Part shown: in pieces, positions 1 through 64,000 of the stretch
Layout: every line of letters begins with the position of its first letter
Numbering within the stretch: the first letter of the stretch is position 1
NCBI GenBank assembly: GCA_964016885.1
Contig: OZ024742.1
Location: forward strand, 314,092,001 to 314,156,000
DNA: 64,000 bases
Source: Eledone cirrhosa
Taxonomy: Eukaryota
Direction: 5' to 3'
The notes under the pieces: generated by a model
The model's input: only the letters and a program-made list of their open reading frames with translations
Database searches by the model: none
What the model was told of the DNA's origin: nothing
Translations under genes and position numbers: made by a program

Positions 1-2217
1 ATCTCCTCGAGGCGGTCTACTGCAACTGCCAACATAACGGGAGAATTCCCTGTTCTGTGACCAAGGGCGTAGTCACGCTAGTGAGGAAGGACGAGAACAA
101 GGGGGACGAAATAAGTAACTTCAGGCCCATAACTCTGCTAAATACAGAGTTACAGATTTTGGCCAAGGTTTAGCAAAGAGGTTGGCTCTTGTCGTGGGCA
201 ACCTGGTGGAAGATGCGCAGACATGTGCTATCCTGTCCAGATCCATCCACGACAACCTCCACATCATGCGATACATCATAGAGAAGGTTGGGAACGAACC
301 CGGCTTTAGTGGGGCCCTAATCAACTTGGATCAATCTAAGGCGTTCAATAGGGTCGATCATGGTTACGGTGCTAGCGGCGGCAGGCTTCGGACCCGTTTT
401 CAGGGGCTGGATCACTGCTATGCACAGCAGCCGCATCTGCTCTAGAGTCAAGGTGAACGGCTACCTCTCGGAGCCGTTCGAAATCTCGCGGTCCATCCGA
501 CAAGGGTGCCCTCTCTCCTCCCTTCTGTATGTATTGACTCTCGAGCCACTACTGCGGAAGCTGGAGTTGTTGCAGGGCATCCATTTGGAACCGCGATTGC
601 GGAAAGCGGTGTCGGGCTACGCCGATGACGTGACAGTTCTGGTGTCGACGGCCTCAGAAATCGGGGCGATCGGCACCTTACTGGAGGAGTACGAAAGGTT
701 TACAGGGGCTAAGCTGAACCGGGACAAGTCGATCGGTTTGCAACTCGGCACGTGGAGGGAAAACCGATGCCCTCCGATGGCGTCGTCGGACGGTGGGCCC
801 GGTGAAGTTTCTCGGGGTCTGGTTCGGACCAGACCTCCAGGTGGAGAAGAACTGGGGTGAGGTTACTAACAGGGTGTTTGCACTGACCCAGAAGTGGGCC
901 AGTTGCAAATTATCCCTGAATCGGGTGGAGGTGGCGAACACCTATATAGCGTCCGTCATCTACTACGCCTGACCGTTGTGCCTTGCCCAAGGGAAACCCT
1001 GGCCAGGATGGAGGGCGCACTCTTCCAGTTCCTTTGGAAGAAGCGGGCTCCTTTGGTTAGAAAATCCATCTGCTGTCAACACCCTTGGAAAGGAGGGCTG
1101 GGGATGCTGTGGCTAATGATGCGTAAACACGCATTAAGGCTACAGCACCTCCACGTATTCCTCACCGGTCAACCGGTGTGGGCCCCGTTTGTGAGACGAA
1201 CCTTTCCAAGACTCGTCTCACTCACCGAACTGCAATCCTGGGTCAAGCAAAGACCAAGAAAACTGGGCGCCTGGGACACTGAGTGTGCCCAGGCGCTCAC
1301 GGCCTTCTGGCAGGCGGACCCGGTTATCAGTGGAGACTCTATCGCGACATTCTATAGAGGGCTGGTACGCAGCAAGTGCGACGACGCCCTCAGAGAAGCC
1401 CTAGACATGGAGGAAGACGAACTGGCCATCCTGTTCGGTAGGACATTCAGCCCGGGACCTATGGACAACTTCCAGAAGTCCCTGGCTTGGAAGTGCTACT
1501 GAGGGGCTCTACCCGTTCGAGAAAAGCTCTACAGACACGGGCGTCCGGGTAGGGACCCCGCCAAAAAGATCTGTCCCAGATGCGTGTGCGACGAGGGAAC
1601 CGTTGCACACGCATTGGTACACTGCTCGGTCGTAGCCGATCTGTGGGGCTATGTCGAACGAATACTGTCACGGGTGGGACCGATCCGGTTTACCACCGAA
1701 GCCATTGTAATGATTAAGCCGCCTCCCCCCTTCAAAAATGAAGGAGAGGCGGTGTTTCTGTGCGTGAAAGAGGTTGTATGGTGGATGCGTCTGAAAGGAC
1801 TGAGGTCAGGCACCTTTCTCTCTGGCCAACAACTGATCCGTTTCTTCCGATATCATTTCGGAAGAAGGATCAGGATGGAGAGGGAGGTGCTCCACCCCAG
1901 TCGTTTTTATGAAAGGTGGGTGAAAGTGGCGAGAATGGCCCGTGTGAATGGGCCTTCTCTCTACATCAGCCTGTAGGTGGAAAAGATGAAGGAACGAGGG
2001 AGAAGCCCCTCTCTGTGCTCCTGAGAAGAAGGGTTGCACACTTTGTTAGGGGGTGTGTGCGACCTCCCAAAACGCCTCCTCCCTATTGTGAACTTTATTG
2101 TTAATTTTATATTTGTTATTTGTTTTATATTTGTTATTTGTTTTCTTTACTCGCCTTTTTGTGTAAACTCCCCTCCCTTGTATGTGTCTCCTTCTTTTGC
2201 ACCTTGGTGGCAATAAA
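1..2217 (+). mobile_element. L1-Tx1-clade non-LTR retrotransposon, ORF2 RT to 3' end, frameshifted, cut by the window start
   Basis: RT motifs across frames: NFRPITLLNTE, LINLDQSKAFNRVDH, IRQGCPLSSLLY, YADD, GGLGM. C-terminal CPRC..TVAHALVHC knuckle, T-rich 3' UTR, AATAAA at ~2212. Confidence 0.9.
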
Positions 2218-2444
2218 TAGAAATATATCTACCTACCCACCCACCCCCCTACCTACCTATGTATCTATCTATCTATCTATTTATCTATCTATCTATCTCC
2301 GCCTGGCTACCTGTCTGTCTATTTGTCTAGCTGTCTGCCATCTTTATTAACTATCACAGACGACTACCTAAAACCTCAAATATTCCTGCTACTCAACTGA
2401 TACCATAGTTAAGTTTTATGATCATGAAAGCTGCACATTGATGT

Positions 2445-2577
2445 TTTTAATTAACATCGAAAAGATGAAATGCAAAGTTGACCTCGACGTTTTTTTTAAC
2501 ACAGAGCTCAGACAGCCTGAACAAATACTGCAAAGAATTCCATCCAACGATCTAACAGTTCTGCCAATTCGCCGCCC
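2445..2577 (-). mobile_element. tRNA-derived SINE, old diverged copy
   Basis: Reverse complement resembles the ttggcag..gaggtcaactttgcatttcatc consensus of the other copies. Confidence 0.55.
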
Positions 2578-3767
2578 ATAAAGAATAAAAAATTATGCTG
2601 TCATTATTTAGTCCAGTACTGGGGTCTAATTTTCCTCTATATCTCTTTTTCGCTTCCTCTCTATCACTCTCTTCTTTTTTCTTTTTCTCTGGAAGAAATC
2701 GGCTGTGTTTATACCTAGCGAGGCGATGGTCTTCAACAGGTTTTAAATATTCGAGGCATTCTGTTTGTCACTATGACATACTAAGACTCCATAATATATG
2801 AAATATATCTGAATATGGCCACCCTCAGATCATTTGAAAATAGTGATGAAGTAAACATTTATTGTTGTTTTCTGTTCCATTATATTGTTCATAAAAACAA
2901 AGGACTATTGAAATCACAACTAAAACAGCCACTTGGTGGAATTGTTTGTGGATAATACATAGGCAGCATTTCTTGATAGTGCAGGAGGAAATCTGCAGTG
3001 TAAGCCTCCGAGGAATTCTACTATTATACAGTGCTACCTCTGGTCCCGGGTTAAGAAATGTTGACCTTTCGATCGAGAGTCTGAAAACTTATCAATTCGG
3101 ACCACAGTTTGATAATTTAATAACTTGGTCAATGTTAACACTCCATTAAAACACGGACAATACTGGGAGAAGGAAAAGGAAAATCAAAGCAAATATTGAA
3201 AACATATCGTAGTCCGTTTATCTGCACTAACCAGATCGATCTGTAGAAGAATGGGTACTGAGGTGTAGAAGCACAAAACAAATATCGATAAAATATGATC
3301 ATATAGTTCTCACAAAGAACTAGAAAAAATTAAACCACTAATCAATAAATCAATTTAATCAATTTAAGCAATTCAATTTGGTATCAAAAATAATATTTTC
3401 CCGTCAGGAATCTTTCGATATTGCTAACATAAAAAAAAACCCAGTGTCACAGACGTTTGACTTTATTATTTTTGCTGAAATAAAAAACAAAATCCTCTAA
3501 AATAAATCTCTTAACCCTACGTACATCTGTATTGTCTGAACAATTGAAATAATCTTCGGTTGAGTCTCTCAGACCATAATAGTATTAAATTCACAATTTC
3601 CATTATTCTCAATATTATAGTTAATAACGATTTTTTGGTCAAAATTCAAGGCTATATTGTGCTCACTGTCATAAGGTATTGATGTCTGTGAGTCTGTGTG
3701 TGTGTGTCTGTATGTATGTGTGTGTGTGTGTGTCTGTGTGTGTGCATGCGTGTGTGTGTGTGTGTGT

Positions 3768-3819
<52 letters not shown>

Positions 3820-3889
3820 CTGTAGGAGTGACTATGTGTTGGACTTCTGTCAGTTCCGAAGACGCATGTTCCAGTTGTTTAATCACAGA

Positions 3890-4090
3890 AATGGCTGCTC
3901 CTGAGATTAAGTTGCAAGTAACTGCATTCTAGAAACATGTGAAACCTTACCGTAGTCCTCATGGAGAGACAATGTGATTCACTATATGACAAGGCTGGTC
4001 CCCTTAAGTTACAGGTTCAATTCATGTTTGACAGCTGAGTAGTCCAGAGCAAGGTAAAGTACACTGTCTTGCTCAAGCATACAACGTTCC
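3890..4090 (-). mobile_element. CORE-type SINE remnant
   Basis: Contains gtcttgctcaag, the reverse complement of the cttgagcaag core seen at ~28379. Confidence 0.4.
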
Positions 4091-4232
4091 ACCAAGAATC
4101 AACTTCCTAAACACTGACAATTTTATAGATTTGTTCAAGTCATTGTCCCCAATCTACTTATGTATTTGTGAAAACCATAATCATCATGATTCCGCATTCT
4201 CATTTATTCTAATATATAGCTGTTTCTGGAGG

Positions 4233-4388
4233 CGAGTTGGCAGTGTCGTTAGAATATCGGATGGGATGCTTAACTTGCGGTATTCGTTTCAGATTTTTGC
4301 TCTCTGAGTTTAAATCCCGCCAAGGTCAAAATTGCGCCCTTCATTTATTCGAGGTCGATAAAAATGTACCAGTGAAGTACTGGGGTAG
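4233..4388 (+). mobile_element. tRNA-derived SINE
   Basis: A-box-like ttggcagtgtcgttag, B-box-like gagtttaaatccc, then gaggtcgataaaaatgtaccag. Confidence 0.75.
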
Positions 4389-4999
4389 ATTCTTCGTTTA
4401 TATCTCTTTATCACTTCAATTATCTCACTCTCGGGTAGAAATCTGCTGTATTCAGGCAGGGAGAGGAGTTGAGCTCCACCAAGTTTTAAAATGCCCAAGA
4501 AACACCGTATGTCAATACGGTTCCTCTACGTCTACTTCAGTAGTTACGGGACCATGCATTCATGCATAGCTGTTACAAGTACAAAAAAGTATTATTATAT
4601 AAGACAGGGTGTTGAGTACCACAGAGTGCAAGTGATATCTTGGTCTTGTGACCCGTATTATGCGTACCAGTTTTGATTCAATACAAACTAATTTCCCTTC
4701 TTTACTTTATCAATGACCTTAAAAAATTAAACATCGCAAATTTTTCCATTCTCTTTAAAATACATATATAAGTTATATAATATCATGGTAGAAGAATTAT
4801 TAGCGTAAACGGCTGTGTCTCGGGCATGTATGTTATGGTAATTATTAATGTGTCTCATGCTCCTCTATTCATATTGTATCAGGGCTATTTGTCTCTGTCT
4901 TCCTTTTAGAATTGATGATATGGACCATATTACTAATATTTGATACGTATTTCGTTCAAATAACTCTTTCATCTAGTTAATAGAATATTGTTGGTATTA

Positions 5000-5372
5000 T
5001 TTGGCAGTATCGGTAGAGGGTCGGACGCCTTGCTTTGTAGCAAAGAGTTACGGCCCTTATGGTCTGAGTTCAAATTCCACTGAGGTTAACTTTGACTTTC
5101 ATCCTTACGAGGTCGATAAAATAAAGTACCAGTAATACACTGGAATAATTGTTGGTCTTGTACCAAAAGTAGAAACAATTATTAGAGCGACGGACAACAT
5201 GTTTCGTGACATATAGTTACGGCCCTTTACGTTTTGAGTTCAAATCCCGCCGAGGTTTGCCTTGCCTTTCATCCTTTGAGGTCGATAAATAAAACACTAG
5301 TAATGCACTGGGGTCGATTCAATCGACATTTTCGCTTCCCACAAAATTGCTGGCCTTGTACTCCCAGTAGAT
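5000..5372 (+). mobile_element. Two tandem tRNA-derived SINE copies
   Basis: Two successive matches to tgagttcaaat..gaggtt..tttcatcctt..gaggtcgataaa..tac(c)ag..cactgg..ccttgt. Confidence 0.85.
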
Positions 5373-5952
5373 ATCATAATTTTGTAAACTAAGGTTTGAA
5401 ATAAGAAACGTTATGCAAGGAATCAGATGCGTTAATTTGACTAGCAGGCACTCTGTTATTTGAAGCGGCTTAGTTTGATGCAAAGTTTGATGTAGAATTA
5501 TTCATCAACGATAATTGTATAGAACTCGATTTACGTCAAAAGTTTTGTCATAGCATCAAGATATTCTACGCTCTGTAGAAAGCGAATCTAGATTTATAAT
5601 TAAGTACTATTTGGAGTTTAAAACAATTGAAAATGTCGGAAATAATTCATCGTTAAGGGTGTAGTTAGGTCATTTGTCAAAGTCAGAGATTCAATAATTT
5701 CAATTAATCTGAAGATTACTTTGCAAAAATTATGACTAACATTAATATTTGACGTCAGCCCGGATGTCAGTAAGGAGATTGACTTCATTGAATTGAAACT
5801 CTTGGACAATAAATCATTGCATTTGAACTATTTTAGTATTTAGTGGCTTCAACAAAGTAACAGCATGAAGACTACAACAGTGTTCGAAAGTTGTTCATAT
5901 TTGATTGATACAAGAGATGCCCACATAGAACAAGTTATGATATTAATAATAA

Positions 5953-6018
5953 TTGTTTCTACTTTTAGCACAAGGCCAGCAATTACTCAGTGTATTACTG
6001 GTACTTTATTTTATCGAC
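5953..6018 (-). mobile_element. SINE 3' part, truncated by the assembly gap
   Basis: Reverse complement of the SINE tail gtcgataaaataaagtaccagtaatacactg..aaaagtagaaacaatt. Confidence 0.8.
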
Positions 6019-6218
6019 NNNNNNNNNNNNNNNNNNNNNNNNNNNNNNNNNNNNNNNNNNNNNNNNNNNNNNNNNNNNNNNNNNNNNNNNNNNNNNNNNN
6101 NNNNNNNNNNNNNNNNNNNNNNNNNNNNNNNNNNNNNNNNNNNNNNNNNNNNNNNNNNNNNNNNNNNNNNNNNNNNNNNNNNNNNNNNNNNNNNNNNNNN
6201 NNNNNNNNNNNNNNNNNN
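6019..6218. other. Assembly gap (200 N)
   Basis: Run of N. Confidence 1.
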
Positions 6219-6329
6219 GACGACGAGAAGAGGATGAAAAGGAAGATGATGATACGATAGTGATTTCATTAGACTTTGCAGAAAGAATTTTTACACTTTT
6301 GTCAGTTGTATCAAATTTGTAATTTGATA

Positions 6330-7000
6330 AACTCCGTAGAGATAAACAACAGACTCGGACCTAGCACGACAACAACATATAAATGCGAATCAGGAGCAGG
6401 CTAAATACCATAGAATATTATCGTGGCATGCCCAAATAAAGATGGGACGTAATTTACGAAAATAATACGTATTTTACAACTCGAACAATCCCAACAAAAA
6501 AGAAGATGCAAAGCTCAATGCCCAAACAAAATTAACTAAAATGGACAAATTCACTAAGAAGGTTGAACATGGGTACTTGAGAGGAAAAACAAACCACATA
6601 GGAGATAAACCATATTACGAAGTTAACATGGAGTTCCGACACGTATTTAGCATCCCGCCTTCAAGTATATTTCCATGCAATCCACGAACAAAAAATCCCC
6701 ACCAACTGCACAAAAGAAGAATGTCACCAGTTGAATAAATGTAAGCTGTGCAAGAAAAATGCAAGATAATGAGGATAACTACGGAACATGGATAAGGAGT
6801 TTGCAGATCCAATATGCAATATACACATTCAGTTTCATACATGTCATTATTGGATCTACAGATTATACCCCAGTTCACCTAGACTAAAATATAACTGAAC
6901 TAGGATTTGTTGAGAAAAGAGATTGCTTCTTAATTCATAACCTACAAATGATTGCGATATCTGGAATATTCAAGCATTCTTACAATTCAAATGATGAACG
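6330..7000 (+). mobile_element. Highly decayed R4/Dong-like LINE C-terminal fragment
   Basis: HGYL followed by AIHEQKIPTN (compare the R4 AxQEQxxxT motif) and CKLC. Many stops and frameshifts. Confidence 0.4.
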
Positions 7001-7263
7001 CTTACACAAGAGGCTACGACAATTTCCTTCCTTTACAGCCTTGGCACCGAAAAGGTGGACTGCAAAATATAAACTCAAAATTAAGAGAGAGAACATACAT
7101 TACAAGCATACTTTCATACATACATAGATACATACATGCATGCATGCATATATGAATATAAATATGAATACATACATAAATACATGCACACACACATATA
7201 TATATATATATATATACATACATATAATATGTATATATATAATATATATATTATATAAATATG

Positions 7264-7300
<37 letters not shown>

Positions 7301-7532
7301 TATATATATATATGCATGTATCTATGTACATATTTACGTTTATATGCATGTATGTATGTATGTATGTATGTATGTATGTATGTATGTATGTATGTATGTA
7401 TGTATGTATGTATGTATGTATGTATGTATATATGTATGTGTGTATGTATGTAAGTATGCATGTATGTAATGTATGTTCTCTCTTTCACTTAATTTTGAGT
7501 TTACATTTTACCGTCCACCTTCTATATATATA

Positions 7533-8376
7533 CAAAGTGTGTCAGAAAAGTTCCAGGACTGATGTCACAAAAGATTTATTTCAAACCCAAACTTCACACT
7601 AAGAGTTTTCTTCTTCAAAGTAATCCCCCTGGAGTATGTAACTGTAATCTTAGCTCTCTGCAGCGATCAAACTTTTTTCTTCATAATTTTATATATGTGT
7701 CCTCTGTTTCAGGTCGTCAAGCAATGAGCACAGAGCAACGAACAAACTTGGTTGCTGCATTCAAGTGTATGGAGATGAGGCGATGTCATGCTCACGTGTT
7801 TTTGAGTGGTGGAAGAGGTTTAAAGAAGGACGCGAGGACGTGGAAGATGATCAAGGAGCGGAAGGTCCTCAACAACCAGGACTGAAGTCAACGCTGATGG
7901 TGCGTAGCGATCGTCGGCGGACTGTTCTACTGATGACAAATGAGCTGGGCATCAATCGGGACAGCGTCTGGAAGATTCTCACTGAAGATTTGGACATGCT
8001 GAAAGTCTCCGCGAAGATGGTGCCAAAACTGCTGAACGATGACCAGAAGGTTGACGCATGCAAGTGTGCCAGGACATCCTCGAGCGTCTTGAAACCGAAC
8101 CAGACTTGGTAGGGATAGTCATCACCAATCTTCGAGTACGACCCGGAAACCAAACGTTTTGAAGACGTGGACGACATCAAAAAGGCCGTGACGACGGAAC
8201 TGCGGAGGATCCCCGAAGAATCCTTCCAGGAGTGCATACAAGCGTGGCAGAAAAGGATGGAAAAGTGCATTAGACTCCAGGGGGATTATTTTGAAGGAGA
8301 AAACTCTTTGCGTGAAGTTTGGGTTTGAAATAAATCTTTTGTGACGTCAGTCCTGGAACTTTTCTGACACACCTCG
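7533..8376 (+). mobile_element. Mariner DNA transposon, internally deleted, ~100-bp TIRs, TA flanks
   Basis: TIRs caaagtgtgtcagaaaagttccaggactga.. / ..tcagtcctggaacttttctgacacacctcg. Transposase pieces: HTH YGDEAMSCSRVFEWWKRFKEGREDVEDD, KMVPKLL (WVPxxL-like) and C-terminal WQKRMEKCIRLQGDYFEG. Most of the catalytic domain is missing. Confidence 0.92.
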
Positions 8377-8407
<31 letters not shown>

Positions 8408-8842
8408 GTTGAATATACAGGAGAGATAAACACAAATATAAACATACATGTGTTCGAATTGTAAAGGACATATTTTTAGAAGTGGAAGGATCGCTAATTC
8501 TTATACCTACTGATGAACAGAGAGTTGGTGATGCCTTCGCTTAATAATAATTTTGCGTAACAGATTCTATAACTGTCTAGGTGTTTTCAGGCAGTTGCCC
8601 AATATAGGTTTGTTATTCTTTTTCTTAATTTACTACTTTAAATTAAGTTTGGCAAACCATATTGTTATAGTTAGTATTTTTTCACCCTAGCAAAACTGGT
8701 CCTTTACAATTCGAACACGTATATGTTTATATTTGTGTTTTTCTATCCTGTATATTCAACTATATTACACTTCTCAGAAAAACTTCTTTCTTAGCGCTAT
8801 TTAATTGTAAGAGACTATTTTGAGTTTCTAACTCAGTATTTG

Positions 8843-8956
<114 letters not shown>

Positions 8957-9210
8957 GCAATTAAATATATACATAAAATATATATTCTCAAGTGGCCAAT
9001 TTATTCATTATCTAATATGGAAGCAGCATGCCGTGTTTATTTCCAGCTCTTCAAGTTAGATATTATTAAATGCTTTTCTGCATGAAAGGATTCTACTTTA
9101 TAAGCATTCTTTTGTTGAACGGAAGTATCTATTAAGTCTTTGGATGCGTTTGTCACTTTGAGAAAAACGACAGTATATTAGGCCACTTTTTTATCCAGTG
9201 TGCTTCAACT

Positions 9211-9262
<52 letters not shown>

Positions 9263-9406
9263 AAGATATATATATTGGGAAAGTGAGTTTTTTTTACAAA
9301 ATGAAAAAAAAAACAGATGTCCTACACGAGTGAAAGTATAAGGAAAAAAGATGAAATCGAAAATGCAACTTGAGTTTATAAAAAAAAAAAAAAAATTATT
9401 TGGTTC

Positions 9407-9442
9407 CTTTACCGGTTTCGCAGTTCTTGTGCTTTTCAAAAG
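9407..9442 (-). ncRNA. Minimal type I hammerhead ribozyme, U3:A8 core
   Basis: Minus strand: CUU-UUGAAAA-GCA CAAGAAC UGC-GAAAC CG GUA^AAG. Confidence 0.75.
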
Positions 9443-9608
9443 TTGAATTGAGATGCAGGGTTTGTAGTTTTTAACCACAAACCCTCCATGTGTGTGTGTG
9501 TGTGTATGTGTGTGTGTGTATATATGTATATATATTTATGTACGTATATATGTATGCATATATATATGTATATATATATGTATATATATGTATATATATG
9601 TATATATG

Positions 9609-9734
<126 letters not shown>

Positions 9735-9994
9735 CGGATATAGCTTTTTGCTCCTATAAATATACCACGACTAACTACTACAGTTCCTCCACGTTTCACT
9801 TCCCATCTCTTCTCACCATCTGCCGTTTCCTCAATTTTTCTATTTCTTCTTTAATTTCTCATTCTATTTCCCGATGAAGGACTAACGTTCAAAATGTCAA
9901 GACACTGTTCCTATTATTATCAATATCTAGTTTACGTGGATGACACCCCAAAGCTCCATGACCATATTTGCACCTTATGCAACCTCATGGTCAT

Positions 9995-10185
9995 GAAAAG
10001 AATGTAAAGGATCGTAACTCTATGCTGCGAAGCATGGTGTCCGACACTCTACCGATACTGCCAATCCACCTCCCTTGATAATAAAGATTTCTAATTCATG
10101 CAAAAGGCCATCAATTTGAAGAGAGGGAGGGGAAAGTCGATTAAATCAAACCCAGTGCATCACTGGTACTTTATTTTGTCAACTC
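9995..10185 (-). mobile_element. SINE pieces
   Basis: Reverse-complement SINE head (gcatggtgtccgacactctaccgatactgccaatcc) and tail pieces. Confidence 0.7.
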
Positions 10186-10861
10186 TGCAAACCAAATTGG
10201 CTCCTTCTCTCTTATCTTTACTTGAGCTCAAGGTCTCGGATTATATCAATATACGGTTCCTTGTCTCTTATAGTCATCCGTTAATGATGCTACCGTTTAA
10301 AAGACTTTACATCTCTGCATCATTTAGTTTCATTTCCGACATGCATCTCTGAATGACATACACACACACTCAAAACACCTTTGATCTATGCCCCAAATCC
10401 AAACCCAGCCAATACGAAACTATCACCATCTTTGTGCTTATCGGGTCATTCGACAACTATCTCATCACGACGATCCACCATACATCGATATGATATATAA
10501 TGCTGTACACTTCAAGCCAAATAGCTGGTTAGAGTTCTACCGGTTCCCAGCTAACCCCCACAGGGAATAAATGCACTTCACTTCTAACATATCATAAACA
10601 GATATTCAGATGAATGAAACTATAATTTATGGCACGTTCATACACCAAGATACACGATTTAACAGAAGCTAAGTGGTGCCTCACTCCAGTGGTCTACCAG
10701 GATGCTGAAGAGAGAATGAAGATATAACGAATGACTTGAGAGTAGAGCTCTTATTTGAGAGCCACGGTACTCAACTACGAGAATTTGAATTATTCATTAT
10801 TCATTACCTCATTATTCTTTATACCTCGTTACACCTCATTATTCATTATACCTTAAGGGTT

Positions 10862-10952
10862 GTGGATTGGCAGTATCAGTAGAGAGTCGGACACCATGCT
10901 TTGCAGCATAGAGTTACGGTCCTTTACTCTCCTTGTGCCTATATAAGAAATC
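10862..10952 (+). mobile_element. Internally deleted SINE
   Basis: SINE head joined directly to the ccttgtgcctatataagaaa tail. Confidence 0.7.
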
Positions 10953-11092
10953 ATTATTCATTATACCTCACACACAACCAAATTTCATTGGCTCAAATAT
11001 TCCTGATAGTTCACTGATATCTGTACAGTAACAATTCAGGCAAAGAGCATGACCAGTGAATGCTATGGTCACAACCACTCACACCGGCCACG

Positions 11093-11276
11093 TGGATTGG
11101 CAGTATCAGTAGAGGGTCGGACGCCATGCTTTGTAGCAAAGAGTTACGGCCCTTCATGATCTGAGTTCAAATCCCACCGAGGTTAACTTTGCCTTTCATC
11201 CTTACGGGGTCGATAAAATAAAGTACCAGTAATACACTGGTTTATTGCTGACCTTGTGCCAAAAGTAGAAACAATT
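11093..11276 (+). mobile_element. tRNA-derived SINE, near consensus
   Basis: ggattggcagtatcagtagag..gagttcaaatcccaccgaggttaactttgcctttcatccttacggggtcgataaaataaagtaccag..aaaagtagaaacaatt. Confidence 0.9.
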
Positions 11277-13159
11277 ATTTAAAAGTAATTCACGCTCACT
11301 TTATAGGAAAAAGTTACCATATGTAATTTATAATGAGATAATTTACATTTCACCTGTTTCTGTCACAATCTACCCTCCCCTTCTTAATAGCCATCATTGA
11401 CACTTGTATTTTTAAACTAAATTATAGTTCTACAGTTTCTATTTTGTGTTAGAAAGGAAATATTCAGTTTTCTGGTATCATGGTTAGATTAAATTTCATG
11501 TGAAAAAATTCGCTGCATTTAAACAACATTAAAATGTAACTTACACTGATGGTGAAATATTTTTTTCATTGATAAAAACATCATTTTCACGAGACATCTC
11601 TAATCAAGAAATAATTGTATCGGTTTATCTTGCTTTTGTAAACAACACCAGTCTCTTGGAACATCAATAATCGGTGATCGATTAGAAGATATTTCTGTCA
11701 CAAGAATTGATCAAATGTTCGAACTAGGATAAATCACTAAAAAAAAAAGAATATACATTTTGTTGATTAGAAATATTTGATGAGTCATTACATATGTTAT
11801 ACTAATAACAGTTGATTAGAAAGGACAGGCCTCTTGGCCAGTTTGTCTCAATTCACGTTTAGTTCTTTATAATAATGACTGTCCAGAATAAATATCTTCT
11901 TTAACGACAAATCCTTTTTTCATTCTTTCTTCGAGTGTTTGCTTTTGACAATATAGACATAACTTGTTGAATCAGTCTCCATGCATTGTCCAATTTCATG
12001 ACGTACATAATTTCATACAATGATCAATTATCCTGTCTTAACTCACTAACATTAAACGGCTGTACAAATATTTGAAACGCCCAATTAGACATGCAAAGAC
12101 CAACTTCAACCAGAGTTATTAATGGAATTCCCTAATAACATTGTTTTGTGTCCCATGAGAAGACGTACGTTACGATTTTTAATAATTGTTAATGTTTTTA
12201 CTGATGCAAAGCGCATTAATTTCCTCTTAAGTCCTTAATACCTAGAATCCTGGGTGGAACTTGATGTATCCCTTATCCGAATTTGTTTATCAAGAATGAA
12301 CATATTAAAGATTATAAGGCTTTGGGAAATAGGGAATTTTGAAATCCTTCGCAGGACACGAGTATTGCATAAGTTACAGGTTGAAACTCATGTTACTAAT
12401 GCACATTGTCACACAAACATTGTATTCCACTTAAGTTTCTATACCACATGATAGTTCAAACAAAACGGAGATTAACACTTTTTGGAGCGCTATGTTTTAC
12501 AAAAAAATAACCCAGAAGTGTGAGTTTAAACGAGTCATTAATAATTTATTATTGTCTACTGAAGGATGACTTGCCACTATCTGAATCCATGCAGTATAAG
12601 TATTTCCTTGGTGAAAGTGATTAGTGTTTTACTCGTGTAAAAAAGTGAAATGAGATATGCGAAAATCATATTTACATGTGATGCATAAATAAATTATAAA
12701 GTGTACAGGATGCATTAAAACAAAAGCGAGGGACTTTTAAAACTAAATAGCCATTACCAACAAAATGATTTAATGTGAATTGTAGGTCATATAAAATAAA
12801 ACATAATGAAATTCGTAGCTACTCTCCAAAGTTAGTGTACGTCTGCTTCGCTCGTTATTATGGCCGTGACCTTTATCTCTCACCTAATATTACTGCGTTA
12901 CTCACGGAGGTATTCTGCAAATTGTAGTTGGCAAATGGATTTTGATGGCTTGCAGCAAGAATAAGCTGCACATCAACTGTGGGGGATCTAAACCAGGAAA
13001 TGCACTCCATTCAACTCAGAGTTGGTGTTCAATAGGGATATGAGGCATTTGTTCATGGTTTTTCTTCTCTTAAACTATATTCTAGAGTCTAGATTTCATA
13101 GAAAATGGTGTACTGCGAACACGTATGTTAATCATGCGATCGAACTAGACATAATTCAA

Positions 13160-13243
<84 letters not shown>

Positions 13244-16200
13244 ATCTATCTTTCTCTCTCTCTCTCTCTATCTCCCATTTCCACTCTTTCTCTCTCTGAC
13301 ACGCACATACTACAAGCACACATACACTCTCATACACAGTCGATATATTTGACCTATATTGATGCATATGACGTTTGTATACTTTCCGTATATTTCTTCC
13401 TGAAGGCATTTCCTATGCGTTGTTTTTGTCCTGTAATTATGTTCCACAGCTGCTGTTTATCAATTTTGTAAACGTTCTCCATCTTATCATTCCATACGAT
13501 ATGAAAATAACCGAAAAATTACAGCAATAATAACATCAATATACATGCGCTTTAAAATATCTTGTCCCAAATTGATTAGAAATGTTTGCTTTTTTATGTT
13601 ATGCAAGAACTAAATAGAAATAGCAAATTATATTTATTGATCAGATTGATTAAGATATCTCTTCTATTTTCATAATTTTCATTCCATCCCTTTGGACACA
13701 TTGAAAAAGTGTATATATCTTCATTATAAAAATGAATGCAATATAAAATTTAACTTTTTTTTCTTTGCAATTAGGAATGTATTTATTCCGCAACAATTCA
13801 TCGGAAATCTCTCAAATTTAATGTCTTTTTCAAAATTTATTAATTACATGAACATTAGAATAGATTTGAATATTTCTCGTGTGAAGAACTTTTTAGAGAA
13901 TGTTAAAAATTTAAAGTATATATTTAATTTAAAAGAAAAAAGTGAATAAGTGAAGAAAAAATACACAAATTATGAAATAAAACTGCAACCTCATTTTACA
14001 ATAGCGTCTAATTTTGCCTGGAAATAAGCGATGGAATAAACACATTTTCTTTTATATGATTTACACTAATTCCAAATTTGGCGTAATCTTGCTATTAGCA
14101 GAGCGAAGTCGAATGAAAAAGTAAATAGAAAACTGAAAACCGTTTCAAAAATATAAATAAATGAAAGAAAAATATAGAAAAAAGAAAACATAATAGAAAT
14201 GTAATTAGATACAGCAATAATAACAACAATAGAAATATCTACAGCAGCAGCTAATTCAAATTATTCGTTTAGAGGTCATTGCAACAGTTGCTTTAAGATT
14301 AAGGTTAATTTGTCTTCGTTTTCTTCTTCTCACACTTCTTTTCTATTCCACTTCTTTCTTTTTCTCCTCTTCACACTTTTGTATATCTTCTATCCCTTCC
14401 AACTCATTTATTTCCAAAATAGCTCTCTAATCAATGGAACGTTTCAAAATTAAATAGAATTATATACGATCGAATTTGTAGCGATTTTGAGAAAGAAAGC
14501 AGAATAATAAAATTATTTCCAAGGCACCGTGACATATTTCAGTACCTAACCATTTCTCCCATTTTGCTCAAAGCTATTCCATTAAAAAAACATCGACATT
14601 TTAATACATTTTCAAGTTTTGACCTAATATTTTCTATTGTGAATATGCTGAACATTTTACTGTGTTTAATATAGTATGGAATTATTTTATATAACACTGT
14701 CATATATATAATACGGTATATAATTTAAATCTCTTTTAAGATGTTAATTCACATAAAGTATTGCAATTATTGATGTTCATTGAGTCAGATTTGCCATTCA
14801 AATCGTTTAAAGTGGTTACATTATTTAACGATTTTTAGTCTGTATTATGATATGCCTAAATCAAACAGTATTCAAATTAATATAAAGTCTAATTCAGACC
14901 CTCGTGTGTTGAAGATTTAATGGGACTTGTATTTAAACTTGTATGAAGCTTTGAGGAAATTTCTATTTTTAGTTTACTTCACTTAGTTTTAAAAATACAG
15001 TCCAATAGAATTTTATTGTGGATTAAACTTTTTATGGATTTGTAAATTAATTTAAATATAGCCCAATACGCAGTTCTAAATAAAGTATTCACAGTAGATC
15101 TATGAACAAAATCTGATGGCTGCATTCGCACTAACTATTTCCTATTTAAGGGCCATGGTAAAATATTCTCTTAGATCTGTTAAAATATCAGACGTTCAGT
15201 TATGCCTTGTATTTTCTCCTGTGAGAAATGCTTGAGAAAATAAAATAAAACAAATATATCACATCGTTTATTTGCCTTGCATTACACTCATTCATCCTTT
15301 GACTCTGATCGCTTCAATAAGGATTTTCGTTGCATAAACTCTTTCAAAGACTAGCAATGATAATATATTAATTCCGGATATCTTACAAGTTTTCGACAGG
15401 AAAGTCATTAAATAAACATAGTTTATTTCATTCAGTTCATACCATTATCTTTCCAACATATATCCATTCTACACGGTCGCTAATAATTTAGGACAACCTT
15501 CTTTCCTGATCTACTAATTTGGATACATTTTCTAAACTACATGTTTATCCCAAAAGTCTATAAAAATACTGGATAACTGTTGAACCTCTATGTAGCAGAG
15601 CTGAACCGCAAGTATTCTAGCTGGGACGTGTAATTTTCAGCCAAATGAAAGAAACCAATGGGTGCTTTTTCCTGTTAGAGGAGTAAATTCCCCATTGATA
15701 TAGCTAACGGTAAACCGTCTCTTTAAAACATTCTATAACATTTAATTTTCTATAGTATAATGAAATAATAAGAGGTAGTGTGATATGTATTCAAAAGTAG
15801 ATTCATATCAGTAGAAGCTGTTTCATTTGTAAACTTTTGTTTTTGAAAGTCCCAAACATGGCGTGAAGCCACTTAGTGTAAGGGACTATGAAGAGGTAGA
15901 AATTAAGACGAAAGGAATGAATTTACATTAGACTTGAAAGAGTTCAAGTCATAAGAAAGAGGAAAACAATGATATGGAAGCGAGATCTAAAATCTGTTAG
16001 TTTAAGGAAAAAAGCTACGATCATAGAAATATTTCCTTATTCATGGAACGACAACAGCATTCGGATAAAGACATCGAATTTCAAGTTAGGCGCGATGACA
16101 CAAAGTAACCTGGAACCAACAAAGAAAGTTCATCAGAGCCCCTCATATGGTAACGGCAGAAAGGAATAAGAATGGCGACATCATATCGATGTGAAAAAGG

Positions 16201-16611
16201 TCGAGTTTTCGCATATACAAGACACAAAATTCTTTATTAATAATATATTTAAAATATATCTGTTCATCTATTATTTAGTTAAATAGCCACCATAAAGTCA
16301 TATAATAAAACAATTAGGAGAATTTAACATGGTCACTCAACCTGATTGAAACAGCAGCCAACTCTCCCCAGAAGACTTTCGCGGAATAATTTAATATGAC
16401 CAGAATACTTAAGAAACAGCAGACAAGATTTACTGAAATTAAAAAACAAACAAACGTTTAGTACACATAAATAGTGGATTATGAAGTATGTAATAATTCA
16501 GCTTTAGTAGGTCATTGCTTAACTACATTGAAATTACATGTTAGATTCTTATTGTGCAATAAATGTTTCTTCGAATCTAAACAAATCATAAGTAGTTTTT
16601 CCTAAGTCCAT

Positions 16612-16722
<111 letters not shown>

Positions 16723-16725
16723 AAT

Positions 16726-17391
16726 ATATTGTTATACTTTGGGAGGGTCATGTTGCCAATAAGAAACACACACACCAGTTGCTTTCACTCCAATTTATTA
16801 TAAATTAAAAAAGTTTATAAAATCTACACACCGAAAAGACGCAATGTTTAGACAAATCACAGAGGCAATAAATACAAATGAACTCCAACCAAAATTAAAT
16901 AGAAAACATGAGTGGAATAGCAACATCACAACTTACAATTAAGGACAAAATGAAAACACACACACATAGAACAAACAACCAACCAGTAACATGAAATAAA
17001 CAAATAAATAAACAAATAAAAGCACACACAGACACCCGGATGTAACACATGCGCAAATTAAGCACACAACACACACAAAAACAAGATGGCGTAGGACAGA
17101 ACAAAGGAGAGGCACAAAACAAAGAAAAGAATCCCCAGTCACTGAAGAGGTCACAGAATGTGTGACGAAAGAACTTTGACAATATATGAACAACCGTCCG
17201 GTTGTGGAACCAACCAACCAACCGGAAATTTATAAACTTTTAAAATGTTTCAATTTAATTTATAATAAATTGGAGTGAAAGCAACTGGTGCGTGTGTTTC
17301 TTATTGGCAACATGACCCTCTCAAAGTATAACAATATCGGTTTCAACACACGTTTTCAGATAAAGAATCTTGCTAAACAAATTCAGAAATG
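16726..17391 (+). mobile_element. Family A HHR-bearing inverted-repeat retroelement (PLE-like, non-autonomous), copy 1
   Basis: Arms 16726-16809 / 17254-17337, 54-bp tail, (TA)n on both sides, HHR at 17138-17180. Confidence 0.85.
17138..17180 (+). ncRNA. Minimal type I hammerhead ribozyme
   Basis: GUCA-CUGAAGA-G GUCACA GAAUG UGUGAC-GAAAG AA CUU^UGAC. Stems I, II and III all pair. Confidence 0.85.
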
Positions 17392-17480
<89 letters not shown>

Positions 17481-18387
17481 CAATATCGGAGAAAGCTTTT
17501 TAGCGATGCTCCGCCCAAATTCCAACTCACTCAACAAACATTAGGAAATAAGTGATTATATTCCCAATTATGCGGGGTGCTAACTAAAAGTATTGCGTGG
17601 AAAATTGGCTGTATTATTTCATATGAGATATATCTAATATATCTCTTCCCAGACGGACGTCTCGTTTCATTATAGGACTCCTACAATTTGGGTGAAATTA
17701 TACCAATTTATGTAGGAGCTTGTATACCATCAATGGATATATATTCAAGTGGGCTCCTATAATTCATCAGTGGGTGCCCCAGTAATACTAATATTGATAA
17801 TCTAACCAACATCAGCTTTTAGCGATAATCACTTTCTGTTCCTGAGGTATCTGTCAGGTAGCCAGTCCAGCAGTTCTGAAAGAAGTGCTCGAACTGATTC
17901 AAAAACTGAGGAAGTAAATTACCGCCAAAAAAACAATACATGCGCATGACAATGAATTCTGAAAGGAATTCAGGCCACGTGCTAAGAACTCAATTGGAAA
18001 TTGAAAAAATATCTATGTGTGTACAACATTTGATGACACACACAGATATTTTCTCGGGCAAAATAACAGAATGAGATATAAGGAACAATCAATATTCATA
18101 TATAAAAAATAAACGAAGAAATGCTAACCTTACATCGGGAAATTTTTCGAATCTGTTGCTCCAAGAGTAAGTAAATAAATACAATATCGGAGAAAGCTTT
18201 TTAGCGATACTCCGGCCAAATTCCAACTCACTCAACAAACATTAGGAAATAAGTGATTATATTCCCAATTATGCGTTCGGGGAGCTAACTAAAAGTATTG
18301 CGTGGAAAATTGGCTGTATTATTTCAAATGAGACATATCTAATATATCTCTTCCCAGACGGACGTCTCGTTTCATTATAGGACGCCT

Positions 18388-18449
<62 letters not shown>

Positions 18450-18556
18450 TACAATATGGACTTAGGAAACACTACTCATGATTTGTTTAGATTCGAAGAA
18501 ACATTTATTGCACAATAAGATATCTAACATGTAATTTCAATGCAGTTAAGCAATGG

Positions 18557-18592
<36 letters not shown>

Positions 18593-18621
18593 ATTATTAT
18601 TAGTATTAGTAGTATTATTAT

Positions 18622-19027
18622 GAATTGACAGAATCGGTAGAGTGTCGGACACCATGCTTTGCGGTATTACGTTCCGCGTTTAAATCCCGTCGAGGTTAGC
18701 TTAGCCTTTCATCCTTAAAGGGTCGATAAAATAAAGTACCAGTCACGTACTGGAGTCGATTTAATCGACTTTCTCCTCTCCCACAAAATTGCTGGCCTTG
18801 TGCCTATATAAGTAACCATTATTATTAATAGCTTGATAGAGGGCGAGGGATTGGCAGTATCGGTAGGTCAAACACCATGCTTTGCAGCATAGAGTTACGC
18901 CCCTTTATGATCTGAGTTCAAATCCCACCGAGGTTAACTTTGCCTTTCATCCTTACGGGGTCGATAAAATAAAGTACCAGTAATGTACTGGGTAATTGCT
19001 GGCCTTGTGTCAAAAGTAGAAACAATT
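18622..19027 (+). mobile_element. Two tandem tRNA-derived SINEs
   Basis: Copies at ~18622-18820 and ~18848-19027 match the SINE consensus. Confidence 0.88.
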
Positions 19028-20287
19028 ATAACCCCCATTGCATTACAAGACGTTGTTTCGGAAGAGTATAGCTCTTCAAGTAATGCGCCATAACATCCAA
19101 TTGCCAGTGTTTAACCTACATATGTCTGTTTTTCAGAAAAGAATTAAGGAAACCAGCTGTGCTTCTAAGATCGCATGACTGAATTTTGAGACATTGATTT
19201 TGTAGTATTCATTGAATTTTTGTATTTGTTGATTCAATAAATGTGTAATTAAGTGTGTCTATTAAAACGTGTGTGTTTCTATTCGTCGTCTTCCTTTAAA
19301 GAGTTTAATGTTTTCCTGTAGAGGATTCAACGTCTAGCGTTTCAAAATGTTGAATGTCAGTCTTCGTTCTTAGTGAGAAGTGAACGCGTGTGTACGCTTG
19401 TATGCGTGGTTACCTTTTAGAGACATATGTATCTTTGCGTCCAGTAACACACACACACACGCGCGCGTGTGTGTGTGTTTGTGGGTATATCTGTGTGTTC
19501 TCTCAGACGTATGCAGGTATGTGCTCGAGTGTCTACGGACTCGGCTCTGTGGTGTTTCATGTATGAATTTATTAAACAAATCTTTTTTACTAATGTGTAT
19601 TTTCTCTACACAAAATCTTGTAGGGAGAATTAATAATTAGATTTACAGGAAACATAAAGAAAAAAAGTGAAAAAGAAAAAAACAAGTGGAATACACTATT
19701 TCTTTACTTCAATGTTTTCTTGAAACAATCTGATATATTGAATTATCTAACGTTGATGTATCTGGAGGTGCTTGGTAGATATTTGTAGAGTTCTCTTCTT
19801 CTTCTTCTTCTTCTTCTTCTTCTTCTTCTTCTTCTTCTTCTTTCAAACGCGTACGAATATGTCAAAAGAGAAGAAATGAAGGTGAAACGCAAATGAAATG
19901 TCCTGTTCTATTAAAATCGCATATTACCTCTGTTGAAATGTTGTTTATGATACATAAAACAGTAGCTGCGCGTGTGGGGAGTAACGAATGAATTCTGTTT
20001 GGACATTTGTTATTTTGTTTTCAAACTATATGAATTATCGAAGTGCTGGGATTTAAATGTTTAAAAATGTGAGAATTCCAAAGGCAAACGAGAGCTTTAA
20101 GAACAGCCAATCGCTATAAAATATAGATTAGAAAATTGCGTAAAAAATTCCTAGCGATCGAAAAACGTGGCCGGGGAAACTTACATAATGAATGATATGG
20201 CATATATATGTTTATTGAAAAAAATTCAGATATGTGCTCTTAAATATATAATGTAACTCATATATAAACATACAGAAAAACACACCC

Positions 20288-20348
<61 letters not shown>

Positions 20349-20350
<2 letters not shown>

Positions 20351-20460
20351 ACGAAGGAAGTGTGGTAAGGAACCAGATGGACCATAACGCACCAGAGTAC
20401 TCAATACTTAGGGTAGTAGAGTAGGTAATAGGAAAATGTTCAAAACCCCGACATTTTCTG
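20349..20460 (-). mobile_element. Solo 3' tail of the 47343-49551 family, inside (TA)n
   Basis: Homologous to 47343-47444 (aacgaaggaa.tgtggtaaggaaccag..accccgaca). Confidence 0.8.
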
Positions 20461-20547
20461 ATATATATATATATACATACACACATACACGCACACACAC
20501 AAATATATCTAGCGATCTATCTATCTATCTGTCTATCTCTCTCTCTT

Positions 20548-20578
<31 letters not shown>

Positions 20579-21402
20579 GTCTCGGATATGACACCCTTAA
20601 TTTAATTTAATTTTAGATATATATATATATATTTCTACCAAAAATATATTAAATCTCCTCTCAATCAAAGTTTAATGCCAAGGGACGCTAATACTTCGAG
20701 TGAAATATCAAAGACATCGAAACAACGTTGGTCTACTTATTTAATATAACTTTCCCCAGATGTTTTGTTGAACGGCTTTGATAATGCTCATGGTCAAAGT
20801 TAAAATATTTTGGTATTATTTCCGGACAGAATTAAATCTGAAATGAATACAATATAACAAGACAACTACGACATTAAAAATTATATCGAGCTATTTAATG
20901 TTACATACTATAAACGTAGAAGAGGAAGAAATGGTTAGCAATGTTCATAGTGATATGTAATGTTTATTTGACATTAAAAGAAGACCGTCGCTTCTGACAG
21001 GACCCGCCGGAGGGAGTGTAAGAAGAAGAAGAAGAAGAAGATCTTAAATGTAGCTTTATAAAGAAACCATAAATTAACATTAGGTAAGAAAACTTGGGCA
21101 TTTCTCATATGGACAGGCACGAAGAGATTGTCAATTTGGTTCGAATCTTTACCAATCAAAGGTGACTCACTTTATCTAGTATCATATATAGGATTGTTAT
21201 TATCTTCTTATTAACAAATAGCATTTATTAAACGGATATAATTTAACAAACTTTGTCTATCCATTTATGATTTTGGACTCCATCTGTACTGTCTTACTCG
21301 TTAGAAAATATATTTTAGTTATCGACAATAATATTTGAATAATAAAAGATAAAATATTTTTCTTTATGGAGACCTAGCAAATTTTGTATGAATATATATA
21401 TC

Positions 21403-21460
<58 letters not shown>

Positions 21461-21486
21461 CCCGGCGGCTATATATTAGGTATTAA

Positions 21487-21665
21487 TTAGGCAGTATCGG
21501 TAGAGAGTCGGACGCCATGCTCCCCAGCATAGTTACGTCCCTTTACGGTCTGAGTTCAAATCCCGTCGAGGTTAACTTTGCCTTTCATCCTTACGGGGTC
21601 GATAGAATAAAGTACCAGTAATGTACTGGGTAATTGCTGGCCTTGTGCCAAAAGTAGAAACAATT
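21487..21665 (+). mobile_element. tRNA-derived SINE
   Basis: Consensus match. Confidence 0.88.
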
Positions 21666-22449
21666 AATTACATACGTGTTATTTAAATAACTCGGATAAT
21701 GTAAACATGGGAGATGTATTGACTTATCTCTTATTGTTAGTTGATGTAACCAATAATAAATGATTCATAACTAGAGAAGTTGAAGTGTCCGCCATTATAC
21801 AGATAAGTAGCCGTTTCTAGTTTAACACACGGTATACATTTTGGCAACATTGCAGTATTTTTAGTATCTTCATGCGTTTAAAGTTAATTTTTAATAATAA
21901 CGTTAATAAAAGTGATTGTAATCAGTTAGACAATCAAAACATTGGAATATTATTAATACACGCAAAGTTTAGTGTTAAACCTGACGCAAAACTAACAAAC
22001 CTACTTCATATTATTTTTCTGTGATCTTATTTGTGATTCGTTACTAATGAAGCAAGTATGCACTTTTCTGTAGCTTAGCGCCTATTTTATGATGAAAAGA
22101 ATATATAAGTGGCATTTCAAAGGTTTTTCAAAATTATAATTTGAATTCATTTTTAATTAATTGATTATAGTTTTGTAAATCCATTAAGATTTTATTTTTA
22201 TATTTTTATATTTGCTTAATTTTTCTTCTTTTTCGAATTTTTCTTTTTCTCTTTTCGTTTTCTACATTAGATTTCCTGATATTTTCAAAGACAATTTCTT
22301 CTTACATTTTATTATTCTATTTTTCATTGTTTATGTTTATATAGCCAATGTTTTCAAAGAGAATGTTTGTGATTATTGAGGAGATTGGAATATTTGTTTC
22401 GAAGTCGAGTAACTCGAAGTTACATGTTATTGCAATATATATTTATATA

Positions 22450-23575
22450 TATACTGGGGCACCATCCGAGAAAAACATGGATTCATTCTGGAGAAAAATA
22501 TGGGGTGAAAAGAAGAAAGTGCAGGCTGGCTAAAAAACCCCAAAAGAACAAATGCCCCTACACTACAACAAAAACACACAGAATATATGATGATACAATT
22601 GAGACTGTGATAGAAAAACTCCAAGATAAGAAAGCACCAGGAAGAGACTTGATTGTTGGCTACTGGTACAAAAACTGATATTATATCGAATGTATCTCAT
22701 CGACCTCTACCAACAAGCTCTCAAGTAGATACACATATACCAGGGTGGTTGACATTAACACAAACAATATTAGTCCCTAAGAACAAAGACACCCATATAG
22801 CAAAAAACAACCGACCCACTACATGCCACAACCTAATGTATAAAATGTATACAGCCTGTTTGAACCTATTTCTTCAAGATCACTGTGATAATAATAACAT
22901 CATCACAGACGAGCAAGCAGCTGTGAAGAAAGGTGCTTGGGTTTGTGTCGAACATCTCGTAATTAACAAAACCGCGATGTCAGAGATGCGGCAAAAGAGG
23001 AGGAATATGGTTACAGTCTGGCTGGAGCTCAAGAAAGCTTTCGATTGTGATTCTGACTCTAGGATGATAGAAGCACTCCGACGGTGCTAAAGTCCCAGAC
23101 ACTATTATCAGAGCCACAGAGAACCTTCTTGGGCTACTATCCTAATGTTAAATACAGAGGAGGAGGACTCTATTTTCACTGATAAAATAGAATATGGCAG
23201 GGGAATATTTCAAGGAGACAGTCTCTCTGTGTTATTATTTATTCTGTCATTAAACTGCTTGTCCTCTCTGCTCAAAAATTATGAAGGATACATAATTGGC
23301 TCACAGAAATACAAATCTAACCCATAACCGATTTATAAATGACCTGAATCTTTATTCCAAGAGCATAAATGCGATGAAGAAAAACCTTGACCTGGTTACA
23401 AGGGTCTCGAATGATATAGGAATAGAGTTTGGCGAGGATAAATGTTCATATATGATTTTAAAGAGAGGAAAAACTACAAGCCAATCTAGCAATATTTTTA
23501 TCAATGGTCTAACTGTTTCACCGATATCTGACAAGGACTGCCACAGGTAACTAGGGATAGATGAGAATATATCAT
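22450..23575 (+). mobile_element. R4/Dong-like non-LTR RT, decayed
   Basis: KAPGRDLIVGYWYK, ILVPKNKDT..NRPTTC, WLELKKAFD, GIFQGDSLSVLLF, FINDLNLY (FxDD-derived), FGEDKC across frameshifts. Confidence 0.85.
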
Positions 23576-25169
23576 ATTTATCTCGTTAGTATTGTCTAAA
23601 TTCAAATGAAAGAGTTTTGTGTCTATGTTAAAAACCACCTCTCCCTATATTGGTAAAGTTTATAAAACAATGAAATCAAAGAACATACATAAATACATAC
23701 ATACTTACATACATGCATGCATGCCTACCTGTCTTCCTACCTACCTATCTACCTACCTAACTACCTAGATTCAGCGCAGCATAGTGTGTGATACAGGTGA
23801 CCCCTTGTATTGTAAGCACAACTCATTTTTTCTTGCTGAATGAACAAGAGTAGCAAGAAACCGAACTCACGCCCTTACGATTGTGAGCCGAGCAGCCTAA
23901 GAACTAAGCCACGTGTCTTGATATCATACATACACATATGCACATACATACACACACACATGCATTAAAGATTCAACGAAAAAACAACGGTTCGTACTTA
24001 TTTGAAGAGTGTTATACTATTTTAAATGACTGGTTGCTATTCAACCATGAAATATCTTAACAAGACGAAAATATTTAGTTAGAGATGGCCGTTAATGTTT
24101 AGAAAATGTTAGTTTCTTTGGAGAGTTTATCAGTAGGTTACGAGACTATCTGACATTCAATCGTAAAATATTTCCAATTATTTCAGAAAATATTTTCATT
24201 TACAGCGACAAAATGATATTAAATCCGAACGTGCGTTTAAGATACAATTCTTACATAAAAATATATTTATTTTCACTAAGATGCAAAGGTGACAACCAAA
24301 CGTTACACAGATTACGAGGTTTGGCATATTTTAATACCTTCCAAATGACCTATAGCATTATTATTTCGTAAATACCATCTATGCTTCAGCATAATGGCAA
24401 ATTCTTTACCAAATTTTAGTCTATGAGGATTCTGAGCATATCCGTTATAATCCTTAGAGATATAATTATTAACTTTCAACACTTTCGCAAAATAAATTAT
24501 AGATTTTGAAAGACAAATTATTTAATGAGCAAAATGTTACATGAACTGGAAGTATTAGTCACACACATGCGCACAGACGCTCAAAAACACGCTTACAAAC
24601 ATAGACACTCTTACATAAACACCTATATATATGTATATACATATGGTTAATTATATATACAAACACACATTCACACACATACGCAGGTATACATGGAAGT
24701 GTTTGTGTGCAAGTATGATACATATATGTATGTATGTAATGTACGTATGTATGCATATATATATATATATGGGTGTGTGTGCGTGTGTATGTATGTATGT
24801 ATGTATGTATGTATGTATGTATGTATGTTCTTCTGGTTTTATAATTTCACAAATGTGTGCCAATAGAGAGAGGGAGTCGATTTCTAACATAGACACAAGA
24901 CTCTCTCATTGCAATCTACACAACATCAACTAGGTAGATATGTATGCATGCATGCGTGTGCAGGTATGGATGTTATTGTATGTGTGGATGTGTATGTTTT
25001 GAGTTATATGTGTGCATGTGCAAATGCTTTTTATAAATTTGTACAAGTGTATATGTAGTTATTAGATGCAGAATGTTTGGAAGGTTTTACATATTTTGAC
25101 TGTTCCATTAATGGATTGTACTTATAATTTCCTAATGTATGTATGTAAGTATGTATGTAAGTATGTATG

Positions 25170-25275
<106 letters not shown>

Positions 25276-25652
25276 GTTGCACTCACGTGCCGACACATAC
25301 ATTTGTACATGTGCATATATGTGTGTATGTGTGTATGAGTTTGTATGTTACCATCACCTTTTCGATTATATGATGAATACAACATATATGGTTTCGTGGG
25401 TGTTTGTTTTCGAATTTCGCAGTACAAGGCACGCACACACGCACACACACACACATACACAAACACGCAAACACACACACACATGCGCGCACGCATACAC
25501 ACACACACGCACACACACACACACACACAGATACATACACACATACACCGCAACCATATGCACACACAGAGATCCCTCATGTGTATATGTATGTATATAT
25601 ATATATTTAAGGAAAATGCAACTGGAGTCTTTTAAGAATATTTATTTATTTA

Positions 25653-25688
25653 CTTTACTGGTTTCACAGTTCTTATGCTTTTCAAAAC
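25653..25688 (-). ncRNA. Hammerhead ribozyme motif, U3:A8 core (same family as 9407)
   Basis: Minus strand: UU-UUGAAAA-GCA UAAGAAC UGU-GAAAC CA GUA^AA. Flanks are homologous to 9360-9465. Confidence 0.65.
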
Positions 25689-25853
25689 TAAAATTGATAT
25701 GGTGGGTTTGTGTTTCTGTTGTATATATATATATATATAACCAGAGGTATATGATCTTTAAAGTGAAGAAATACCAATGAAGGTTGGAACATCACTGATG
25801 AAGGACTAATTTTATTCATATGCAACCCATGTGCAACCACGCAGCACGCCATT

Positions 25854-25895
<42 letters not shown>

Positions 25896-26075
25896 ATATA
25901 CAGTTTCCGCCTGCTAATTTTAACTCACGTGATATTGGTCTATTGAACGTCACAGCAGAGTAGGCCAAAACGGAAGTACGTTTTGACAAGGCGGATTTGT
26001 TAAAGGGTAGAGCTATGCCTGCAGCTACTAAAGAATCTTGAATGCGACAACCACCTCTATCCACGTAATAATAGA

Positions 26076-26256
26076 GTTTCTACTTTTGGCACAAGACCAG
26101 CGATTACTCCAGTGCATTACTGGTAATTTTTTTTATCGAACCCATAAGGATGAAAGGCCAGGTTAACCTCGGCGGATTTGAACTCAGAACACAAAGGGCC
26201 ATAAATCTATGCTGCAAAGCATGGTGTCTGACTCTCTACCGAATCTGCCAAACCAC
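26076..26256 (-). mobile_element. tRNA-derived SINE
   Basis: Reverse-complement consensus match. Confidence 0.85.
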
Positions 26257-26652
26257 CAGAACAGATATGTTATGGATGTTTTCAGAGAGACTAACGAACA
26301 TGCAAAAATGTGTGTGGAATTGATGAGAGAAAATGTATGAACAGTACTCTAGACAAATTTAAATTGCATCAGAATTAGAATTGTATCCACATGGAGTATG
26401 TTATAAAATTACAGACGGGCAGATGACGTATGCTCATTAACCTAAGATTTATGTACTTTCACTCTAATTAGAACATATGAATTTAATTCACGCAAGGTGA
26501 GATATTTCTCCATATTTCCTGTGTTGAATGAAAATACGCATGCATACATACATACATACATACATACATACATACAGATACATTTATATGTATGTATGTA
26601 TGGGTAGATGTATATATGTATGTTTGTATGTATGCATATATATATATATACT

Positions 26653-26715
<63 letters not shown>

Positions 26716-26746
26716 TATATATAATATATATATATATATATTAATA

Positions 26747-26930
26747 ATTGTCTTTACTTTTAGCACAAGGCCAGCAATTATCCCAGTGCATTACTCGTAC
26801 CATATTTTAACGACCCCGTAAGGATGTAAGGCAAATTTAACCTCGACGCGATGTGAACTCAGAATGTAAAGGGCTATAACTCTACGCTGCAATGCACGGA
26901 GTCTGACGCTCTACCGCTGCTGCTAATCCG
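26747..26930 (-). mobile_element. tRNA-derived SINE
   Basis: Reverse-complement consensus match. Confidence 0.8.
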
Positions 26931-26997
26931 AGCCACAAGCAGGCTGTTTCTTTGATAGAAAAACTGAAATCCTTCAACATCGGAACCGACAGAGGTC

Positions 26998-27086
<89 letters not shown>

Positions 27087-27105
27087 CGTATATATATATA
27101 TACTC

Positions 27106-27163
<58 letters not shown>

Positions 27164-27664
27164 CATTCTGTTAACAACTTAATTCGTTTTGTGATATTTT
27201 GCAATTTTGCAATATTACACACTGAATTCTTCCGCCAAAAATAAGGGTTGCCTCCCTTGCCGAGCCTCACGTGGGTATTGGGAACGGTCAATCCTTGGCC
27301 TGCCACTTGAACTAAAACCTGTTGAGAAAGTGACGTCCTCGTTCAATCATCTTACCAAAAGCTTAACATTATTTGTCTAAGCGGACAGTACTTGATTTAG
27401 GAGTCGCAGAAACCCAAATGCTGGATTTTACCAACCATCCAGGGGTCTGGGTAAATTTTTCAATCACATTTTTTTTATTTGTTTGACCCGAATTACTTGG
27501 TCGTTTCTATGGCTGTGCGGATAATGGTTTAACCATCGTCTCAGTGTGTTTGGCTTTTTAACGTATGTTGTAGCTCTGGTTCGTTAGAATTTATTGAGCG
27601 CTTGCCACACATCTCGAAAGTTGTTTTTCGCTAATTTCCAATAGCCGAAATACGATTCTCGCTA

Positions 27665-27736
<72 letters not shown>

Positions 27737-27789
27737 TCTCACTCTCTTTGTCTCTCTCTTTCTCCGTCAGTTTCATGTATACGAGTGAT

Positions 27790-28320
27790 TAATGGTCGGC
27801 ATTCCCATAGTCAAATAACTAACAAATAGTTTTATCGCTCTATATATAAGAATAATGCGAACAAAGTTGGGGCGAGTACACAGCCTTTACTTCACGGACA
27901 ACTGGAAATGGGGCTGTTCTGTCGCTCCCAAGTAAGTCTCTAGCAGTTTACAAATGCGTTCGAACATCGATATCTTTTGAACATGGTCCATAATCCCTCT
28001 CTTCCCACGCTTTCGTATGCCTTCCTAAAACCAATGAATACGACGAAAAGTTAGATTTACTGTTCAATAGTATTTTCCTGAATATATTACAAGGTGACAT
28101 TCATGTTACCGGTGTTCCTAGTTGCACGGAATTTATTTTAGCTTCCAGTAAAGATTTACTCAGATATATTGTGTCATTACTTGAGCAGTATATTTGATAG
28201 AACATTACCCAGCGTAGGAAAATTTCTCATGTCGACTACTCTTCCGCCGGTAAATAGTTATTATTTGAGCATCCTCGGATTGTAGCGAGAGGTTTCCGTA
28301 TTCCCAACAGTCTAGAGAAT
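27790..28320 (-). mobile_element. RTE-clade LINE RT fragment, decayed
   Basis: Minus strand: FIGFRKAYESVGREGLW and VK*(R)GCVLAPTLF-like motif. Confidence 0.7.
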
Positions 28321-28440
28321 GGTTAAGGATTTTGCTTTGCAATCATTAGGTGTCCGGGTCGATCCCACTGTGTTACATCTTGAGCAAGTGTTATACAATC
28401 ATAGCTTCAGGTCATCCAATATCTTGAGTGAAACTTGTTA
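28320..28440 (+). mobile_element. CORE-type SINE remnant
   Basis: tggttaagg..gggtcgatccc tRNA boxes followed by cttgagcaagtg. Confidence 0.5.
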
Positions 28441-28623
28441 GAGGGTCACTGTTTCGAAGTCCAGTGAATGGACTGCACCAGTAATCCAAGAGATCCACCT
28501 GGTGACAGTCATACAGAATCTTCTTGAGTATACTGAACAAGTAACATGTTAATGCCATAAGCAGGCTGTTTCTTTGATAGAGAAACTGAAAACTTTCACC
28601 ATCGGAAGTGGCAGAGGTCCTTT

Positions 28624-28720
<97 letters not shown>

Positions 28721-29387
28721 CAAGATGTATGGTAGGTCGTACGTAAATCGCGATGATCACGCCTCACCTACCAAATATGCGACGGTAGCTAGTTAAGCTC
28801 TATGCGTATAAGCAGAGCAGAAATATTAATGAAAAAGAACAAAGAAACTTTTATGACATTATAACAAGTTTATTGCCGACAGCCGTTTCGTCCGACCATA
28901 TGGTGGGCCTTTTCAAGGCGTATAACAGGTAATTGTAAGTTCATTATTTTCATCAACGTTTCACTCAAGATTAGCAGTTTGAAATCGTGGTATACATCAA
29001 CAGCTCAGCTTGTATATTTGGGGTCTATATTCTAAGGGGGCTCTTTTATATTAGTTGTAAGAGTTGTAAAAGGCATAGGTTATAGGGAGTTAAGAGTTAA
29101 GGGATTGAAGGTTAAAAATTAAAGAATTTATAAGTTACGCATTAAACGTAAAAGACTTGGGATCACTTAAAAGCACCTTAAAAAATCCCTCAATAAGCGC
29201 ATAAAGCTTATAAGCCCCCAATAAACCTAAAAAACCAGAAGAGATTAAGAGAATAAAAAAATAAAAATAAAAAGTTTCCTAAAAAATTCCTTCAAAAGAA
29301 AAAAAAAAAAAATTTTCTAAGAAATTCCCTTAAAATTTTTTAGAAAATTTACGAAGATTTAATAATCCCTACGAAAGTTCTAAACTC

Positions 29388-29577
29388 AAAAATTAAAAAT
29401 TAAAAATTAAAAATTAAAAATTAAAAATTAAAAATTAAAAATTAAAAATTAAAAATTAAAAATTAAAAATTAAAAATTAAAAATTAAAAATTAAAAATTA
29501 AAAATTAAAAATTAAAAATTAAAAATTAAAAATTAAAAATTAAAAATTAAAAATTAAAAATTAAAAATTAAAAATTA
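29388..29577. repeat. (AAAAATT)n heptamer tandem array, ~27 units
   Basis: Read directly. Confidence 0.95.
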
Positions 29578-30157
29578 GGGAAAAGAACTTTCAATAAGAT
29601 TTAAGAGGTTAATAAAGTTAATGATTTAGGGAATCCATAAAATAAAGATTAAGATTTAAGTTAGGATTTGAAGTTTAAGAGTTCCAAACCCAGAAATTTA
29701 AAAATTTAATGAATTTAAGATTAAGCAATCTTATATATCCAAGATTAAAAATTAAAGATTAAGAGGTTGAACATTAAATTTAATTTTAAAAAATTGTTTT
29801 TTTAGGTTTATTGGGGCTTATAAGCTTTTAGGTTTATTGGGGCTTATAAGCTTTATGCGCTTATTGAGGGATTTTTTAAGGTGCTTTTAAGAGATCCCAA
29901 GTCTTTTACGTTTAATGCGTAACTTATAAATTCTTTAATTTTTAACCTTCAATCCCTAACTTTTAGGCCCTTTTCAAATTCTCTTAACTCCCTATAACCC
30001 ATCCCTTTTACAACTCGTACAACTAATATAAAAGAGCCCCCTTAGAATATAGACCCCAAATATACAAGCTGAGCTGTTGATGTATACCACGATTTCAAAC
30101 TGCTAACCTTGAGTGAAACGTTGATGAAAATAATGAACTTACAATTACCTGTTATAC

Positions 30158-30202
30158 GCCTTGAAAAGGCCCACCATATGGTCGGACGAAACGGCTGTCG
30201 GC
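30158..30202 (+). ncRNA. Hammerhead ribozyme, U3:A8 core (mirror copy at 28875-28919 on -)
   Basis: GCC-UUGAAAA-GGCCCACCAUAUGGUCGGAC-GAAAC GGCU GUC^GGC, followed by AAUAAA. Confidence 0.75.
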
Positions 30203-30268
30203 AATAAACTTATTATAATGTCATAAAAGTTCCTTTGTTCTTTTTCATTAATATATATATATATATAT

Positions 30269-30818
<550 letters not shown>

Positions 30819-30903
30819 TGGTACATAATCACACAAACACACATATACTTTAAATATATAGTTATGTATATGGATTGGTATTGTATCAATATAATTTTAT
30901 GTA

Positions 30904-30981
30904 CAGAGTGTTCCTAAAATGTGTACACATATTTATTAGAATGCTTTTGAAGTACGTATACATTTTGAGAGGAACACCCTA
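30904..30981. mobile_element. Tiny Tc1/mariner-type MITE
   Basis: TA-cagagtgttcct..aaaatgt / acatttt..aggaacaccct-ata. Confidence 0.5.
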
Positions 30982-31058
30982 TACATACAATTTAGTTACA
31001 CACACACACAAACAGACGCAAACACACACACACACACACATATATGTATATATACACT

Positions 31059-31109
<51 letters not shown>

Positions 31110-31553
31110 GTGCTGATGGTGGCGGTGTTGGTAGGGTGATGAGTATATGTGTGTGTATGTGTGTATATTAATTTTAAATCGCTTTAACGGAAAATATATA
31201 TGTAGAGAGATTACTGAGTGTAAATCAGAAGTTATTGATAGTATATGATGTGTAATTCACCCAAATGATACAGTTTGTTTTGACAGCTTGATTCAAAGGG
31301 AATGTTGCAATGTCATAAGACATTCCACAAAATCCTTCCTCTAGGATTAAGAAAATAATCTCTGTAATGGCAGTGAAATGTGAGAAGCATTTCTATTTAT
31401 CTTAGTTCGGGGAAGGAAAGGAGTAGGAATAAATATTATTCTGTAATAGTTTATAAAAATCCATAACAAATAATACACGACCAAACTTATCCTCCACACA
31501 CAAATATACTTCCCTGACACAGAAAAACAGGTAATACGTGGTGTGTGTGTATG

Positions 31554-33293
<1,740 letters not shown>

Positions 33294-33310
33294 CACACAC
33301 ATATATATAT

Positions 33311-33351
<41 letters not shown>

Positions 33352-33536
33352 TTATGCATACTCAAGTCCCACAAACTGTAGAGTGCTTCTTATCCGATAT
33401 CTGCATTGCTTTATTGTACTACAATAAAACTCACCTCCTACATTATATATATATATATATATATGCAACCACACACATACACACACACATACGTATATAT
33501 ATATATATATATATATATATGCATATATATACGCAT

Positions 33537-33597
<61 letters not shown>

Positions 33598-33707
33598 TAT
33601 ATATATATAGATTATATATATATATATATAAAATATATATATAATATATATATAATATATATATATATATAATATATATATAATACATATATATATATAT
33701 ATATATA

Positions 33708-33939
33708 TATAGAGAAAATTGAGGTTGGTAATGGCACATGGAATATATAAGAGACAGAATACTTTTTTGTGAAAAAACATAATTTTATAAGGTAAGGAAA
33801 TAATAATACCCTTTATTATTTCCTTACCTTATAAAATTATGTTTTTTCACAAAAAAGTATTCTGTCTCTTATATATTCCATGTGCCATTACCAACCTCAA
33901 TTTTCTCTATAACCTTCGTTTTGTGTAGAAAATTACACT

Positions 33940-33944
<5 letters not shown>
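33708..33944. mobile_element. Perfect hairpin insert (99-bp arms, 6-nt loop, 33-bp tail) in (TA)n
   Basis: agagaaaattgagg..taataa-taccct-ttatta..cctcaattttctct, then an unpaired tail. Confidence 0.85.
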
Positions 33945-34001
<57 letters not shown>

Positions 34002-34304
34002 TATATAATATATATAATATATATATATTTATAATGTATATATATATAATATATATATATATAATATATATATATAATATATAATATATATATATATATA
34101 TAATATATAATATATATATATAATATATAATATATATATATATATATAGTAAATTAATAAATGTTATTACAGTGTTACGCCGATTAAATCTAAACTCTGA
34201 AGTGATTAAAATAAGTAGACCTAATCAGAGTGTGAGAGTGGGGAGCGTAGAGAAAAGGACGATTTATCTATCGATCTACTTATTTATCTGTCTATCAATA
34301 TATC

Positions 34305-34440
<136 letters not shown>

Positions 34441-34596
34441 CGTGTATATATATGCATATGTACCCACATACACACACAAACACACACTCACACATATACA
34501 TATATATAAATATATACATTGAATTCAGAACTTTCTCACTCGAGAAAACTATATATTTTCGCCTATTTCAAATTCCATCATTGACCAGCCGAAGCA

Positions 34597-34637
34597 CTGC
34601 CCTGATGATAGCAAAAGCCTGAAACGCGCATAGACAG
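34597..34637 (+). ncRNA. Degenerate hammerhead motif within a decayed direct-repeat unit
   Basis: CUGAUGA-U AGC AAAA GCC U-GAAAC GC GCA; the cleavage triplet is mutated. Upstream flank is repeated at ~34890. Confidence 0.45.
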
Positions 34638-36140
34638 TTATCGCCAGTTGTGTCTGCTAGCACCCACTAGATGGTGCTAGCTGTCAGCCTTTCTATATTC
34701 ATAACTAGGCTTCAAAATATCTATTTATTAAACATCATACTTTATATCTTTAGAAGTACGAGATACACATACTTGTGTGTATACAGCAATATTGGAGCTA
34801 AATTTTAATTCTACTTTTAAGTTCAGCCAACTTACAGAGCTCCATATGCATATAAGGCTAATCAGCCCATCTACTCAGGCGAAGGAATCATATATTTTCG
34901 CCTGTTTCAAATTCGAGCAGCGAGCACTGCTGGAACCCGCTAGCCGGTTCTATCCGCCAGGCTTTCAATATTCATAGCTAGGCTTTCAAAATATATTATT
35001 TGTTAAACCTAGTGTATATCATTAGATATACAGAATTCACATATCTGTAGATATTTTCACAGAAATTGCATGTTAGGCAATCTAAAGTAAACTTACTGTA
35101 GTTAACTTAATGCCTGACCTTATGAATGACTTGTTTACAAATTAGATTACAATCATTTTTATTCTCTATCCCTCTTTCCCCCTTTCTTACTCTCTTCCTA
35201 TCACTCTCATTCACTTTGTAAAGTAAAACAATATCAATTTTAATAATTATTGATGAAAATATTCTGTGAAAACACTTGTATCCCTGAGTTCTTCTTGTCA
35301 TAAATATAGCGTATTTGTTCTGTTAATTTTGTGTATGTATATGTTGATAGGGGGTGAGACGGATACATGTATGGAGAGAGAGAAACTGATGTATAGCTAT
35401 CGAAAGTATATATATCTATATATATATATCTATAGTCAGATGAGTATGTGAACAATCGATAGACAGAAAAATATAAAGATAGATAGATAGATAGAAATAA
35501 AGAGATAGATAGATAGACAGAAAGACGGATATTTGACAGGAAAGAAGCAAGGAACAATATTAGAGAAAGTATAAAACGTTGTTCAGAAAGAAATCCTATA
35601 CATAAAAACAAAATGTGTTTGTGCAATATGATCTTAGAAGGCATTAATCATTAAAAGGTATAAGGGAAAATGCTCTATCTATCCGTTTGTTAATATTCTC
35701 ATTATTTCCGACCGGAACCAGCTGCCATCCAAACAGTTGAAAACCAAAACAAAATTTATGTACACAAATATGTGCTAACATTTACAATAATCCCTTGAAT
35801 AGGGTAAATAAATGATATTTGTAAGTTAGCCAGACTTAAACGCAAATAATTGTTTCATCTTGCTTGCAAATTTATGTTGATAAAGAATGATATCAATCGG
35901 GATGATGTCAATGTTTATACAGAAACATAATATCATGCATTGCAAAATATATAAAGATAAATAGATAGATTGATAGTGAGATAGATAAGAGGATGGATAG
36001 CGAAAGGTGGACAGACTACTGCTGCTTGTTTATATTCAACAGTTTGCACCTCAAAGCATAAACATTTTCTTGTCTCGGAATATGCGTGCAAGTATAACTG
36101 ACAAGGCAACCCACAAATGCATGTCACGCGATAATACGTG

Positions 36141-36185
<45 letters not shown>

Positions 36186-36186
36186 T

Positions 36187-36243
<57 letters not shown>

Positions 36244-36299
36244 GAGATAGATATATAGTTAGTTAACAAGGCAGATAGAAATATAAAAGCATTTAATTC

Positions 36300-36615
36300 A
36301 TTCGCCTGCCATCCACCACTCGGATCTAAAATACTTGAACTTCTCCACCTGCTTCAGTGGAACTCCACTCACCATGTAGAGTGCACTGAGTAGGCTTCTC
36401 TGAGAGCATGTGTGTCTCAGTCTTCGCAGCACTTATTTTCATTGTTGCCGTGCAAAACTCGGCAGCAAATCTATCAATTGTATGTTGGAGATCATCTTCT
36501 GACGAGATAAGTACTGTCATATCACCTGCGAATTTCAGCTGATTGATCCTACAGCCACCAGACATGATATCCATATACATGCCAATCATGTTCATTATGA
36601 ACAGGAGAGGTGACT
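36300..36615 (-). mobile_element. RTE-like RT fragment
   Basis: SPLLFI..LKFAGD..DLQHTIDRFAAE..MKISAAKTE. Confidence 0.7.
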
Positions 36616-37374
36616 TTGGCGGCGCACATGAGTCAGCAAGCAACTATCTTCTCTATTTAAGACTTTATTACATCATTTGCCGAATTTCACTCCCACTCTA
36701 CCAACTAACCTTGCTACATTAAAGCTTTTTAATTGCTCTTGTTACCTCGGCGAATTAGAAGTTAGTCGTCGCTCGCAGATACACCGTGTATACATCAGAA
36801 GATGCTGTTCTACCCGGGTTTGGGAGATGAGCAAAGCACTCTCTCCGACTCGCGCGGAGAACCCCTGACGCGTTTCTGGTAACAGCCGTGGAGGAGAACG
36901 CCTTATTACGAAGTCAGCGGATAGTCTGCCAGAATACTTTATTTGCTGATCTGAAACCGGATTCTACCTGAACGCCAGAGATTTTACATATCTTAATTTG
37001 AACGTCTTTACTGTCTCTGCTGAGACCTTTCGCGCCTGTTTGTACCACAAGTGCAAGAAGCAGGACTTATTTCCAGGCCAAGCTTTGTAATTCTCCTTCA
37101 TTGCTCAGATGATTAAACCAAACAATTATCTTCTCATTCGGCCCCACATTCAACCTCTTTCGCTTGCAGGCTTTAACAGCTTAAGCAGGAACTGTCACGC
37201 TAAATAGATAGCTCGAGCCGAACCACCCAGTCCTTTAGGTTTTCTTGGATTTAGGTTGTCAACTTAAGTTGACAAATCAACCACTCTCTTAATACGAACA
37301 TTCAGCACAGAATCGAAGAGATCGGAGACAATAACGTAAGAGGGTGTATAAGAATGTATATGAATAATTGCATG

Positions 37375-37444
<70 letters not shown>

Positions 37445-37447
<3 letters not shown>

Positions 37448-39470
37448 GACGCGTGGGTTGGATGGGTGGAGGTGAAGTCAAGGTAAAATTGGGAGTCTGT
37501 TGGTTTAATGAATATGGAAGTAGAGAAGGTGTGGTGAAAGTGATTAATAGATAGAGAGATATCTAGAAAAGCGACAGAAGTATCGGAAACGGAGGCGGTG
37601 AAATTGAGAGCAGGATGGAAAGATTAAACAAAAGAAAGAAAACAGTCGAGCTGTTCTAGTGATAGAGAGGTGGCGCCGATACAGTCGTCGATATAACGAC
37701 CGTATAGCTCAGGAGTCGGTCCAGCGTACTGGGAGAAGATCTGGCTTCGACGTAGCCAACAAACAAGTTGGCATAGTTTGGACCCATTCTGGTCCCCATC
37801 GCTACCCTAGAGACCTGCTGATAAAGTTCACCCGAAAAAGAAAATCCATTGAGGGTGAGAACAAGCTCAGCCAGACGGAGAAGAGTGGTAGTGCTGGGGT
37901 AAGGGTAGGGCGTAAATCTAAAAAAATGTTGGAGAGCGCGGAGACGGTCATCATAAGGGATGACGGTATAGAGAGAGGTGATGTCCAGGAGAAAGAGTTG
38001 AAGAGTCTAAGGACATAATTTGTATCGTGGATGAGGGAGGGGAGGTTGCCGACCAACGGGGCGAGGATGGTGTCTAAATATTCAGAAATTATCTCGGTGG
38101 GGCAGATGTTCGCAGAAACGATAGGACGGCCAGGATTATTTTTTTTGTGTATTTTGTGGAGGAAGTAGATGGTGGGTGTGCGAGGGGCGCGTACAATAAT
38201 GTTGGTGGCTGTGGGGGTAGGAGAGAGGAGGAGATGAGCTAGTGGATGGTGGAGGACATGAGTTATTGGTTGCCAGTAGTGGGATCGGAGGATGAAGGGC
38301 GGTAAACAAGAGTATTGTGAAGCTGGTGGAGAGCCTCAACCCTATAGAGGTCAACGCTCCAAACCACCACAGCTCCACTATTGTCAGCGCGTTTGATGAC
38401 AATGTCATGGCGACGCCGAAGGTTGCGAAGAGCGGAGAGCTCAGTCCGCGTGATATTAGAGCGACGAGAATGCTGATGGAAACGGAACCGATTCACAGTA
38501 CGCCGGCAAGTATCGACAAAGGAGTCGAGCGTGCTGAACTGACCAGAGCTCAGCGTCCAATGTGATTGCCGACGACTGAGACAAGTGAAGTCATCCGTCT
38601 GTGTCGATGATGGTGTATCGGGAAAAAAAGCTTTCAGCTTTAATCGACGGAAGAACCCTTCAATCTCGGCATGTGTGCGGAACTCGTCGCAGGTAGATGT
38701 GGGTTAGTATAAAACGCAAACCATGGGCGAGGAAGGAGCGCTCAACTTCGTAGAGTGGTAGGTCCTGGGGCATGGTGACTACAGTGCAGGGACGTGAGGG
38801 AGTGAAAGAGGCAGAGGCGGATGGGTCAAGGTGGTTGGGCAAAGCGTGTGCAGATTCAGTGGTGGGGAGAGTAAAGGGGGTGGTAGGTGACGCGATAGAG
38901 GGGTTAGGGTTGGAGTTGATATGAGTATGGGTGGTGACGGCAGGCGGGGAGCGGAGAGGGTCGAGTTTGTGGTTTTTTTACGGAAGTGAGGAAATTGAAA
39001 AGGAGGCGATTGAGGTAAAGGATGAATTGGATAAGGGATTGGGCGAGGAAAGGGTGGCAAGTGGAGGAGAGATGGAGGTAGGCCCTGGGGAGTTCTCGGT
39101 CGCGAGAACGGATTTGGGCGAGAGTTGATTGAATGGCCGCCCGCATGAGCTGGCGAGAGGTGCGGGTAAGGATGGCTCAGTGGTGGGAGCAGAGTAAGAG
39201 GTGGGGGTGAAACTTGAGGCGGCAAACGCGGGGAATGAGGTGGTGGTGGAGACAGCGACTTAAAAATGTGATGTGACTGTTGTATCGTGTTTTGGTGAAG
39301 ATGAGGTTGGAAAGATGCAGGGAGGATTTGATGCATATAGGGGGTGGGGGGTTAGAGGAAGCGCTTGAGAGTAGAATGGAGCTGGCGGAGAATAGATTTG
39401 AGATTGGGCATATTGAAGGTACTAGGGTGGCAGTGTAAAATAGACGGGTGTGAAGAAATATATCTTTCTC
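37445..39470 (-). mobile_element. Penelope-like element, N-terminus plus RT, decayed and 3'-truncated
   Basis: [80 protein letters not shown]. Confidence 0.9.
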
Positions 39471-39509
39471 TGTGTCTCTCTATATATATAGAAAGGGAGA
39501 GAGATGGAG

Positions 39510-39540
<31 letters not shown>

Positions 39541-40734
39541 TAGATAGAGAGAGAGATAGAGATATATAGATAGATAGATAGATATATGCAAGTATATTTT
39601 CACCTTTATACACTTAATTCATTTGGACCTCACAAGCTTTTAAATAATGGTACTTGTTGAATTTAAAATTAGAACAATGAACTATTGAAACACTTGAAAT
39701 TAGTGTAGGCTGTGTTTAGCTGTTTACACGATATCCAGTACATTTTCCCTGATATTTGTATATTATTCTATGTACTATACATGCACCTTTGATGAGTTGC
39801 AGTGCACCTGAGAACTGTACACAATACTTTCAATATTATTATTATATTATCACCATACTCACTCCTTCTCACTTTATCTCCTTCATTCCCTCTCCTTTGT
39901 ATAATATATACTACCATAGCGCATGCTCACTGGCACATCCCATACACAGACACATACCTACATACGCACAGACACTCATATAAAAAACTAAATATTTATA
40001 AAAATAAAATACCTATTTAGCTATTCAAATGATAAAAAAAATCTGCTGGAAATAAATATGAAAGGTTTCAGTGTGTATGTAGTACAAAAATGTTAAAAAC
40101 GTTAGACGGAAAGAAACTGAAATGCCGAAAAATATATTTTCTAAAAATGGATTTGGATATTATTTATCTCTACTATAGCTGCATAAAAATACAAATTGAA
40201 AGACGTTTCAGAGAAAAAATTCAAAAGAATGATTTCACAACACAGCATTTTTCATTTTTTTGTCCTCGAATCAATTTCTTGTTACAATAATAGCAAAATC
40301 TACGGAAACAAATTTCAGTTAAGATGCACTCGAAATTTTTCACGTTAAATATAAAATATCAAATTTGCTGAAAATATTGTTTAGATATTCAAAAGTGTAT
40401 AGCATTTAAAAAACCTTAGGGGTACGAAAGGCAAGCAAACGTAAGGTTTTTATATAATATTTAATACAGAAATTTGAATACTGTGCATTCATGTCGACAA
40501 TATAAATATAAACACGTCTGCTGCATAGTTTTTATTTCTCTATATAGGGTGAATAAAAAAGTCCGAAATATTTTATAAGTACTTTTACAATTACATTTTC
40601 TTATATATATATATATAAATATATATATACATACACACACACATAGGTATATATGAATATATGTATCCATACACACATACATAGGTATATATGAATATAT
40701 ATATATGTATATATATATAAATATATATATATAT

Positions 40735-41340
40735 ATAAATGGAATAGAATGAAACGAAATTTCATTTCTCACTCTTAGTACGGCACTTACTTAAATGTAA
40801 GTATGTATGTATATATATGTACATACATATATGTATACAGACGTACAGTAGTATGTATATATATATTCATACATGCACACATATATATATGCACGTATCG
40901 GTTTACCGAACATTTATTATAACAGCCCGGATTACGCCATACAGTGTTTAGGCAACAACGTCACCTTTTTGTCCAACACTGACACAGGAACGATGTACTA
41001 GTTTCAAGCTTATTAGCTATCGTCAGCATCGTATACCTTCCTGCCAGATGGTTGAACGTCTGAAAGTATATACTTTCCTTATGCATATTAACGGCTGAGC
41101 AGCCTAATTTGCATATCGAGTGAGTTCAGTCGGCTGGGCGCACCGAAAACGATAAATGGAATAGAATGAAACGAAATTTCATTTCTCACTCTTAGTACGG
41201 CACTTACTTAAATTCTATTCCGTTCGGTAATGTTCGGTAAACCGATACGTGCATATATATATGTGTGTGCATGTATGTATATATATACATACTACTGTAC
41301 GTCTGTATACATATATGTATGTACGTATACATACATACTT

Positions 41341-41344
<4 letters not shown>
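40735..41344 (-). mobile_element. HHR element with direct (40735-40796 / 41152-41213) and inverted (40796-40914 / 41229-41344) repeats
   Basis: Repeats read directly, TA-rich flanks, HHR inside. Confidence 0.8.
40990..41032 (-). ncRNA. Type I hammerhead ribozyme, intact
   Basis: ACGAUG-CUGACGA-U AGCU AAUA AGCU U-GAAAC UA GUA^CAUCGU, with a 6-bp stem I. Confidence 0.88.
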
Positions 41345-41405
<61 letters not shown>

Positions 41406-41409
41406 TATA

Positions 41410-41915
41410 GTTTTGCGAGGTTTTTTATATGAAATCGTGTGTCGAAACAGATATTGTTATATTTGGGGAGGGTCATATTTGCGTAATATTGCCAGAATTA
41501 ATAACAGAACACACTCACTGTTTGGTTGGTTTTCGCTTCTTGCGCAAAGAAGACAAAATAAAATAAGATAAACAAACAAGCAAATAAATAAATAAATATA
41601 TAGACAGACTGAACAAAAAAATGGCGTAGACATACAACACAACAGGAGGAACAATGAATATAACACCACTGACGATGTTGCAGATGTGCAACGAAAGATT
41701 TATGTAAACTATATATATATGTGTTTGTCTATATTGTATCTGTATTATTTTTGACCGCCGGTCAGTCAATGGCAACATTGAGGACCGAGTAAGCTAGATC
41801 GCAGATATATATATATAAAAGACAGCGAGAAGCGAAAACCAACCAAACAGTGAGTGTGTTCTGTTATTAATTCTGGCAATATTACGCAAATATGACCCTC
41901 CCCAAATATAACAAT
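41410..41915. mobile_element. Family B HHR inverted-repeat element, copy 1
   Basis: Arms ~41453-41544 / 41826-41915, tail at left. HHR at 41666-41705 (+): CA-CUGACGA-U GUUGCA GAUG UGCAAC-GAAAG AU UUA^UG. Confidence 0.82.
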
Positions 41916-42399
41916 ACATATATATATATATATAGTTAAAAATGAACGAACAAAACACAGGAGGCAACAAATATATAATCTATCTCTTTGTATATCTTAT
42001 TCAATTAACCTTCTCATAAATCAAATTTAACACAAATTGTGTTTATCCATACGAGATCTTTTTATAAATGAATTATGTTTGCTGATCCTTTGTTTTCAAA
42101 TCATAAATAGATTCCAGAAGTTTCCGTGAGTAAGAATGACAATTTTAATTTTATGAACATGATTGTTATATATACATACATTTAAAAATGTTTCCTGCAA
42201 AATATAAATTTTTAAATATGTTAAAGAGAAACGGTCTATGTTTCTATTGTCTACCTTTCCATATTTCTGTTGAGATGGAGCCTGTAACGAATAAGGTTGT
42301 CATGTTACTGCTACCAGTTTTGTAACGCCTAAAGATTCGGTCTCTAGCAGCAAACTACATGAGGAAGATAGCACTGTTATGTAATTTTCGTCCTTCTGG

Positions 42400-42620
42400 T
42401 GAATATTTATGATACCAAGAGTCTCGGTAGCTGAACAATGAGTCAATGGATACTGATTTTCCTCCACATTTGATATGTTGTTTTGGGTGGATTGCTTCCA
42501 CTGTGATGACCGAGCTTTGGTTTCCGATTCTTCTATGTACAGCCATCTCTCCACTCCAGTTATTCTAGTTTCATAATATTCAGTAACTAAGTGTCCTTGT
42601 TTTAAGTACCAGGTACAATG
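42400..42620 (-). mobile_element. Decayed mariner transposase fragment
   Basis: RITGVERWLYIEESETKARSSQWK resembles mariner IxTGDETWxYxYEPETKxQSSQWK. Confidence 0.6.
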
Positions 42621-43047
42621 AGAATGCGAGAAATACGACGTACACACATCATACTTTGACTACATAATAGCGAGCTCACCACACACACGCACACATATAT
42701 ATATATATCAATTGAAAAAACGGAGTTAACGACTCGCCTTAATCCCCTGTAATTTTATGAGCTCAAGGAATAAATCACCGAGCTCTTAGTAATACAGTAT
42801 ACAGAGAAGGAAATACAAAAAGCGGCATGCTTTCAATTACAGGGGGTAGAGAACCACTATAGTGAAGGATATAAGGTCTACGAAAAGTGGAGAAAATACA
42901 TAATAATTAAAAGGTAACATTAAAATGTAAAAAAACTCACCTTTATAACTATACTACACTTAGACATTCCCAACGAAGAGAATGCTGGTACCGTACCTTC
43001 TCAAGGCTTGTCAACAGGTGTAAAGAAGATATAAATATATATATATA

Positions 43048-43999
43048 AAGTGGTGGACTGGGTCTAAAAATATTGGTTGCCAGGAGATGAAGGGGACCCA
43101 CCTACATATAGAATGCTATCATTTAACTTATTTTAATGAATAAATAACATTTTCAAAAAATGCATAAGTGGAAACAAAACAGTGCAATCAAATTTTTGCG
43201 GAAAAATATTTTACCTTCTTCAATAAAAAATATTATGTATTTTGCGAAATCCAGAGATTTTCAATAATAACCAGAAATCAACCCTAAATATTACTAATAG
43301 CTCTAGGAAAGCCATGAACGTCACCACATATTTTCAGTTTTTTATATTGGTTGTAACATAAAAACTGAAAAAGGTCATATGTACCACTTGATCAGGATTG
43401 AACCCAAGGTCAGGATCACTAGTACCTACCGCTAGGCCACAGAGACAACTACGAAAGTCTTATGAAAATTCATACTTATAAACCTACTTTCAAAACAAAA
43501 TGTGTGGTTTCGTTCATGTCTTTCTTAATGTTATTGCTCCTACTTAAAGTCGACTTCTAAATAATGTGGGTGTTCAATAAACTACATCTTCCTTTGGTTT
43601 CTCATCTATCTAGACTACATTTTAACCTGTAATCCATGTTTAATTTCTTATCCACCTCATCCCCCCCACCTCTCTGTGATATTTGAATCTAGTTATTCCT
43701 ATATATATGTTTTTGCATGTCAGTTAGACTCAAACTTACAATGATTGGTATTATACAGTGGCGGACATCTAAAAATATTGGTTGCCAGATGAAGGTGGCC
43801 CAGCTACATATACAATACTATCATTGAATTTTTATAATGAATAAATAACATTTAAAAAAAATATTAGTGGAAACAAAACGGTGTAATCAATTTTTTGCAG
43901 GAAAATATCTTACCTTCTCCCCCCCCCCCAAAAAAAATGTTTTTTTGCAAAATCCAGAGACTTTCAATAATAACTCACTCAAAAAATATATATATATAT

Positions 44000-44053
<54 letters not shown>

Positions 44054-44356
44054 TTGCATGCATGAAAATGAATACACTAAGCTTTAGATTTAGTAGAATG
44101 TACAATCACTGATTCCAGCTATTTGCATTATCGTATATTTTAGTTTCTAATAATTCCCTGGGGAATTGGTTACTTGTTTTATTTGTTTTTTAAAAAATGT
44201 TATTCTTTCTCTTAGATCTCAGGTATATTTTGAAGCAAAGCATTGGCCCCTAAAATACTACAGAGGGCCCTGCAATGCTACTGTGGGGTCCTGCAATGCT
44301 ACCGTGGGATCCTTGGGGCCCACTTGCCATTGGGCAACCTGGCCAGTCCGCCACTG
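43048..44356. mobile_element. hAT-like non-autonomous element with a duplicated left end
   Basis: Termini (c)agtggtggactgg and cagtggcggac at 43048 and 43756 versus ccagtccgccactg at 44356. ~220-bp direct repeat. No clear TSD. Confidence 0.55.
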
Positions 44357-44394
<38 letters not shown>

Positions 44395-44737
44395 AGTGTG
44401 CTTTGTTTTTGGTGAGCTCGCTATCTTGTAGTCAAAGTGTGAAGTGCGTACATCGGATTCCTCGCATTTTCGTTACGCCTGGTACATAATACAAGGACTA
44501 TTACTGTGTGTGCTTGTGTGTAAGATTATAGGCGGAAGTAAGGTGAACAGCATTTATATAAGGTACCCACCATTCTCCCCATTATTATAGTATATATATA
44601 TTATCACATACACATATATATGTGGAAACGTAAAAATATACATTCACGCGCAGAGGCTCACAACCAGGCGCACACAATCTCATTCTAATTTTTGCCTTTG
44701 GATTTCTGTACTTCATTATATATATCTGTACTTCATT

Positions 44738-44914
44738 GGATTGGCAGTATCGGTAGAGGGTCGGACGACATGCTTTGACGCATAGAGTTACGGCCCTTGC
44801 CATTCTCAGTTCAAATCCCGCTGAGGTTAACTTTGCCTTTAATCCTTACGGGGTCAATAACATAAAGTACCAGTAATACACTGAGATAATTGCTGGCCTT
44901 GTGCCAAAAGTAGA

Positions 44915-44920
<6 letters not shown>
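44738..44920 (+). mobile_element. tRNA-derived SINE
   Basis: Consensus match. Confidence 0.88.
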
Positions 44921-44949
<29 letters not shown>

Positions 44950-45244
44950 ATTTATAACCTTTTATTTTTTATTTATCCACTTTGTAATTCTTATATTTTT
45001 GGCAACTTTGTGTCTACGAAGTTTTGTATGAATATAATTTAGTAATTTGAATTATAATAATCCTCTGCAAATTTGCATAGTTTATACATACAATTTGCAT
45101 AAGATTTGCACAATTGAATATTTGCATAAATTACACATTTGCACAATTACAATTCCTGCATCTGGCATTATATATCATTTGGTATATTTCACTTTACTTT
45201 ATTGTAAAATTGTACTAAATATACCAAGTAATGTTTTCTGATTT

Positions 45245-45842
45245 AGGCCCAAGGACAAAAGGTTTTGGTGAGGCAAAAGTCAATTAAATCACAGCGTATT
45301 ACTGGTTCTTTATTGTATCGACTCCGAAATGATGAAAGACAAAGCTAACCTCGGCGGGATTTGAACGTAAAGGGCTGTAACTATATGTAAAGTGCCGCAA
45401 CTAAATTATCTTGTCCGAGGCTCTCCCGATATTGCCAATCCACTGCCCTTAAGTACAACAAATAATGGTTACTTAATTAGGCACAATGCAAATAATTTTT
45501 GGGGAGGGGGATTACAGATTACATCGATTTCAGTGCATGACTGCTACTTTATTTTATCAACCTCTTAAGGATGAAAGGCAAAGCTAACCTCGGCGGGATT
45601 TGAACTCAGAACGTAAAGGGCCGTAACTCTATGTTGCAAACCATGGTATCTGACACTTTAGCGATACTGTCAATCCACAGCCCTTAGATCCAATAATAAT
45701 AATATTGGCTCAAGGCCAGCAATTTGTTGGAAGGAGGGCAAGACGATTATATCGACCTCATTGCTTCATATTCTAATAGTAATAATAAAGCACCAGTAAT
45801 GCACTGGGGATAATTAATGGCCTTGTGCCAAAAAGTAAAAAG
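45245..45842 (-). mobile_element. Cluster of SINE copies and pieces (mostly minus strand)
   Basis: Copies at ~45245-45445 and ~45467-45680, plus tail fragments. Confidence 0.8.
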
Positions 45843-46387
45843 AATTATATTAGTAATAATAACAACAATGTGCTAATTTCTTGTAATACAAATATTACAA
45901 ATAAAGAGATAAAAATTCCCCAAATAAGAACGTGGAAAAAATACAGATTACTAAATTTATAAAAAAATAATGCTAATCGAACTAGCAAATCATTTTCCAG
46001 GAAAACGGTTATAATTTACTAAGAGTTATGAAATAATGATTTATTAAAAGGATAACTAAAATTTTGCAATAACTATTTTAGGCAGTCGATAATAACACTT
46101 TATTCCGAGAGACAAGCGATTTATGCTTGCAATATTTCTGGAAAATATCTGAAAGATCTGATATGGTGTATGTTTATTAAAAGACCGTAAATTTATTTTA
46201 TCATTTGAAGAATAGTACATTGCAGACTCCAACAAAAAACATGTATAACTATATGAATATTATAATTTTACAGTTGTTTGCATAAGTATTAAAACATACT
46301 CACAGCATGGTACCCCATAAAGACATGAGCAAATAAAACAATAAAATCAAAGAGAACCTAAACGATGGATAGTTTAATTGTATAACA

Positions 46388-46459
46388 AATAATAAAATCG
46401 GGGTGAAATTCAAAATCTCCGCGTGAATTTATTGACAGAATGGCTTCCCCAAGGCAGAA

Positions 46460-46503
<44 letters not shown>

Positions 46504-46568
46504 TTCTGCTTTGGGGAAGCCATTCTGTCAATAAATTCACGCGCAGATTTTGAATTTCACCCCGATTT

Positions 46569-46573
<5 letters not shown>
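46388..46573. repeat. Palindrome centred on (TG)n(TA)n(CA)n
   Basis: ataataaaatcggggtgaaattc..cagaaagtgtg / cacactttctg..gaatttcaccccgattttattat. Confidence 0.9.
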
Positions 46574-46603
<30 letters not shown>

Positions 46604-46607
<4 letters not shown>

Positions 46608-47019
46608 TACTTGGGGAGGGTCATATTGCCAGAAATAATAACAGAACACACTCACTGTTTGTCTGGTTTTCGCTTCTGTATCTTTTATATCTCCATAGTT
46701 AATTTATTTGGCAATCAGAATTTATCATTGATTGACCAACGGTTAAAAATACAGATATAAATATATATATATAGTCTATCATAGTTCTTTCGTTGCACAT
46801 CTGCAACATCATCAGTGGTACTATAATCATGTTCCCTCCTATTGTATTGCAATGTTTACGCCATTTTTATTTTATTTATGGAGATATAAAAGATACAGAA
46901 GCGAAAACCAACCAAAACAGTGAGTGTGTTCTGTTATTATTTCTGGCAATATTATTACAACAATATGACCCACCCCCAGGTATAACAATATTTGTTTCGA
47001 CACATCAAAAACCTTGCAA

Positions 47020-47024
<5 letters not shown>
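46604..47024. mobile_element. Family B HHR inverted-repeat element, copy 2
   Basis: Arms ~46604-46697 / 46878-46987, tail at right. HHR at 46779-46818 (-): CA-CUGAUGA-U GUUGCA GAUG UGCAAC-GAAAG AA CUA^UG. Confidence 0.82.
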
Positions 47025-47074
<50 letters not shown>

Positions 47075-47266
47075 GGTGTTGGATGCTTATAGCGTCCGTA
47101 TGCGGTAGATCGTATGAATGATATCACAGAGCGACCAGCTCGAGGCACGATCGATGTGGTAATCAGACCTGACTCTGAAATCGAGCTGATCGCCCGAGAA
47201 ACAATTGTAATGTCCAATAAATTCCTTTCATCGCAACACTGATTCTCTTTTTTCTGTGATATATAA

Positions 47267-47323
<57 letters not shown>

Positions 47324-47342
47324 AATATATATATATATATAT

Positions 47343-47884
47343 AACGAAGGAAATGTGGTAAGGAACCAGGTGGACCATAACGCACCAAAGTACTCAATAC
47401 TTGAGGTAGTAGAGTGGGTAATAGGAACCAGTAAGACCCCGACAGCTGAGCTCAAGCCGTTTCGACGGCTAATTCTGGACTAAATGAACATTTATCCTGG
47501 TATTTAAATAGCCGATCTTCTCAAGGGGTAATTCCATATATGGTCAAAGTGATTGTCAAAAATCAGTAGTAATTCTGTGGTTGCAAATTAGTAGGGGAGA
47601 TGGTGGCTAAACCTGCCAGTAGGAGAAAGAGGGGAGGGGGTGGAGTAGACCCAATCAAGCGTTGGTAGTGCCAACTACAGCTGGGCATGAGGTCAAAGAA
47701 GATACAGGGGAGGGGGAGGGGGAGGAAGTCGGAACGGTAGGTAGAACAATGGGGGGTAGAAATAGGAAAGAAAAAATACTGAGAGTGAAGAAAAGCAAAT
47801 AAGTGTAAAGAAAAAATTAAATTCTACGACCTAGGTGTCAGGCTATTGTTAGGCGAGAATAAAATAAATAAAGAAAGAAAGAAG

Positions 47885-47915
<31 letters not shown>

Positions 47916-49546
47916 GGAAATAAGTAAAAGAACTAGGTGGGACGAATTAGGCAAGGACCCTTTTAAGAGGTATAAGTACGTAAATGATACGGTGACTGGT
48001 CAACAAAAGGGGCCAAAATACTAAAGAGACTACCACGAAATAAACAATAAAGGTTTCCATCCCGGGCCAGCAACGACCCAGTGCAGCAAAGTGAACTTGT
48101 ACGACATAATAATTCTGAGTCCCGAGAAAAATATATACTAATGCTAACTCTAAAAGATCTAAAACAAGCTACATGAAAGTTCGTACGAAATAAAGGTAGA
48201 ATACGGAGAAATAAGTTCAGAATCCACCCCGCCCAGAAGAAAAGCGAAGCAAGAAATACTGAAACGAAAAAATAAGGCATAAGTGCCACTAAGAAAAATA
48301 TAGAGGGCACAGAGAATAGTGGGAGCGGTCGGAAAAGGGGGGCAAGTATCCGGGGTCTAAGCCAACTGCTATAAAGGGCGGAGTCCGCCAAATCTATCAA
48401 AGACTAGGGGAGGGGGGAGTGGGGGTACTAAGGCTACATGGGGCCAAAGGGCAGCCTCGGGTGGGCGAGAAAAGACGCCGACAAAGGAGAAGAGCTGGGG
48501 TAGAAGGACAAAGGAGAGAGGGGGGAAGGAAATAAAGGATGCGATAAAAGAATACAAAGAAGATCTTACGTCTTCCTTGGCAAGCAGGGGTTACCCATTG
48601 CAAAATCGGCAACTGGGGTGTTATAGCCCTAGTCTACCCCCCCGGGTCATTATGGGGTTTGAGGGCGAGGTAAGTCCTACGCAATCTAGGCACTTATGCC
48701 TTATTTTTTCGTTTCAGTATTTCTTGCTTCGCTTTTCTTCTGGGCGGGGTGGATTCTGAACTTATTTCTCCGTATTCTACCTTTATTTCGTACGAACTTT
48801 CATGTAGCTTGTTTTAGATCTTTTAGAGTTAGCATTAGTATATATTTTTCTCGGGACTCAGAATTATTATGTCGTACAAGTTCACTTTGCTGCACTGGGT
48901 CGTTGCTGGCCCGGGATGGAAACCTTTATTGTTTATTTCGTGGTAGTCTCTTTAGTATTTTGGCCCCTTTTGTTGACCAGTCACCGTATCATTTACGTAC
49001 TTATACCTCTTAAAAGGGTCCTTGCCTAATTCGTCCCACCTAGTTCTTTTACTTATTTCCTTATTTATTTATTTATTTATTTATTTACTTCTTTCTTTCT
49101 TTCTTTATTTTATTCTCGCCTAACAATAGCCTGACACCTAGGTCGTAGAATTTAATTTTTTCTTTACACTTATTTGCTTTTCTTCACTCTCAGTATTTTT
49201 TCTTTCCTATTTCTACCCCCCATTGTTCTACCTACCGTTCCGACTTCCTCCCCCTCCCCCTCCCCTGTATCTTCTTTGACCTCATGCCCAGCTGTAGCTG
49301 GCACTACCAACGCTTGATTGGGTCTACTCCACCCCCTCCCCTCTTTCTCCTACTGGCAGGTTTAGCCACCATCTCCCCTACTAATTTGCAACCACAGAAT
49401 TACTACTGATTTTTGACAATCACTTTGACCATATATGGAATTACCCCTTGAGAAGATCGGCTATTTAAATACCAGGATAAATGTTCATTTAGTCCAGAAT
49501 TAGCCGTCGAAACCGCTTGAGCTCAGCTGTCGGGGTCTTACTGGTT

Positions 49547-49551
<5 letters not shown>
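47343..49551. mobile_element. 2.2-kb inverted-repeat element: ~865-bp near-identical arms, ~400-bp spacer, ~78-bp tail
   Basis: Arms 47421-48287 / 48689-49551, (TA)n flanks, an HHR in each arm. Confidence 0.9.
47436..47529 (-). ncRNA. Type I hammerhead, U3:A8 core, large loop II (mirror copy at 49443-49536 on +)
   Basis: ACCCC-UUGAGAA-GAUCGGCUA(~37 nt)UAGCCGUC-GAAACGGCU UGAGCUC AGCUGUC^GGGGU. Confidence 0.82.
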
Positions 49552-49577
<26 letters not shown>

Positions 49578-49584
<7 letters not shown>

Positions 49585-50380
49585 TGAAAAATAGAGCAGA
49601 AACGGGACTGTCCATCATCAGTGATCTTCTGACTATCATCGGTATTTCTTCGCATTAAAGACCAGATACCTCAAATTTAGTGCGAGCAATAACTAAAATA
49701 AGTTATTGGGACAGAGCGAATGAGTGGAGAAAGGGACAGTAAACAAACAAAATAGTAATGCAACGTAAAGAGAGGAAATGAGAGACAAGTCAATGATACA
49801 TGTGAACTTAAGTTCGAACAAATCAACGACGAGAAGACGGCAGACGCGACCGAACCCTTCGAAACGTGAGCGAGAAAAGGATTTCACACAGGTCAGACGG
49901 GAGGAAGTGAGAGGGGGGCGCGGAGGGCAGCAGAGAGTGAGTGAGTGAAGTGTTAGGAAGAGGCCAGCCGAGACATGTGACCAGCGGAGGGGGCGAAAGA
50001 GAGCAAGAGGTACAAGGAGAGAGAAGGGGGTGAGACAAAGAAAATAGCAGTAAGGTGATAGAAAAAGACAAACCACAGCGAGGGGAAAAATTATATATTA
50101 ATGAAAAAATGGCGTGCTGAGTTGCTGCGAGTGTGATACATATGAATGAAAAATAGAGCAGAAACGGGACTGTCCATCATCAGTGATCTTCTGACCGTCA
50201 TCGGTATTTCTTCGCATTAAAGACCAGATACCTCAATTCTCGCACTGATGTTGAGGTATCTGGTCTTTAATGCGAAGAAATACCGATGATAGTCAGAAGA
50301 TCACTGATGATGGACAGTCCCGTTTCTGGTCTATTTTTCATTCATATGTATCACACTCGCAACAACTCAGTACGCAATTT

Positions 50381-50386
<6 letters not shown>
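49578..50386. mobile_element. (TA)n-flanked element with direct (49578-49674 / 50140-50236) and inverted (50101-50236 / 50251-50386) repeats
   Basis: Repeats read directly. Confidence 0.8.
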
Positions 50387-50419
<33 letters not shown>

Positions 50420-50420
<1 letters not shown>

Positions 50421-50640
50421 ACTGAGTTGATAATTCAACAAAGTTAATTTTACAACAGATTAGAAGCACTCCTCAGTATTTTTCTGGAGTATCATTAATA
50501 TTAAGAATATTAATAATGGAAAATATCTTTATGAAACCATATTTATTTTATTATACGTATTTCAAGGGTACTAATATATATGTACGCTTTCGTCAGATAA
50601 GATATAATATTTGGTGTTAATATCGTAACATATCTTCATG
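50420..50640 (-). mobile_element. Sibling of the 59303 family, HHR at 50548-50600
   Basis: UUAU-CUGACGA-AAG C GUAC..GUAC C CUU-GAAAUACGUAUA^AUAA. Tail homologous to 59610-59690. Confidence 0.7.
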
Positions 50641-50775
50641 TGAACTTAATGGTATAAGTCCAGTGAAGACAGTAAATTGAAAACTTCAAAACTCAAGGGA
50701 TATATGCTAATGAGGATAACTCTAAACCTGAAAAAAGCCGTTAAGTTTAGACGCTTGATACATTTTAAATCCTTA

Positions 50776-50824
<49 letters not shown>

Positions 50825-50827
<3 letters not shown>

Positions 50828-51170
50828 CAAAATGACAAACAAACAAACAAACGCAGGAGTTAATGTTACATAGTGTTATTAGCTTCACGCTTGGTGAGAA
50901 TGAGGAGGGGGGACGATGACGACATTTCGAAAGAAAATTGGAGTCCGAACGGATATGGCAGAAGGTAAGGTGTGTGTGTATGCGTAGATGTAAGTGTGTG
51001 TGTGTGCTTACGTGGAGGTAAGTGTGAGAGTATAGGAAGAAGCGAGTGCATGTGAATGTGAGTTTTGAAACACCACTGTGAGTATAATCCTTGTACGGGT
51101 GTAGGTGTGTGTGTGTCGATGGAAAGGTTCGGATGGGGTTCGATGAGATCATGTCAAATCCATAGACAGT
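50825..51170 (-). mobile_element. Diverged PLE 3' end (related to 54386-54485)
   Basis: cgaaatgtcgtc..cattctcaccaagcgtgaagctaataa resembles cgaaacgtcgtt..cattctcaagagcgtgaaactaataa. Confidence 0.55.
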
Positions 51171-51188
51171 ATATATATATATATATAT

Positions 51189-51645
51189 ATATTGTTATAC
51201 TTTGGGAGGGTCATGTTGCCAATAAGAAACACATGCACCAGTTGCTTTCACTTCAATTTATTATAATAAATTTATAAATTTCTGGTTGGTTGGTTGGTTC
51301 CACAACCAGATAGTTGTTTATATATTGTCATAGTTCTTTCGTCACACACTCTGTGACCTCTTCAGTGACTGGGGAGGCACAAAAACAAAGAAAAGAATCC
51401 CAGTCACTGAAGAGGTCACAGAGTGTGTGACGAAAGAACTATGACAATATATAAACAACTATCTGGTTGTGGAACCAACCAACCAACCAGAAATTTATAA
51501 ATTTATAAATTTATTATAATAAATTGAAGTGAAAGCAACTGGTGCATGTGTTTCTTATTGGCAACATGACCCTCCCAAAGTATAACAATATCGGTTTCAA
51601 CACACGATTTCAGATAAAGAATCTTGCTAAACAAATTCAGAAACG
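51189..51645 (+). mobile_element. Family A element, copy 4 (~185-bp near-perfect arms)
   Basis: Arms 51189-51373 / 51399-51591, 54-bp tail. HHRs at 51327-51369 (-) and 51403-51445 (+), triplet CUA. Confidence 0.9.
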
Positions 51646-51656
51646 ATATATATATA

Positions 51657-54480
51657 AATTCGCCTCGCCGAGCTGGTCCTCACCCTCAACTGTTTTTCCT
51701 TCTCGGGTGAGTTTTACAAACAGGTCACGGGGGTCAGGTCACAGGCCATGGGCACAAGAATGGGCTAAAACTATGCCAACCTTTTTGTTGGCCATGTTGA
51801 GGCCCAAATCTTTTCCCAGTTCACCGGCCCCACGCCTGAACTGTACGGTCGTTACATCGACGACTGTATCGGAGCCACGACCCTCACCCGAGAACAGCTC
51901 GACTCCTTTCTCTCCTTCTTCTGCTCCTTCCACCCCTCCTTCCATTTCACCACCTCTATCTCCACCACCCATGTCCACTTCTTAGACATCTCCGTCGCCT
52001 TCGACCCCTCCCACCACTCCCTCGTCACCTCCACCTTCTTCAAACCCACCGACTCCCACTCCTACCTCGACTTCACCACTTCCCACCCTACACACACTAA
52101 ACACTCTATTCTCTACTCCCAACTCCTCAGGATCCGCCGCCTCTGTAGCCGAGATGATGACTTTGAGTCCCAGGCCCGTTGCCTAGTCAACCATTTCATC
52201 CGCAGAGGTCCCCCCTCTCTCGTCCACACCGCTCTCACTCGCGCCCGTGCTGTCCACCGCTCCACCACCCTCACCCCACGCCACCACCCACCCACCCACT
52301 GTCCCCTCTTTCCCATCACCTACCACCCCTCCACCCTAAACCCTCCACCGCACTATCCTCCGCCTCTTCCGACGCCTCCAGTCCGACGCCTCCACCTCCC
52401 ACATCTTCCCAGCCCCACCACTCCCCTCCTTCAAACGCGCACGCAATCTCCGCACCATCCTCGTCCGCAGCTCCCTACACCCCAACCCACGCTCTCTTCC
52501 CCCCCGGTTCCCTTCCCTGTTCCAGCCAGGCCTCGTTGCAACACCTGTCGCCACATCACCAACACCACCACCTTGCAGGGCCCCAACGGCCACTCTCCCT
52601 CTGTCCGGCATGCCTTCCGCTACACCTCCTCCAACCTAGTCTATGGACTTCGCTACACGGAGTGCAGCGCAACCTACGTCGGACAGACTGGACGCCGCCT
52701 GGCGGACCGTTTTACCGAACACCTCCGGGATATTCGTCTCGGTGGTCGTTCCCCCATCGCCCGCCACTTTGGCTCCCCTGGACATTCCGTGCACCACCTC
52801 ACAGTCTGTGGCCTACTCCAATGCCACGGAACACCCGCCACCCTCCTCAGGGTCGAACAACGCACCAACTTCACCCTACAGACCCACATTCCCCCCGGCC
52901 TGAACTCCCCACCCCTATTCCTTTAGCCTTAGACCCCCCCCCCTCCCACACACACACACACATATCCCCCACTAACACCACTAACACACTCCTCCTTTTC
53001 ACCGCCCACCCCACAACTAACAATACTAACATCCCCACCCCACACCCGACCGCCCTTCCCTAACTAACAATACTAACATCCTTTCTTCTCCCCCCGCCCC
53101 TTATCAGGCACACACCCACCGGTACATATATACACGCACTTACACTAACCACACACCCTACTACCGCCACTAACCCTCACCCACACATCCACTCCCACCA
53201 CCCCACAACTAATACCACTAACATACCCCGACCCCACGCACACGAACACACACACCCATTTACACCACCCACTGTATACAGCCTACCACCACTGACCCCC
53301 ACTAACACCCGCATTCAACCCTTTCCCCACCACCAGTTTACTAACACCCACTTCACCACACACACACTCATCCAAACACGCACACACACACCAGTACACT
53401 ACAATCCCTCCACCGGCCCCCACACTTTCTCTCCCCCTCCCACTCCCCGCTCCACCCACACTCCTTCTCACATACACACACAATCCCACTAACACCTCTA
53501 TTAATACACCCCTTCCCCAGTTCACCTTTCACACCTACCCATCCTCTCCCCTGTCCAACGCACCTCCGCACACACTGACACACCGACATTCTCCCCCTGC
53601 CAATCTCCCCTACTGCTGCTATGCCCTGAATCTCTGACCACCTCTCCGCACACACAGACACACAACCCTCCTCCTGCCTTGACCCATTGACCACTTCCTG
53701 TTACGCGCGCACCCCACATCTCCCCTCTTCCGACCAACCCAACCACGGATTACACACATTGGACATCGCTCCCACGAATCAACTCCATCACAAGGAAATT
53801 ATCCGGCATCCCACCACATCCTCTACGAAATTATCTTAGGAACTTACCCACGGTCATACACTCACAAACATTTTTTTTCCCACACGCCACCTACATCCAC
53901 AATACGTATAAATACCACACACACGTGCGTACCACCACATATTTAAACACTCAGCCTCCGGAATCCTCTCCCCCACTCCCCCACCCCTCTGACCCCTCCC
54001 CATACACACATACACACATACACCGACCTACATCCCACCCCACACACACCTTTTCCTGAACATGCAACCCCGTTCTTCCTCCAACTCTCACATTCACATA
54101 CACACACATACGTACACCTACACACACACACCACCTTCAGCCCTCCCGGCTCGGACACCCCACCTCCCTCTCCCCACTCCACCCGCCACCACCCCTACAT
54201 GCCCCACACCCTTCCACCACTTGTTTAACTTCATGTTTATTTTTATTTTTATTATGCTTTTATATTTATTTTCATTTGTACCGTTTCCTCTCACCCCCTT
54301 TTTTCTAAATGTCTCCCCCCACTCCTCTACACACCCTTGGAACTCCCTTCCCACACACTTTTCGCCTGAAGAAGGGCTTATGCCCGAAACGTCGTTCCCC
54401 ACCACCACCCCATTCTCAAGAGCGTGAAACTAATAAACCTTTGTTCGTACTGCCTCTCTGTTTTGTTCCCGTTCAATTTT

Positions 54481-54485
<5 letters not shown>
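51657..54485 (+). mobile_element. Penelope-like element (Neptune-like): 5'-truncated RT, Cys linker, GIY-YIG endonuclease, long C/A-rich 3' region and HHR
   Basis: [40 protein letters not shown]; C..RCNTC linker; SSNLVYGL..YVGQTGRRLADRFTEH..GLN (stop at 52926). Contains stops and frameshifts. Confidence 0.92.
54364..54395 (+). ncRNA. Minimal PLE-type hammerhead (second copy at 56838-56869)
   Basis: CUGAAGA-A GGGC UUAU GCCC-GAAAC GUC^. Loopless palindromic stem III, weak stem I. Confidence 0.75.
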
Positions 54486-54515
<30 letters not shown>

Positions 54516-54517
<2 letters not shown>

Positions 54518-55395
54518 TAGCAGTGGTACCCGGTGTTGCACGGGGTAAGGTATTTTGGAACGCGGACCGCCAACAGACCGTGGAAAAACTACATGCGTGG
54601 ACAATTTGTAAATAAAATAAACCGAATACTCTGATGGCTGGATAATCTTTAAGATTTTCCTCGATGAAGCAGGAAAAATGCAGGTTTTCACCTAATGCGG
54701 GCCCTAGGGGATCAAGAAAATGAATTTTTTCTATGTTCATAATATGCTTTGAAATTTCGGGAAAATCGGCTAGACGTAACACCTCCAAAAAGCCACAAAA
54801 AGCGGAAAAAATGAAGTCTTTCACCTAATGCGGGCCCTAGGCCATAAAAAAGTTGCATTTTCTTTGCTCACGATATGAAGAAGAGACTGGTTAATACATA
54901 GTTACAATTTCAAGGAAATCGGTCTGACGTAACACCTAAAAAACCCCTAAAAATCTGAAAAAGCGCAGTTTTTCACCTAATTCGGGCCCTAGGAGATCAA
55001 AATGTTGAATTTATTTATGTGCATATCACTCCCTGAAAGATAAGAATACACATGTAAAGTTTGAAAAAGATCGGTTGGCTACTTCTCGAGTTTTAGGGAT
55101 TCAAACTCACAGACACACACAGACAGACATCCTCAAGGAAGTGACGTAATGCAGACAGGCAGACACACAGACAGATATTATAAGGGCGCAACGTTATATG
55201 TATGTATCTATCTAAAAAGAGAAAGACTAAGAATTATAGAGCGAGATCGCTAAATCGCCTAAGGAAAATTTGAAATCTTTTTCACAGAACATTCCCTGAA
55301 ACATAAGTATTACATGTGTAAAGTTTGAAAACAGTCGGTTGGGTGGTTCTCGAGTTTTAGGGATTCAAACTCACACACACAGACAGACATCCTAA

Positions 55396-55403
<8 letters not shown>
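54516..55403 (+). mobile_element. Helitron/Helentron-like non-autonomous element with internal tandem repeats
   Basis: 5' actagcagtggtacccggtgttgcacggg hairpin; three copies of ttcacctaat.cgggccctagg; two copies of aaagtttgaaaa..ttctcgagttttagggattcaaactcac; (acag)n near the end. Confidence 0.6.
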
Positions 55404-55438
<35 letters not shown>

Positions 55439-56021
55439 GTAGAACACTGGAAGGTAAATATCCGTAGTGGTAGAGCACTCAGTCCATGGGACAAGTTAGG
55501 TAGAAGTGGTTACACAACAGTTAGTTCACCATACCGCGAACGATTGTTTCACCTTAGCGGATCCTCAACTCGTATTGGGCATGGTTATACGGAACAGGAA
55601 GGACAACCGTACGAACGCGAATGCGCAAAAACCCGTCACTACACACAGGCAATACTAAAATGCATGCGAGAGGTGTAAGGGAGATAACTGCGAAAGTCCG
55701 AAAAGTTTTTAGTTGATAAGGAAAAATATTGATGATGTTACAATAATTCATTCAATCCGGAGTTTTGTAATTATGCAATAGGTGTTTCGAGACGTGTGGA
55801 CAACGTGTGAAAAATGTATTTCTCGTGTTTAGGCAATCACTATTGTATAATCTCTTTAGAATATTTATTCGTTCGTCAATACACAGTCCACACAACGGAT
55901 TTCCCCTTGCGTATGGCTTGGACTTAGTGATGGCTTTCCATTGAATGGAGTAGTCTATACTTGAGTCCTTGAGGGACCATACGTGACTCGCGAGTTTCGT
56001 GGATGAACGTCTGTCCGGGTA

Positions 56022-56089
<68 letters not shown>

Positions 56090-56298
56090 GTAATAATAAT
56101 AAATTTCAAGACTAAAATCCAAAGAGGGCTCGATAAGGATAAATATATTTCAAATATATAAGAACCGTAGAGCAAATACTTATTAAAATAACAGATTAAA
56201 GTTTAAGCAAAGAATCGCTGCTTTCACCCTTAACGGGATCTTCTGAAACTAACAAAGTCAAATATACATATACATATACATATATATATATATATATT

Positions 56299-56957
56299 CT
56301 CCACACGCCACCTACACCCACAACACGCTTAAACCCCACACACACGTGCTTTCCACCACATATTTACACCCTCAGCCAATTGATTCCTCTCCCCCCACCC
56401 CTCTATCCACACACGCAGAGACACTCCGACCTACAACCCCCCCCCCACACACACACACGCCTCTTCCTGAACATGCAACCCCGTTCTTCCCCCAACCCTT
56501 ACTTTCACATAGACACACACACACACACATGTACACCTATACACACACACCACCTTCAGCCCTCCCCGCTCGCACACCCCATCTCCCTCTCCCCACTACA
56601 CCCGCCACCACCCCTACACACCCCACACCCTTCCACCACCTATTTTACCCTCCTTTTAATTTTAGTTTATTTTGATCATGCTTTTATACTCAAATTTATT
56701 TCATTCCTTGTATTTTGATCATGCTTTATTTTTATTTTTATTTTTATTTTTAATTTCATTCGCACCGTTTCCTTTCGCTATATGTCTCTCCACCACTCCC
56801 CTACACACCCTTTGAACTCTGTTCCCACACACTTCTCACCTGAGGAAGGGCTTATGCCCGAAACGTCGTTCCCCACCAACACCCCACTCTCCAGAGCGTG
56901 AAATTAATAAACATTCGTTGTACTGCCGCTCTGTTTTGTTCCAGTTCAAATTTTTCC

Positions 56958-56960
<3 letters not shown>
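56299..56960 (+). mobile_element. Solo 3' end (pLTR) of the 51657-54485 PLE family
   Basis: Diverged direct homologue of 53878-54485, including the HHR; flanked by (TA)n. Confidence 0.88.
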
Positions 56961-57018
<58 letters not shown>

Positions 57019-57742
57019 AAAGAAAGAAAGAAAGAGAGCGAGAGAGAGTAAGAGAGAGGGGGAGAGAGAGAAAGAGAAAGAAAGAGAGAGAGTGAGAGAG
57101 AATGAAAGAGAGAGAGAGTGAGAGTGAGTGTGTGTGAGAGGGAGAGAGTCTGCGGTACAGAGATCTGGGAGACCACAAATCAGAGTAGTACTTGATACAT
57201 AGTACAATAATGAGGTAAAGGCGATTTCAGTAGTAAGCTCTACTCAGTAGTAAGCTCTACAATTACATGCTTGTGTATGTACGTATTTGGACGCGTGTAT
57301 GTATTTATTTCATTTCAATTACCTCTGTATTGTATTTTATTTACTTTATTCTTAACTCTGAAGCGGAGAATCATTCGGTTTCCTAGTTTGAATTTTAGTC
57401 TACGACTTCAGCTATACCATTTACGTGGTTTTGTCTTTGCGAGCAATTGTTCTCCACGCTCCACATATGACGTATTATCTTCGTTTTTTCCGTTCATTGC
57501 CAGAGAACGTCTCTATGAACCACCTAAGAGAACATTAGTCTCCGACTTCTTTTATACCATAAACGTGGTCCTGCCTTTGCGTGTAATTGTTTTTCACCGA
57601 TCCTATTAATGACGTATTATATTCCTTTTTCCCGTTCTTTGCCAGGGAACGTTTCCACGAACCAAAGTATCGTCTTCCTGTCTTCCTTCGGTTGCAACGT
57701 TTTTTGAAATATCCACTTCTGCGTTTACAGATTGACTTTGTT

Positions 57743-57793
57743 AGTTTCAGAAGATCCCGTTAAGGGTGAAAGCAGCGATTCTTTGCTTAAACT
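57743..57793 (+). ncRNA. Hammerhead-like motif with CAGAAGA core (mirror copy at 56200-56250 on -)
   Basis: AGUUU-CAGAAGA-U CCC GUUAA GGG U-GAAAGCA GCGAUUCUU UGCUU^AAACU. Confidence 0.65.
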
Positions 57794-57903
57794 TTAATCT
57801 GTTATTTTAATAAATATTTGCTCTACGGTTCTTATATATTTGATATATATTTATCCTTATCGAGCCCTCTTTGGATTTTAGTCTTCAAATTAATTATTAT
57901 TAC

Positions 57904-57956
<53 letters not shown>

Positions 57957-57964
57957 ATGCGTGC

Positions 57965-58010
<46 letters not shown>

Positions 58011-58359
58011 TCGCGTGTGTGTGTAGACTGATAAAAGCTTATAATATACCATTCATTGATTTTAGTCGAAATTAACAGTTCTTGTATGGGGGAAATGTAA
58101 TATTATAGAATATATAACTTTTAGACATTCCAATTTTAATCTTCTAATTCTTTAATTATTTATGGTCTCGGCTTAAATGAATAATCCCTCATAATATTTT
58201 ATTGGCTTTTGTAATATATTTTACGTTCAGTATTATGAGTAAATGACGTTTCCCAGACATAACGCTAAAAATAATCACTTACTGATTATATACTTTATAC
58301 TTATTCATCAGAATATAGAGTTAGAAATATAGGGTAAGTAGAAAGTAAAGAGTGATGTG

Positions 58360-58395
<36 letters not shown>

Positions 58396-58729
58396 TACTA
58401 AAACTCTGTGATTGCTTGATTGCTTGTCTGTAATGTAATACAGCTAAAAGGGCGCATAATCGGAAAATACTTTGAAAGGAAGTTGATCTTGAAATGGGAA
58501 TACAAATGAAATAAAACAAATTTCGCGTAAATCGGAGCAGGGGTTCCCGAGATATGGGGTTTTCTGGGTACTTTCATAAACAGTGAGAGGGAAAGATAGT
58601 GGGAAAGAGATAGTGGTTGTGAGAGAGTAGATCGAAAGAGAGACACAGAGGGAGGGAGAGGAGACAGAGAAGGAGACTGGAAGAGAGAGCTGGCGGTGTT
58701 ATATATATATATATATCTACAGGCGGGTA

Positions 58730-58995
58730 AAATTCCCGAGATCCATGGAAGAGTTCTCTCCAGCGGTCTCTGTCCCTCATTATCGCTGCCATGTCCTGCG
58801 TCTCCAACAGACCAGTGTCTGCCCTTAGGGCATCAACATACGTTAACCTGGGTCTTGCTCTTCCAGTGTGTCCATGTAGGGGCTTCCACAGGAGCACTGA
58901 GTGCAATGTCAACTCTGGATGTCGGTGAGTATGTCCAGCTAACCTCAGTCTCCTCTGTGTCACTTTTGAGCTGACTTTTGGGAGGCTCCCATACA
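58730..58995 (-). mobile_element. RTE-type LINE 3' end
   Basis: LYGSLPKVSSKVTQRRLRLAGH..LLWKPLHG..GRARPRLTYVDAL..DRDRWR. Confidence 0.8.
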
Positions 58996-59239
58996 GCTCT
59001 GAGTTTTTCATCCTCAGTGTATACTGATTAATATATATATATAAATTTAGCGAGAATCGCATCTCGGCGGGTAGAAATTAGCGAAACGCAACTTCCGTAT
59101 TGTGTAGACAAGCGCTCCATGGATATGAAGATACCAGAGCTATAAACATAAGTTAAAAAGGTCATACAAACGAGATGATGGTTAAGAAGCCATTAACCAC
59201 CAGAGCCAAAGCAGCGAACAAGCTAAACGGGTCAAACAA

Positions 59240-59302
<63 letters not shown>

Positions 59303-59308
<6 letters not shown>

Positions 59309-59726
59309 ATTAATAAATGAAGACATTCACATAATCAATATATGTTTTATTATATATATTTCGAAGGTACTGTGCTGTTTTTTCAGTACGTTCTCGTCAG
59401 ATAAAATACATGAATTGATGTATGACATACCTCAACGGTCTTGATGGTTCAATTCCAGTATTGGCAATACTGGAATTGAACCATCAAGACCGTTGAGGTA
59501 TGTCATACATCAATTTATATATTGTACCTGATGAGGACGTACTGAAAAAACAGCACAGTACCTTCGAAATATATATAATAAAACATATATTTTGATTATG
59601 TGAATGTTTTCATTTATTAATATTCTGAATAATATTAATAACTCCAGAAAACTTCTTTGTAGAGTGCTTTTAATCTATTGTAAAACTATATTCATTGAGT
59701 AATCAATGAACCATATTAATCTTTGG

Positions 59727-59728
<2 letters not shown>
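59303..59728. mobile_element. Hairpin HHR element: ~160-bp arms, essentially no loop, ~100-bp tail at right
   Basis: Centre ccagtattg-g-caatactgg. HHRs at 59345-59406 (-) and 59522-59583 (+). Confidence 0.88.
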
Positions 59729-59765
<37 letters not shown>

Positions 59766-60228
59766 TGTAAGTATTTATGTATGTATTTATGTATCTATCT
59801 ATCGATCGTTCTATTTATGAATGAATGTATGTATATAATTATGTATGCACATGTATGTTATGCACATAAGAGCAAACTTAGGCAATAAATATTGCAATTT
59901 GTAAGAAAACCATATTTATAACCTTTCGTCTGTTTTGTCTGTTACCGCCTACTATAGTCGCAAAGCCAATTTTATCTCCTTAGTGGACATTAAATTTGCA
60001 CATTTACCCTCTCCAGAATCGGAAGATGCAAATTTCAAAAGGAACAACTCATGCATATTCATATTTTATAGATTGCATCCAAGAACAAATTAATAGCCAG
60101 ATGGAAAAATAATCTGCATACGCAGATACCCAATTATCATGGGACTCATTTAAAATCACATTATTCACGACTGTTAAAATTGGTATATACTATAAAGTCA
60201 TACACACACACATACACCCACGCACCCC

Positions 60229-60278
<50 letters not shown>

Positions 60279-60286
60279 CTATCTAT

Positions 60287-60346
<60 letters not shown>

Positions 60347-61026
60347 CAAGCCATAATGAGGAAAACTCTACATACACCTGAGATTTCAGTCACGTAATCC
60401 TATAAGTTTATCAAGTGTAGTAACACTAATTCTGACGCACTACCTCGCTTTTTTCCTGTTTCTTTCTCATTAGCTTATATATATACACACGTATGCACTC
60501 ACTCACAGGCACACATACACATATACACACACATATACACACACATATGTATATAAATATCTACGTATGTATGTGTGGAAAGGTAAATATTGAATATATC
60601 TACACGCACAACATCACTTACATATATTTTCGTTCACCCTCTAATTTTCTGTTTACTGTTTATACAATACTATGGACAGACAAACACAAAAGCGTGTAGA
60701 GACACACACCTATTCACTGACGGTATACTGCTAGAGTTCTGACTTTGTTAACTCTACGTTTTCGTTTTACACCGCCCCCTACACATACTCACATACACAC
60801 TCACCAATATATACTCGTCTGTTACTTCACTGGACATCGTTTGGCTTATTTCAGACGCAGTCACTCAGGGTCGACCAGCAGTACTTTTGGTAGGGGTCGA
60901 AACTACCAAAGTCCATCTCAACGGCCGTTGACCATGGAGTTCTCTGGTCGTTTGTATTCTTATTATTTTTAATAATTTTTTAAAGGTTTCCCCTTAGAAA
61001 TTGTTTTTTGTTTTGTTTTGTTTCCG

Positions 61027-61083
61027 TTCTACAGGACTAGAACTGTTTCATCCTTTGAATGAAACAGTTCTAGTCCTGTAGAA
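61027..61083. repeat. Short perfect hairpin (25-bp arms)
   Basis: ttctacaggactagaactgtttcat-cctttga-atgaaacagttctagtcctgtagaa. Confidence 0.85.
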
Positions 61084-62558
61084 GCCATTTCTATATTAAT
61101 GTTTGTATATAATATATTATGTATTGAGTACCTTACTTACTGTGAACCCAGGACTTTACTTACCGATTGAACCCAGGACTCATACACACACACACGCACA
61201 CAGACCCCCCCCCCCGACATATATATATATGTATGAATATATATATATGTATATATATATATGAATGTAGGCGTGTCCATTTATATAACTTAGACAATAT
61301 TTACATGTTTTATCACGTTGCAGTAAACAGTAATGCATCCGGATGTGATATGAAATACATCCTGGTTTATAACTGGCTGAGTTTTACTAAAATTAAATCG
61401 ATATTTTCATTACTATTTTCTCTTTAATATATTTTTAGACTGATGAAACCAGTTCGGCGAATAGTCACTAAGTTGCTGTTGCTGTTGTTTAAATGAAAGA
61501 CGTTTTAGCTTTGTTCCATCTTATAAGTTTAGGGTTATGTAGCACTCTATTATCTAATGTGGCATTACTTCATTTATTAGAGTAGATGGGGAATTTTAGG
61601 GACATTTACATACTTTTTAAGGTAGGTCAAGTGACCGTAGTGACTTAGTACTCTCGTTGTCTTCGAATACTTGTACAAGGTAAATGAAGTGTTGCTATGG
61701 GGTTTCCTCCTTAATAAGTAAAGAAAGAAGTACAACTGAAATACTTATCAAATTATATGTCGCCATGCCATTGTGAATACACAGAAATTTAATGGAAAAT
61801 GAGCTGAAATCTCTTGACCCACGAATAAAATCTTCAATTTCTTGAATTAAAAACAATTTATCCTTATATTTATTATATAATTTATCTAAAAAACGCTTTG
61901 GTTTATTTATTTACACGAAAATACGTTATTATTTCCCTTGATAATATAATGCCAGACGTCTGAAGTATCAACTATATCTTTTCAGAAAAATATTTGTGTT
62001 GATGCTCATTTTAACCTCTATTAAATGCACACGAAACAAATAATGCGATGGGAAAAATTCCTGCTGTTAATACACAGTTATTCTATATGTTAATACAGAG
62101 TTATTCTATATGTTAATACAGAGTTATTCTATAGCCCAGCTTACGTGACCGATTTATTAATTCCAATAATAACTGTTAATTATAAAAGCAAAATAATACT
62201 GGTTTGATGTCTGTTGTTGCTATATTGAAAATCTTTTAATATAAAATATATTTTTCTTATATAATAATTTTATAATAGCAACTAATTCTGGTCAAATTAT
62301 AAACTCTTTATTGTTGCATTGAAGTTAGCTTCATATTTCTATATTGATTGCTCTTTTCATTCGTATTTACAAACGTGAGTATATATAATTATTCTAATCA
62401 TGGTCATTCAGTGTTTAATATGAAATCAGTGTGTGAAAATCTTACCCATTATATATTTTGCTGGATATTTGTGAGTATGTGTTTGTAAGTGAGAGCAAAT
62501 GTATGTGGTTCTATGTCCGTCGCAATGCTTAGGTTTACCCGGTTGTTTAAATGTTAAT

Positions 62559-62743
62559 AATTGTTTCTACTTTTGGCACAAGGCCAGCAATTATCCCAGT
62601 GTATTACTGGTGCTTTATTTTATCGACCCCGTAAGGATGAAAGGCAAAGTTAACCTCGGCGGGATTTGAACTCAGAATGGCAAGGGCCGTAACTCTATGC
62701 GCCAAAGCATGGTGTCCGACCCTCTACCGATACTGCCAATCCT
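62559..62743 (-). mobile_element. tRNA-derived SINE, near consensus
   Basis: Reverse-complement consensus match. Confidence 0.9.
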
Positions 62744-63576
62744 CCACCCTTAAATGTTTATAATGAGACTATTTATGACCCATAACTTTGGTTCTCGACA
62801 AATAGAGAGCAATAATGTAAGAACAGACTGAAATATGGAGAGTTTTCTATAGAAAACATAAGTTCTCGCGAAAATCAGTTGATTCCAACTGTTTCCTTTT
62901 AATTAAGACACATTAAGTTAATGCTTTAGCCGTGATTGTTCTATAAACATTCGGCATGCCATACCCTTGAAATAGTCTGTAACCGCATTAAAAAGAAAAC
63001 TGGCTCCGTTTTTTGACAGTGTATATTCATTTTCGAACCGATCCACTGTAAATCTCAGGAATTCTCCGTATCGTTTTAAAGTTAGTACTGCCAAAGTAAT
63101 TACAAAAATCCGAGCGAAAAGCCATTGGAACTTATACCTCACATGTTACATAAGTTTACACATTGGACATATTTGTATAAACAATTCCACAGAATTACTT
63201 ATTTTTTAAGAAAGTACAAAATTTCATGTAAGCCGATTAACAATAAATATTTAAATTGTGAAACAAAATGACTGTTACAGAGAAAATATAAAGAAAAATA
63301 TAGTGTGTGGAAAATGTAGACTGAAAATTGTATTATATCTTACATATTCGTTTTGAAATAAATATGTCTGCTCAACAGATACTCTCGTTTTCATATACAG
63401 AGATTAAGATTTAGGTTTATGAAACTATTCAATCTCGATGAAATACCTCGACAATAACTAGATCATTTACGTTAATCATGACAACTCTATATGACTCAGT
63501 TACGATGCTAATCAGTATGTTTGTGTCTTCAAATGTTCAGCTTTCTGACTAAAATATTTGCATTATATTGTACAGC

Positions 63577-63800
63577 AGATTGGCAATATCGGCAGAGCGC
63601 TGGACAACATGCTTCGTGGCATAGAATAAAATAATAATGAATATATATGATATGTTCCATTCTGAGTTCGAATCCCATCGAGGTCAACTTTGCCTTTCAT
63701 CCTTGCGGGGTCGATAAAATAAAGCACCAGTAAGTACTGGGAGCGATTTAATCGAACCCTCCCCTACAAATTGTTGGCCTTGTTTCAAAAGTAGAACCAA
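63577..63800 (+). mobile_element. tRNA-derived SINE
   Basis: Consensus match with a variant internal segment. Confidence 0.82.
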
Positions 63801-64000
63801 TTATATTGTACTATCTCATGTAACACGCAGGCCGCTTTATATCACATTTTAAATTGTTGCTTTATGCAAAATATCTGAGGACAACTTACTTCATATTTGA
63901 TGAAACGTGAACTATGAACAACAGAAAACTGATTATCTCCGACTATAAATGTCACATGTCAATCTGTAAAAAGAAAAAAAAAGGAATTGTATTGCTTATT

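Follow-up and report, generated by a model that had tools for sequence, protein, structure and literature searches.

The window, the whole 64,000-nt stretch analysed here, holds two separate head-to-head units of a family that we call B, at positions 41410-41916 (B1) and 46604-47024 (B2), with (TA)n tracts on both sides of each (Table 1). The span 41410-47024 given for B in the preliminary description comprises two insertions lying ~4.7 kb apart and is not one element. Both units are probably stubs of a Penelope-like element (PLE) in a layout that has already been described. As had been noted, the tail sits on the shorter half and the hammerhead on the longer, tailless half in both copies. Relative to the ATG, the arms of B1 and B2 end at two fixed positions, one at about +25 and the other at +60 to +67, and the minimal hammerhead motif lies 157-190 nt upstream of this codon. 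The arms are not nested: one has the tail, the other about 280 nt (B1) or 165 nt (B2) of upstream sequence. Since each carries sequence missing from the other, neither can be an unedited copy of its partner. In the shared core the two B1 arms are identical (85/85) and B1 and B2 arms are 92-95% identical, which argues for a single template for B1. Between the B2 arms there is 5% divergence, plus several indels, a shared-core gap no smaller than that between B2 and B1, and both carry the upstream 20 nt typical of a B2-type subfamily.

Table 1. Parts of the two B units and copies of the related family A (window positions).
Feature	Position	Strand	Remarks
B1 tail, 42 nt	41410..41451	-	presumed ORF start, codons 9-22; (TA)n at outer end
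B1 short, tail-bearing arm	41452..41543	-	91/92 identical to long-arm end; ATG 41476
B1 head-to-head junction	41536..41553		near-perfect palindrome, centre 41543/41544; without (TA)n
B1 long tailless arm, 373 nt	41544..41916	+	ATG 41892; stops at (TA)n, 25 nt into frame
B1 minimal type I hammerhead motif	41658..41714	+	core from 41669; extra U 41676; stem II 41677-41692
B1 hammerhead helix III		+	AGAUUU, self-complementary; predicted cut after 41702
B2 long tailless arm	46604..46876	-	ATG 46624; abuts (TA)n 46572-46603
B2 hammerhead motif	46770..46826	-	core from 46815; GAAAG-AA-CUA-UG; predicted cut after 46782
B2 hammerhead stem I		-	split: 2 bp, internal loop, UAUAGU/ACUAUA
B2 short, tail-bearing arm	46877..46991	+	93/98 identical to long arm, plus indels; ATG 46965, frameshifted
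B2 tail, 33 nt	46992..47024	+	10-nt deletion vs B1 tail; (TA)n at outer end
Family A copy A0	16726..17395		tail-long; long arm opens with 39 open codons (16823-16939), then stop
Family A copies A1 and A2	31614..33191		99% tandem duplicate; tail-long; arms just 91.6% identical
Family A copy A3	51189..51643		tail-long; arms identical except indels; intact hammerhead motif in both arms

Inverted units and their junctions

The window has 11 inverted units bounded by (TA)n, which belong to six families, and 10 of them have exactly one tail; among these ten the tail lies on the long arm in six and on the short arm in two, and the remaining two are symmetric. All five A/B events have the head-to-head order with a tail at one end only. 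A search for target-site duplications at the (TA)n-bounded units was uninformative within (TA)n. The position of the junction is different in every window copy and across the 13 left-arm-to-right-arm joints listed in a contig search (run X1; 7228 contig pieces matched, whose summed depth we do not take as a copy number), and the palindrome therefore appears to be rebuilt at each insertion. In 5 of these 13 joints the short arm extends at least 9 letters into the tail, although the joints are biased by B1 as reference and are uninformative on the absence of a tail from long arms. In the raw-read runs X22 and X23 a single read each matched, which added no information.

Asymmetry does not grow with arm divergence: arms with 100% (A3), 99.7% (unit E) and 98.9% (B1) identity enclose unpaired centres of 23, 401 and 281 nt, and the symmetric units D and G survive at 97.9% and 95.1% arm identity with centres of 3 and 9 nt. 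In A1 the arms have diverged by 8%, compared with the 5% of B2. Arm identity is a weak clock, as gene conversion can reset it. The junction palindrome of B1 comprises 8 pairs, which was matched in 3.9% of 5015 simulated junctions and is not significant after correction, B1 being one of five junctions tested; that of B2 comprises 5 pairs, and B2, A0, A1 and A3 together range from 3 to 5 (null mean 4.0). The two junctions that are legible from both sides have microhomologies of 3 nt (A1) and 2 nt (A3).

Hammerhead motif, family A and coding traces

The pLTRs of both families carry complete minimal hammerhead motifs, recognised by pattern scan and covariation, for which cleavage is predicted only. 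The two B copies have GUUGCA/UGCAAC as stem II where A has GUCACA/UGUGAC, and the earlier proposal that the changes are compensatory holds up well: two of the six pairs are altered on both sides (C-G to U-A and A-U to G-C), and pairing is found in 79 of 80 cells across eight motifs, as compared with 18-49% when the partners are slid. An A variant with AUCAC/GUGAU (32603-32641) had been offered as further covariation, and this part we discard. The variant is a single copy whose tandem twin (31770-31805) has an A-C mismatch at the same place; a single C-to-T change at a CpG separates the A-U pair from this broken state, so that it makes poor evidence for covariation. The junction GAAAG-AA-CUH-UG, claimed to be common to A and B, is present in B2 but not in B1, which has GAAAG-AU-UUA-UG. 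Rfam returned nothing at gathering score over the window, hammerheads falling below it. As monomers the motifs fold no better than shuffles (z -0.12 and -1.24). For helix III (6 nt) the duplex energies come to 0.0 and +1.4 kcal/mol, so that dimer pairing amounts to no more than a geometric fit.

The terminus is indeed common to the two families: over 70 nt, B1 41410-41479 shows an 83-86% match to the tails of the four A copies. Equally, the layout of A is the reverse of that of B, since each of these copies has its tail on the long arm (they represent three events, the copies at 31610 and 32447 being the 99% tandem duplicate). Likeness between A and B is confined to the hammerhead, an AAnATGGCG motif and the terminus; outside these three, the score of the A-B alignment was reached by 26/500 and 117/500 shuffles. 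Judged from their sequences, A and B are related families in which the ORF start, hammerhead and upstream motif have apparently been kept while the spacers diverged. The term 'sister', which had been used for B, is apt to this extent and in no closer sense, as no wider alignment rises above chance.

The shared terminus and tail suggest the start of a reading frame, as in PLE tails. An ATG-led frame has its first codons within the pLTR and tail, and is frameshifted in the tailed arm of B2. Of the single changes between A and B1 over 23 codons, 6-7 are synonymous and 4 are non-synonymous (binomial p 0.002-0.006), and 7-8 fall at third positions. In rotifer Penelope, too, the pLTR-plus-tail spans the first ORF codons (PMC3846280). 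The 39-codon piece of A0 is a lead for a GIY-YIG C-terminus; its peptide has Atlas scores of 0.78-0.82, and the search gave no homologue and no Pfam, PHROGs or PDB match. The ORF start in A and B and this possible C-terminus are the only coding traces of the single ORF, with a telomerase-like RT and a GIY-YIG endonuclease, that a canonical EN+ PLE would carry.

Protein and contig-pattern searches found no RT for family A or B and no endonuclease gene for family B. The exact terminus pattern had 0 matches in each of the metagenome, genome and viral contigs, and protein searches with the N-terminal peptides gave no homologue, the Atlas matches being without a family. P0001, a peptidase C39 protein with internal repeats (E 6e-4, N-terminal peptide search), was rejected as a chance match. 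A PLE like the remnants in this window, which we take to be Neptune-type, was also rejected, as the A0 and N-terminal peptides gave no score against a profile of 30 PLE homologues (E above 10). Neither the N- nor the C-terminal peptide is present in the supplementary metadata text of PMC8557442.

Origin of the head-to-head layout

We favour, at a probability of roughly 0.55, the explanation that B1 and B2 are single 5'-truncated EN+ PLE insertions, each assembled head to head from two cDNAs that were started separately. The endonuclease would cut both strands in (TA)n. One of the 3' ends would then prime at the tail-end start site, which lies within the ORF start, and its counterpart would prime at the tailless site, where the AT-rich edge may resemble the target. 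Each cDNA would terminate independently, and the two cDNA 3' ends could then pair over a few bases, followed by fill-in. The longer-running cDNA would yield the long arm, with tail-long (A) and tail-short (B) copies as two outcomes of one process. In keeping with this explanation, in vitro work on an anole PLE places two RT start sites at the bounds of the tail, with extension of both target strands, but it showed no difference in start site between the strands and recovered no inverted products (PMC11167929). The lack of a strand difference would not by itself predict the one-tail rule. The earlier proposal that the two halves are truncated independently appears to hold for the truncation points, whereas start sites do not seem to be chosen independently, given one tail in 10/11 units. 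Likewise, the preference for two primings over simple fold-back stands insofar as the arms are not nested, which excludes an unedited fold-back, but later deletion or endonuclease trimming would give the same layout.

More tentatively, the two primings may be coordinated: one target end would always use the tail site, and its counterpart would start from the tailless end of the pLTR through (TA)n pairing, possibly with two RNAs on a dimeric protein. If true, this would explain both the one-tail rule and the free variation of arm lengths; mismatched arms (A1, B2) would be chimeras of two templates, and tail-short copies would be genomic proof against plain self-priming. We found no statement of this model in the literature searched, which was largely without subscription papers.

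The principal alternative, which we regard as unlikely, is that a single cDNA from the tail end folds back into a symmetric unit, the tailed arm of which later loses an internal stretch by the centre through long-hairpin repair. Symmetric units do occur in the window (D and G), the 8-pair palindrome of B1 fits, and the B1 short arm begins by repeating, almost exactly, the 11-12 nt with which the long arm starts, before resuming at a shared AGAAG. One X1 joint also has a 6-nt palindrome between its arms, and junction palindromes have been interpreted as self-priming (PMC3846280). However, while the B1 junction palindrome leans towards fold-back, that of B2 does not; A0, A1 and A3 lack such a palindrome as well, and the 3.9% for B1 does not survive correction. 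Furthermore, symmetric units persist at 95-98% arm identity whereas units with near-identical arms are asymmetric.

We consider it less probable still that a self-primed or folded-back double-stranded intermediate has the tail on both arms and that the endonuclease trims either arm at the AT-rich tail boundary during integration. Trimming would account directly for the one-tail rule, and the tail has been ascribed to endonuclease resolution of the intermediate, at either end (PMC8557442). The AT-richness of the tailless boundary also fits, as AT-rich DNA is what the anole enzyme cuts, its own pLTR included; however, the in vitro data put the genomic ends at RT start sites, by target-primed extension (PMC11167929), and no intermediate is visible in the sequence.

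It is very improbable that the two families consist of non-autonomous units which, in the manner of retrozymes or MITEs, move as a fixed palindromic element. Consistent with such an element are the high copy number (the 7228 contig pieces of run X1), the failure to find a coding partner for B, a near-symmetric X1 joint (41519 to 41850) with a depth of 205 in 2 contigs as compared with about 10 for the other joints, and the origin of retrozymes from PLE pLTRs (bioRxiv 10.64898/2026.07.22.740005). A fixed element is at odds, however, with junctions that vary in every window copy and in the 13 X1 joints listed, with the absence of head-to-tail hammerhead arrays within the window, and with A0 running into a probable coding end. 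Finally, the idea that each B unit is two independent insertions landed back to back, each with its own (TA)n boundary, which the preliminary description had named as its possible refutation, is largely refuted: the B2 arms are no closer to each other than to B1, but neither junction has (TA)n (the nearest (TA)4+ tract is 134 nt away in B1 and 104 nt in B2), a head-to-head order with a single tail recurs in 5/5 A/B events, the B1 arms are identical, and the B2 arms have the B2-type upstream 20 nt in common.

The inverted repeats and one-sided tail of PLEs have been explained in three ways, by self-priming, by resolution through the endonuclease and by internal priming. A genome in which short copies number in the thousands, each fitting single long reads, makes a census feasible, and the frequency of tail-short copies by age, the independence of arm lengths and the occurrence of chimeric arms would tell the models apart.

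Comparison with known systems

In L1 twin priming, both ends of the target serve as primers for a cDNA and the resulting inversion is closed at a microhomology; its arms are adjacent, non-overlapping parts of one RNA. Here, in contrast, both arms cover the same segment, which would need two RNAs, a tandem RNA or strand displacement. The non-LTR retrozymes (bioRxiv 10.64898/2026.07.22.740005) are similarly short and non-coding, with a type I hammerhead and a PLE pLTR origin, but they are head-to-tail tandems with a hammerhead per unit, whereas B units are head-to-head with one hammerhead; we rejected this identity, as the window units are head-to-head and dispersed.

PAc, a Poseidon element of the green anole (Frangieh et al. 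2024, PMC11167929), resembles the window units in its AT-rich target, its pLTR hammerhead and two fixed tail-bounding ends downstream of the ORF start; the main text of that study does not treat inverted units. The PAc ORF begins inside the hammerhead, whereas in the window units the ATG lies 125-190 nt beyond the predicted cut; the PAc start sites lie 111-118 nt or so into the ORF, and the ends here are at about +25 and +60 to +82.

Minimal hammerheads of metazoan PLEs have a long helix II with an unpaired base before it, a short helix I and a palindromic helix III (Cervera and de la Pena 2014, PMC4209133), and these traits are present in the A/B motifs. As in the type I motifs of that study, helix II has 6 bp, an unpaired base lies between 9 and 10.1, G10.1 pairs with C11.1, helix III is tiny, changes between families are compensatory, and opposite-strand pairs lie 100-700 bp apart. 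The B helix I is apparently split (2 bp, internal loop, 5-6 bp), whereas A has a plain 4-bp helix. Naiad PLEs were rejected: since Naiads, whose endonuclease is N-terminal, lack canonical hammerheads and complete minimal motifs are present here, the units are not Naiads if the hammerheads are genuine.

Copies that are inverted and truncated at the 5' end, with the tail at one or the other end, already belong to the published PLE architecture (Craig et al. 2021, PMC8557442, Fig. 2). With canonical EN+ PLEs (PMC8557442; Arkhipova et al. 2013, PMC3846280) the window units share a 5'-truncated, inverted copy adjoining head to head at the 5' end, a tail at a single end, a pLTR and tail that overlap the ORF start, and (TA)n targets with no discernible target-site duplication; the pLTR hammerhead motif is a further EN+ PLE feature present here. 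Canonical elements also have a full ORF between direct pLTRs, in partial tandem, and the window contains no such full copy. They differ in that both arms are stubs and that the tails are 33-42 nt (B) or about 57 nt (A) long, as compared with the 30-40 nt described there. The B elements themselves are ordinary PLE stubs, and these are new families of a known kind, of modest mechanistic interest.

Architecture of the inverted units

The DNA of the window is AT-rich and of animal type, with many (TA)n tracts and repeats. The stretch initially assigned to family B resolves into two units, B1 and B2, about 4.7 kb apart, each consisting of two arms placed head to head between (TA)n tracts, with an extra stretch (the tail) at the outer end of one arm. 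In agreement with the preliminary description, both B units carry the tail on the short arm and the hammerhead motif exclusively on the long, tailless arm, whereas in all four copies of family A (A0-A3; three events) the tail is on the long arm.

To the five A/B events we added 14 further inverted pairs that were inspected in the window, excluding eight that are not (TA)n-bounded on both sides or are of another kind (two of a mariner-type element, and those at 16508, 23573, 40801, 46389, 50092 and 61027). One tail is present in 10 of the 11 (TA)n-bounded units, a count possibly inflated, since a unit whose two ends do not differ by a tail is easier to overlook. The tail is on the longer arm in six (tail-long; for C, E and J this call rests on the base composition of the centre), on the shorter arm in two (tail-short), and the arms are about equal in two (symmetric).

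Inverted units and other features of the window (PLE, Penelope-like element; pLTR, its terminal repeat)
Feature	Position (strand)	Description
B1	41410-41916	(TA)n, 42-nt tail, 92-nt arm (-), direct junction, 373-nt arm (+), (TA)n; hammerhead motif at 41669 (+)
B2	46604-47024	mirror image of B1: long tailless arm (-), short tailed arm (+); hammerhead motif at 46815 (-)
C	28720-30254	(TA)n-bounded, one tail, tail-long
Centre of C	29382-29577	filled by a run of 7-nt AAAATTA repeats
E	47345-49551	(TA)n-bounded, one tail, tail-long
J	8403-8845	(TA)n-bounded, one tail, tail-long
D	30270-30685	(TA)n-bounded, one tail, symmetric
G	59294-59730	(TA)n-bounded, one tail, symmetric
H	56053-57940	(TA)n-bounded, equal ends, microsatellite at junction
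Tandem duplication	31576-33286	837 nt (99%); whole A unit (arms only 91.6% alike) plus flanking microsatellite
Palindrome	46389-46574	186 nt (97.8%), centred on (TG)n(TA)n(CA)n; adjoins left (TA)n of B2, other end without (TA)n; may be flank reverse-copied by snap-back at the target during B2 insertion
UUGANAA-core (U3-A8 type) hammerhead-like motifs in E and C	47524 (-), 49448 (+), ~30160 (+)	in E, long stem II and palindromic helix III
AAnATGGCG motif	17085, 41621, 50113	~45-55 nt upstream of hammerhead core in A and B; also near the end of another family
A0 long-arm reading frame	16823-16942 (+)	39 open codons, then stop, at the 5' end of the long arm
Broken PLE RT-endonuclease remnants	51660-52926 (+), 37267-39479 (-)	30 PLE-type homologues and profile matches; unrelated to A and B
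pLTR-like hammerheads	~54367, ~56841	with the two PLE remnants
Short ORF end	55752-56025 (-)	CxxC..E..N..CxH, an arrangement described for Hydra-clade PLE endonucleases
Mariner-type DNA transposon remnant	7523-8386	terminal inverted repeats, Pfam HTH_48

Assembly of the B units

We put at about 0.55 the probability that the B units were built from two separately primed cDNAs. Two primings had been preferred to simple fold-back in the preliminary description; unedited fold-back does fail for B, because the second arm would be a subset of the first, yet neither B arm contains the other, but fold-back with deletion and endonuclease trimming remain as competitors. Two separately primed cDNAs are supported by the anole PLE, for which PMC11167929 reports in vitro two start sites bounding the tail and extension of both target strands, and by the finding that units with near-identical arms are already asymmetric, while symmetric units persist. 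Under the one-tail rule, each end starts from a different site and the two choices are coordinated, a coordination for which the in vitro results have yet to account.

Fold-back followed by deletion, a doubtful but serious competitor, could draw on the B1 junction, an 8-pair palindrome. Of 5015 simulated junctions, 3.9% had one at least as long; the remaining four A/B junctions, however, are ordinary in this test. We consider it improbable that an endonuclease trims an intermediate, the reading given in PMC8557442. Two chance insertions side by side are unlikely: even though the B2 arms (93/98 identical, with indels) are in the core no closer to each other than to B1, both carry 20 upstream bases of a subfamily found in 44 contigs of sequencing run X1, the B1 arms are identical at 85/85 positions of the core common to all four B arms (92-95% between copies), and the internal (TA)n boundary expected of adjacent insertions is missing, no (TA)4+ tract coming closer to the junction than 134 nt in B1 and 104 nt in B2. 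In family A, the arms are identical in A3 and 91-92% identical in A1.

Among the 15 of 21 X1 joints listed on the B1 reference, 13 link left arm to right arm, every one at a different point. In five of these 13, the shorter side runs 9-36 letters into the tail and the other arm begins upstream of the tailless end, at a distance of 155-246 nt. These five are probably additional tail-short copies; since the outer end of their long arm is out of view and the B1 reference cannot reveal tail-long units, they yield no tail-short/tail-long ratio.

The hammerhead motif

A pattern scan of the window returned eight hammerhead matches, compared with 0-1 per shuffle over 10 shuffles, and units E and G carry such motifs; the Rfam search of the window gave no match at gathering score. 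In a comparison of 8 motifs, standard pairs fill 79 of 80 cells (slid controls, 18-49%), and monomer folding was no better than for shuffles. The compensatory stem II changes proposed earlier hold for two pairs, in which A and B differ at both bases; because the motif rows are related, these count as two events and not as a statistic. The third, at 32603-32641, was rejected: it occurs in a single copy, is mismatched (A-C) in the 99% twin of that copy, and is best read as decay. No stem II variant of at least 5% was listed among 7228 X1 pieces compared with B1.

The junction reported for both copies is intact in B2 (GAAAG-AA-CUA-UG), but B1 reads GAAAG-AU-UUA-UG. The B1 form is not private, as a contig of run X4 spans 41682-41755 without difference. 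Helix I adjoining the core has just 2 bp in both B copies, with an extra 5-6 bp past an internal loop in B2 and in X1 loose ends. Helix III of B1 (AGAUUU) is self-complementary, as expected of dimeric minimal hammerheads (PMC4209133), a source that also describes hammerheads occurring in pairs, one per strand, as well as families rich in compensatory changes.

In three of the five tail-short X1 joints the long arm begins 1-5 nt inside the hammerhead core (41670-41674), and the tailless arm of A3 starts just before stem I, at 51373. The AAnATGGCG motif upstream of the core resembles a YY1 site.

Coding signal and relation to known elements

The terminus and tail common to A and B begin at an ATG and are open throughout. 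Of the single changes that separate A from B1 over 23 codons, 6-7 are synonymous and 4 non-synonymous, and A0 carries one double change as well; the synonymous excess (p 0.002-0.006 against 20% synonymous sites) comes from three non-independent A copies and a frame picked by its ATG. The remaining five frames gave 2/7, 1/9, 2/8, 5/5 and 1/8, with stops in four of the five. Outside the conserved islands, the A-B alignment is not above chance.

The protein-cluster resource Atlas places the 39-codon piece of A0 near eukaryotic GIY-YIG clusters (0.78-0.82), and the peptide had no match in Pfam, PHROGs, PDB, a homologue search or a profile of 30 PLE proteins. As a lead only, it may represent the C-terminal, GIY-YIG end of the autonomous element behind family A.

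The reasoning based on tail-short copies, of which we found no prior statement in the literature searched, is the sole part meriting pursuit. A and B are new families of a kind already known. In rotifer Penelope the pLTR and tail span the first 22 codons (PMC3846280), and the ATG-led terminus and tail of A and B match this arrangement.
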